Assembly (NCBI GenBank): GCA_021613535.1
Contig: CP075494.1
Span: forward strand, 8,866,001-8,930,000
DNA from: Adineta vaga
Lineage: Eukaryota > Animalia > Rotifera
Length of the DNA: 64,000 bases
Direction: 5' to 3'
How positions within the stretch are numbered: the first letter of the stretch is position 1; every line of letters begins with the position of its first letter. The notes beneath the pieces were generated by a model that ran no database searches, was not told the DNA's origin, and was given only the letters and a program-made list of their open reading frames with translations. Of this stretch, positions 1 to 64,000 are shown piece by piece. The translations under genes and the position numbers were made by a program.

Positions 1-1
1 T

Positions 2-1069
2 GCACCGAAATTCGATAAAACATCTCCAAAATATCCACTCTATATTATTATCAAAACTAGAGCTGTGTCATCAGGTACATATTTACAACGAAGAATGTTT
101 ACAAGATCGAGTTGGGGTCGTGAAGCGCATGCACTTGGAATTCCCGTTATATATGCAATTGGAAAACCAAAAGATGATCATGTACAAATGATGCTCGAGC
201 TTGAAAATAAAAATTATGGAGATTTACTACAATTTAATTATATAGGTATGAAAATACATAAAACTAGATATTTTTGAACAAGAAAACTTCTTGTTTTCGT
301 AGATGCTTATTACAATATTACGATTAAATCAACAGGTATTTTTAATTGGTTTGCAACACGTGGTTGTCAACATGTAACGCCTTATCTATTTGTTGTTGAC
401 GATGATGTTCTATTGAATCTTCCACCATTCTTAGCAATGATATCTAGTCATATGTTTAACTTTAATACCATTTATGGTTTATATCTTGCTGATATTGAAC
501 CACATCCAACTGGTAAATGGTCTGTTAGTTTAACTGACTTTCCCAATCGAACATATCCTACATTTATTATTGGTGCTTCAATATTATATCCTTCTATAAT
601 TGTACCTCGATTAGTTGATGGTGTATATAACTTAGTAGACAAAAATCAACCAATTCTATTCTTGGATGATGTTCTTTTTAGTGGAATCATTGCTGAACAA
701 TTAGGTATTCAACGTGCTCCGATGTCTGGTATTGAAGATTGTTCATATACAGATTTATTTTCATGTATTATTATAACGGAATGTAGTAATCTACGACGTT
801 TGTATATTTGGTCAAAATTTATTCTCACTCGTCTTGGACAAGATACATGTGAAATTAATCGTTTAATTAATAAGACAAGTTATACAAAATGGCGTGGAGA
901 TTTTGTACATATGCGAAATGGCACAGCTATTATTCAAACAAATGAATTGAATCAACCAATATTCATTATTTTATCTGATTATCATTCGAAGATATCTTTT
1001 CTCGTATTACTAATTCTAATTTTTGTATTTATTTCTGTTAAATTGAGTCAAGGACAAAAATTTAAATAA
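2..1069 (+). CDS. GT31-family beta-1,3-galactosyltransferase-like protein, 5'-partial, 2 exons visible (intron 246-302)
   Basis: Splicing gtatga...tcgtag gives RRMFTRSSWG...LELENKNYGDLLQFNYIDAYYNITIKS...FVVDDDV...YPTFIIGASILY...LDDVLFSGIIAEQLGI. These match the GT31 motifs (RxTW, DxYxNLTLK, DDD, EDVxxxG). Stop taa at 1067-1069. Confidence 0.88.
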
Positions 1070-1130
1070 AATTAGCTGTATGACAGCCACTTTCAATAAA
1101 TACATTGGTTTTAATATATTACTTGAAACT

Positions 1131-1500
1131 TTATTCGACGTTTCGACTGTTTAGACGGTCATTATCAAGATTGACAAGCTTATAATTTGATGTTTTAAAT
1201 TTAATTTTACAATATTTCAAGATTAAATAAGACGATGGAGAAGAGAACAGAACAGAAATCTATGAAATAGAAACAATGCATATGATTCGAGGAACAACAG
1301 TTTTTTAGTATGTTCTTTTCGAATTTAGGATAGGATTGGGGAGAAACGTAATGAAGAAAAATTATATGCATAAACGTACAGTAGTATTGTGTGTTTTTCG
1401 ATTCAATTATGAATCGTACGTTTTTATTATCAAGGATTCTTCTAGTAATTTTTCTTCTTTCGATGTTTCATTACAGTACTTGTATTATCTTTTCTTTTGT
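1131..1500 (-). mobile_element. Degenerate 3' fragment of a Penelope-like retroelement (GIY-YIG C-terminus plus pLTR hammerhead)
   Basis: Minus strand ~1449-1389 translates KLLEESLIIKTYDS*LNRKTH, resembling the GIY-YIG terminal 'ESLxIK....LNR' motif of Penelope elements. It is in the same orientation as, and ~220 bp upstream of, the hammerhead. Stops and frameshifts show decay. The upstream boundary is uncertain. Confidence 0.55.
1133..1172 (-). ncRNA. Minimal type I hammerhead ribozyme of Penelope-like-element type (U3-A8 core variant)
   Basis: Minus strand reads aatc-UUGAUAA-u-GACCGU cuaa ACAGUC-GAAA-CGUC-gaauaaa. The core CUGANGA carries the compensatory U3/A8 change, stem II has 5/6 pairs, then come the GAAA box, a palindromic ACGU stem III, a GUC cleavage triplet and AATAAA. 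Confidence 0.7.
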
Positions 1501-3241
1501 ATCGGTTTCATTGTTATTCAATCCTGTTCAAGTAATTATGCATTTGATTGTTGTTAACGTTACTGATGTTATCGTTGGTGTTGTTGTCGAATGTCTACCA
1601 TTATTATTTGTATTTACCGGAAGAATTTCACTATCATTTGTATCTAGTTTATTGGTTGATATTGGAGTTGTATCTTTTGAAATCTTGATTTGTGCTATGT
1701 ATTATTTCACTGTTTTACTTACAGTGGGTGTTGGATGTGATTTGACATGATTTCATGTATGTTCAATTTATTTTAGTTATTTAAATGATTGTATTCTGTT
1801 AAAAGATATGTTGCTATAGTATATTTTGCAGATCTTTGTTGAGTAGATTTTCTAAGAGACTTTTTTTTAATCAATAAAAAGGTAGAAATGTTGTGAGCAT
1901 GTCTATTCAATAGTTTATGTAGTTTATCTTCTAGCTATTTTAGTTTTGAGCGTATTTTTAAGATTAGAAACCATTATATTGTTCAGTATCATGGGTAATT
2001 AGATAGAATGGCGAAAAAAATAGAGAAAGTCTTTAGTTTGAACTACTTTTATTGTTTAAACTAACAAAGAATGTTATTCAGTAGTATTAGTATTACATCA
2101 TAAAATTTGAATGAAGATGTCCATCAACATATGGTTGATATATGAATCAAAGGTTGTATTTAATAGTTCATAGAAACATTGAATAGCGTATATGAATTAT
2201 TAACTAAGTAAGCTAAATAATGAACATTGATAAGCTAGTCAAAATCATACTTAAATATCATGGAATTCACAAAAATATACTCAACGTCGAATGGTAAGTT
2301 CTTTCGGAATAGCTGAAACAGAGAAGTATTCGATTATTTTCGATGAACTAATATTCGGAAACATGTTTAACATAATTAATGAATCGTAGCAATTTATATG
2401 TTACTAGATCTTGATGATGTAACTATGGATCAAAATGATTACACCTTGAGAAAAAGAATGATCAATATAAAAGCGGACATCTCTTTGATAAATGAAGCAA
2501 TAATCATTTACACCCTATATATTACATATGGACTACTCTTAAAAGTAGCAGACAAATTTTACTCTCTTTTTATACGACCACGGAGTTGATAAAGGAATAA
2601 TTCATTCGTTAAAGTTCTCATTTGTTACCATAATATAATATAGAAAAAAGAAACATATACTTCGTTTCTTTCCTTGACAATTAACAGCCGATTCCATTTA
2701 ATAAAGAAGTGCTAACAGATACATATGTTTTGAACTTTTTTAAAACTAATATATTTATTTAAAGTCGCTCTTATACAGCTAATTTTCTTTCTTCTTTTAT
2801 AAAAAAAATTAATTCTATGAAGACAAGTTAACAATAAACCACCGTCAGTATTATCAACATCTTCCGTATCGAATTCAACAAATTTATTAACAATTACCTA
2901 AATCGAAGAATCCGATGTGGAAACGGTCGGTTCATAAACATTCCCAGTGGTTCTATGAAAACGATATTCCATCCAATATGTAAACATTTTCATAACGGAA
3001 TAAATGTTTTTTTCCTTTTACAAAAAGTTCTTTCCGTGGCAGACTATCTAACATAATTGCATGAGAATATCTTTCTACAGATGAGATTGTTTGACAAAAA
3101 GATTGATATATAATGACTATTTATTTATATATACATAATAATGAATACAGAAAAACACCGAAATATATAAAACTAGACTTGAATAGCGGATTTCATACCA
3201 ACTATTCGTTATTTCATGCTAATTTATTAAATATAGATAGA

Positions 3242-4235
3242 TTAAACTCGTCGAAAATAATAGAAGACCATAAATGTAGCTACAATGCCACTAAGAAAAG
3301 CACCAATAGTAGTTAATCGTGATTGTGGTACAGCATCGCGTAAAATGATCATCTAAATTTTGATAAATAGGATGGTTTCAGAGAATACAAAAAGAGCAAC
3401 TTACCCAACCACCTTTGCGTACAATCCATGGAGCAACAATTTCTTTTACAAACCGTACAGTCCATTCAATTAATACATTGAAGATTGATGAAGTTTGATC
3501 TTTCATGGACTAAAATTCTACAAGAATGAAATTTATTCAATTTTAGTTTTAACATACTTTCATGAGTAGTTTATAAGTAAAGTAAAATAATGTAACAATT
3601 CTTCCCCAATTATAAATTCCATCACAAAATAATTCTTTAGCAACGTCACTGAATGTTTCATATGGACTGTCAATAGGTACTTGATTGACCATACTATAAA
3701 GAAATAAGCAAAGATCTTATCATAGAATTTAATATTTCTCAAAAGAAAATTTAAAATATCACTTTTTGTTGTTATTATTCACCTTTTAATACGTTGATCA
3801 GCATCAAGTTCATCACCAATCATACGTAATCGTTGTGCGATTTGTTGAATTTGTCGGTATTGTGGAACTACATAGAGTTAAATGAAGAGAATTAATTTAT
3901 CTTCAAATTTGATTACATACGTGCAGCAAGATCAATATCAATAATTGGTCTTACTAAATTCATATCGACACCATCTTCAACTGCACGTTCAATAATAAAT
4001 TCTTCTAATATATAACGCGTTTCTTCGGATACATCTTCAACACTTTTTTTATACGGAGAAGCTTCACTATAATTCGTTGCTACAAAAAAGAAATAAAAGA
4101 GGTTAACAAATGTAAAACAAAATGCTTTGTTAACATACGAATATAAGGTACATGTTCAAAACGCATGGAATATATATCAGACGTATCGATGGAACTCATC
4201 ATTGTACGAGTGGTAGTGGTGGTAGTAGAAGGCAT
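3242..4235 (-). CDS. BAX: Bax-like multidomain pro-apoptotic Bcl-2 family protein (6 exons, not in the ORF track)
   Basis: Hand-spliced with GT-AG introns: BH3 IAQRLRMIGDELD (~3795-3845), BH1 ELFCDGIYNWGRIVTLFYF (~3580-3640), BH2 EWTVRFVKEIVAPWIVRKGGW (~3405-3470), and C-terminal tail anchor IGAFLSGIVATFMVFYYFRRV*. ATG 4233-4235, stop 3242-3244. Confidence 0.9.
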
Positions 4236-4620
4236 ATTTTTCTACAATGATCGTGATCGTGATCGATAATGAAAGTGACAGACAGACAGTTCAATGTGTT
4301 ATAACAAAGTCAATGTATTTCCGCCAATTGAACTATTCTAATAACTAATCAAAAAGAAAAATTTATCCCAACAAAAAACAATTCGATATAATTGAGAAAT
4401 ACTTTTGTTTTATAAAAATAAATTTTTATACTAAATCTCATAGATGTCACTCATATGCAATGAATTTCATCATCAAATTATTATGTTATTTTCTTTATTA
4501 TTCAAAATATATATATATATATGTATATAACTAAAATATTGAAAAAAAATAGAAATCAAAGATAACAATAGATTTTCATTTAGTCAGATTCGATGTTTTC
4601 ATTGTGACAAGATTTAGAAG

Positions 4621-6063
4621 TTAATCTTCGTTATGTTGAGCATCTACTTCACAATTCGTTGGTCTAGAATTCAGTTTCGCTTTTACTGGAAGTGGTGATT
4701 CTTGATTTAATAGATCACCCCATTTAGTCTCTTGAAAGAATGGATGGGCTTTTAACATTTCTATCCCACCTGTCTCTGGACTACCAAGTCGTGCATTGGG
4801 TTCAAGACGCTAAATTTGAAACAAACAATTTGCATTTCAGAAAACAAAAACTCTAAAAACAATGTACCTACCACAAGTTTTCCTATGAGATCTCCAATAA
4901 CTTCCGGAAAATCGTCAGGTAATTTATAAGCAACACGAATAACAGCATTCATAATATCATATTCATGACTAAACTAACTCAACTAGTTTTACGATTTTCT
5001 GTTGATTTAATATAAAACGACTTACTATCCACGAAATAAATGTTCACCTGTAACCATTTGATAAATCACACAACCAAGTGACCAAAAGTCCGATCTGAAA
5101 AAAAAGTCAATATTTTTCAAATGATCTTATAATTACAATATAGGAATGAACAAACCCAACATGAACGAGTCCATTTTGAAGAATTTCTGGTGCAACAAAT
5201 TGTGGAGTACCAACAAAAGAATTTCTTCGTTCTGATAATTTTTTCTCTGGATTAGAACTAGTGTTGTCATTTGTTTCAAGAAGTAGAGCAGAACCAAAAT
5301 CTGCTAGTTGAATATGCATATGATCAGTAAGAAGAATATTTTCTGGCTTTAAAACAATTCAATATTTAAAAGTAAGAGAAAAAAACAGATCGATTTTATT
5401 TACTTTCAAATCTCGATGAATGATATGTCGAATATGTAATTGTTCAAGTGCTTCAACAATTTCAGCAGAATAGAATCGTACAGTTTCTAGATCAAAATGG
5501 CCAACATCGGTAATATGTTGAAGAAGATCACCATTTGAACAATAGGTTAGACCGAAATCTACGAATAATAATGCATTAACTCAATCGAAAATATTTATAT
5601 GATAAACAATAAATTGGAATGTTCTACGCACTTTGCTTCACTCAAATTCAATAGCTATATGACGGTGGTAAATTGTACTTACAAAGATTTTCTTCATTTT
5701 GAAATGTACAACGAAGATTCACAGTATAGGGACAATCATTTAAGTGTGCTAAAATAGTCTTTTCTCGAAAGACTTCTTCAACTTTATTCAATCGTTTTAC
5801 TAAAGCTTTTCGAACAGCCTTCACTAAATATTAAATAAAACGTAATTAAGAGATTTATTTCGAAGAAGAACAATGTTCATTACATGCTAGTTCATGATTT
5901 GTGGCAATTTCAATTCCCAAATAAACCTAAAATGAGATGACAATGAATTTTTTTACATTAGCTGTTTTACTGTTGAGTATGAGCCACTATTGAGTTCTTT
6001 AATAAATTTAAAATCTTTCAATGTGCGTTTTGGTATCTGTGATGCAGAAGTATTTGTTGCCAT
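4621..6063 (-). CDS. PDPK1: PDK1 (3-phosphoinositide-dependent kinase 1)-like Ser/Thr kinase, multi-exon, kinase domain only
   Basis: Spliced product contains KRTLKDFKFIKELNSGSYST, CTFQNEENLYFGLTYCSNGDLL, RFYSAEIVEALEQLH, IHRDLKPENILL, ADFGSA, RRNSFVGTPQFVAPE and LKAHPFF, all PDK1-type. ATG 6061-6063, stop 4621-4623. Confidence 0.85.
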
Positions 6064-6282
6064 CGAATTTCTATTATTCTATTTTCAAAATATCATCTAG
6101 ACAAAAGAAAACTTACTTTTATATTAGAAAAAAAGCGAGAGATTTTTCGATTGGTCTTTACATAGAGCCAATGAAATTGAATAATATTAGGCTATAAATA
6201 TAATAAAATTCAAACAACACGGGATGCGGTATTTCGGTTGCAGTGTAGACTTGATAAGTTGATATTTTAGTAAATAGTACTC
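6064..6282. promoter_or_regulatory. Probable bidirectional promoter between PDK1-like and galactokinase genes
   Basis: The divergent ATGs are only 219 bp apart. There are opposed CCAAT boxes (attgg 6150-6154, ccaat 6168-6172) and a TATA-like tataaata near 6193-6200. Confidence 0.45.
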
Positions 6283-7717
6283 ATGGTATCTGAAAAGATC
6301 TCAGCAGTTGAACAACTTCGAGAAAATCTTCTTCAATCTTATCGAGTAGAATTTCCCGATGATAAACCAACCATTTGTGCATTTGCACCAGGACGCGTCA
6401 ATTTAATCGGTGAACATGTGGATTATAATGATGGTTTTGTTTTTCCAATGGCTATTCCATTCGGAACTATGATTATGGGAAAAGCATTAGATGAATCAAC
6501 GACAAGCAAATGTTATATTCGAACATTATCAAGTAAATAGGATTTATGTTAAGTCGGAAGTAAATGTTGTTTTTCTCTTTCTTATAAAATAGAAGATGTT
6601 GATGAACCAAAATCAATTGAAATTGATTTAACACAAGAAATCTCACCATTAAAATCACCAAAATGGGCAAATTATATTGTCGGTGTTCTTGCTCTCTTTT
6701 TAAACCAAACAAAACGTGATAAAAAACTACCATTTCAAATACTTATTTCAACAACAGTGCCTATTGGAGGTGGCCTTAGTTCATCAGCATCAGTCGAAGT
6801 AGCAATGTGCACCTTTCTTGAATTACTCTATCAAGATGCATTAACAAAAGTCGACAAAGCACTCTTATGTTGCAAAGCTGAACAAACATATGCTAATGTT
6901 CCATGTGGTATAATGGATCAATATACCGCATGTATGGCTGAAGCTAATCATGCTCTTCTGATTGATTGTCGTGATAATACTTCGAAATCAATTCCAATGA
7001 TGAATAAGGATGTATGTGTATTAGTAACTAATTCTAATGTAAAACATGCATTAGTTTCGGGAACATATGCTGAACGTGTTCGACATTGTCAAGAAGCTGC
7101 TAATCTTTTAGGTCAGTTGAACACTGTTTTATTTGAGCTGTCAATTCTTACTGCTCGAAAAGAATGTCATTAGTTTGAAGAACATGTTCATTGTCAAAAA
7201 CTTTGTCATTTATAGATTAGTTTATTTTTAGGTCTGAAGAAATTACGTGAAGTAAACTCGATGAAAGAATTAGAGAATGTCCGTGATAAAATATCACCGG
7301 TCATTTATAAACGTGCACGTCATGTAATAACAGAAATTAAGCGTGCAGAAATCGGTGCCAAAGCATTAAGTAAGAATGATTATAAAGAATTTGGTCGACT
7401 TATGTATGAAAGCCATGAATCACTTCGTGATGATTTCGAAGTGTCATGTCAAGAATTAGATGAACTTGTCGAATTAGCACGGTCTGTTGATGGAGTTTAT
7501 GGTTCACGCATGACTGGTGGTGGATTTGGTAAAGAGCTAATTGATTTATTCTATTATGAAGATGATTTGTTTTCTAGGTGGTTGTACGGTAACATTAGTA
7601 GCAAAATCAGCCGTAGAAAAATGCATCGAAACAATGAAAAACGGTTATAAAGGCACAGCAAGTTTTTATGAATTTGAACCCAGTGATGGAGCTCATGCAG
7701 TTGATCTCAAACAATAG
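6283..7717 (+). CDS. GALK1: Galactokinase (GHMP family), 4 exons
   Basis: [64 protein letters not shown] and [14 protein letters not shown] (after splicing). Stop tag at 7715-7717. Confidence 0.96.
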
Positions 7718-8202
7718 ATGACTCATATTGCTTTTCTCAGTATTTAATCTCATTTTATTGTGATGGTGATTTTATATTCCAACTTATCAACCAGATAAAC
7801 ATATAGCATTTATTCTGAGATGAATTTTCATATCCATCTTTTTTTCATTAAAAATATATAAAAAAAAAACACAAGAAATACTTTTCTTTTTTAATGAATA
7901 ACAGTCGAGTGTCACAGAAAAATGATAACAAGAATCATATATCCAAATATTAGTTTCGTATCTTCAGTATGAATTTAATCTAAACACTTGTGAACCTTTG
8001 TTCAATGGATTCAATAGGATAATAATTGACTGGTGTATTAACAATGATTAAGATGAAAAAAGCTTTTATAGAAATACTTGTATGAATATCTTTATCTATT
8101 GATGAAAAACAAAATCTTTGAATAACATACACTTGAACTAGTGTCCACTCAGACTTTTTTGTCTATTCTTATCACTGATGTTTACATTATTTTTTGTTCA
8201 AT

Positions 8203-8998
8203 ATGAAATCAAATGTAGTTAACAGAAATAAAGATGATAGATTAGAAGCAGTAGCCGATTTCTTTACATCGATGAATTGTATATTATTAGTTCATTTTCT
8301 TTTATTACTTCTTTCAATTGTACTTTTAATATTCGGTATTTGTACACCAAGATGGATTGTTTCTGTTCATAATAAGACGAGTAATATCATTAGTGAACAT
8401 TCCGATGGTATTCTAGAAAAATGCCAACGATTTTCTAAACAAGATAATATTAGGAATAAAAATGATGATATGAAAATATGTTTTAATTATTTATTCAAAT
8501 GGTTTAATGGATTTCAGTTATGGAGTAAGTCGAATTGATTCGATATGTCTTTATTTCTATTGATATACTCTCTTTTTCAGCTTACCAAAAAGTATTAATT
8601 GGCATTTCATTTAGTTGTATATTCATTGCTATTATTTCTCTATGTCTAACACAATTGATTGAAAATCAATCATCATTTTATAAAATCTATCATTCCAAAC
8701 GTATTGTTGATTATCTATTAATTACAAATATTCTAACTGGTATGTAATTGATTCAAATTTTCCTACTTCTAATAATTCTATTTTATTTCAACAAGGAATT
8801 CTCGCCCTGATTACATTAATCTTATTTTTTGGTTTTGAACATATTCAATCTATTTTCCATTGTGGTTATTCATTTTGGTTATTTGTTTTGGGTACTTGTT
8901 GTATATTTATTTGTTGTCTATTAATTGCAATCTTTCGTATTGATGTGGAGTTCGAATTTCATCATTATTATCATGAATCTGTAGCAACACTTTTTTAG
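8203..8998 (+). CDS. Claudin/PMP22-like four-TM protein, 3 exons
   Basis: TM1 is followed by W...GILEKC...C (W-GLW-C-C-like signature), three further hydrophobic helices and GYSFWL before TM4. Stop 8996-8998. Internal splice sites are approximate. Confidence 0.7.
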
Positions 8999-9297
8999 AA
9001 TTTATAAACGATTTTACTAATGTTTTAGTTTTACTTCTTTTCGTTGAAGAAATAAAGACTGTTTTGTTTTTCTCAGTTGCCTAGTATATTTGCGAGGTCA
9101 CTTGACGATAAGAATAACAACATACACGTGGTGAATTCAAATAACAAGGAAGAAAAAAATGACGAAAAGAACGTTGTAAAAAAAAGAGAATTGAAGAAAA
9201 ATCAAGTTGGAAATAACCAAAGGAAGATTTTAGGGAGTAAAAAGAAAGAAAAGAAAATTGTCAGTATATTTTCATATAAAATTATTAATATTATTCA

Positions 9298-10859
9298 ATG
9301 TCGTCAGGCGTGTAAGTATATTGATTTTTATGAAAGTTAAAAATCTAATTTGATTTCATTCTCGTAGTATTATAGAAAATCCTAATAAGGAAACTGCTAT
9401 CTTCACATTTGCGAATGGTTCGTTGAAAGTAACTATTCAACAAGGTGATCTAAGTAGAGCAGTATGTGATGCAATTGTTAATCCAACAAATTCATCTATG
9501 ATTCATAATGGAGGATTGGATACAAAAATTCATACTAAAATGGGCCAATATTTTACTGATCAAGTCGTTGCGATCAATAATAAACTTGGACAAAATGCTT
9601 GCCCTGTAGGTCAATCTCGTATATTTATCTCTAGATTTAATCGCGAAGAATCTATTCCTCAATTTATAATCAATACTGTTGGACCATTTTATAAAAAAGA
9701 AGAACATGAACAAGGTTTATTTCATTTACAATCTTGTTATTATACATCATTAGCATTAGCTAATCTCTATAGTCTTTCATCGATTGCTTATCCAGCCATA
9801 TCTTGTGGAGCATTTAAATTTCCATTGAATGAAGCAGCAAAAGTTGGTATCAAATCAGTACGAGAATATTCGAATCAAGTGAAAGATGTTCGATTTATTT
9901 TATATGATTCAGCAGTTTTCGATGTATTTGTTCAAGAATGGACCAATTATTCTCAACAAATCAATAAAGAAGCAAATGTTGATAATGATAGAGATCGATG
10001 TCGTACACCACCACCACCAACGCCACCACCGAGTGCCGCACGACATTGTATTGTTTGTAAACAAAAACAATTACAACAAAATCAACCACATTTATGCAAT
10101 AATTGTTCAAATTTAACACGGCCAGATATGTTCAAACAATTTCTACAACAACTACGCTTTGCTGCAGAGAAATCACTTGGACATTTACAAGAAGAATGTA
10201 CGAAATTAAAACCATTGCTATCTTCTTATCCACTTGTATATATGCCAATTGAAGTTTTTGATCAAAGTATTCATCGACGTGATCCTGTTGCTGAATATTA
10301 TTTACAAGTTCATTGTGATAAAAAATTTCGAAATGCTATGCCTATGTCAATTATAGGAGATGGAAATTGTTTCTATAATTCATTCGTTAAATTAGGTGGC
10401 GCTAGTGCGACATTGGAAGGATCATCGTTAACATCTGTCGAACTTCGAGCTCGAAATATTGTCGAACTTGTTCTTAATCAACACGAATATCAAAATCGAC
10501 ATAATTCATTGTTCGAAGTATTGGATCCATTTGAACAATATGTCACTGAAGAAATGGTACGTGATGCAAATTATGTTGCAATTTGGGATTTTTTGAGTAT
10601 ACCAACTGTACTTAATGTAAATGTCATTAGCATTTATCCTAAAGTTAATGGTGATTCGGATACCTATTATACAAAAGTGAACGATCATCAATATCAACCA
10701 CTGTCGAGTGTAAATTTAACAACTACTGATCAATCAAATTCAACGATTAAAGATGTAAGAATTCTCTTCTCAAATTGCAATAAACCAGTTTCATATGGAT
10801 CGAATCAAGGCAAAGGTTGGACACCAAATCATTTTGTTCCAGTTCTCAGTCTTCGATAA
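9298..10859 (+). CDS. Macrodomain - C4 zinc finger - OTU-like cysteine protease fusion protein (micro-exon 9298-9311 plus one large exon)
   Basis: Macro: QGDL, DAIVNPTN, GGLD, INTVGP, SIAYPAISCGAFKFP. Then a poly-Pro linker, CIVC-x12-CNNC, OTU-like GDGNCFYNS and terminal WTPNHFVPV. An in-frame ATG at 9298 joins via a gtaagt...cgtag intron (9312-9367). Confidence 0.85.
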
Positions 10860-11069
10860 TAAAGAAATTTTTCTAGTATTTATTTATATAACAGTTCTAA
10901 CACTATTTTCATATGAGTTGTATTGAAATCGATGCTTTTGATAGCATGCCAAAAACAGAATATCTTTAATTAATAGATTATTGTTTTGAAATGAGTAAGG
11001 AAGATTTCTTCAAGAAAGAACTATCACCGGTTACAGAAAAAAAAGACGAGATACTGTTTTATACGACGA

Positions 11070-14000
11070 TTAAACATCAGTTTGAAAAAATGAAGATGAT
11101 TCACTTGATTTCTCATCATCATCATACAGATCAGAATCACTTGTATGTTTAAAACGATCGATTGTTGGTGCTGTATTAAATGCAAAATTTCTACGTTGAT
11201 CATTCATATTATTAATTGGTTTAATAAATAATGTTGGTGTTGATGTTAATGGATTCTTCATACGTAAGTGTTCGACAGTATTTATACCGTTATTTATTGT
11301 TTTTGGTGCTATGAATATCAAAATTTATGATCTTTCAATGAATTTCATCCAATTAGTTGTACTTACTTCTAACGATCCTTGCATATACAGGTACATCAGA
11401 TAAGGAAATTGTCGATGTTACCATGTTAAGATGATTATGAGGAAATGAATGTTTATCATCTCGAGTTGATATCAAAGGTTTTGATAGAACTTGATCATTT
11501 TCTGAAGACATATTAGATGAATCGGTTAAATCAATATCATTCGATTCGATTAAATTTTCCGTTAAATCCGATAGAGTATTCATACGAATTCGATAATTAA
11601 TTTGACTATCTGAATTATGAATATTGAAATATTCTAATTTGAATATGAACAAAAGAAAAAAGTTGACTCAGAAATAAACCAATTCAAACTTACGTGTTGG
11701 TGAAGATGAAACTAAATTAAATAGTAAAGAATAAACATGAATATTATGAACTTAAAAGAAAAACTTACAATCGAATACATCGATCGGTTGTACATTATTT
11801 ATATGTTCTAAAAACAAGCATCAAAAGATCAAAAACATAGATATGAATTCATAATAATCAAACCATAATCAATAGAAGTATAATGATCATGATAATTCAT
11901 TTGTTCGATACTTGAATAATATTTCGAGTCCGTATTCTAAATAAGAAGAATAAATGTTCATGATTAATTTTTTCTGTTCGACTAGACTTACACGAATACC
12001 ATGTGCACATTCATTCGATAATCGACGAAGAATCTATTCAGATGAACAGAATATATTAAATTTTCTGAATCTAATTACTCATACTCTATTTGATGGAACG
12101 TTATCCATCGATGTCATTTGTTTTTTCTCTCCATCCAATTTGACTAATGTCTGGATCGGACTTTCAATTTGATCAATCCCTACAGACGATTTATGGATCA
12201 GCAAAGGTGATGAAACCGAAAGATTTCTTTGATTGAAATTCGCTTGTCGTTTCTTACAATAAATCATCATTATAATCAATAAAATACATACAATGATTAA
12301 AATTGTTAATGCAATATAGATTGATCTTCTCAAAACTATGGATAATGATACAAATGTTGGAATACATGTATAAGATTGATTGGAATTGGATGCAAATGGA
12401 AAACATTGTTCATCAAATTGACATGGATGACTTTCACATGGATGTAAATCGATTTGACATTGACGACCAATAAAACGTGTATTAGAACAATTACAAATAA
12501 AACTTAAGCCATAATTTGTACAAAGATTTCCATGATAACATGGATGATATGATGAACAAATATCATCATAATCGAAATATTCACGAATAACTTCTGCAAA
12601 TTGACAATTCGTTTTTGTTCCAATAAATTCAATTGAAGAATCCGAATTTGTTTCATTTTGAAATGAGATTATCTCATTATTTAATGTCAAATTTCCCATA
12701 CAACCATCGAAATCCGAACCCATTATTAATTGTGTGAAATTTAATGAATCAATCTTTTGAAATAAACTTATTTTCTTACTAAAAACATGATCAAGTCGAA
12801 GAAGATAGTAAGAATAATGTTGAGAATAATCAATAGAAAAATCAAAATCATGCCATTGACCATCATGAATTGACATTTGATTTAATTGCAAAAGATTCTT
12901 TCCATTCATTTCAAAATTTATATAACCATCAATGATTTGTATGTCAAACGAATGCAAATTAGCATTCATATAAGTTAATTTAAGCAATTTTCCTTGAATA
13001 GATTCTGTTCGAAAACTAAATGTTAGATTAAAATGATGCAAGAAATTTACTGTTAAATTCATTCGAATGAAAGCAAAACCATCGAAAGTTAACGTATTGA
13101 TAGAATCTAAATAGATAATTAAAGTAAAGATTCATTGGTATCAATCGAAAAGAGCAAACCTCGACATGTCGGTGAATTTATATTGATACATTCCAAGGAA
13201 TTTTCCATTGTTTCATATTCATAATTACATGAATCATCCATACATTGACATGTATATAATGTTGGACTATGCTCAATACATCTTTCCATAGTTAAACATG
13301 GATTTGATGAACATGGTGATGGTTTATCTTGTTTAAATTGACAATATTCTCCATAATAATTGTTTGCACACAGAATTGAATATTCCGTTGATATTTTGGT
13401 ATTAAACGTTGATAGGTATTCGAAATGAAATATTCATATTGATTATCTAATAAATGAATATGACTTGTACAAGGTGCATTGTTTTCACATGGATTTGTTT
13501 GACATTGATTGAGAAGAATCTTTTCAAAGATATTCGTCGAATTTTTTAAGATATTATAAAGAATCTTTCGATGAATATAACGAAAGGAAGTTAAACGTGA
13601 AATAGCAATGAGTAATTCAATATGATTGTCTTGAAAATCAAATGTATAGATATGAACACGATATAATTGTACATTGAGAATTTCAGCTAACTTTTGACGA
13701 ATGATTGGCAAATGATGACTAATAAATTGTTCAGAAGTTGTATTAGATTCGCGTTTAATTATTAATGAAATCGTTCGATTTAACATTTCATTATTGATTG
13801 ACCATAGATGAATATGAAGAGTTTGTGGTTGAATAATTGATGGAAAGAAGAGTTTGGTTTTATTCTGAAGAATAATATTAGGAATTGACTTCGATGGAAT
13901 GAATGCGATGAGTTGAAGTTCAAAAGTGATTAATGAAGTATGATTGAAAAGTTTGAAATAAAGTTCAGTTTGATTGCTCGATAATTGTTGAAGAAAAAAT

Positions 14001-17000
14001 GATTTATGTGGAAGAAGATTGAAGTAAATAGTTGAATATTGAGAATGATTTTCAATTAATAATTCTCCGAGTTTGATATTCGAAGAATTTTCATCAAGAT
14101 TGATATAACCATCGATTGTTTGAGAGAGTATTTTAGGATAATCGATTTGATGTTGATAATAAATCAAACGAAGATGTAAATCAGAGAAAAGTTTATCATT
14201 ATCTAAAACACGGATGATTAAATTATCTTCTTGATTGTGCGTAATCGATTTTTCAAGAATAACTTCAGTTGAATTCGACGATGAACGAAGAGTATACATT
14301 GATAAAGGATTGTTTAAGATTTCAAATGTTAATTTCGATTGATCTTTATCAATTGCTTCGATAATATAAAGAGTTGTGTGTATCAAAGGAGAATAGAGAT
14401 AAAAAAGTGTAGTGAAATTTTCAATTAAAAATTCAGGAGAATTATCGTTTATATTACGAATAAATATAGTAAAATTTAATATTGATAATAAGATTGACTA
14501 AAATATAAAACCATATTTTCATAAAGAATATATAAATGACTTTTTTTGTAAATTACCTGATTATCACGATCGTGTACTATTACCGTTAGATTATATTCAT
14601 GTGGATCGATTTCGTAATCGAATATTTTTCGACTAAGAATCGTTCCATTATCAGATATAATCTCGAAATAATCCATTGAATTATTTAACTGATATATAAA
14701 ATCTTTCGAATATCTTCCGATTACACATATATTTGTTCCATAGGGTTGATTTTCATCAAGAAAACATCGTTGAATATTATCGAATCGATAATAAATATAA
14801 TCATCATTAATAATTGTAAGAAAAACATTTCGTTGATCAGTTAAATTTACTTCATCTTCGAATGCTTCAATTGTGAATGTTAAATTTGTTATAGTTAATG
14901 GAAGAAATTCATTCAAATAGATCTTTGCCGTCTGTTTTTCAATTGAAAATATCGAAGATGAATTGATTAAACGATACGTTATACGACCATTATTCATAGG
15001 ATCGAGACTTGTTGCATTTATTTGAGCAAGCATTGTACCTGGTCGAATGGATCTGTTGATTTTTAATTGATAAATATCTTCTGGAAAGAAAGGACCATGA
15101 TCATTGAGATCATTGATATTGATAATTAATGTATCAATAAGATTCTTTTGAGTAAAATCATTCAAAGCAATAATTTCATACTGAAGTTTTTCACCATGAA
15201 TTTCACGATCGAGTTTAGTTAATAGAACAATTGAACCAGTCATTATATCAATTGAAATCTCTGTTGTTGAGTTTTTAAGATAGAATTTATATTGAAAAAA
15301 ACTTAAATGATCAAGATCAATTAGTTGAATGCGACCGATGTAGAAAGGAATATGATTATTTTCTGGAATATTATGAACTAAAGAGTTTTTATGGAAAGTT
15401 ATTGGATTATCTAGAATATTGTTTAATTTAATTATTAATAATAGTGAACAATTCAATTGATTTGGTTGAAGAAATATCGAAAATTGATACGAAGTTTTTT
15501 CTTCATAATCTAGTCGAGATTTGATTGTTAATAAACCAGTCGTAGAATTCAAGTGAAAACTTCGAGAATCATTATTCATATGATCCAATGACATATTAAT
15601 TGATAGAGAATTATTATTGATTATAGATAAAACATTTTTAATATTTCCAATAATTGTATTCAAAGGTGCTTCTTCAACAATCATCCATTCAATTGGCATC
15701 TAATCGAAAAGGAAGAATAAAGACTTAAACTAAAGAAGTGTTGAACAAAAAAGAAACAAACTCACAGATGGACAAATAAAATTTGACCATTTTGGTGTTC
15801 GTACTATTGAAATATTCGTACGACAATAAGATAATAAATATGAAGATGTAAGAATGATTAATTCAAAATATTCTTCTGCCGTTTGATTAAGCAACGATGA
15901 AACTAAATATAATTGACCGAATGAATTAATAGAAAACATTCCATATTTATCTCCAGATAAGATGTAATAATGATTCGTATTATTCTTCTTGAAATGAATA
16001 TCTCGAATGATAGTTCCTGATAAACTTTGATCCGATATTGAGATAGATATATTTGAACATAATGGAATCTTCGTTGGTATTTCAAAGTCTTTTCTTCGTT
16101 TAAAGATGATATGAATAACAGCTGTATCATTTAGAAAAGTTTTTTCATCAATTGCATAAACAAATAATTGAATATGAACAATATTCTTTAGTTTATTTGA
16201 AGTATATTTAAATGAAATGATTCCAGTTGTTTGATTGATTAATAAACCAAAGGAATTCGTTTGTAATTTATATCGAATTGTATTCGAACTTTCCGCAAAT
16301 ACTTGAATATTTTTTGTATAAAAATAATAGACATTCGATGAAAATATTGGTTTTATATCAGATGGAAGAAATGAAATTTTCATTTGACTTATTGAAATCA
16401 TTTTCTCATCGATAAATTCTAATTCAAAAAAACATAAATTGGATAAGATAGGTTGAGTATTAAAATATAATTGATTTTGATTGAGATAAAAATTCTCCGT
16501 ACAATTATTGATTGTTAATGGTGTTGAAAGGATTTTCATTGAAAAATTTCTTCGAGAAAATGTTTCTATTAGATAATTTGGTTTTAAAGTTGAAGTTTCA
16601 AATTGATATTCATAAGATTTTCTATTCAATAGAATATTTTTGTCAATAAAAATGATCTGAATCGTTGTTTGACATGTAAAATTTTTCCAATAACCATTTA
16701 TATCAAATTGATAGATTTTCGATGGATGTAAATATTGTTTTAGAATTAATTTATTTTGATTAATTTCTAGAAGATTTGTCGGATGATCAATTTCGAATCG
16801 ACCTGATGATAATGTTTGATGGAATAGATCAACAAGATGAAAATGAAAGATTTCCGAAGGAATCTTAATCGGTGGAATCAATGGTATGGAATAAAGATAG
16901 GAGGTAAATTTCGGTTGAATAGGAGAGAAAAGTTTGATTTTTGTATAAACAATTTGTTGAGCACGATCAATCGCTGATGCATAGAATTCGATAGTTTGTG

Positions 17001-20000
17001 AGAAAAATGTTTTATTACTTGTAATTAAACCAGAATATTGATTGATTTGAATTCCATCGGGTTCAAGATATAATTGATAGATGATTTGATCATTTGGATC
17101 AGAATCATAAGCGAATATTTGTCCAAGAATTTTATTATATGGAAATGAATATTCTTCGGCGGAAAATTTGGGAGCAGTTTTTGAAAAGTTATTTATGATT
17201 ATTGGAAGATACTTTGTAGTACGATGCCAACCATCACTAACACCGATCTTTAAATTGATCATTGTTTGATCTATCGAAGTATTCAAAGTGATAATACCAG
17301 TTTTATGATTGATAGAAAAGAATTTTTGTTGATTTTCATCAAGTAAATAATAAATTAGATGTTCATTATCGAATAAATCTAAATCGTGAGCAAATAGTTT
17401 CGTGACAAAAATATCATCAGATGAAATAGTTAGATTTGAAGGAAGATTTAGAAAGATTGGAGGATGATTATTATAATCGAGGACGGTTAATTTAATAATT
17501 AAGATTTGATTGAATGGAGATATATGCATTTTAAAAGAATAGAATGATTTAGATAAATGATTGAGAAGAATAACTTGTCCAGTATTTGAATTGATTTCGA
17601 ATAGAGTAGAATCGTAATCAAGTAGAGAATAGTGAAGGTTTTCTATGTGAGATAAATTCGGTTGAAATATAATTGAACCTGGTGGAAGAATTTCTGGCAG
17701 TGTTTGATGATAAATAGAAGAAGAGAATGTTCGCATTTCTGGATGACAAGTATAAATCGTTACGTTTGTTGTTGCTTGTTGTTGATAGATTAAATCACGA
17801 ACAATAATTTGTAATTGGCTTGTTGTTTGATTGTAGAATTCATTCGGAATATATTGAACAGTTCCATTATCAGGATTGATGTAGAAATGCTTCGTTGGAG
17901 ACAGCAAATGATAGACAAGATGGCTTCGATTTTGATAATACGGTTGAGCAGATATTTGACCAAGAAAAGTTGGTTGATTGAGATTATTGGGAAAATGAAG
18001 AGAAAATGTATATGATCTTTGAAAGAATATAGGAGAGATGATATCGTTGTTGATCAAAGAACTCGTATGAAGTTTTATCTTGTTTTGAAACTATTTAAAA
18101 TTATATTTGATAGTTATTGATTAAACTGAAATTGAACTATACCTGTTTAATACCTCCAAATCTTTCTATTTCCAAATCATCATTTTTTTGAACAATTACA
18201 GAAGTTCTTGTCAAAGATTTATTCAATTCAAGCAAACAACGTGAATTTTCCACTTCAATTAATAGTATTAAATCATCTGCAACAATTGAATATTGATCTT
18301 GATAACGTAATAAACCATATGCATGATCAAGATGAAATAAATCATTGTGATTTAAAAGATAAAAGGATTGTTTTGCTTTTGTATTCAAAACTTCAATAAA
18401 TCCAATTAAATCATTTGTTATTGTTGAATGTATTCGATTCAATGAACATTGTAGTATTTCTTTTGATAGAATATTTATTTGAATTTGAATTGTTCCGATG
18501 AGAAAATCGAAGAAATTTTCTTTAGTTGAAATAAGAGAAGCATTCTTGATGAATAATCTTTTGTTTCGATCAATAGAAAACATGGAAGCTATTTTTTTAT
18601 CAAAGATTTTCAGATTAGAATCAATTTCATTTAGATAACCTATTGTATAATTACTGACAAATGGTTTCAATAATTTGAATGTATATGTCGATTCTTGATA
18701 TGAATGAATAAAAATAGTTAAACGTGTAAATGCAAGTAATGTTTGATATTTTGCTCGTAAAAGAAAAGAATATTGTTTTGAAAAGTAACGACGAGGAATA
18801 TAATTGATATATCCAGTATATTGATCGAAATGAAATGGATTTGAATCAGTTTGGTCGAGAAATTCATAGATAATATCAAATGGATTAGAATAATTCTCTC
18901 GATTTTTGATTGTTATACGAAGTGGTTCGTTGTTATTATAGACAATTAATGTATGATTAATGTAACCGTAGTAAAATTCTTTTTCAAATATGAAATCAAT
19001 TGATTTCTTAGAAGATTGTTGATTCAAAGTAATGGAACATACAGCAACATTTGTAGGTGTAAATGGATCAAATCCAAGAATGGTTAGAGAATTGTATGGA
19101 TCATATTGTTGACCTGTAAATGGATCAATACTACTTCTTGGTATTGATTTGTAAGTATAAAGATAAGGAGAATGATGTATATGAAGTGGACAAGTAAATT
19201 GAATATTAATGTTAGAAATTAATAATGTTACTGTACAAGTAATAGGTTCTTTTTGTAATGTATCGATGATGGTTAGTTGTAAAGGATAAATGTATGAACG
19301 AGCACGAGATTCATCAAGAAGAACCAAAGATTGATTTAATGGATCGATTGAAAATAAACCTAGTGGATCACCTTAAAAAGAGAAGCATTGTAAATAAAAA
19401 TTTCTTTCTATGAATAAATATTGGGATTGTACAAAAGATATGAGTAGCCTCATTGATATTCACATGTTTCTAGAATATTACTAATCAGCTAGCCATCTTA
19501 CCTTCGATAATTTGTGCATCTGATCTGATTCTTTTTGCATAATTCTTATTATTAACTAATTCCAAATCAAGTAAATACTTCTTTTGATTTCTGATCAATG
19601 ATGTTTCGAATATAACTAAATAATTGTCATGACTAAATCGATAGAAATGATTTCCTTGATATTTCAGTCTTTCTTTATCAAGAATATTAATATGAAAGCG
19701 TGTAAAAGTTAGATAAGATATAGATGAACAATGATAAACAATTGATAATAAATGTTGTTCACTTATGGAATTTTCTAATGATTGAATAATAATTATTGAA
19801 CCTGATAATGGATGAATACGAAAGAAATCTTTGGATTTAATTTTTTCGACTGAATGAATTTTATATGTACAATTTTCAAATGGATTTTCGATAGTTAAAC
19901 GTGCGATTTCAATCCCAATTGGCAGATTTTTCGAGACTGAACTGTAGTAATCCGTTTGAGAGAAATGAATTTGTGGAAGTTGAATATTTTGAATAGAAAT

Positions 20001-23000
20001 AACAATCTGAAATACAAGAATATCAAGTAAATAATAAACCAAATTAGAAAAGATGATTTACTTTGATGGTATTCCAATGAATCCAATCGTTTGTTACATT
20101 GATATGCAATTCAATTATTGTTGTTTTATTAATTAATTCAATTAATGGACGAGTTAAAATCAATTCACCTGTTTCGAAATCGACATGAAAATAACGTGTA
20201 TGATCAATATGACTGATCAATATAAACCATTGGGTATGAGTAGTATTCATTCCAAGATGTAAGATTGTTGAACCAACTTTTATTGTTGTTAATAATACTA
20301 TTTGAATTGTTGATTGATTCATTGGTAATAAGATTGTTTTAATGGTTCTTATTGGTCGAATTCGAATTTTTACAGGTAGAATAACTCGTGATGAAACAAT
20401 ACGCCATTTTCGACGATCAGATTGTTCATCCAGTTCGTTTTCTTCTAGTCCGATATCATCGTAATGTGCAACAGTAAACGCTTCAATCTATTCAACAACA
20501 GGAACAACAACAAAGGTTATATATCATTTTTTATGATTACTTACATTGAATTGATAAGTTGTATAGGGATATAATGGTTGTTTAGTAGCAATGTAACCAG
20601 TTTGACGATTAATTATAAAATATTGATTAAGATCAGTGATTCGATAACGAACTTCAAGATTTTTCTCATAACTATCGTTCTCTAATAGAGCAATGATTTG
20701 AAATAATCGTTGTCGTATTCGTGTCGAACTCGATGAAATATCTACTAAATCGATATTATAGATGGGAGAATGTATAAATTTTGGTGTTAATTGTTTACGT
20801 TGAATAAGATCTACTTTCAAATAACAATCAACGGATAATTGATGTTGAGAATCTAACGCATGTATTGTTAAAAGATAATTTGATTTTGATAAACGAATAG
20901 TCTGATGTGGCCATAATAGTTGTATGAAACCTGTTTGTTTATCGATAGCAAAGATTTTTTCATTAGTAGTATCGTTCAGTAAAGAATATTGTAGATGAAT
21001 ATTATCATAGAATGTTATTGCTTGAATATTGATAAAGGGATATTGAATTGAATAATCATAAAGTTTAATTTGTTGATAATTATCTACACATTGTGGTAAA
21101 TAGAAATTTTCTTCGTTAATCGATATGTAAACACGAATAAATGAATGTGGTGGATGAGCATAGTAACGTGTTAGACGTATTGATAACCAATAGGATAAAT
21201 TAGTTGTATCGGGAAGAGATTGAACAAGATGAATAGAACCTAAAAGTTTAAAAGTGAAAAAGCAAGTTATATTTATGGTATAGTAGTACTGAATGAAAAC
21301 AAACGTTCAAACATACCTTGTTGATCGATAGTAAATAGTACAATAGTTTCTTCACGAATAATTTCAATAAAATCGATCGATGTTTTATCCAATTGTAATC
21401 GTTGATAGATATTCGTCACAATTGTTCCAACAGGTGTTGATTGATTGATAACTACACTATACGCTGGTGTAGATACAAGTATTGGTTCTTGTACTGAAAT
21501 GAAACGTTTTATACGAATAGAAATCCATGTTTGATTTCTGTGAATACCATCGAATACTCTCACTGTTATGTTAAATATTTGATCAGTAAATCGATGGAGA
21601 TCAAATTTTAATTGTAGATAACCAGTAGATTGATTGATTTTAATCCATGGATTGGAATCAATTGAATATATCAATTTAGTAGATAAATCTGCATCTGATG
21701 CAAACACTTGTCCAATAATTGTTTCGCGTGGTAAATCAGAGAAAACATCAAAAGTATAATTTGTTAATGAAAATTGTGGAATATTATCGTTAACATCCAT
21801 TATAGTTACATGTAATGTCATACAAATCGATTGAAATTGTATTTGTTGACCTTGATCAGAAGCGAGAATATAGAGAAGAAGAAATGGTATTTGTTCACGA
21901 TCAATCGGTTGAATAGAATTGATTTGTCCCGTAGACGAATCTATCGTAAAATATTGATTGTAATTCAGTAAGGAATATGTGATTGTACCATTTTCATTTT
22001 GATCAGGATCATATCCATGAACATGAAAGATGTTGAACTGAATTTGATTTTCATTCAAGTAAATATGATTATGAAATGAATGACATCTAGGAACATTATC
22101 ATTTACATCGTTGATGTAGATAGTAAAGATCATTTTTTGATAGAATTTCTTTGAATATTGAAAATGAAATGAAGTATTCTTATTTTGAATTGTATAGAAC
22201 TCTTGTAATTTAATTGCATAAGTAGATTTTAATCGTAATTCGACATCGAAATGATATTCCATTTGTTTTTCACGATCGAGAGAATGAATTAATTTTATTG
22301 TTTTTTCATTCGAATCTATAGTAAATGGTACTGATGTATCATTAATTATATAGGAAAAGAGATTCTCTTTTTCATCATTAATAAACAAAGGAAAAGAATC
22401 AATTGTAATTGGTAGATAATCAATAATCGTATTGATTTGCATATCTTCAGAAAGATAATATGTCTTTGAATGTTGTTTAAAACCAATATGAAGATCAATT
22501 GTTTCAAATTTCGAAGAATATACACTAAATCAAACTAGTCGTTGTTTTGCTATGAATAAAAATATCATTGTACTCACCTTCTGTCTAGTATTGTGAGTGA
22601 ATATTGTATTGATTGATTGTTCGATATTGTTTGTAAATCGTGATGAAAGAATTCTAATGAAAAATGAATTCTTGATTCTAAACTTCTTGGTTGTCCCCAA
22701 TCGAATGCAATGATTTGTAAATCATAAATTTTTTGTTCAAGAAAATAATCTTCTTTTCGGAAATCGACTAAACCTGTATTTGAATCAATTTCAAGCGGAC
22801 AATCATTCAAACAATTCCATAAACGATATGAAATTCGACCATTTGTTTCTTTATTTTCATCATGATCATATGCTTGAAATTGATATGGCAATTGAACGAA
22901 TTCATTTAATGTATGATTAGAAAATTCCGGTGGATATTTATTGATTTCTTCAGTATAAATCTCAATTCTTGTTTTAACAAAATATAACTCAGTAAATAAA

Positions 23001-24351
23001 TTAATTTCGGCTTGAATTTCAACAAGATATCGATCATATTTTAATGGTAAAGCAAGACGTAATACTCCGGTTGTTTGTTCTAGATAAAATTGTTGTTGAT
23101 TAGTTAAGAGTTTATATTTAATAGGAAAGATTTCATTTGATTGTAATTGAATATGAGTAATATATGAATGAATAGGTAGATCTTCTTCTAGAACAATCGA
23201 TGGAATTGATTTGAAATAAAATTGAGATATATTTTGTTGAATGGATGGAGTTAGTTGATGTGAAATATATTGACATTCCGTACGATTAAAAAAGCAGAGA
23301 AGTAAATGAAGGTCATATTGTTGAAAAGTGATATTATTCAAATAGATTTCATTTTGATGAAAGAATAGATTGATTGAATTGCTCGACGAATTCTTGAGAA
23401 TAAATATTTCAAATGTTGAAAGTTCAGGAATGATCTCAATTGTTATAATCGGTTGATGAATATTCATTAAATTCCAATTTGTTGTTTGAATAACAGAAAT
23501 CTGATATGATGAAACCATCTCTTTGAATTGAATTGTTTCATTAAAAATTGTTATGATTTCATGAGAAATATTTCTTGCAGGAAAAGTTAATTTTACATGT
23601 GCTTTCGTTTTCATATCATGATCGATGAGATATTTTCGATGACGATCATAGGCATAAATATCAAATTCATATATTGATTGTAAATTATCAATAGATATCA
23701 AATACAATTCACCAGTTAATGGATGAAGTGAAAATACATGATGAAATGATGATAATTCATAGAGTATTTGACCATGTTGAATTTCATCAGCATCACTAGC
23801 ATGAAAATGAATGAGAGATTGATGAACTGTTAAAGGTTCAGTAAAACTTTTTGAGTACATATCAAGATCAAAAACAGCATCATTGTCATTTGAATCAGCA
23901 ACATGAAGATTAATCTAAGGATAGATAAAAATATATTTCTCTAAGAAGAAAAAAAATGAAAATATCTTACTGTTGCTTGTTCGGTATAACTCCTTTGAAT
24001 GGTACTAATTTTTGCTTGAATATGAAGAATATAAATATCTTGATATTCTCGATTGATTTCTAATGATCGTGTGATATTAAGAATAAAAAAATAGAAATCT
24101 CCGATATATTTTGTATGAACAGAAAATAAATTGAAATGATTATTATCGATCAATTCATAATCGATAGATTTGATATTTGAAGTATGAGATATACCAATTG
24201 GAATTTGATTAGGATAGAGTAATAATGAATTGGAAAGAATGTTTTCTTGACACCAGAGATCATAAATTGATTGTGTAAAGTATATATTCTTTTGTTCAGT
24301 AATTCGACTGAGTAAAATAAAACCAAGTATACAAAGAGATAATAAAGACAT
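11070..24351 (-). CDS. Fat-like (Fat1/3-type) giant atypical cadherin, multi-exon, roughly 4000 aa; one apparent frameshift at ~13374
   Basis: Signal peptide MSLLSLCILGFILLS (ATG 24349-24351), many cadherin repeats (DxNDNxP, LDRE, LDYE), then EGF, laminin-G, EGF repeats, a TM (IYIALTILIIVCILLIIMMIYC), a cytoplasmic tail and a C-terminal QTDV like the Fat1 HTEV PDZ ligand. The ORF pieces checked join in frame through GT-AG introns. Confidence 0.88.
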
Positions 24352-25997
24352 GGAAAAAGAAGAAGAAACACTTGAAATCTGAAATAGATTAACAAAATGA
24401 TAATCATCCATCGATTGACTCTGTAATAGACTTTTAACATGTCTATAGTTTAGGACACTATATGAATAGACAAATATAAACATATTCATAATGATAGATG
24501 AGTGACGAAAGGATCATCAATGATGATGTCTAAACAATCTAATTGACTAAATGTTGAACAATTCGATTTGTATAGTAATAAATAGAATACAGTATTTTCC
24601 ATTGTTTACTATCTGCTTAATGATATTATTAAGTTATGTGGAGAGTATCTTTCGAATTTTGTTTTTACTTACTCGATCGTTTAGTTTTCTGTTTCGTCTT
24701 TGAAAGAAAGAATAAAGATAGTCGATAGAGAAATCAATTTTTTGTTATAAAGAATGGCAATGTATGTATGTATGATGTAATGATAATATTAACTATTGCG
24801 AATATTTAGGAAGTATAGTTTATAATCCATACGACATCCGATTGCTTTTGTAACTTCATTTTAAGTTATGTCTATTTCATCAAGGCTATTTCTAGTATTC
24901 GCTTATGATTTGATTACATCAGATGTAGAATTATCAATAGAAAGAAAGAGAAGAATGGATGAACAAAAGTAGTTATTTTTTTTCTGTTGAATGTGTGAAG
25001 ATAATCTTTTGTAAAACATTATCACTAACTTGTAAAAAGTAAGTGATCACCATAGTCATTGTCACAGCAGGAATCGTATGACTAAACATGAATACGAATA
25101 TGTTTAGGTAATATGATAACAGGTTGAATGTGAACACTTCGATTAGAAATAAGTGATTGCAAGTGATGGTTGATGAACAATGATTATAAATCATTGCAGA
25201 TGTTAAGAATAAGGTAATAGATTCATAGAGTCGATGGAAGCAACAAGCAAGTTATGCGATGAATATAACTAATTGAATGATGAAAATGAAGATGATTTGT
25301 ACATCACCAATCAATTAGTAGAAGAAGAAATGAAAAAAAATCGAGAAGAAATAGTTTTAGTTCATTGTTTATTTATTTGAATGAAGAAAATTGAATTTTT
25401 GCATTAGAGAATGCCAAGTGATACTTGCAGCAATTCTGTACACACTTATCAGTTAATGAAGAAGGTCATTGGATTATTTAACGATAAGAAGAAGAAGAGT
25501 ACTATTGGTGTCACATACTGTTCTCTCTCGCGTCCTTTTTTCTCTTTTCGTTCGATCAGATGCTTTAGGGTCAAACATTCAATCAAGTTGATTGAGTGAT
25601 CTGAAGGAGAAGAACAGAAGAGAACAGAGCGAGAAGTTCATTAAAGTATAAACAAACGGGAAAAGACTTTAGCATTTCTTTATTAAACAGCTGTATTATC
25701 GATTGACCTGGAAATCGAGATAAAAAATGATATGGCGTCATTCAAAAATTGTTATTATCAAGTATTATTCTAACAAAGAAGAAAAAAAAACATGTTTAAA
25801 GGGTGTTTTTTTAAAGTATAGGATTGAGTATCATGAAAGGATGATGACTTAACATGCCTTTTAGTAATAAAGAAAGGTTCAATAAATAAAAAATCTATCT
25901 ATCATTTTCTTTGAATCATCTTTAAATTCGTTTGTTTTTGTATTTATGTACATATTTATTGAATGATTAAGAATCAAAAAGTATATAAATCTGTTTT

Positions 25998-27610
25998 TTA
26001 AACTGAGGATGGTTTTGTGTCAGTAGGGTTTAAATTTTTAACAACTAATAATGATCCATCATTTGTTTCTCTTCGTTCTTTTTTACGGCCGATCATATTC
26101 CATAAAGTATACAATGATGTATTATTTCCATCATTTTCAATAATGGTTTTTGGAATATTACCATGTTTTTTATATTGATATCTATTCAATGATAATGAAG
26201 CATTTGTATCAGATAATAATGGTGATTTAGCTGTATAAGATTGACTTTGATGTCGATTTGTTGGGAGATTATATTGTTTTAAATAGAATGTTGGTAAACG
26301 TCGTGGTTTTCGATATAAACTATGACGATGATTATCAATCGAATAGAGTGAACCATGACGACTTGATTGATGTAATGCATTGGGTATTAAACTCACACGT
26401 CCATTAGGACCAAGTCGTGCAGTACCAGCAGCTTTATAACCATTTCTTCCACCGAATCTTGTTGGAAAGAAAAGTCGAACAAATTCTCGACGAAAAACTC
26501 GTCCAGTAAGTGCATATAAGAAAAAACTACATGAATGATTAACATATTGACATAATTCAGCAATAGCTTTTCCAATCGCTAAAGATGTATGATCATGATC
26601 AGGTTTTGTTATACTTTGTATAATTTGCATTAATGACATAGGAGCAGAGAAAATACAAAATGCAATACTGACGGATAATAACATTAATGTTACACGACGA
26701 CCCACACGTGTATTACTTGGTGAATTAGTTTGTATTGTTGAATTTAGTCCAAAGGATGAAGCTGATCGAGCAAGAAAACTTGGACTTGATGTTAATGTAT
26801 ATTGTCGATAATTATGTAAACGACTAAGATTTTGTAATTGGGCACTGATACCTTCAGCATGAAAGACTTGTTTGATAATCAATATACTTAATACAATGAG
26901 AATACAAAATGGTATTGCAGAATATTTCAATGCATCAATGAAAACAAAGATTTTTTCAACAAAATGTATTGCCCATGGTTTCGGATAACAAACAGGATAT
27001 TCATCATCGATTATTTTTAATTCATAAGTAATTAAAAAATGACCATCAATCAAAATAAATATTGTACACATAATTAATAAAACCTGATATAAAAATTTTC
27101 TCTTCGTTTTAAAAATTCAATCAAGTCTTTTTTTATCATCTCACCCATTTAGCGCGTCTAGTAGTACACATTTGTGAAGCATTCAATGGTCTTGATACAG
27201 CAAAATATCGTTCAAATGACATACAAACAATAATCCATACACTAAAAACGCATACTTTTAGTTTTTTTTTCAATTCATTTTCTTATGCATAAGTTTTACC
27301 TGGCATCAGCAAAGAAGACGAAAAGAAAAGGGAGTAATTTGCAGGTGAGATTGGATTTAACAACTAATGTCGGTAAATGCATCATATAAAACCATTGATT
27401 AAGGCATCCAGTCCATAGGACAAATGTATCGGTAACGGCTAATGTTGCCATATAAAAGCATGTTGATGATACACGCATACGTCTTCGACGCATGACAATA
27501 AAGGTTATTATATTGCATATGCTTCCGAATATGATTAGAATTGGTAAAATAATAGTTTCAATACGATGAACAATTGACAATATAGCTGAACTACTTGTAT
27601 CATTCGACAT
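25998..27610 (-). CDS. Class A peptide-receptor-like GPCR (FMRFamide/TRH-receptor-like), 3 exons
   Basis: GSICNIITFIVM, YMATLAVTDTFVL, SVWIIVCMSFERYFAVSRPL (exon 2), RRVTLMLLSVS, FCIFSAP and YVNHSCSFFLYALTGRVFR. Confidence 0.92.
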
Positions 27611-30600
27611 TGATGTACAGATGTAAGAACGAGAAAAGCTGAGTTTAATGTGAAATCATCTGAAAGCAAGATGGAAAAACAAGGTCAATCGATGATAATA
27701 GAAATAGGAAATTGAAAGATTTCTTTTTCTTTTATTTTCAATCTTTCCAACCACTAATTGTAGAATATTTTTCCTTCGGACTTCCGCAAGGAGAATAGTT
27801 AATATCTGAATACAACAAAAAAAACAGATAATAATCTCTTAAAGCTATTTATAAATTAGAAGAAAAATCTAATATATTCACAGAAGTTTTATTTTTCATA
27901 ATATTTCTTAGAGAGATTAACATCAATCATAACTGATTAATGAGCGTTGTTTTTCTTCATTCCAGATACAATTTCAATCAATATACTACTCGTTAAGATT
28001 CGACATTCTACTAGAATTTTGACATCTGTAAACCTAAGAATATACAAAGTTAAATGTGATGTAAAGACCAGAAAAATTATTTCTGTTCTTTCTCTTCGAA
28101 GTTCATTTATAATTATCTTTACATCAAAGGAATGATGTTAATCAGAATTTACTTCTACAAAACGGATTATTTGTAAGATTACTTAAGAAGAAAAAAAAAC
28201 GAATATTGATTAAGTAGACAAATAATATTAAGTAAATGCGTAGAAAGTGTTCTTTGTATTTTAGCACGATTTGAAAAAACAATATTCTTTCTGCTGACTT
28301 CAATAGGACTTGATTGGAGTTCATCGTAAGAAGAAGAAAAAATCTCAATAGTACTCAAATTAATATTAATGAATATAGATCTTTTTTCATCAGAGAATAA
28401 TTCAATCTGTCAAAATTTCTAAAAATACGATTGATCAAACGAATATCAATGTAGACATAATGTTTTCATCGATTCTATTTGCGTAAAACTGACTTGTTCA
28501 TTAACCTATCCTTATACTATAAATAAAAGACTACCTAATGAGCGTGAATAGACTTAAAACTCATTCATGCTCGGTTTCTAACAAGTGCTCATTAGTTATA
28601 TATATATATATTCGCATTTAACAAGAAAAATAAAGTTCTAATATTGAATTGATTTCAATGAAGAAAGTAATTTGTATACGATACTGACATGCTTAAGTAT
28701 AATATACAATAGAGAAAATGATGTCATAGAGATAATTATGAAAATATACGGAGTGTTTTTTTCGGAAATAATATCGGTGAATGTGCAATTAAGATCAATG
28801 ATATGAGATTCTTTTGAGAGTAGGAAAAAAAAGAAGAAAAATGTGGTATCTTTGAGTATAATTTGGAAAGAAAAAAGTGCAAAGTTTCAATTCTATGATT
28901 ACTATGACATGATCATAGAAACTCATCGATTGCCTGTCATAAAAAACAAAATATATACTCAGGACAACTCTAATGAAAGACTTGTTTCTTCTGACACATG
29001 AATGGAATTACAGAGAGAAAATGAATACATCCAGATGATTGTCATCATGCATTGTTTCGAATCAATTCGAAGGGCAAGTAAAAGAAAGCTCAAGATGAAT
29101 ATATATATATATATATGTTGTTCAATTTCTAATATATTTTTGTCTTAATGAACAAATCAAATCTGATAGATTTGATGTATTTGAAAGCAATGAGGACTCT
29201 AATCTCGAGGACATCTAAGTGTATTCTTTGATAAATTTACATAATCTGTTATTTTTGCTACTGACTTCATTTAGATTAATATTTAAATAGTCTCTTTAAC
29301 TCACTAGAGAGTTACTGCTTCTTTCCATGGAAATGATCAGCACTCTTAATCTTTCATATAAAATTTGTTCTATTGATAAAAACTAGTTTATATCGTGATT
29401 ATGAAAATGCTAAACGGCGGCTAATTTAAATGTCGAGCATATTACATTTGATCTGATCTTATAAGGTTTTCATATGAACTCTAAAAGGCATTAAAATAGT
29501 ATGATCTAAAACAAAGGACGAATATTCAGTATCATATAGCTCTCATGAATGAAAATGAGTAATAGAATTATTTACTTGTAAAAGTTGAAAGTTGATTTGT
29601 TCAAACTGCAATCTGATGATATACTATGTTCATGAACATTTTCAGAATGACAGTGTGCATCGAGAAATAATTTGTATGAAGAAGAAAAAAAAAATAACAG
29701 CAGAGGAAAAGGATATATTTATGTGTATATATAATGACAAAGTATAGTACTTAAAAGAATGATTTATATTATGATAAAGCATGTTTAAGTCTGAAATTAT
29801 TCTGCACAGATGAATATGAGATGTTTTTCTGCATTAAGATTATTAAAAATTCTAGTGTGATGTTAAAAACTGAAATACAATCGCAAAGAAATACGAATAT
29901 CAATTATTAAAAAAAATGATAGTTTTCTCCTTCTCACTTTTCTAATGCATCTTAAGATCAAATGCATCATATTTGATACGAGAGAATCGACCGATTCGGG
30001 CGGAAATGAATAGTTCAAGTATCGTTTCCTCTATATGACAGAAGAAAGTAGCATCTAGAGAAAAAAGATGTACTTATGTGCAACAATATGTATGAGTACC
30101 TGAAGACGATTAATTTCGATCTCCAAATGAATTACTAATCATCGTTTTATACTCATTTATCAAATTTAATTGAATTCTATAGTAGATAATTAAAAAAAAA
30201 TTAAAAAGGAAAGTTATTTCTGAAACCTTGTCATCGACAACATGTGTAAAAGGCAAAAAAAGCACTGCTGAGTGGAATCATTTGATGTTTTTTTTAAATA
30301 TGAGGTTCCGTCTGATTCTTTAAGAATAGAACGATCTAAATACAAGGCAAGAAAATATCTTCCTGTAATAAAAGAAGTAGCTTTGCTTTCGGCGATAAAA
30401 TGACAAGTTTTCTGTTTTTAAAATCCAGAGAACAAAAAACCCGTCAATCTCATTGACATTCCAACTGCCAATAGTCACATGTTTTTCTTCAATGTTATCA
30501 AAATATTATATTTACTTTTCTTTTTCTAGTCAGACAGACAGTTGCGTCGAAAGAAGACAACGGGCAGACATAATTTGACCATGACAACAATTGTAACGAA

Positions 30601-32336
30601 AGAAAAGAAAACATAATTATAATCATCAGATTAATAGTAACCTTTGAACGACAAGGAAATGGAGCATTTTGTCAATCAAGGTTTGACAAGTTAGAGTGAC
30701 AATGAACACTGAAATACAAACACAAATAATTATTGTAGTTGTATGTTGGTTTTTTTTTAAATATCTGATGAATAGAGCACATTTGAACATTTTCAATCTT
30801 GTTTATTACATGAATTTAACCTACAATCATCTATACATAGCATTTTGAACCATAGTCGATATAGAATAATCATTAATGTTAAATGTGTATGTGTATTTGA
30901 TTTCTGATATATCAGAGTGAGAAAGTTGAGATGAATGGAAAGACATCAATCGAGACATACATATATGTGAAATGATAATTACTCGATTGTTGTCGATAAT
31001 ATCTTTCTTCTCACTATCGTTTTGTTTACATGATCATGTCTGCATAGCTGTTGATCTAGGAGTAAATATTTTCGGTATCTTAATCATATCGACCTCATTT
31101 GATTATCTAATATATACACTTCTTGTTGTCGACATATTTTGAACATATACTCGTCTGGCATTGGTAATAGTGTATCGGTTATTGTTTTTTTTCGCTAGTT
31201 GCATAGACAAAAAGAAAATGAAAGTTTAGTGAAAAGATTTTCTTGATCTTTTCGTATTTATTCTAAAGCTAAATGAAGATTTGATTTTGTTCTAAGACGA
31301 ATAAATAGAACACAGACATTTCAATGGGCGGCTAAGCGTATACATAAGAGAGAAGAAGAAGAAGAAGAGATATGATGGACTCGTCATCGATTGCATAATC
31401 TTAATGGCGAAACTGTTTTCTGACTACTCGACTAAACACAGTTCGCTCGAATAGATATGTCAATGAAGAAAGAAAAGACGAGAAAAAGAGAGAAAGAGCA
31501 ATTGAGTTCTATGTATATAAAACTATACTATTTCGTCATAATTTGATTTTTCTAGAGTAGTTTAGTTAACTACAACAGTCATCGAACTCTATCTAATAGA
31601 ATCAAATCATTCATGATAGTTCAATATGAGTTTGAATTAGAGTCGATTTTCTTTCCATCAAACGCAAATTCATCATCACCTGATTTTGACAGTCAAGAGA
31701 AATAAGTAGATGTCGATTTGCAGATCATACTATATATATTTTTTTTTTGATTCATGACGTTAAAACGATATACGTATATTATTTATCATTCATATAATCA
31801 CAATCATTTGAATGACTATTTCGTTCATAGGAGTGTATTGACATCATTTTGAGAAGATTTATATGCGAATATTCAGGTATCTGTTCATATGAATATATAT
31901 GATATCAAAGAGGAAAGAAAGAGAAGAAAAAGTAAGTGCTGATTAAAAACTCGATTAAGTCACGCTCTTTCGTCATCTATGATACTTTGCATTGCTCATT
32001 CATACGTATTAGTTTTAATCTTATGATAAATGTATCTAAGAGCTAAAAAAAGAATTGTTTTTAATAGAAGTAGTACTATGCAGATAGATCATAACAGATT
32101 CATCGTTCGATATAGAAGTGTTTCATCTCTTATATTTTAAAATTAATCTATGAAAAGAATGTTACCAGTGACTTTGAATAGATTTATATACATGAGTAGA
32201 CCTTGAATAATGACAATCAACTACTGAACAATGTATTCAAAATTCGATGATAACGATCGATTTTATCGTTGTATATATATATATATATCTATCGCTTTCT
32301 ATCTTTATATATTCTAGTTATTGAGATGTGACCTAT

Positions 32337-34129
32337 ATGACAATGATGAATTTCGATCAGATTTCAAATAATTATCTTGTTCAAATAGCTTCACGTAGTG
32401 AAGAATTTATTCTTCCATGTTTATTATTAATTGGTACAACTTGTAATACTTTAACATTTATTGTAATGAGACATGGTCGAATGCGACATTCATCATCATG
32501 TTTTTATATGGCTGCATTGGCTGTAGCTGATACATTTGTTCTTTGGATTGGTTGTCTTAATCGATGGTTAGAATTATTAGATAAACAACGACCAATTCTT
32601 GCATGTAATCTTTGTTGCAAATTTGGTACATTTGCATTCTTTTTCTTTGCTGATTGCAGGTAAATACTTAACATATTAGAACGAGTTCAATGGTTTACTT
32701 TCTCTTTTGAGATTGAAAGCTAGGTAATAATAGATGTACTTCATCATATTTTTATTCTAAATCCTCCGGTAAAGTTCGTGACAGTACTTCTACTTGATTA
32801 AAGCTAAGATCTATTAATAGAAGATAATTATCCTATAATTTTGTCTTTTTTTTTTATAAAAATAGATTCTTGATTTACTAAGTCATTTTAATTCTAGTGT
32901 ATGGATAACTGTTGCAATGACATTTGAACGCTATATAGCTGTATCACAACCACTTCGTGCCAGTCAAATTTGTACAATAAAACGAGCACGATATATGCTT
33001 TTATGTGTTATAACAACATTCTTCTTGATTAATGCACATTTTTTATGGACATTTCATTTATCACCAAGTCGATCATATTGTATTCCATTGAATGATCAAT
33101 CGTTATTCTTAAAATATTTTACATGGTTTGATTCATTTAAGTATTCATTTTGTCCATTTACAGTTTTGATTACATTGAATATTTTAATTATACAAAGTTT
33201 ATTAAATGCACGAAATACAACGAAATTATTAGAACAACAAACAACCTATGTAAAGAAAAATCTGAATACAAAAACATCCATATCATTTTCATCGACATCA
33301 ACAAATAATAGTGGAATGACATTGCTGAAGAAAACGATGAATAAACATGATCAACATGTTTCAACAAAAGCATTAGCATATCGACGTGTTAACCGTCGTT
33401 TAACAACAATGTTATTGACAGTATCCTTTGCTTTTTGTATTTGTTCAATGCCTATTTCTATCATGCAAATAATCGATGCAATCTATTCGGATATTAATCA
33501 ACGATCAGTTACCTTGAGTATTACAATAACCATTGGAAAAATGATCGCTGAAATATCACAATATATTAATCATTGTAAGTTTATCTTCTTTGGTTTACAA
33601 ACGTTTCATATTCTTTTTAATTTTAGCATCAAATTTTTTTCTCTATGCATTTACTGGTCGAGTATTTCGTCATGAACTTCGTCGATTATTTACTTGTCAA
33701 CGATATCGATTCTTCTCGTCATCATCTCAACATTTACGACATCGAGCAGAAAAATACTTACCAAATTATAATCCAACTCAAGGTGTTCATCAACAGTTTT
33801 ATTCACATGGAAAATGTCATACAAAAATAGTCATTGCACCAAAACATCTTTTATCTCTACCACAAAATGATACTTATCGACAAAGTATTTGTAGTACTTA
33901 TTCATTATCACAAGTTCCAATTTCAAGACAAAATTCACCGTATCATCATCTACCAATGGTCACACCAACAGCATCAACAATGCTACTAGAATCAACATCA
34001 TTAGGAATGAAACCCAAGACAACAATTTGTTCATTGATTGACAAATTTAAAAATGAACAAACAAAACCTTTATTCGGTACATCGAATATTAAACCTTATG
34101 GTTTCATTGATACAATTGCAAATTCATAA
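32337..34129 (+). CDS. Class A peptide-receptor-like GPCR, 3 exons, paralog of 25998-27610
   Basis: GTTCNTLTFIVM, YMAALAVADTFVL, SVWITVAMTFERYIAVSQPL, RRLTTMLLTVS and YINHSSNFFLYAFTGRVFR after splicing. Confidence 0.92.
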
Positions 34130-34414
34130 GACATAAAAAGAAATCTCTCTTTTTTTCTTTTGTATATTTCAAACAGTAATTCTCATCTATGTGCAATTTA
34201 AAATCAAAAAATAAAGATTAAAAAATCTATGATCTGTACTCAAGGATCTCGATTTATTTGAGACATCAAGTATGTTTTATTAACTTATCGTGAAATAAGT
34301 TTTATCTTAATCTAATCCGTTTGATAAAGATATTTTTATCAGTTAGAATTCTATCGTTTTGAAGGTTAGTCTTATCCATCAATTAGAATTCAAGGACTGT
34401 ATAGATTATTTTCA

Positions 34415-35939
34415 ATGAAAGAATTGATTCTCATTCTGTTCATACTGACTAAATACAGTCAGCAACAACTTACGACACTTTTTAATTGTACGTTTGATTC
34501 TGGTCTAATTGATGATTGTATGTTCAATGGACTTATCCCATTCAATGATATCTTAGATGTGGATGAAGGTCAAACAATGATCGATTCATATGATCGACCA
34601 TTTTCAGATGTAACATCTGTGTGTAAGTAAATAGGAACTAGTGAAATTTAATAATAAACTGATTGATGTAGTTTCACCTACCATAAACGGAGATATGTGT
34701 GAATTTCCGTATGATCTAAATGGATGGCCGATGCATTTTTGTATCTATGAAGAAAATTCCAACAATTATACTTGTCCAACTAAATCAGGAAATCAAACAT
34801 GTTTACAAGGTATTTTTTCATGATGTAACTGATATATCCAATTGCAACGTTTTTTAGGTCGGTATGGATACAAAACAACATCTGATTCCAAAGGTTTTGT
34901 TGGAATTTACAAATCCAATAGTACAATTCTTCGTACTTCTATTGATGAACAACATTGTTTACGTTTTTATTACTATTTTACGAATAATTTCCAATCATCA
35001 TCAATTAGTTTTCGTATGCATACAGACGCGAATATAACAAGCAGTCAACATATTGTAATTGTACTTCCAAATGATGAACAAAAATGGTATTTTAGTCAAA
35101 CAACATTTACACCTGTCGCTGATGAATATTATGTGAGATAAAATGTAGTATTTCAATAGAATTTAATCTTATTTCTGATTTTCTTAGCTGATTTTCGTTC
35201 TATTACGGAGAGAAAATTATAATCATACGACTAATTTTACATTTGCTCTTGATAATATATCCATTATAAATGGACCATGTGGTATGGAGATAGAGAATTT
35301 TTCTATAAAAATGTATATTTTCTTAATTTTAGAGTCTCTTGTGACTGCTAGTCCAGCAGCAACAACTACTACTACTTCGATATTAGTAAGAATACGTATC
35401 TATATGTCAACAAATACTATCACTATTGTTTTTTATAGAGTAAAACATCTACTACATCGACAAAGATGATGATCTTTACAACAGACAGAACAACAACAAC
35501 AACAACGAAAGTTATGTCTGAATCATCAACTTCTCCTCCTCAAACAACACGTGTAATGACAACAACTACCATGATTTCAACTGAAACGGTATTTATTAGA
35601 GCAATTCTTTCTATAATCCGATAGGTTTTACCATTTTGATCGCTTTCTCTCTCGCTCTCAAGAATTAGCAAATAAAATGAACTCTCGTTTGATCTTGTCA
35701 TACTCTATGTATTCAACAAAAGACTAAATTCTGTACATTGTTTTCATTTATAGACAACAATCCCTGTGATCACATCGGTAACTACATCCGAACGTAAGAA
35801 GACATCTTTATTACTGATATTTATATTTGTTAATTCATTGTTAGTGAACAACTTCGGTGAAGTATTACGTTCAACGATGTTTGCATTATTTACAATACCT
35901 ATTGTTACTGTCTATAATATCATGAAATTTACATTCTAA
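34415..35939 (+). CDS. Secreted or membrane-anchored MAM-like domain protein with a Thr-rich mucin stalk, multi-exon
   Basis: Signal peptide, CTFD, HCLRFYYY, WYFSQTTF and FALDNISIINGPC (MAM hallmarks). Several small Thr/Ser-rich exons and a hydrophobic C-terminus follow. Stop 35937-35939. Confidence 0.75.
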
Positions 35940-36279
35940 ATGTTATTGTGGAAGGTTTTTCCCTATCATTTTCTGGATTTTATTTTTAAAAGCTATTGTA
36001 AATCCGGATTTCTTCGGACAAAAATATAATCTATTCAATTTTCTACGCAAAAAACCTTTATATATGATGCGTGACTTTATTTTAAGAAGATTTTTGGTCA
36101 CAAAATACTTTTCTATATATAATTAGAATTGAACTACTTATCAAAAGAAGTAAAGCTTTTAATATTTCTAAATCCATACTGTTTTATTTTCGTCTATTCT
36201 TTCAAGAATTGAAATGAACACTTGTGGATTATTAAGTTTTTATTTTCAATGAATCAATATATAGAATGAAAAATTTTAG

Positions 36280-37218
36280 TCAAAATCGAACACTTGCAGT
36301 TTGCATCGATGGACGTGCAAATCTCCTTTGACTAGCTTTGAATAAATTGATTAATTCATGTCGATAAAATGGTGTACAAAGTGTATAGACATAAAAACTT
36401 AGAGCAAAAGTCATATTAAATAGAAGACTAAATATTCGAAATAGATTATAAAGAACTCTTGTATATGCTGTTGGCATGAAAACTAAAATAACATATGTCA
36501 CTGTAAATGGAACGGTACAAATAATATGTGATAAAACATAAATAAAAAGCATCTTCAATAAATGATTATCACGTTGACGTAAACGTGTTTGATTAATAGG
36601 CATAATACGTAATCGTTGTTGACGAAGAAGTATCAATGTTATAGTACATAAAATGGTCATTAAAATTGGTGGTGTTGTGCATAGAAATAGAAATAAAAAC
36701 AAAGATAATACTTTAGTATAAGTGGAATTTGAACTGATGCAATATGTAGTAGTTGAAGAAATTTGAAGTGCATACCAAACTGGTACATGAGAATAAGCAA
36801 GAAATACTATAAAAACCATTGTAGGAATTAAACAAGATGCAATTTTTATTGAAGCAATTCTTCTTAAGTGTACGTTCGCTGAACTGGTACATAAACGATC
36901 AAAACAAGCCAGAACAATAAAATACGGTGATAAAGTATATAGACTATCATTTAAATAAGTTTTTGTTCGACAAAAAAAATTCGATTGTCTAGATAATTCA
37001 ATATCAAATTGACTTGAAAGCCATCCGGGCAGAACAACAATATAAAGTACAAGAAGATCATTGAATGAAAGTGCACGAAAATATAATGAACATGAAGTAT
37101 TTCGTAAAGATCTTTGTGTAAAAAATAAAATTTGATTGAGCAATGCTCCAATAGTTCCAAGTAAAATCAATGGTGGTTGAGAATAACGAGCTATTTCAAA
37201 ATAGAGTGAATCTGTCAT
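36280..37218 (-). CDS. Intronless class A GPCR (lineage-expanded orphan family)
   Basis: 312 aa with 7 hydrophobic segments; GTIGALLN, LSFND, CFDRL, ICTVP and SFYVYTLCTPFYR. Confidence 0.9.
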   Translation of the reverse strand: MTDSLYFEIARYSQPPLILLGTIGALLNQILFFTQRSLRNTSCSLYFRALSFNDLLVLYIVVLPGWLSSQFDIELSRQSNFFCRTKTYLNDSLYTLSPYFIVLACFDRLCTSSANVHLRRIASIKIASCLIPTMVFIVFLAYSHVPVWYALQISSTTTYCISSNSTYTKVLSLFLFLFLCTTPPILMTILCTITLILLRQQRLRIMPINQTRLRQRDNHLLKMLFIYVLSHIICTVPFTVTYVILVFMPTAYTRVLYNLFRIFSLLFNMTFALSFYVYTLCTPFYRHELINLFKASQRRFARPSMQTASVRF

Positions 37219-37491
37219 ACTTTCTATTCAGTTGAATAAATGAATAGATTTGTTTTTCAAATTTATCTTGAAAACAAAAAAATATCTCATTACTTTCAAT
37301 TATCAGATTATTTTAAAGAGCATTAATATCATCGAGACATTATCATGCACATCGATATTCAGTTTATTTTAAAACATTTGATTGAATAACTGTCAATTAA
37401 AATTAACTGTCAAAATATATTTAGATTAAAAGTGATGACGACAGAAGAAATTTAACAAAGTTGAATAATCAGAAAATATTTCGTTAGTTTA

Positions 37492-38454
37492 TTAATCGCC
37501 AGGCATATTTGTTACTCTTCGTATGTGCATATGATTATCTTTATTATTCAATTGTTGAAATCGTCGATAAATTGTTTTGAATAAACTGAATAATTCAGCA
37601 CGATAAAAAGGTGTACCTAATGTATAAATATAAAAACTTGTTGCATATATTAAATGAATTAAAAAATGGAATATTTGGAATAGAAAATCCAATGTTGGTG
37701 ACAATCGATCTTGATTTCGAATAACGATTAAATATGTTGTAGCAAATGGAACTGTGCAAATAATATTCCATGTAACATAGATAAAAAGCATTTTCAACAA
37801 TTGATTATCACGATGACGTAAACGTGATTGATTAACAGGCATGATTCGATGTCGTTGTTGTCGAAGTAAAATAAACGTAATACTACAAAAAATAATCATC
37901 AATATGGGAGGAGTAAAACAAATCATACAGAGTAAAAATATAGCCAGAAAATTATTGTACGTCAGATCAGTTATCTTACAAACTTGATCGGATGGAATAA
38001 CAATAAGTTTAAACCACACTAGAACATGTAGATAAGCGAGACATATAATGATAATTATTACAGGAATAATAAACGATGCAATATGTATTGTAGAAATTTT
38101 TCTCAATCGAGCATTGGTTGAACTTGTACATAGACGATCGAAACAGACCAAAACGAGAAAATAGGGTGATAAGGAATAGAATACATATGTTAAATATGAG
38201 AATAGTTTACAATACCATTCATATTGATTTGCTGGATTAATATCAAATACCACATCTAACCATTGAGTTAATATAACACACCAAATGACAAGAAGATCAT
38301 TCGCTGCCATCACTCGAAAGTATAATGCACAGGATGTTGATCGTAATTGTTTTCGAGAATAGAATAAAAGTTGATTTAATAGAGCACCAATAGTACCTAA
38401 AATAATAATCACTGGTTGAATATAACGAATCAATTGTTCATTTATGAATTCCAT
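37492..38454 (-). CDS. Intronless class A GPCR, tandem paralog of 36280-37218
   Basis: 320 aa. Shares GTIGALLNQ, LSPYF.VL.CFDRLCTSS and LLRQQR.RIMP.NQ.RLR.RDN.LLKMLFIYV with its neighbour. Confidence 0.9.
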   Translation of the reverse strand: MEFINEQLIRYIQPVIIILGTIGALLNQLLFYSRKQLRSTSCALYFRVMAANDLLVIWCVILTQWLDVVFDINPANQYEWYCKLFSYLTYVFYSLSPYFLVLVCFDRLCTSSTNARLRKISTIHIASFIIPVIIIIICLAYLHVLVWFKLIVIPSDQVCKITDLTYNNFLAIFLLCMICFTPPILMIIFCSITFILLRQQRHRIMPVNQSRLRHRDNQLLKMLFIYVTWNIICTVPFATTYLIVIRNQDRLSPTLDFLFQIFHFLIHLIYATSFYIYTLGTPFYRAELFSLFKTIYRRFQQLNNKDNHMHIRRVTNMPGD

Positions 38455-39152
38455 TCAAATAAAATTTAGTTCGTATAGTAATACAGTTATTCTCAGAATG
38501 CTTTGAAATGACTAAATGATAAGCATTCATGTCATAGTTAGATTAATTTGATGTAGATTTATTTTGGTTTTTCAACAGAGAATTAATTAGAACTGTCAAA
38601 GTCGACGGTTAGTCGGTGTATGGTGCTGATAGACATGATGTATCATTCATATACGAAGTATTTCTAGGAATGACGACATCTTTTTAATCATACTTTTTTT
38701 ATAGAAATCTAAAAAAAAGAGATGAATAATCTATGCATCATGAAAAGAATGCAAAGTACACTTTCTCAGACAGTTCTTTTAAAAAGTATTTTGTCATAGA
38801 AATGATAAATACAATAGCTGATACATTTTCGAGTGCTTTTTAATAATTATACAGAATAAGATCTAATTCATGGATGAATGTACTTATCAATCTACGAAGA
38901 ATGTTTCTATAATCAAACACATAGTTTTAATTCAGAGACTTTTATACGCTTCGCTTTTGATAAAGTCTCCATTCTTATCTATGATTTCATTGAAGTAATG
39001 TACAATGAGAATGTAAATAGTCTATTTGTCAATACTTTTTATTCGAAACAACTTCTAGAAAAATCAATAGTTTAATCAAACGATAAAAAAAACAAATTTG
39101 TACATAAATAAACAAAAATCACAAACAGGCTCAATAAACATCAAATCAATTA

Positions 39153-39691
39153 TCATAGAATGGATAGATTTGTTTTATCCTTCTTGGCACGTACAATTTT
39201 AATGGATGCTTGCCGTTGAAAAGCACAAATCATCATATGTTCCATATATAAATCTTTATTACGTAAACATCGACGACATAGTTGACATTTAAATAAGATC
39301 TAAATCAATCATATACAAAACTATTATTGAATTTAAATCTATTCAACAAACCAAATACCAATGAATGCATTGATCGATTATTCGTAGTCGAAGATTTTGT
39401 AATTATCGGAGAAATTCGAGGTGAAAGTGATAAACGTTCATCATCGTCATCAATATCATTATTGTTTGTTAAACTCAAAGTAAACTTTCGTTTATTTGAT
39501 GATTCATTATGATCAGTTCGTTTACGTTTATTATCGATTGATTTAATTGCCGCGAAACTTTATATTTTGAGAAAGGAAAACTTTATTACAAGAATAGGAA
39601 TTCTCATTTATTTTTACCGTGGTTGGGCCTTCAGTGGTAATTGTTGTTCTTCCAACCATTTAGTTGCCATTCTAGTGAATAAATGACCCAT
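39153..39691 (-). CDS. Small (~140 aa) protein with a basic NLS-like segment and a C-terminal C2HC zinc finger, 3 exons (not in the ORF track)
   Basis: Spliced: MGHLFTRMATKWLEEQQLPLKAQPR|FAAIKSIDNKRKRTDHNESSNKRKF...DIDDDDER...|ILFKCQLCRRCLRNKDLYMEHMMICAF...SIL*. Canonical introns keep the frame. The start could instead be the second ATG (39668-39670). Confidence 0.7.
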
Positions 39692-40483
39692 GAATATATG
39701 TTTTAAAAAAATGATATGATTAAAAGAATGAACACGATATACTGTTCAAAAATTAACGGTCGATCTATTTAAAGAACAAGAAAGAAAGAAAGAAAGAGAC
39801 TGGATATTGAAATAGTCAAATGAATAAAGAATGCATTCATTTTGACTAACTTTCCAAACACAATTTTATTTCGAATAGTTTTTATTAGTATAGTATAACA
39901 AAACATTTTAGTTCATAATAAGAATTATCATTCACTGAACAATAAACTTTATTTTAAAATCATAAAAAGTAACTGAAACAAATAGATTGTATATTTAATA
40001 TTAGAATAAGATTCAATTAAATGAATATTTATACACCATTTCTTTTTTTTTTGTAATTGTAGTTTAAAATAATTATAGTATTACAAAGTTCATTTCGTGA
40101 TTCGATCGATGTAAAGCAATGGAAGATCTGCTGAATGTCTGCAAAATTGACGGAATGTTAAAAACATAACATCGAAAGAAAAATATCTATTTGCTCGATT
40201 TTTCTATTATCGTAAGGGCATGACGTGTACACAGTTAGTCAGTATTTCAATATCAATTGAATTGACTGCGTGACATATGTTGCTATTCTTATTTCAGAAA
40301 AATAAATATACCCACGAGATGCTTGTTCGCCTTTGGATTAAGATATGTCCGTCATTTTAACCTTTCTATACCTTTTAATTATTGTATGTTGTTAATTCTT
40401 ATAATACATTTATTTTTGATTAAATGCCTTTGAATATCTATGTTTTATGATAAAAGAGAAAGATTCGTAGTCAAAACTTATAT

Positions 40484-41440
40484 TTAATTCGAAGTCCAGG
40501 TCAACCGTTGTATGGTTGTTCGAATAATTTGAACGAATCTTACTCGAAATATATCTCCTGTAAGTACATATAAACAAAATGGTATACAAGCAGGCGTATA
40601 ACTAAGAAGAAGAGCAATATTGAAAAGAAGGTTTTCAATTGCGATTTGTATCGATGATTTGTAATTATAAAATGTATATGTTGTATAAAATTTTTGTATT
40701 GCTTGAGGAAGATTAAAGATTGTTAGTAGAATAATTTGTAGGAATAACATTTTTGTTAGACCTCTATCGGCTTTTCTACGTCTTGATAAGACAGGAATAA
40801 TCGATAATGGTACTATTCGACGAGCTTGACGTATATTTTTAATAGTACATAGACCGAATATCATCATGATAGCTGATGAAATGATTGTTGTAAAAAATGC
40901 TTGTGATAAATCATTAAATATACGACAAAAGTCTGATTTTGCATAGCATTTCAATGGCGTACCAACAAGATTTGCATCAAAACAATATAATGTTTCAGCC
41001 CAAAATATAACAGATACAAGAAAAACTAGAATAATCAAACGAATTGCTTGTTTTCTATTACTCTTTCGTCGTGTATTGGCATCAGGTGATGAGACCAAAT
41101 ACCGATCGATTGCAGCACAAACCAGCAACCATGAAGAAATGTTACGTGCTGTTAATAAGATAAATAGTCGACTTGTACAGAGTAATGGTTGTGTTTCAGT
41201 TTGATCGGCAAGTATATTCCAACTGTTTAACATACGTGGAGGAATTCCTGATATAAGAATGATAATATTTGAAATACTTGCTATTAAAAAATACAGAACA
41301 CATGGTTGTGTACGAAGTGCTCGTTGATTGAATACGAGACAACATGATAGATTACTAATGATTCCAAATAGAAGCAATATAATAGAGAGATAACGATTTA
41401 TTTGTAATGTTGCATATCGAATTTGATCGATATTCACCAT
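40484..41440 (-). CDS. Intronless class A GPCR (lineage-expanded orphan family)
   Basis: 318 aa, 7TM; GIISN, PCVLYF, AAIDRY, KMLFLQ and PFCLYVLTGDIFR. Confidence 0.9.
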   Translation of the reverse strand: MVNIDQIRYATLQINRYLSIILLLFGIISNLSCCLVFNQRALRTQPCVLYFLIASISNIIILISGIPPRMLNSWNILADQTETQPLLCTSRLFILLTARNISSWLLVCAAIDRYLVSSPDANTRRKSNRKQAIRLIILVFLVSVIFWAETLYCFDANLVGTPLKCYAKSDFCRIFNDLSQAFFTTIISSAIMMIFGLCTIKNIRQARRIVPLSIIPVLSRRRKADRGLTKMLFLQIILLTIFNLPQAIQKFYTTYTFYNYKSSIQIAIENLLFNIALLLSYTPACIPFCLYVLTGDIFRVRFVQIIRTTIQRLTWTSN

Positions 41441-42306
41441 CGTTTTATATGTTAAATACTATTTTTTTCTCTAGAATGACCAACTAGAGATTTTCTAATA
41501 AGAACATAAACCTTTGTATGAGATGTTAATATGACAAGAACGGTAACTTTTCTGAAAAAGAATTAAAAAAAGAAAGAGGCTTTATTCACTTCTGTATTTT
41601 TCGGATTTTTTTCTCAAAAATATTTAAAACATTTTACTAGATTAATAGATCATCCATTGTTTATTACCAGATATGAAAAAAAAAGAATGTTCTTATCGTA
41701 ATTTTGAAGTCAATATAAGAAGTCAGCGAAAAATTATTTCATAATTAATGTTTAATAAATGTATGATCTCAAAATATCATACATACTGTTCTGTCGACTC
41801 TAATTCTTCAGAGATGAATAGAGGACTATTCAGTAATCCTATCGAGTCATACTCTTTAATTTAAAAATGGATACAATATCATACTTTCAGATGCGAACAG
41901 CATCATATTAATAAAAGTAAACCTTTGTTTTCTTGCATAAAGATCTGTAGATGACTTCATATAACTGTATTAATATTATAGTTCTGTTTATTAAGTATTC
42001 AAATCTTTCGTGATAATAAATGAGGATGTATCGATAGAAAAAAAAAGAGTGAGACAATCTCAAATCTAATGAAAAGGTTATAACTGATATTTTCAGTTGA
42101 TCATTGAATTTATCGTTATAAGACAAAATATGAAAGAAAAAAATATATTATGAAAACAAACTGTTCTCGAGCGACCTCTGTTCACATTTATCTTTATTGA
42201 TTCTCACTGGTGACTTTGCCATTCAAATAGCTATCCATACCTTTTTTTTTATTTGTTTGAAATTACTGAATTTGTGATCGTATTGTTGAAATTTTGTTAG
42301 TGAACT

Positions 42307-43367
42307 ATGGCTAATTCCACATCATCTGCAGTAGTTCTTCATCATTCAAATTCTGCTCACGGTCATCAGGCACCACCGGATGTTGTGGTTGATGCGTTAC
42401 CGTATTATGATAGTGGATATGAGGAACCTGGTGTACGTGAAGCTGTAAGTTATTTATACTTCTTTTTCGTATTGTTTCTTGCGAACGATGGATATATTTT
42501 ATTTTAGGCTCTTAGTTTAGTTGAAGATGAAACACGTCGTTATAAACCAACAAAAAATTACTTAGAACAACTCGGCCAACCTCTATATCATTCATTTGAG
42601 GTAATTTCAGTTGAAAAATGTCATTACAAATTTCATCTCTGATATTCTTATTTAATAGACAGAAATTATGAAAACAGAATTCGAACGTCTTTCCAATCAA
42701 TTACCAATGGAAATGTTGAGCATGAAACGGTAATACAATCAACATATTTTCTAATAATACTCATTTTCTTCTTCTTCTTCTAGTTATGAATTACCAACTC
42801 CACCATCTGGTAAACAAACAGATTTTCAAGCCTGGAATGAATGTGTAGAAAATTCCTATGCTCAACTTGAACATCAACAAACACGGTAATTGAACATATA
42901 TAGAAATGTATCATTCAAAGAAACAATCTTATTTATTTAGTATTATGAATCTTGAATTAATGTGGGATTACGGAGCAAATACATGGAAGATTTATAATAC
43001 TACATTACAAACTATGTTAGAACAAGCTCAAAAACAATTATTAGAATTTCGGTAAGTTATCTTTAAAAGATTTTTTTAGTTTTCTCATATTCATTTGTTT
43101 TGATATTAGAAAACATATCCAAGAAATCAATTTCAATCGTAAAGATGAACAAACACGAGCAGGAAGTAAATTAAGTACACTTGAACAAACGTAAGTTGTT
43201 TGAATAATGTTTTTACGTGATGATAGTCTTGTGTTTTTGTATTTAGCTGGGTTGGTTTAGTTGGAAAGAATTATGAAATTGAATGTGCTATTGTTGAATT
43301 AGAAAAAGAAGTTGGAAATTTACGAAAACAACAAAAATCAAATGGAGTTACATCAACTGAACATTAA
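42307..43367 (+). CDS. BCAS2: Pre-mRNA splicing factor SPF27/BCAS2, 7 exons
   Basis: [63 protein letters not shown] and [12 protein letters not shown] after splicing. Stop 43365-43367. Confidence 0.95.
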
Positions 43368-43517
43368 TGATGATCAAGGAGAAAGAATCGAATCTGTTTT
43401 TGTAAATTTTCTGTTTTTTTTGTTAACACTTCTGAATTAAAAAGAAAGAGAGAGAGAATTTGATTGGAAACATCCATCGAGTATCCATAGGCAATTTGTA
43501 TTGTAGATACATATGCA

Positions 43518-44045
43518 ATGATACGGTTTGGTTGGATAAATAGTCTTCTCGGTGGTTTTCTCATATCTATATCTTGTCCATGTTGTTTCCTGCAAGTGCT
43601 TCTTAATCTATTCGGTATCGGTTGCGCTGGATTGAATACTATTCTTGTTCCTTATCGACCGATATTCATTTCATTAACTGTAATTTCCTTAACTTATTCA
43701 TATATTCGTTATCGTCCATCGAAACTTCATTTTATGATCGTGTTGATATTCACATTAGGTTTGTCATTTTCACCAGAGATTCTTCAAATGTATAAAAATC
43801 CATCGGTAACTAATATTCTATTGGATGACAATGTTATTATTACACATTGGCAAATTGTCGGCATGCATTGTGAATCATGTCGATCAACTGCTGTTCGAGT
43901 ATTACAAAAAATCGATGGAATTCTAGATGCTAATGTTGATCTCGATACTGGTCAAGCTGATGTAATCTCACGTGTCCATATCGAAGATGATATAATCATT
44001 CAAGGTATACAATCAGTTGGATTTCAAATTTATAAAATTGTTTGA
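43518..44045 (+). CDS. MerT-like three-TM heavy-metal transporter fused to a C-terminal HMA (MerP/CopZ-like) domain, intronless
   Basis: TM1 has a vicinal CC (SCPCC), then LVPYRPIFI (MerT has ASACC...LEPYRPIFI), a third TM, and an HMA domain GMHCESC...LQKIDGILDANVDLDTGQADV...IQSVGF. Confidence 0.85.
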   Translation: MIRFGWINSLLGGFLISISCPCCFLQVLLNLFGIGCAGLNTILVPYRPIFISLTVISLTYSYIRYRPSKLHFMIVLIFTLGLSFSPEILQMYKNPSVTNILLDDNVIITHWQIVGMHCESCRSTAVRVLQKIDGILDANVDLDTGQADVISRVHIEDDIIIQGIQSVGFQIYKIV

Positions 44046-44446
44046 AATACGTATTCTTATCTAGTTGAAATTTGTATTCGTATATACATTTTCAATTTAA
44101 TGAATCAATACAATTAAATTCAATCATAGAATATTCTATAATCAAGTATAAAATTATTTCTCGTTAAGAAATAGGTTGATCTGTCGTAGCAGACCGCATT
44201 GACCTCAGCTAGTAACGCAGATCAATGCGTGGTGATAAGGTAATTCTATGTCACGATACATAATTAATGGCAGATGAAATTAATTTGATGCTGATATAAA
44301 CGTAGAATGTTGTATTTAAAAGCTAAAATTGAATCGAAAATACTCTCGTAAAAACCTAAAATTCTGTTTAATATTGACCGAGATTCACTAATTATTAAAC
44401 ATTCCGCAAATATTTATTTTTTCTTACATTCAAAATCTATTGACTA

Positions 44447-46003
44447 TTAACATGAGGATGATGCAAGTTGCCATTTTCTATATGGTCTTACTAAATGATC
44501 TGAGGATATCTGTTCCATTGGATTTGTACAAACGTGCATTTTATTCGAAGAGGAATGTACTTCTTTTGTTTTCTTTCGTAAATATACAAGATAAAGTAAT
44601 GGTGATGTAAGAAATATTAGAACTACAGCTGCTAATACAAATATTGCAAAAATAACAGGTGATAAAACACCTAATTCAACGCCAACATTAAGTACAACTA
44701 ATTGAACAATACCACGAGTATTCATTAAAATACCAACAGCAATAGCATACGACCATGTTTGTGTTTTTCGTGTGACTAATCTTGTCATTAATGTAACAGG
44801 CACTATCTTAGCAATTGAAATAATAAAAAATAAACTAACAAATGTATACCATGTCTGAATAGTATTCAACATATAGAGATGAGTTTTTAAACCCGAATTA
44901 GTAAAATAAAGTGGAAGGAAAAATTCAATACACAATAATTCAATTCGAACAGCTAAAAAATCATGTAAACTTGATCCTTTCATCTTTCGAGGAATAATTA
45001 AACCTGCGATAAAAGCACCAAAAAATGCATGAATATGAATTACTTCACTTGCGAATGATGCTACAAGCAATATCAAAACACAAGTGATGACCAAATAAAT
45101 ATTATGTTCATCATTTCGATGAAAATAATAACGATGTAGAAGAGAAAGTAATGGACGGACGATAATAAACATAACCAAGAGAAACGCAATTGTTAATAAA
45201 AGAGTATAGAGACCTTCAATTGATGGACCACCTTTACTCAAAGCAGTAGCAACAGCTAATATCATCCATACGACAATATCTTCAATTGCAGCAATACTAA
45301 TTGTTAGAACACCTTGATAAATAATACAAGTCATACAATCGAAGAAAATAAAAGAAATAGTTTTCAAACTAATACGAACCAAGTGGTGTATTGATAATAT
45401 TTGTAGCTTGTAAAATCGAAGCTAAAACCGGAAATGCTGAAAAACCAATACCTGAACCTAAATGACGAAGTGACAAATAATGAAAGCATATATAGTAGAT
45501 ATTCTTCTACCAATAAATAGAATAAACGAAGATTTATCAACACCTGGTGTTGCCATTTGATAGAGCCATAAACCAGTTATACATCCGATACCAACTGGAA
45601 TGATAATACTCGCTGAAGCAATTGGTAACGTTTGCCGCCATCCTTGTCGAATTTCATTAGGATCCATTTTAAGTCCAAGATAAAACATGAAAAATATTAA
45701 GCCTAATGACGCTACTAATTGAAGTGAGTCTAATGTATGTGATGCAAATAGAAATGAACTAAAACCAGGTATAAAACCTAATGCACTAGGTCCTAAAATA
45801 ATACCAGCTAGAATTTGTCCAATAACAGCAGGTTGATGAATAAATGATAGAACTTTCCCTAATATTTTACATAGAATTAATGTGAAAGACACTTGAAGAA
45901 GAAAAACAGCAAGAAGATCTTCACGTGGATCTTCAAAGATAGTTCTTCGATGTGGTACTGTTGATAAAAAACGTTGCTGGAGCACAGCATCGAAAAAGTA
46001 CAT
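44447..46003 (-). CDS. CPA2 cation/H+ antiporter of KHA1/CHX type, 3 exons
   Basis: QPAVIGQILAGIILGPSALG, GLIFFMFYLGL, SAFPVLASIL (middle exon), HAFFGAFIAGLIIP, FFLPLYFTNSGLKT and GILMNTRGIVQLVVLNVG. Confidence 0.92.
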
Positions 46004-47743
46004 TTTTTTGTCAATGATTTGAATGAAAATGAAAGACCAACATTACAAATAAAATCCTTGACAAAAAAAAATGAACGAAAGGCGAATAATCATTTCTCTT
46101 TCTCTCTCTCTCTCTTTTACGCCCTCCAACTCATTCTCAGTTCTGATTCTGTTTATTTAATGATATTGATGAAGGACTTTGAGTGTACATGTTTCAGATG
46201 AAAAATGTGTCATTATCACGGCAATCGCGACCTCTGTTGTACATATACATGAATATTTGCAATACTGGTTGTTCTTGAGTGTCAATATACTCGATATATG
46301 TATTGACAATATACTCGTCTTACGTCATCATCTGCTAAGAGATGAATTCATTGGTGCGACCTACGCATAAAATGTCATATATATGTATGTATGTGTCTAA
46401 TAGACATCCATCCATATTTGATATTTGTTATTTTTTCTCTTCGTTTTCGTAAATAATAATAAGTTATTTTCGGACTGTTTGCAAAGTGAATGATAACTTA
46501 TCATATATTAATACAGAATTATTCAAGCGTATGAAAATATTTGTGTGTATTCTTCTTCTAACCATTATATTCAAATGGTTGAGGTGTTATTTCTAACGGA
46601 GGACATATTTATATCGATCTATATTGTCTTTGATTAATTTTGATCGATAATCATTCTTAAAATAACTTTTAGATCAAATTATTTTTTTGTTATTTTGAAA
46701 TAATTTATTCTGTGATATATCTCAAATTACTTTCTACGTATATGTATCGACTTAAATTACAGTCAATGGAATAGAAGACTGTATGACGTGAATATACATT
46801 GACTTAATCATTTTCAAAATGATACATTTGATTCTTACACGTAGTCATTTATTATTATTATTGGAATTCTTTATTTTGTTCACTAGTCAATGTCTTTTCA
46901 ATAAGCAATATACTTGTATGGCTCTTCGTTTTCTTGAAGGTAAATGAATTCTTTTCTATTTTTTGTAAGAGACAAAACGACTAAGAAGTATATTTTATTA
47001 TATTGAATTTTCTCCTCCCTTCTCTTTGACGTTAATTATAAACAATCATTAACGTTTTATTAAAGCATTTCAACGATTGTGAATATAGATCGAAGTATTC
47101 TGCCGACGACTAGCAAATTTTTCTCTTTCTCTTTTTCGACGAAGCAGAAAAACATCGTCCGACTAACTTATTTTCTAATGATAAAACTACAATTGAAGAT
47201 ATGCACAGATAGAAAAAATATAATCAAGCAACTATTTTTAGATGATAAATATGAGCTTTGAAAAATAATGTTTAGTTCTAATTTTTCATTTGAAGACAAT
47301 TCTAATAATAAACTAATCTTATCGTTTTCCTATAGAACGTCGAGTATTAGGTTGTTCAAGTATGCATTAAAGAACGAGCGAGTCTTGTTGTTGCCTACAA
47401 AGAGAAGTTTTTCCTTCATTTTTTTTCCTTCATCTCATATTCGCCAGAAATGCACGAGTATTTTTCTTCCGCTATATAGTTTAGATGATGAACGCCATCA
47501 TCGTCGCCCAGAAAAAAAAGAAACAAAAGATCGGGGGGAAAAACGAGCGAAGAAAAAAAAGAATTCCTCTTATAGAGAAAATATTCTGAACAAAAACAAG
47601 AACACTAGCGAGCGACTTCCACACGCTGACAACGACAGTAGAGTATTTTGTGTGTGTGACCCAACATACACGCATGCGACGTTACCGGTGAAGAAATTGT
47701 TAGTACTGAAATATTCTATAAATATATACATACGTTCATAAAC

Positions 47744-50211
47744 ATGAGAATATTTGTGAGTAACCACGTTGTTCTTGTACTCCTTGTTGTGACAACAGCC
47801 GTTGACGCTTCGCGTATCTTCTATCTTCCCTTACCCAAAATTCATTCATCAAAACAAAATATACAAGAACCGCCGAACTTCGTAGAAGAAGCGCCTAAAA
47901 AACAAATCAGCGATGAATTTATACCACCATCAGCAATGGAACAAGAAGAGATCGAAAGTAATATTTTCTATTGTTTGTAAAAACTTTTAATTTTATTTTA
48001 TCGATAACAAAATAGTTAGAAAAAAAAAACAATGCAATACTTCATTGCATGCTAGGAAACCCAGAAGAGAAAAAGAAAAGACCGACTTTTTTTTCTTCGC
48101 CATAGAACTATAACTTAAGCTGATCATAGATGAGAAGAGAAAAGCAAACTATTACTTCTTTATTTGGAATGTGCATCAAATTAATCTTTAATGGCAATGT
48201 ACGTTTTTCTTTTCTATAGAACGAGGAGATACTTTCGATTGGGAACAACTGATCGATAAAGAAGCAGCAATAAAACGTCGAATAACCGTCAATGAACTTT
48301 TGCCTGGTAAGAAAAATAGTTTTATATATTATCAAAGCTTTGTTGATTTCTGATTTACTTATAGAAAGTGTTAAACAGTTGAGTGAACGATACCCATCAG
48401 ATGTATTGATGGAAAGTAAAGCAACTGATGAAATTCAAAGAGATAATTCGTTCAGTAAAATTTCTGAAACTTTTCACGAGAATGTTCTGGAAGAACCATG
48501 GCTTGGAGGCAGTGTCAATGGACGAGCTGAACGTTTACAAACGAATGCTGCTTTGAACTCTGGAGACAGAAGACAACGACGTAATGATACATTATTTTTC
48601 GGTAAGTTCCTGTCAACATGGAAGTTATATAATTGAATTTCTATTTGATCAAAAAGAAAACATCGGCGTGTTAAAAGAAAAGTTCATAGGACAACAGATT
48701 GGTAACATCTGTGCTTTCAAATATAATAAGTGTGATGAATGAATGGTTGACATGTGATAAAGTTTATCGTGTCACTAAAGATCTGCCGGAAATTTGATCT
48801 TAACAAAGCATATGCTGTAGTTTTTGAGGATATGATTAAAATTCGATTCATAACAACGAACGAGATCTTCTATAATATATCAAATATATAAGATGAGAGG
48901 ATTTATTTGTAATTAATATTGTTAGATAAAAAAAAAGTTTATATAGAATTTTACCAGGTCTTCAGAAAAGTTCTTATTCGACCAGTTTCATCATTAACAA
49001 AGATTATATATATATCAGATGAAAAAGAAACTGCTAATTAATTAAAAATAACTATTATTATGCTGAAAAACTCTGGATAGAAATATAATATGATATAGTA
49101 TTTATGAATCCGGTTTTGTTTTTCTTTAGTGATTGTTGGAACATGTTGCATGATTGGTGTAGTAGGTCTTGTGGCGGCAACAATTTTTTGGTACAAGTAA
49201 GTAATTTATATATAAATTTTTCATAGAAATAAAAACGATTCACACTTTATACGCGAACTAGTGCGCTTCTTTGTAATAAGCTGAAAGCAACATTAGACAG
49301 AACACTTAGTGATAAGAATATAAACAGCGAATGGCTGGATAAAAGAAGGAAGTTTCCTGACATAACAGAACCAAAAAATAGTCATGACTGCATTTATATT
49401 ATGGGCGTTATCGAAGGCAACTACATTGAACCTTTGTTCTCATTTTAAAAGAATATTAATTTTTTAATTGTTTCTAGTAGCATATTTTATAGACAAAAAA
49501 GTAATTTAATTAATTTAAAGTACTTTCTACAATAAATGGGATGAAATAAAAGTGTTCAGGATTCAGGTCAAATAATGAGTTTTAAGTATATTAACTATTA
49601 AATATGAATGAGTGAATAAGAATCTACCAGTCTGACAAAAGTCATAGAATTGAATATACAATAATCATGTTTCCTTTTGCATAGAATTCAAAAGAGAGCA
49701 AGAGATGCTGCTGATGTTGAATATCCATCATACGGTGTTACAGGACCGAATTCAACTGGTGGTAAGATATCACCAAGCTCGACTATGTCGGATCGAAAAT
49801 TGGCTCAAAGTGCACAAATGTTTCATTATCAACAACAACGTCAACAAATGATGGCACAAGAAAAGTATATTCTATTGAATTTTATTACAAAAAATTTTGT
49901 TTTTTTTATCTTACAGAGATCTTCTTGACGCAAAAGCAAATCATTCAGACGATTCAGATGACGAAGCACCAGGTGGAGGAGACTATACCGTTTATGAATG
50001 CCCTGGTTTGGCTCCAGTATGTATAAATTCTAGACTTCTTTCAAATATTAGTTGAAAAATTTTCTTTTTTGTTTCGTATTTACAGACAGGCGAAATGGAA
50101 GTACGTAATCCATTATTTACTGAGCCCGACTCATCAATCATAATACCACCAAATAACACCCATTATTCTCAACTATCAACATCACCACCAAAAGAAAAAT
50201 CATTGCCATGA
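47744..50211 (+). CDS. NPDC1: NPDC1/CAB-1-like type I membrane protein, 6 exons
   Basis: Signal peptide, TM micro-exon (~49130-49196), then YPSYGVTGP, DRKLAQSAQMFHYQQQRQQM and DYTVYECPGLAPTGEMEVRNPLF. Stop 50209-50211. Confidence 0.9.
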
Positions 50212-51735
50212 AAAGATGCCTCACATTAAAAAAATTCCTCAATCTTCTCCTTGGTGATCGGTCGTCATTTTTGCTTTCTCTTTTTTCTTCTTTTTGCGTC
50301 CATCTGTTGACAGCAATGTATATGGATAAAAAATCTCGTTCAATAATCTCTATTTTCTTTTATGAATAGCAATCATAATGACTATTTTTTTCTCCTTCTT
50401 GAAGAAAATAAAAAAGAAACAGTGAATCGATCATCACATTAGATTATCTATTGCTCTTTATAGCGCCACTTTCTGATATCATGAATCAGATCTAAATTGA
50501 TGACTGTTGTAGATAACATCATCTTTTCACGTACTCAAAGTGACGTACGATAGAAAAGAACACAACCATTGAATTACTCTGAAGCAGATTAAGAATTATA
50601 TCACGGTCGACATCTTTCAAGCGTAGGCAACGACGCATATTCAAACTACGTAATCTCTTTTTCCTGCACTTTTAGATTGCATCCACAGAGAAAACCTCTA
50701 TAGGACTAAATCTTTATTTGTCAAAACAGGAAATATTTTTCTAAAACATGTTACGTTATGAATATCAGTCGTTTCAAATAGAAATTGCCGAGTTCAACAA
50801 ATCTGTTAATGTTTTCCTTATATATAGAATATAGTGGAGTTCAAAAATATTTACATTTTCGTTTTCATTCAAGTAACATATTTCCTGAAACGGTTGATTT
50901 TTCTATATAGTCAACAGTTGTTCAGTGAAGTATAATGTTCTCGTAAGAGATATGTCATTAACTGAGATCTAATGCGATGAATAATGGATTATATATATAT
51001 ATATCAAAAAATGTTTTTATAAGAGAAAAACAACAGTTATATTATATTTAATATACATGCAAAATTCGAACTGAGGCACGTCTGAATATGACTGCTTGTC
51101 AAAGGCACTGTCCAAAACAGATACTTCTTAAAATATGTTGTCAAGTTTGTTAAATAAATTCATTTAGAAAACGAACAGCTCGAATTCCTATTAATAGCAT
51201 ATTAAGACACTGATAACTTCTCAAAAGAATATAGAAACGATGACAAACGATTATTCTGTGTATATATCTATCACTGCTGAATGCATTAGAACGCTTATCA
51301 ATGAAATAAAGCCTCTATTTCCGTAAATATCAAATACATATATGGCACCACGAATGTAAAGAAATCTCTCAAACAATTTAGACTAACGAAGTGTGTTATA
51401 ATTCTATCAGAACTACTTCTTATTGTATATGTTTACCCAGAATACTCTATCTTTAAATGAATCATCTCTTTGTGTTATCTTGTTTTCCTAATAAGATCCA
51501 CATCCACTATAGTAATCGCTTTTATCATTAATATTTATCCATTTCAAGCAGTTATCCATAGAGATTCCTACTCTTTAGATATCATGTCATTACAAGTGTT
51601 GATGTTAGTTTTTACTGATCTAGGTTTCATATTTATTATTTATCATAAATTAAGATGAATGATGCAAATAAAAAATCTTCCACACAAGTACACAGCATGC
51701 ACACATTTAAGATATAGTTTTGTCAAGCGATTGAA

Positions 51736-52690
51736 CTATTTGGGTTTAGCACAAAAACCAGCTGTTTGATTATTACATAGGTTTTCATAACAACATAAAT
51801 AATGTTTAGCATCGCATTTAAGATTTTTGTCTAATGATTCACCAAATCCGAAACCACCACGAGCAACAGCAGCGCCTGTTTTTGGATCAAATTTCTATGT
51901 TAGAAAAGAAGATATAAAGCGTTTATGAAATTGAATCAGATGCACTCTTCTTTTTCCTTACTGTGTAACAGTATAAGTTCTTGGCACCAAAAGCACCAGA
52001 TGTACGAATTTCAGCTCCATCAAGTTTCTCTGGTTTGCAAGCTTCAGCACCTTTACATTGATAACATGCTTTGACTTCTTTCTTCGGTGTCACTTTGGCT
52101 AAATTAACAATAATGTCTCTAATCATACAATACAAAATATATACGAACCAGCTGGTGGACATGGAGCTTTGGCATGTTTATTACAAAACGCTGTTCTGCA
52201 ACAGACATGAAAACGATCTCGACATTTAAAATTTTTGTCGTATGTTTCACCAAGTCCAAACGCACCTCGTTTTACAACAGCACCCGATTCATTAAATCTC
52301 TGAAAATAAAAAGAATACACTAGAATTATAACATATGAGAAGCTAATTAGATATATACAAACTATATATCAAAGTAGTGAAAGAGACATATTTTAAATCA
52401 AGTATTTTACCGTATAACATGTTAAAACAGCAGCACCAAATGCTCTTGATGTCTTTGTAGCATATTTCTCGAATGGGACACCATTACATTTAGTAATTTT
52501 TTCACCATAAAATTTTAATTTGCTTGATGGGTTTTTATCGTCGCATTGATAACAGATCTTAGCTCTACACAAATCAAATTGCACTATAGTCACTATAATT
52601 AACAATAGCAAAGTAAAAATTTTTAATATTTTATTAGTAATAAAGCTTACAGTAAAGAAAGATAGCGACGACAGTAAGTTTGGATAGCAT
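51736..52690 (-). CDS. Secreted protein with two tandem three-finger (Ly6/uPAR-like) domains, 5 exons
   Basis: Signal MLSKLTVVAIFLYLTIVQFDLCRA. Domain 1 is CYQC...CYT..KRG...C...CCRTAFCN and domain 2 is CYQC...CYT..ARG...C...CCYENLCN. The protein ends AGFCAKPK* with no GPI or TM tail. Confidence 0.78.
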
Positions 52691-53101
52691 GTTTTTCTAC
52701 ACAAGAATATGCTGTGATATACAAGATATACAATCTGAATCTATACGAGAGAGAAGAAATAGTTGACTGGTATAGCATATACTTTCTCTCTGGATAATAT
52801 TGATGTCAGCATTGGGACGATAAGCTTCAAGGTCGTTTACTGTAAATCATCTATTAAGTAGATGTATGCGACAGCAATCATTCGCTAGGAAGAGAAGTAT
52901 ATTTAGTAGATGACAGTTGTGGTCTAGAAAATCTGATGATAGATAACAGATTTGTTTCTCTATATGAAAATACAGTAAGATAAACAATAAAGTATCTATG
53001 CTATCATTTGTATTCTTCTTTTTCAAACCATGTTCATAACGCAAAAAAAAACGAGAAGAACATGAAAAAGAAAAGAAAACCAAAACAAACATGATTGTTC
53101 A

Positions 53102-54516
53102 TTATGTTGTTTTAGGTGGCAGACGACCCTAGAATTACATATAGATCGATATGATTCAATACTTATAGATATAATATTCTAAAATGAAGAAAATACTTAC
53201 GGGTACAGGCGGAGGTGTACCTAATAAACAACAAGTACCACGACCAGCACCACCAAGAAGCTGTAATGTTCGAATCTTCATCAAATTTTTTCTGAAATCG
53301 TACATAAAAATATTCAAGATAATGATTAGAAAAGTAAATAGAAAGAAGGGATGCATTTCATCGTCAACATCTGATTGAATATTGAGTGACATCTCAGTAC
53401 TTCGATTTTAAATTATAATTCATGAAATAATTCCTATCTTTCTGAAATACGGTATACTTTCAGGTTTTAAAACTTACGTAATATCATCTGTTTCAACTGG
53501 ATGAATTTGACCATCATTATCATATTCTTCAAAAACATCTATAACAAAATTCAGATAATTAACATTATATCAGTTTTCGTTTTCAACATAGTTGCTTAAA
53601 AACATACGTGCTTGTTTGATAATCTTTGCAGATGTATAATTATTTGTCTCGACTGCTTGTTGAGCATTTTTGCTAAGCTTATCATTGTGTAAGCTATATT
53701 CAATTTCTTCCTGTTTTCTGTCTCTTGAAAAATGTTCAAGAACCGGTGGTGACAATGCTCTAAATAAAATATACACAATAGAAACGGTGAAAAATCAAAT
53801 AAATAATTGATACGAACTGAACTGATGGTGATACCATCGATTGTTCACTAAAAACAAACATATTTAGTTTATAGTCAAATGCAGTCTTTGTGTGAAATTA
53901 CTTCATTGTGGCACTCTTTGCTCGACGTTCACGAATATCATCTAAATAGATATATACATTAGAGTTTTTTATAAAAATAGATTTTAGATCCTTATACAAT
54001 ACTTACCATCCCAATCTTCAGTTGCATTAACATCACAAAACATTTGCCAATTAGTTGGTGCAGAAGACCGATGACAATCATCAGACCATGGTCGACCTGG
54101 AGCTAAAATAGATGATAACTTATGTAATTGACACAAACGAAATTCTATGTTAAGACACTTACGAATATCAGAAAGTCCAATCAACACAGTACTTGTATTG
54201 ATTGCATCAGGACATGTTGACATATGATCAAGCAAATCATGTGGCGTTGTCAAATGATTAGCATTAAAAACACACCGGACTCGATGAATATGAGGATTTG
54301 CCTATAAATAAGCGGAATTTTTTACATTATATATGGTGAAATACACCTTTTAAACTTACAATCATACAACGTCGAATATGATATTGAAATCTCTTAGCAA
54401 GAACTTGATGATTAAGATCAATTGGACAACGCCAAAAATCTATTGTTCAAAAATGAAATTATCACAAATTTAATTAAATATCTCTTACCATCTGGACATA
54501 GATAGAGATTGGACAT
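53102..54516 (-). CDS. GTSF1: GTSF1/Asterix-like protein with two CHHC (U11-48K-type) zinc fingers, multi-exon
   Basis: CPIDLNHQVLAKRFQYHIRRC and CVFNANHLTTPHDLLDHMSTCPD are followed by an acidic Trp-rich segment (PWSDD, NW, EDWDDD). The 3' end is approximate. Confidence 0.72.
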
Positions 54517-56254
54517 TGTTCAATTATTATATTAGCTTTTGTTTTTTATATCTAGAATCAACAAATATATGTAATAAATAACATAGAAAAGAAGAAAGCG
54601 AAACTTATTGTTCATATATTACGTCGAGAGTTCGAATATTAAATAATAGCAGCCTACCGTTTACACAAATGTACTATAGTATAGAAACTCTATCTATATG
54701 AACTAACAACTTGAAAAGCTCTAAATATATTGACTCAAGTTAAATCTAAATCTAAAAAAAGTTTCTATAACTCAATTTCAGTGCATAAAGTATATTCAGA
54801 TAAAAGCATTCTATAAAGAATTGAGCCGATCATATTTTCATACTATAACTGCACCGAACTACTATTCTTGGTTATATATACACATAGATAATACAAACTT
54901 CAACGAATTTTCTATAATATTTCAACATTAAATAACATGAACAGTTAATTCTACATCGTAGATCGAAGAATTGGATGCGAAAACAGTTGGTTCCAAGATA
55001 TTTCTGATGAGATTTTCCTAACACTATAATATTCTGAATTAAAAGATTTTGTAACTATTTTTTTTGTCGAAAACAACTTTTTTTCTGAGACTTCCAGACG
55101 GAGTTATAACCGTTATCAAAAATTGAAACTATCATACTCAAATGCACTAAAATATAAACTTTATACGTATATTTTAATCATGAGCAAATCTTGTAAAGAT
55201 TCGTGCTATAAATTATTTTCGTTTATATGTAAGAGCTATGAAGAAGTTTATCATATTGTAATTGTGTTTCTCCAAGTAATATACTTTGTGGATTCTTTAC
55301 TGTTCATCTTTCAGAACTTGATACGGGCTAAAATAGTCTTTTTCTAACGTACATGTCCAATATCTTTTGATTCTGTATGTATAATAAAGCAGTTTATGGT
55401 ATTAGCTCACTATGTTTTATTTCATAATAGTGTTGCTTACATGCGACATTATCCTATTATAGATTAATTACACTGGCATAGCAACAGAAAGTTTCATTTT
55501 TTATTCATGTTGCAGAAAACTGGTTACAATCTTATCTCTTTCAGATAAAAATAAATCAATTATTTTTGTACAGATATCTGACTATAGAATAAAACACAAG
55601 TTCACTAATGATAATGACAAAATTGTGAAGACAAAAAGGTGAACACATTTTTTGTCGATATCTGAAGTGTTCATACTTTGTTTATTTTATGATAATAAAT
55701 CATGTTCAGCTGCATCTGTATAATCAACTTTTCCCATTTGATGCTTAACTAGAATTTTGGTTTACAATACAATAGTGCAAGTTATATATGGTGAAAATAG
55801 TATAATATTAATATAAACTACTGTAGAACAGTTTTCTCAATTTTACTTTGCGTACAAAGATTAATTTTGATGAACATGGTCCATTATAAAACACTTCAGA
55901 ATATAAAGTCATATAGATAGAAAATAAAAAAGGAGGTATTTATTAGGATTTCATATGCAAAGAATATGCCTTTACAACATGATAATATTAAAAAAACTTC
56001 GAGAGAATACTTCAGTATAATATGTATTCGCCTAGTCACATACGAAGAAAATAAACGAGTGAAAGAAGACGTAGTCAGAACATCGAAAAGAAAAAAATTA
56101 ACGTCTTACAAGTGTTTTCGTGTATCTACCACATCCTATCGGTCGACGATAGAGAGACAGAGAGAGAATATATATGTTGTTATCAAAAAGAAAAGGTTAA
56201 GCATTATTTATTCATATCAGTATATTTTAAAGAAGAACAGAAGTACAATTGTTA

Positions 56255-57340
56255 ATGATGATTACAGTTCGACATAATCCAACAGTAGAAGACAATGGAT
56301 GCGTCCTAGCAGATGAACAGACTGATGAATACAATTTAACTTATCATATTATATCCGTTTTTGTTTTATTGATTGTATCTTTTCTTGGTGCTTCTATATC
56401 TGTGCTTTCTACACGAGTAAAACGTTTACATATTAATCCAATTATTATCAATACTGGAAAATTTTTTGGTAGTGGGTATGTTTCATAGCTATAGTATTTT
56501 TATTTTCTACTCGATATTTCTAGAATCGTATTAGCAACAGGTTTTATTCATATGTTACCAAGTGGAATGAAATTTTTAAATGATCCTTGTTTACCCGATT
56601 CATGGAATGTATATAGTGCTTATGGTGGTCTCTTTGCTATGTTAGCTGCATTAATTATGCAATTTATTGAGTTCATTGCTCATCAACGATATCAATCATT
56701 GAAATCTTCGAAAGCTCATCCCGTCACTGTAGAATCTGAAAGACAAGATAAAAAAGAAGTTCAAATTTCAGTCGTCGATATTGTAGCATCACCCGTGGAA
56801 ATATGTGATGCAAATCATCATTATCATGGTGCTGCTTTTCAAGATGATGTACAAAAACATAAAATAAGTACATATTTACTTGAATTTGGTATAGCTCTTC
56901 ATTCTGTTCTGATTGGTTTGGCATTGGGTACGACAACAGATTCGTTTATTGCTCTATTTGTTGCACTTAGTTTTCATCAATTTTTTGAAGCAATTGCACT
57001 TGGTGCACAAATAGCTCGTTTAGAGCATATATCTTTGAAATCCACTGGTTTGATGGTAATCATTTTTGCTTTGACAACACCAGTTGGAATTGCGATAGGT
57101 ATTGGTATTCATACAAAAACATATAATCCAAAATCAATTGCTTCATTACTTGTCAATGGTATTCTAGACTCTGTTTCAGCAGGTATACTTATTTATATAG
57201 CTTTGGTGAATTTAATCACAGCAGAAATGGGTGTCGGTGCTCATGCATTTCATCAATTGAAAAAACGATTAAAATTCTTATATTTTATCGCATTATATGC
57301 AGGTGTTGCAGCCATGTCTGTTGTTGGACGTTGGGCATAA
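56255..57340 (+). CDS. ZIP zinc/iron transporter of ZRT/IRT (fungal/plant) type, 2 exons (intron 56476-56523)
   Basis: GKFFGSGIVLATGFIHMLP, LNDPCLP, a His-rich loop, LEFGIALHSVLIG, FHQFFEAIALG, DSVSAGILIYIALVNL and C-terminal MSVVGRWA. Confidence 0.93.
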
Positions 57341-58953
57341 CAGAACAACTGAAAAATGTTGTCGTATTTCTTTGATAAAGTTTTTAAAATTTAAAATAAA
57401 ATATTTGTAATATTAAATTTCTACGTACCGTTTAAGATCATTTGCAAAACTACATACGAATAAGTGACTCAATGAATATACTACGGAAAGCATCCCTTTA
57501 TATATCATAAAGTGTTTGTTTCTTCGCATACAGGGGAGCTGTGATGCACCCCTGTTCTGTCGCTTTCGAAACATGATAAGTATGACAATTGAAATTTTAG
57601 AACAAGAAAAAGATTGCTAACAAACAGAAAGGACAACAATTTCTTTTAAAATTGTATTACTACCTTAGTATACGATCAGCATCAACTATTCCATTCTTTT
57701 TTGTTCGTAACAGACGTTATCGTTCCGTAAAATGTACATCTTCATTAAATTTCACAATCATGCATGTGTTAACTCTTTATTCTTCTACTTGTACACACTA
57801 CAGAGAATTAATGTATTAGTATGAAGCAAACTATAGTGTCTCATTTTACTTTGATAGAAATCATGCGCATGCACAGTCATAATCATAAAATTAGTAAACA
57901 AAAGATGCATAATGAAGGAAGTATTCATATGTACAATCATCAAATGAGAAAGCTATTGGGTATTTAGTACGGATGACGTAATTCTATTTCCTTGATTTTG
58001 AAAAGATAAATGTACAGGTAAAATACATTTATTAAATATACTACGTATAATATGAGAAATACTTTCGCAATGTCATGAGTAATGCGTACATATTATAAAG
58101 AACTATATTTATAAAACGAGAAAATTTCCAACTTGGAAAGAACTATATGTACTTTCCCTCATGAAACATTATTGCTCTATCATCAACAGCTTTTTTTGTT
58201 CAAATTGGACGTAATAAAATATTCGATGTGTAGTATTTCCTCAATGTTATATTGAAAAATATATGCAAACTACCTATAAAATTGATACTAGTTTGAGAAA
58301 TTTCTTGCTGGTTAAGTTTTCACTAATTTTAGAAGTTTGTACATGCGTAGACACATATTACTCTTTGATAGAAATAAAATCAGCTTAAATTTCAATAAAA
58401 ATCGAAATTGCTACAACTGTTAGAGTCAAATAGGTCTATATGTTTTTTAGTGTAGCGACTTTTAACACATGTAAGAAAAGGAAAAAAACGATGCATTAAA
58501 TTAGATATTATCTTGTACTTGTAGTTTATGGACAAAAATTATATATATATAGCTTTGTAGAGCATGTTTTTCATGAGTTACCTGATGCACTGAGAATAAA
58601 CACGTTTGTAAAAAAAGATATGTTTCTAGAATAGAAAGTAAGGTTTTGATATTCGAAAACCTAGTATTATGACATTCAAGTTTCAATTGCTCATCTAGAA
58701 TTTCGAAAAGTCATTCGTTAGAATCATAACAAACTGGAAAAATCCTAATCTACCTTGTCAATCACACATGACTATAATATCTTTCTACATTCGGCAATAA
58801 ACAAATGAAAATGGTTACTCAACTATGACTCTCTCTCTCTTCTTTACATATACTTATATACATAAATATGAGTGTCAGAAATCATTTGTATCCGGGTTTA
58901 ATTTTCGTGCTTCAATTCTATATGCTGTACGATTGTCAGTATCTTTTTAGACA

Positions 58954-59933
58954 ATGATTTGCTTATATCGCATTCTAATTTTGTTCGGTTGTTTATTGAT
59001 CGCCTTCGGTAGCGACAGAATCAAACGGCAGGGTGGCGGCGGCGGCGGCGGCGGCGGTGGTGGTGGTGGTGGTGGTGGCGGCGGCGGCGGTGGTGGTGGT
59101 GGTGGTGGCGGTGGTGGTGGTGGTGGTGGTGGTGGTGGAATTGGTTCTGGTAGTGGCAGCGGTGGAGGTAATACAAAATATTTTTTGATTGAAAAAAATC
59201 TTATTTATACTTTTATCACACATAAATGAAAATGTTATCGAAGATCGAAAAAATTCTTTCAAGTTCAGTTTAGTTTCATAAACGAAAATAATTATAGACA
59301 CGAGTAACGACTTTATATTCTATGTTTCTGAATTTTAATTATTATTAGAATCATTTAACTGTATGAAAGAAGATAAAGTTTTTCTATTTAGATATCAGTA
59401 CATCCAAAAATAAAATTATTGTGGGTAGTGTATTAGGTGGTTCAATCGTGCTTGTATTCTGTATTACTTGTTTAATGTCGTGTCTGTGCACCAATCGATG
59501 TTCATTATGCAAAGGTCGTCCATTTCGTTCCAATCGTAGTTATGTTCGAGGTGGAGTTTCCACACCATATGATATGAGCAGAGCAATCTTCAAATCAGGA
59601 ACATATTCATCTTCCTATTACCAGTATGATAGTCTTAAAGGACCACATCTAATGAAACTTGCATTTTATCCTCAAGCTAATTTTCGTGTACATGGTGGAG
59701 GAATAGATGTAGTTGGCACTTACATTATCGATGGTATTTATTCGCCAGCAACACTTCGAATGGGTTTAGACAAAGTTTACCAATTAGGAACAGGTGATCC
59801 AAAGGAAAACTTCGGGCATACAGTTAAAATTCTGGTTGAATGGAAGCATGACAGTCAACAATTTCAAGGCAAATATTATCTTCGACAGAGAGTTCCCGAT
59901 GAAAATCAATTCTTTATTCAACATCACGATTGA
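58954..59933 (+). CDS. Type I membrane protein with a poly-glycine ectodomain and an uncharacterised C-terminal domain, 2 exons
   Basis: Signal peptide, RIKR, Q-(G)36-IGSGSGSGG, an intron (gtaata...tttag ending ~59391), TM IIVGSVLGGSIVLVFCITCLM, a Cys-rich juxtamembrane segment and a ~110 aa beta-rich domain (YYQY...GTGDPKENFGH...FQGKYY). Confidence 0.75.
59032..59139 (+). repeat. Coding (GGC/GGT)n trinucleotide repeat, 36 Gly codons
   Basis: 108 bp of alternating ggc and ggt blocks ending in gga; the most GC-rich stretch in the window. Confidence 0.95.
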
Positions 59934-60118
59934 AAATATTAACAATAATATGTATCAGAACTACTGTATATTATGATATAAATGTGTTATTTCACTCTAA
60001 AAACTCTTATTTTTTTGTGCTTTGAATATATTTTAATGTAATCATTTCTGTATTTTATTTTTCGAACAATCTTTTACATTCAGCATGACCAATAAAAAAT
60101 AACATTTCTTGTACAAAG

Positions 60119-61029
60119 TAAGGTGCCGGCAAAGCGAAATTCGAATCAAATTTTTCTTTTTGCACTATTTTTACATAAACTGATACAATTTTATGTGTTG
60201 ATCACGATTATCTGCTTTTTAACCTTAGCAAAATCTTATTTCCGATCTAAAAACTCGAAATATTTCATAGATGTCAGTTTTTGAGAAAAGTCTATCTTTT
60301 CACGAAATATGTAAACAAATTTCATTTTCTCCAATGTTTTCAGATCGGCTCTAGCCTCAAAATTGTGTTTGTGGGGAGCTTGTTTTTATAAACTTATCAA
60401 GTTTTTTCACGTAAGCGATAAAGATGAATATTTTATCTCATTCGTCTTATCATATCATGCCTCAAAAAGTGATGTATCCTTTTTTTTTCTCATTCCTCTC
60501 TCATGTCGAGAAAAAGCGTGTTTACGAGAATGATGAAGAAACAGGCAGATCATTTCTGCATAAAATCGTCATTTTTCATTCATATCGACTGAATATTTGT
60601 TTTAACAGGTAAAAACTGGTGCTGAATCTAAGGAACACGTTTTCAGGATCTTCAAGGATCTCACGAGAGTCTTTGGAAAACCATGAAGGGAATAGGATAC
60701 TTAAGGCAGAATTTGGTATATTTCGTGTCTTTGTTTAAGATAATATAGTTTAGAACTATAGCAAGTCAGTCCGCGATGCCTGAAAGAAGGGCAAGACAAA
60801 ATCAATTGCAGAAAGCAATAGCTTGTCGTTGGTCAAATGTAAATACTTCGAAATGAAATGAGAAGATATCGATGATTGAGAGTGAGTGAGAGTATGGGGA
60901 TTTTAGGATAAGACCAATATCCACACCCTCAAGCAGATACTCGTGAGCAGCACATAAAACTGTATCAGTTTATGTAAAAAAAGGGCAGAAAGAAAAACTT
61001 GTCTCGAATTTCACTTTGCCTGCACCTTA
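60119..61029. mobile_element. Non-autonomous DNA transposon/MITE (~0.9 kb) with ~99-bp TIRs
   Basis: 60119-60217 matches the reverse complement of 60931-61029 at 87/99 positions (taaggtgc.ggcaaag.gaaattcga...tacataaactgataca.ttttatgtg...tatctgctt). No coding capacity inside. Confidence 0.85.
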
Positions 61030-61901
61030 TATCACTCAGTTTCTTCATTTTAATCCCTTTGTTTCATTTTTATTGCAAGTAAAAGAATCAATCCATAAAT
61101 AGGAATTGAGATTATGTTTTAATATTGTGAATACCCTTCTGATAGATAATCAATGGAGAATTCTTTCTAAAATTTATAATTATTTGTGATTGATATACAA
61201 CATACTTTTTCTGTCAATAAAATGTCTTATATGGTCAATGTACGGCACTGTTTATAATATATGACATATCTCTCTGCCAAATCTATATAGCTAATTAGCT
61301 ATCATTTATCATGTCTACTCACATTTTCTTCTCGCTATTTTGCTCTCTGTTTATAGAAAAAGAGGTAATTTTCTTTGCGTAAAGTCAGCTGTAACACGAC
61401 TGTGAATCATCCATTTATCACATATGGAATACTGAATTTTTTCGAATAAGTTAACACTTAAGTTAAGAATTGTTTAGTTATTAAAAATATTTCAATACAT
61501 TTCTTCTGATTTGCTGCTGTTTCTACTTCGCTTTTTTCCTTGTGAAACAGATGTTTCCTTCACATATGCTACATTTTTTCTAGACAATTAAACTTCAATT
61601 CTTTTCTCATCTAATTTTCCGAGAAAGAGAATACTTTTTTTTAAGTTCTCAAAACATTTCGAGTTCGTAACACTTCTTTCAGATAGTATTCATTTTGGCA
61701 TACGACTGAACATTCGAGAGAAACATATGACACAGTATACATGCATATGGATGTCACAGCTTTTTCGAATATAAACCATTGAATGGAACGAATTATGACA
61801 TATTCGAAGGTACGTAATCACACATGGGAAGAATGAAATAACAGTCGATTGTTTTCTTCCTTCTTCCAATCATTCGATCATTTCCTTCCAGGTCACTACT
61901 C

Positions 61902-63072
61902 ATGGAATCATCATGTTCTGAAATCTCTGTCTCATCTATAATTTCAACACCTTTACCAAATACAAGGCCGATTCGATATATTAAAAATGATCAAAATAAT
62001 CATCGAGAAAAATATAATGGTTGGCATTGGAAACTTGTTTGTACTTGGAATCAATCTATTTGTCAGAATTTTGCTGTTAAGAATAAACTCTGTCAGAGAA
62101 ATAATCAATTGATACAAACTCAAATACAAAAGTCCAAACTTTTGGCATTATCTTTCACATCGTTGATTAGTAAATTTCTGCGTTCAATATTCTACTTTGA
62201 ATATGTATCTTATTTCATTTAGCTTCTACACAAATAAAGAAAAAAGCCGAATCAGTTATTATGCCAACTCAAGTAAACAATGATCATATATACTTTTCTT
62301 CCATACATTCTGTTTGATTAGGATCAAAGAACATTTGCCGATATCAATGACCAGAATAAATCACATAATTCTCACTTTAAACAATTTTTAATTGTTTCTG
62401 ATGATGACGATGATGATGATGATAATAACAATGATACGATGCTTTCCGACGAAATTTTACCAGAAATTCAAGTAAGTTTTCCATACATGATTAAACACAC
62501 AATTCCATTTCTTAATAACTCATATTCAATAATATTTCCGATCGATTTCTCTGACCATCTAACTCGTTAATCCTTCCTTTTTAGATGCCAATCCCCGATC
62601 GTGTCACACGATCCTCCCAGACTGATTCTCTTTCGTTCGAAGGTTGCATCAGTGAATTAAATATTAAAGAGCTAATATCTAAAAATATTCCACCCTTAAC
62701 AGACTTCGAAGAAATTTATATCGCTACTCTTCTCATGGAAAAATTTCCGCCTTCCTGTTCAATACAAGATGCACAGATCTATCTTCATCAGAAAGTCATC
62801 GAAATTATCAACAGAAACTATGGTATTCAGGTATGATTGCCAAGAACAATAAACAATAAATATGTTATTCCTTTTAGATGCAAACAATTGCACCTCATTA
62901 CATCTACGATTTTCTCATTCGTCATCCTCTCATCGCTATTCGCTACAAACGATGGTTCTCGTCATGTGAATCTGCCCTATCTCTAAGTGGTTCTTCGATC
63001 GACACCAAAAAATGGGTATTATCCGCCATGATCAAAGGCGCTCTGATCTCCGACAGCATCGGAAGACCATAA
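61902..63072 (+). CDS. Unknown multi-exon protein: Cys/Trp motif, acidic tract, possible CENP-B/pogo-like HTH
   Basis: ORF pieces are separated by short GT-AG introns. Motifs are REKYNGWHWKLVC...C...LC, a DDDDDDD tract and PLTDFEEIYIATLL...KVIEII...YIYDFLIRHP. Exon junctions are only partly verified. Confidence 0.55.
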
Positions 63073-63292
63073 TGGCTAATTCTTTATCAGTTTTATTCAA
63101 CTTTATATCTACATATATATTTATGCCTTTCTCTTTAATAAACTTTTCCAACAATACGCTTCCTATCCGAACCCGTTAGATCATAGACATATCGGCAAAG
63201 ACAGAACATCTCATTTCAAAACAATTTATTTAACGAACCGAGACATTCGACACACAAAACTATAAATATGCTAGATAATTTACATAGAGCAA

Positions 63293-64000
63293 TTAATAGA
63301 ATGAAGGAAACGAAGAATACGAATATGCAGTTGGATAGTTTGGGTACGCTGATGCTGCAGGAGTTGAATAATATTGATCCATCATTGGATAGTATGAAGG
63401 ATGAGTTGGTACATATGTCATTGGAGATGTTGATGACCAATAATCTATAATGGAAAAAAACTTTCCTTTTCAGAACACACGAAAGTTACTCAGATGCATA
63501 CGTGTTGCTGGACTGGAAGTTATTCTTGGATCAAACGAATTATCATTCGTAACATATGGTTTCATTTCTGTTATAGGTGATGATTGATATGTTGGAATTA
63601 CGTTTTCTTCATTCTCTGTAAATCTTTCGGTTTTTTGTTTTCTTGCACGACGATTACTAAACCAAACTTGTAAACGGCTTTGTTCAATACTTAAATGTTC
63701 CGCAAGATTTTCTCGCGTTGTTACATCAGGATAAGGTGTATGAGAAAAGAATTCTTCAAGCATTTCTAATTGTTCAGCGGTGAATGATGAACGAAAACGA
63801 CGTGCACTTATATTTTGACGTAATGGCAATGTATCATTTAATGAATTATCTAAATTGTAAAAGGGATTCATTTGATGAATAGTTCGAAAACCTTCTCATG
63901 TCTTACTTTTGCTTTCGTCGGATTCTTCGTTGATTGAACTGCCATCATTGTTACTTTCAAGTTGTTGACTATTCATTTTAGTTTTACGACGATTGCTGAC
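63293..64000 (-). CDS. Paired-class S50 homeobox gene, Pax3/7-like, 5'-partial
   Basis: Homeodomain RRFRSSFTAEQLEMLEEFFSHTPYPDVTTRENLAEHLSIEQSRLQVWFSNRRAR (Ser50). A Pro/Ser/Tyr-rich last exon ends at stop 63293-63295. The upstream exon runs off the window. Confidence 0.85.

What the first reader, a model, noticed from the sequence alone, without database searches (positions are those of the whole stretch)
43518..44045. Animal-encoded MerT-MerP-like fusion: candidate horizontally acquired mercury/heavy-metal transporter
Seen: an intronless 175-aa ORF with three TM helices, a vicinal Cys pair in TM1, the heptapeptide PYRPIFI and a C-terminal GMxCxxC HMA domain. Known: CC in TM1 plus EPYRPIFI characterises the bacterial mer-operon transporter MerT, MerP is an HMA protein, and MerT-type proteins are not standard metazoan genes. 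Inference: a foreign single-chain uptake or sequestration module. It lacks the MerT cytoplasmic-loop Cys pair and no merA is in the window, so it may serve Cu/Cd/Zn handling or compartmental sequestration rather than Hg reduction. The donor could be a microbial eukaryote rather than a bacterium.
Basis: partly seen in the sequence, partly recalled or inferred. Interest (0 to 1): 0.8.

Follow-up and report, generated by a model that had tools for sequence, protein, structure and literature searches.

The report
Rotifer MerT-type metal transporter, foreign origin
A bdelloid rotifer (Adineta vaga) carries an intact gene for a small membrane protein built like the bacterial mercury importer MerT fused to a metal-binding domain, and its closest relatives are in algae and other protists rather than in bacteria or other animals, so it was most likely picked up long ago from a microbial eukaryote.

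Summary
Window 43518-44045(+) is an intronless 175-aa ORF. It has three predicted membrane helices, a vicinal Cys pair in helix 1, PYRPIFI, and a C-terminal HMA domain (GMHCESC).

The genome is a bdelloid rotifer, and one hit is named Adineta vaga. The gene is a resident, not contamination:
- Its composition matches the host.
- A 54%-identical copy lies in a collinear duplicated block on another chromosome.
- The same neighbours flank it in two independent assemblies.
- Over 50 Adineta/Rotaria-like homologues keep all five key cysteines.

The family is homologous end to end to bacterial MerT-HMA fusions (hhalign 99.85%, E 1e-30). It misses the curated cut-offs of Pfam MerT (24.8 vs 32.9 bits) and NCBIfam MerTP (43 vs 180 bits).

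Its true kin are a protist-wide eukaryotic family, named in Chromera, Amoebophrya, Cymbomonas, Pycnococcus, Phaeocystis, Flectonema and Choanoeca. This family has an extra invariant loop Cys (GCAG), usually lacks the cytoplasmic Cys pair, and is often a tandem double module. Rotifers form one clade inside it (99/95), and it is separated from bacteria at 100/99. No other animal appeared.

The best reading is an ancient eukaryote-to-bdelloid transfer of a thiol-relay metal importer. Substrate and expression are untested. No MerA is present. The scan had not noted this on other DNA.

The parts
43518..44045 (+). Complete intronless ORF (175 aa plus stop): a MerT-like three-helix membrane module fused to a C-terminal HMA domain
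43527..43610 (+). Membrane helix 1 (residues 4-31), kinked at the Cys-rich motif S-C-P-C-C
   Evidence: AF2 secondary structure; aligns with MerT helix 1
43581..43586 (+). Vicinal Cys pair C22-C23. It is invariant in 66 family members and is the counterpart of the MerT helix-1 CC pair.
43620..43631 (+). G-C-A-G motif with invariant C36, in the outer loop or short helix between TM1 and TM2. This is the signature of the eukaryotic family. Bacterial MerT-HMA proteins have no Cys here (G-x-S-G-A-G and variants).
43650..43670 (+). PYRPIFI at the start of TM2. P45 and R47 are (nearly) invariant. It aligns with E-x-Y-R-P of bacterial MerT-HMA.
43656..43712 (+). Membrane helix 2 (residues 47-65)
43707..43727 (+). 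Short TM2-TM3 loop RYRPSKL. It carries three positive charges and no Cys, and is inferred to be cytoplasmic. The MerT cytoplasmic Cys pair and its insertion are absent.
43722..43793 (+). Membrane helix 3 (residues 69-83) followed by a short helix 85-92 that carries the conserved S-P-E-x-L
43836..44039 (+). HMA (ferredoxin-like) domain, residues 107-174. It is inferred to face outside or into a lumen.
   Evidence: Pfam HMA 6.9e-11; pLDDT 94-96; PDB matches to the HMA domains of HMA7, ATP7B, MerP and CopZ
43860..43880 (+). Metal-binding loop G-M-H-C-E-S-C (C118 and C121 invariant)
43242..43367 (+). The same C-terminal peptide lies upstream of the orthologue in an independent assembly.
   Evidence: L095
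44447..46003 (-). Convergent downstream host gene of the Na+/H+ exchanger family (PF00999), in at least two exons. The same gene lies downstream of the orthologue in another independent assembly.
   Evidence: L096

Best explanation
**What it is.** The gene is a functional, long-resident bdelloid-rotifer gene. It belongs to a family of single-chain MerT-like/HMA proteins that is widespread in microbial eukaryotes and is homologous end to end to bacterial MerT-HMA ('MerTP') fusions.

**How it got there.** Bdelloids most likely acquired it by horizontal transfer from a protist or alga. The transfer predates both the bdelloid genome duplication and the Adineta-Rotaria split. Two diverged copies are kept.

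**Topology (inferred).**
- The N-terminus is in the cytosol.
- There are three membrane helices.
- The positively charged TM2-TM3 loop is in the cytosol.
- The HMA domain is on the outer or lumenal face, as for periplasmic MerP.

**Mechanism (inferred).** This is by analogy with MerP/MerT thiol relay, whose mechanism I recall from established knowledge.
1. The outer CxxC of the HMA domain captures a thiophilic metal ion: Hg(II), Cu(I), Cd(II) or Zn(II).
2. The ion is passed to the family-specific loop Cys (C36) and the helix-1 Cys pair.
3. It is released to cytosolic thiols.

There is no cytoplasmic Cys pair and no MerA to receive the metal, so the end point is uptake or hand-off to glutathione or metallothionein, not reduction to Hg(0).

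**Shown:** architecture, homology, family membership, genomic residence, conservation.
**Inferred:** topology, direction of transport, substrate.
For: **Architecture**
-.
- The whole-chain shape match is best to bacterial MerT+HMA clusters (TM-score by query 0.65 over 159 residues and 0.71 over 165 residues).

**Homology**
- hhalign of 66 family members against 6 bacterial MerT-HMA proteins: probability 99.85%, E 1.1e-30, 170 collinear columns.
- 11 of 22 family members hit Pfam MerT at E<0.01.

**The family is eukaryotic**
- A profile search of 1.84 billion representatives puts proteins with the shared motif SSCC-LQL-LN...GCAG...P-R-P...PE-L...GM-C-E-x-C ahead of bacterial MerTP.
- Named members: Choanoeca perplexa, Chromera velia, Flectonema neradi, Phaeocystis cordata, MAST-3 and MMETSP transcripts; Cymbomonas tetramitiformis, Amoebophrya A25 and A120, Pycnococcus provasolii.
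- Long contigs carrying family members have eukaryote-type neighbours such as zf-CCCH and UBA.
- A scan of 185,579 prokaryotic species with the rotifer membrane motif found only HMA-domain matches.

**Tree** (IQ-TREE, LG+C20+F+G4, 93 rows)
- Bacteria versus the family: 100/99.
- Rotifers monophyletic: 99/95.

**Residence in the genome**
- The window is C5:8866001-8930000 of a 6-contig, 100.8-Mb genome.
- The paralogue P0049 is named Adineta vaga, on a contig of the same length as C2.
- The C5 and C2 copies lie in collinear blocks.
- The order upstream gene -> this ORF <- Na/H exchanger recurs in independent Logan contigs.
- ORF GC3 is 21% against 16-19% in neighbouring genes.

**No reductase partner**
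- The best MerA-model hit in the genome is 77 bits against a 600-bit cut-off.

**Background**
- The mer system: PMC3466566.
- High HGT load of bdelloids: abstracts of PMC4632278 and PMC3499245.
Against: - Curated family thresholds are not met: Pfam MerT 24.8 vs 32.9 bits, NCBIfam MerTP 43 vs 180 bits.
- The position of rotifers inside the eukaryotic family is unresolved. They branch at its base with weak support (84/27). Their weakly attached nearest neighbours in the first tree, P0116 and P0177, come from unnamed 54-61% GC metagenome contigs. No donor lineage can therefore be named.
- Rotifer sequences have a deviant amino-acid composition, which may distort their placement.
- Absence from other animals rests on the named hits in truncated lists (the best 120 or 150 shown), not on a search of animal genomes.
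- Transport, its direction and the metal are untested. Importing Hg(II) without a reductase would be harmful, which argues that Hg is not the native substrate.
Confidence: 0.7

Rival explanations
1. Direct transfer from a bacterium: the gene is a bacterial mer-operon MerT-MerP (MerTP) fusion that entered the rotifer genome directly.
For: - The best curated model is bacterial MerTP.
- The shape search's top clusters are bacterial, from Bacteroidota and Planctomycetota.
- The language-model neighbours ranked 2-4 are bacterial.
- Many foreign genes in bdelloids are bacterial (abstracts listed).
Against: - Rotifer proteins share the family-specific features of the eukaryotic family, not of the 11 bacterial proteins examined: the GCAG loop Cys, L-Q-L-x-L-N, and loss of the loop insertion.
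- The tree separates the 11 bacterial sequences from rotifers plus protists at 100/99.
- No prokaryotic genome matched the membrane motif.
- The nearest Atlas cluster (score 0.94) is mostly eukaryotic.
Confidence: 0.1
2. Vertical inheritance: the gene descends from the common ancestor of animals and choanoflagellates and was lost in nearly all other animals.
For: - A choanoflagellate (Choanoeca perplexa) has a family member.
- The family is broad in eukaryotes.
- Rotifers branch deep in the family.
Against: - It needs many independent losses across animals. No other animal appears among the named hits.
- The choanoflagellate protein is a double-module form. Its two halves nest in the two module clades shared with algae and alveolates, away from rotifers.
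- The AU test rejects rotifers plus Choanoeca module 2 (p 1.2e-6).
- The AU test only marginally rejects rotifers plus module 1 (p 0.042, a long branch).
Confidence: 0.07
3. Same protein, different job: it is not an importer. It could be a membrane-anchored metal chaperone or sensor, or a transporter in an endomembrane (gut lysosome or vacuole) that retrieves or sequesters Cu, Zn or Cd.
For: - There is no MerA and no cytoplasmic Cys pair.
- The family is common in marine algae and phagotrophs, where trace-metal supply matters.
- The HMA loop GMHC-E-x-C resembles HMA loops of Cu/Zn ATPases as much as that of MerP.
- The window's paralogue clade has gained a 3-residue insertion that makes a C-P-C-C or C-C-P-C-C run in helix 1, and it sits on a long branch.
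Against: - Nothing here bears on localisation or substrate.
- The conserved collinear architecture with bacterial MerT-HMA fusions favours the same basic outside-to-inside relay.
Confidence: 0.3
4. Contamination or assembly artefact: the ORF belongs to a microbe sequenced along with the rotifer.
For: - The ORF is intronless and short, and its family is otherwise microbial.
Against: - It lies 8.9 Mb into a 16.9-Mb chromosome-scale contig.
- It is 150 bp from an intron-containing host gene.
- Its GC (33.5%) and GC3 (21%) are host-like.
- A second copy lies in a collinear block on another chromosome.
- The same flanks occur in two independent assemblies of other bdelloid-like genomes.
- Homologues are named in five Adineta and Rotaria species.
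Confidence: 0.01

Closest known systems
Bacterial MerT-HMA fusions (NCBIfam NF033556 'MerTP'; Planctomycetota and Bacteroidota MerT+HMA clusters)
   Same: - The order of parts is the same: helix 1 with a vicinal CC, a Y-R-P motif at helix 2, helix 3, a linker, then an HMA domain with CxxC (often C-E-x-C).
- Profile-profile probability is 99.85% over 170 columns.
- The whole-chain shape matches, with TM-score 0.65-0.71.
   Different: - The score is far below the curated cut-off (43 vs 180 bits).
- The rotifer and protist proteins lack the Cys-bearing cytoplasmic loop insertion.
- They have an invariant Cys in the outer loop (GCAG) and L-Q-L-x-L-N in helix 1.
- There is no mer operon and no MerA.
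- The two groups form separate clades at 100/99.
Classical MerT (Pfam PF02411) working with separate periplasmic MerP and cytoplasmic MerA
   Same: - Three-helix membrane module with CC in helix 1 and P-Y-R-P-I-F at helix 2.
- A partner HMA protein on the outer face.
- The thiol-relay logic (PMC3466566 for the system).
   Different: - Below the Pfam gathering score (24.8 vs 32.9 bits). Only helices 1-2 align to the profile.
- The HMA domain is fused.
- The cytoplasmic Cys pair is absent.
- There is no reductase partner.
Eukaryotic MerT-like/HMA family (e.g. Chromera velia Cvel_21079 / A0A0G4GBC2; Cymbomonas CYMTET_30314; Pycnococcus provasolii 'mercuric ion transport protein'; Amoebophrya; Choanoeca perplexa EP00045_P001261)
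   Same: - All signature positions are shared: C22, C23, G35, C36, G38, R47, C118 and C121 are invariant in 66 sequences.
- Identity is 22-34%.
- Rotifers fall inside this family in the tree.
   Different: - Most named protist and algal members are tandem double modules of 425-630 aa. The rotifer proteins are single modules of 172-177 aa.
- The rotifer loop reads GMHC rather than GMGC, a feature shared with the unnamed metagenome proteins P0116 and P0177.
- A few members (P0119, P0141) still have a loop Cys pair.
- The family has only automatic names. I found no paper describing it.
HMA-domain metallochaperones and the N-terminal domains of P1B ATPases (CopZ, Atx1/ATOX1, ATP7A/B, MerP)
   Same: The C-terminal domain has the same fold and the same GMxCxxC loop.
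   Different: Those are soluble proteins or belong to ATP-driven pumps. Here the domain is tethered to a three-helix MerT-like module.

Membership tests
Pfam MerT (PF02411) | Score at or above the curated gathering threshold (32.9 bits) | tested here: not met
   24.8 bits, E 2.3e-5, profile positions 11-73 of 116. The C2 paralogue scores 31.3 bits in the six-frame search.
Pfam MerT (PF02411) | Vicinal Cys pair in the first membrane helix | tested here: met
   C22-C23 are invariant in 66 sequences and align with the bacterial CC.
Pfam MerT (PF02411) | Second Cys pair in the cytoplasmic loop between helices 2 and 3 | tested here: not met
   The loop is RYRPSKL. The bacterial Cys-bearing insertion is absent.
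Pfam MerT (PF02411) | Three membrane helices | tested here: met
   The AF2 model gives helices 4-31, 47-65 and 69-83. This is a prediction only.
Pfam MerT (PF02411) | Works with MerA in a mer operon | tested here: not met
   No mer genes flank it. The best MerA-model hit in the genome is 77 bits against a 600-bit cut-off.
Pfam MerT (PF02411) | Hg(II) transport activity | not testable with these tools
   Needs uptake or sensitivity assays.
NCBIfam MerTP fusion (NF033556) | Score at or above the curated cut-off (180 bits) | tested here: not met
   43.1 bits. Other members of the eukaryotic family score 25-84 bits.
NCBIfam MerTP fusion (NF033556) | MerT-type membrane module followed by a C-terminal HMA domain in one chain | tested here: met
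Pfam HMA (PF00403) | Score above the gathering threshold, the ferredoxin-like fold and the GMxCxxC loop | tested here: met
   42.8 bits against a 24.8-bit cut-off. pLDDT is 94-96 with a beta-alpha-beta-beta-alpha-beta fold. PDB matches have probability 1.00.
Eukaryotic MerT-like/HMA family (unnamed; GCAG type) | Signature residues: CC in helix 1, L-Q-L-x-L-N, G-C-A-G loop Cys, P-x-R-P, P-E-x-L after helix 3, and CxxC in the HMA domain | tested here: met
   All are present in the window protein.
Eukaryotic MerT-like/HMA family (unnamed; GCAG type) | Groups with family members to the exclusion of bacterial MerT-HMA proteins | tested here: met
   The split has 100/99 support. The bacterial sample is small: 9 Planctomycetota sequences plus 2 unnamed ones.
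Horizontally acquired bdelloid gene | No orthologue in other animals; nearest relatives are non-metazoan | tested here: inconclusive
   Only Adineta and Rotaria appear among the named animal hits. All other named relatives are protists or algae. The lists are truncated, and animal genomes were not searched directly.
Horizontally acquired bdelloid gene | Physically integrated in the host genome | tested here: met
   - Chromosome-scale contig.
- Host-gene flanks conserved in independent assemblies.
- A paralogue in a collinear duplicated block.
- Host-like composition.

The most novel reading that the evidence does not exclude
The rotifer gene is the only animal representative of an undescribed, eukaryote-wide class of MerT-type thiol-relay transporters.

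- **Distinguishing features:** a third invariant Cys in the outer loop, no cytoplasmic Cys pair, and frequent tandem duplication.
- **Proposed native job:** acquisition of an essential thiophilic metal (Cu(I), Zn or Cd) rather than mercury detoxification.
- **How bdelloids got it:** eukaryote-to-animal transfer, after which the gene was duplicated. One copy evolved a CPCC-type helix-1 site.
Probability: 0.3. Interest if true: 0.7.

Novelty: new variant of a known kind. Interest (0 to 1): 0.5.

Why it matters
MerT-type transporters are treated as bacterial mercury-resistance parts. One paper in the library states that merT is not known in fungi (PMC5061714). I found no paper on eukaryotic members.

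This work shows three things:
- A coherent family of such proteins runs through green algae, alveolates, haptophytes, stramenopiles, diplonemids and a choanoflagellate.
- One animal group, the bdelloid rotifers, holds two conserved copies.
- These proteins occur without any mercuric reductase in the rotifer genome.

That gives a directly testable candidate for a new route of thiophilic-metal uptake in eukaryotes. It also adds a clear eukaryote-derived case to the catalogue of foreign genes in bdelloids.

On its own, the rotifer gene is one more of many foreign genes in a genome known for them, so the surprise is moderate.

Tried and rejected
1. **Expression.** I only translated its last exon to compare it with another contig.

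2. **Transcript-like contigs.** Four short Logan contigs with rotifer homologues all proved to be genomic, with neighbouring genes. They helped with synteny but not with expression.

3. **Donor identity.** The two nearest non-rotifer proteins, P0116 and P0177, sit on short 54-61% GC metagenome contigs with no recognisable neighbours. No organism could be named.

4. **Prokaryotic scan.**
   - The scan with the diverse alignment failed because it had no conserved stretch.
   - With the rotifer alignment it returned only HMA domains of P-type ATPases and chaperones.
   - It is an exact-pattern scan, so it cannot prove that GCAG-type proteins are absent from bacteria.

5. **Cluster look-ups** of unnamed rotifer-like hits gave no accession or organism.

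6. **Literature.** I found no paper linking MerT to rotifers or describing eukaryotic MerT-like proteins.

7. **Rejected readings.** Contamination, a direct bacterial donor and vertical descent are treated under the rival explanations.

8. **AU tests.** Several script calls gave no answer. The tests completed on re-running.

Full report
**1. The observation**

Window 43518-44045(+) is a single open frame of 175 codons from ATG to TGA.
- Helix 1 carries S-C-P-C-C, with the vicinal pair C22-C23.
- P-Y-R-P-I-F-I is residues 45-51.
- G-M-H-C-E-S-C is residues 115-121.

Pfam finds an HMA domain above threshold (42.8 bits). It finds MerT below threshold (24.8 vs 32.9 bits, helices 1-2 only). The best NCBIfam model is the bacterial MerT-MerP fusion 'MerTP' at 43 bits, against a cut-off of 180.

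An AlphaFold2 model built on a 66-sequence alignment has mean pLDDT 81 (58-89 in the membrane part, 94-96 in the HMA domain). It shows:
- helices 4-31, 47-65 and 69-83;
- a short helix 36-43 in the first loop;
- a helix 85-92;
- a classical HMA fold at 107-174.

**2. Whose genome, and is the gene really in it**

The genome has 6 contigs and 100.8 Mb. The window is C5:8866001-8930000. Homologues are named Adineta vaga, A. ricciae, Rotaria sordida, R. socialis and two further Rotaria species. The A. vaga entry sits on a contig of 16,274,841 bp, which is the length of C2 here. So this is a bdelloid rotifer, A. vaga or a very close relative.

Four lines show the gene is resident.
- **Position.** It lies 150 bp downstream of an intron-containing host gene and converges on a Na+/H+-exchanger-family gene.
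- **Composition.** ORF GC is 33.5% and GC3 is 21%. Neighbouring genes have GC3 of 16-19%.
- **Second copy.** A 54%-identical, equally intronless copy lies at C2:9973744-9974256. Genes on both sides of the two copies are collinear over about 17 kb. The copies therefore look like products of the bdelloid genome duplication. That bdelloids are degenerate tetraploids is my background knowledge.
- **Independent assemblies.** In Logan contigs from two other runs, the orthologue has the same upstream gene end (L095) and the same downstream exchanger gene (L096).

The two immediate neighbours are missing from the C2 block.

**3. Conservation**

Sixteen rotifer sequences from both paralogue clades share 59% mean column identity. 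C22, C23, C36, C118 and C121 are invariant.

The window's clade (175-177 aa) differs from the other clade (172-173 aa) by a 3-residue insertion in helix 1. The insertion adds cysteines: C-C-P-C-C in most species and S-C-P-C-C here. This clade sits on a long, fully supported branch.

**4. What family it belongs to**

I searched 1.84 billion representative proteins with a profile of the rotifer sequences.

After the rotifer entries, many top-scoring hits are multi-HMA proteins. The best full-length matches are not bacterial MerTP. They are proteins that share a distinctive pattern:
- S-S-C-C-x-L-Q-L-x-L-N in helix 1;
- G-C-A-G-F-N-T-x-L-G-P-x-R-P in the loop and at the start of helix 2;
- P-E-x-L after helix 3;
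- G-M-G-C-E-A-C in the HMA domain.

Many are tandem double modules of 425-630 aa.

Named members:
- Choanoeca perplexa, Chromera velia, Flectonema neradi, Phaeocystis cordata, a MAST-3 stramenopile and MMETSP transcripts;
- Cymbomonas tetramitiformis, Amoebophrya A25 and A120, and Pycnococcus provasolii, whose entry is auto-named 'mercuric ion transport protein'.

Long contigs that carry family members have eukaryote-type neighbours.

Across 66 sequences, C22, C23, G35, C36, G38, R47, C118 and C121 are invariant.

No animal other than bdelloids appears among the named hits. The lists are truncated, and animal genomes were not searched directly.

**5. Relation to bacterial MerT**

I fetched nine Planctomycetota MerT-HMA genes. 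Two more bacterial-type proteins came from the big search. All have:
- the helix-1 CC;
- E-x-Y-R-P;
- a cytoplasmic loop insertion with one or two Cys pairs;
- no Cys at the GCAG position.

Profile-profile comparison of the eukaryotic family with these proteins gives probability 99.85% and E 1.1e-30 over 170 collinear columns. The only large difference is the missing loop insertion.

The whole-chain model is closest in shape to bacterial MerT+HMA clusters. Two family members, P0119 and P0141, still carry a loop Cys pair, which links the two groups.

So the family is a true homologue of MerT-HMA fusions. It is nevertheless a separate clade that fails the curated thresholds.

**6. Phylogeny**

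I built an IQ-TREE tree (LG+C20+F+G4 by PMSF, 93 rows, 192 columns).
- Bacteria are separated from the eukaryotic family at 100/99 (ultrafast bootstrap / SH-aLRT).
- Rotifers are monophyletic at 99/95.
- Rotifers attach at the base of the family with weak support (84/27).

In a FastTree of 218 modules, the nearest neighbours are two unnamed metagenome proteins that share G-M-H-C-E-A-C-R. The attachment is weak.

In the quick tree drawn, the two halves of the choanoflagellate protein fall in the two module clades shared with algae and alveolates.

Forcing rotifers together with its second half is rejected (AU p 1.2e-6). Forcing them with its long-branched first half is only marginally rejected (p 0.042).

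Rotifer rows have a deviant amino-acid composition, so their deep placement should be read with care.

**7. Origin**

The data fit one acquisition by the bdelloid stem lineage from a microbial eukaryote. The acquisition came before the genome duplication and before Adineta and Rotaria diverged. It was followed by full compositional adaptation.

A direct bacterial donor is disfavoured by the shared derived features and by the tree. Vertical descent from the animal-choanoflagellate ancestor would need losses throughout the animals and is not favoured by the AU tests. The donor lineage cannot be named.

**8. How it probably works (inferred)**

Charges point to the orientation of MerT with MerP outside.
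- The TM2-TM3 loop has three positive charges, which places it in the cytosol.
- The first loop has no charged residue.
- The segment after helix 3 is net negative, which places it outside.

This gives N-terminus in and HMA domain out.

By analogy with the mer system (PMC3466566 for the parts; the thiol-relay details are from my own knowledge):
1. The outer CxxC binds a thiophilic ion.
2. The ion passes to the membrane Cys pair. The family-specific loop Cys C36 is a likely extra ligand or relay step.
3. The ion is released to cytosolic thiols.

The genome has no MerA: the best hit is 77 bits against a 600-bit cut-off. It has only these two MerT-like loci. Hg(0) production is therefore not the end point.

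The family is common in marine algae and phagotrophs. Importing mercury without a reductase is harmful. For both reasons, uptake or retrieval of Cu(I), Zn or Cd is at least as likely as mercury handling. None of this was tested.

**9. What is known**

MerT-HMA fusions are catalogued in bacteria (NCBIfam). Bdelloids are known for a high load of foreign genes (abstracts of PMC4632278 and PMC3499245). I found no paper on eukaryotic MerT-like proteins or on this rotifer gene. One paper states that merT is not known in fungi (PMC5061714). The proteins exist in databases only under automatic names.

**10. Limits**
- The bacterial outgroup is small and mostly from one phylum.
- Taxon names are available for only a minority of family members.

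**Verdict**

The finding is a new variant of a known kind. Interest is moderate (0.5). It would be higher if the family proves to be a general eukaryotic metal-uptake system.

Noticed in passing
window 43575-43586, compared across alignment A1: The paralogue clade that holds the window gene has a 3-residue insertion in helix 1 that creates C-C-P-C-C (S-C-P-C-C in this genome). The other clade has S-S-C-C. The insertion clade sits on a long branch with 100/100 support, which may mean a changed metal site after duplication.
   Followed up: partly
window 36283-41458 (-), and G000:C2:9965300-9968726: There is a run of intronless rhodopsin-family 7TM receptor genes: 36283-37227, 37492-38454 and 40484-41440. 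The last two match PF00001. Diverged counterparts (21-30% identity) lie in the collinear block on C2.
   Followed up: partly
window 42307-43367 (+) and 44447-46003 (-), against C2:9970692-9976699: The two genes that flank the MerT-like gene on C5 are the upstream intron-containing gene and the Na+/H+ exchanger gene. Neither has a counterpart in the collinear C2 block, although the MerT-like gene itself is kept in both. This looks like differential loss after duplication.
   Followed up: partly
window 43495-43517: A pyrimidine-rich stretch ending in AG (43505-43506) lies 11 nt before the ATG, and the upstream gene's stop is only 150 bp away. This could be a spliced-leader acceptor, so that the two genes share a primary transcript. 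It was not tested.
   Followed up: no
P0119 and P0141 (unnamed metagenome or transcriptome proteins): These two single-module members of the eukaryotic family still carry a Cys pair in the TM2-TM3 loop (C-x6-C and C-x-C). They are intermediate between bacterial MerT-HMA proteins and the rotifer and protist forms that lost the pair.
   Followed up: partly
P0059, P0064, P0070, P0072, P0073, P0077, P0087, P0133, P0150, P0339 and others: In protists and green algae the family is mostly a tandem duplication of the whole MerT-like+HMA module. The first and second modules form two separate clades, which implies one old duplication. The second module has a 6-residue insertion before the GCAG motif.
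   Followed up: partly
G000:C3:9137321-9139280 and G000:C6:4120896-4127713: Several HMA-domain matches cluster at two loci on C3 and C6. They probably belong to multi-HMA copper-ATPase-type genes on a pair of duplicated chromosomes. Some stretches have stops inside, which may be introns.
   Followed up: no
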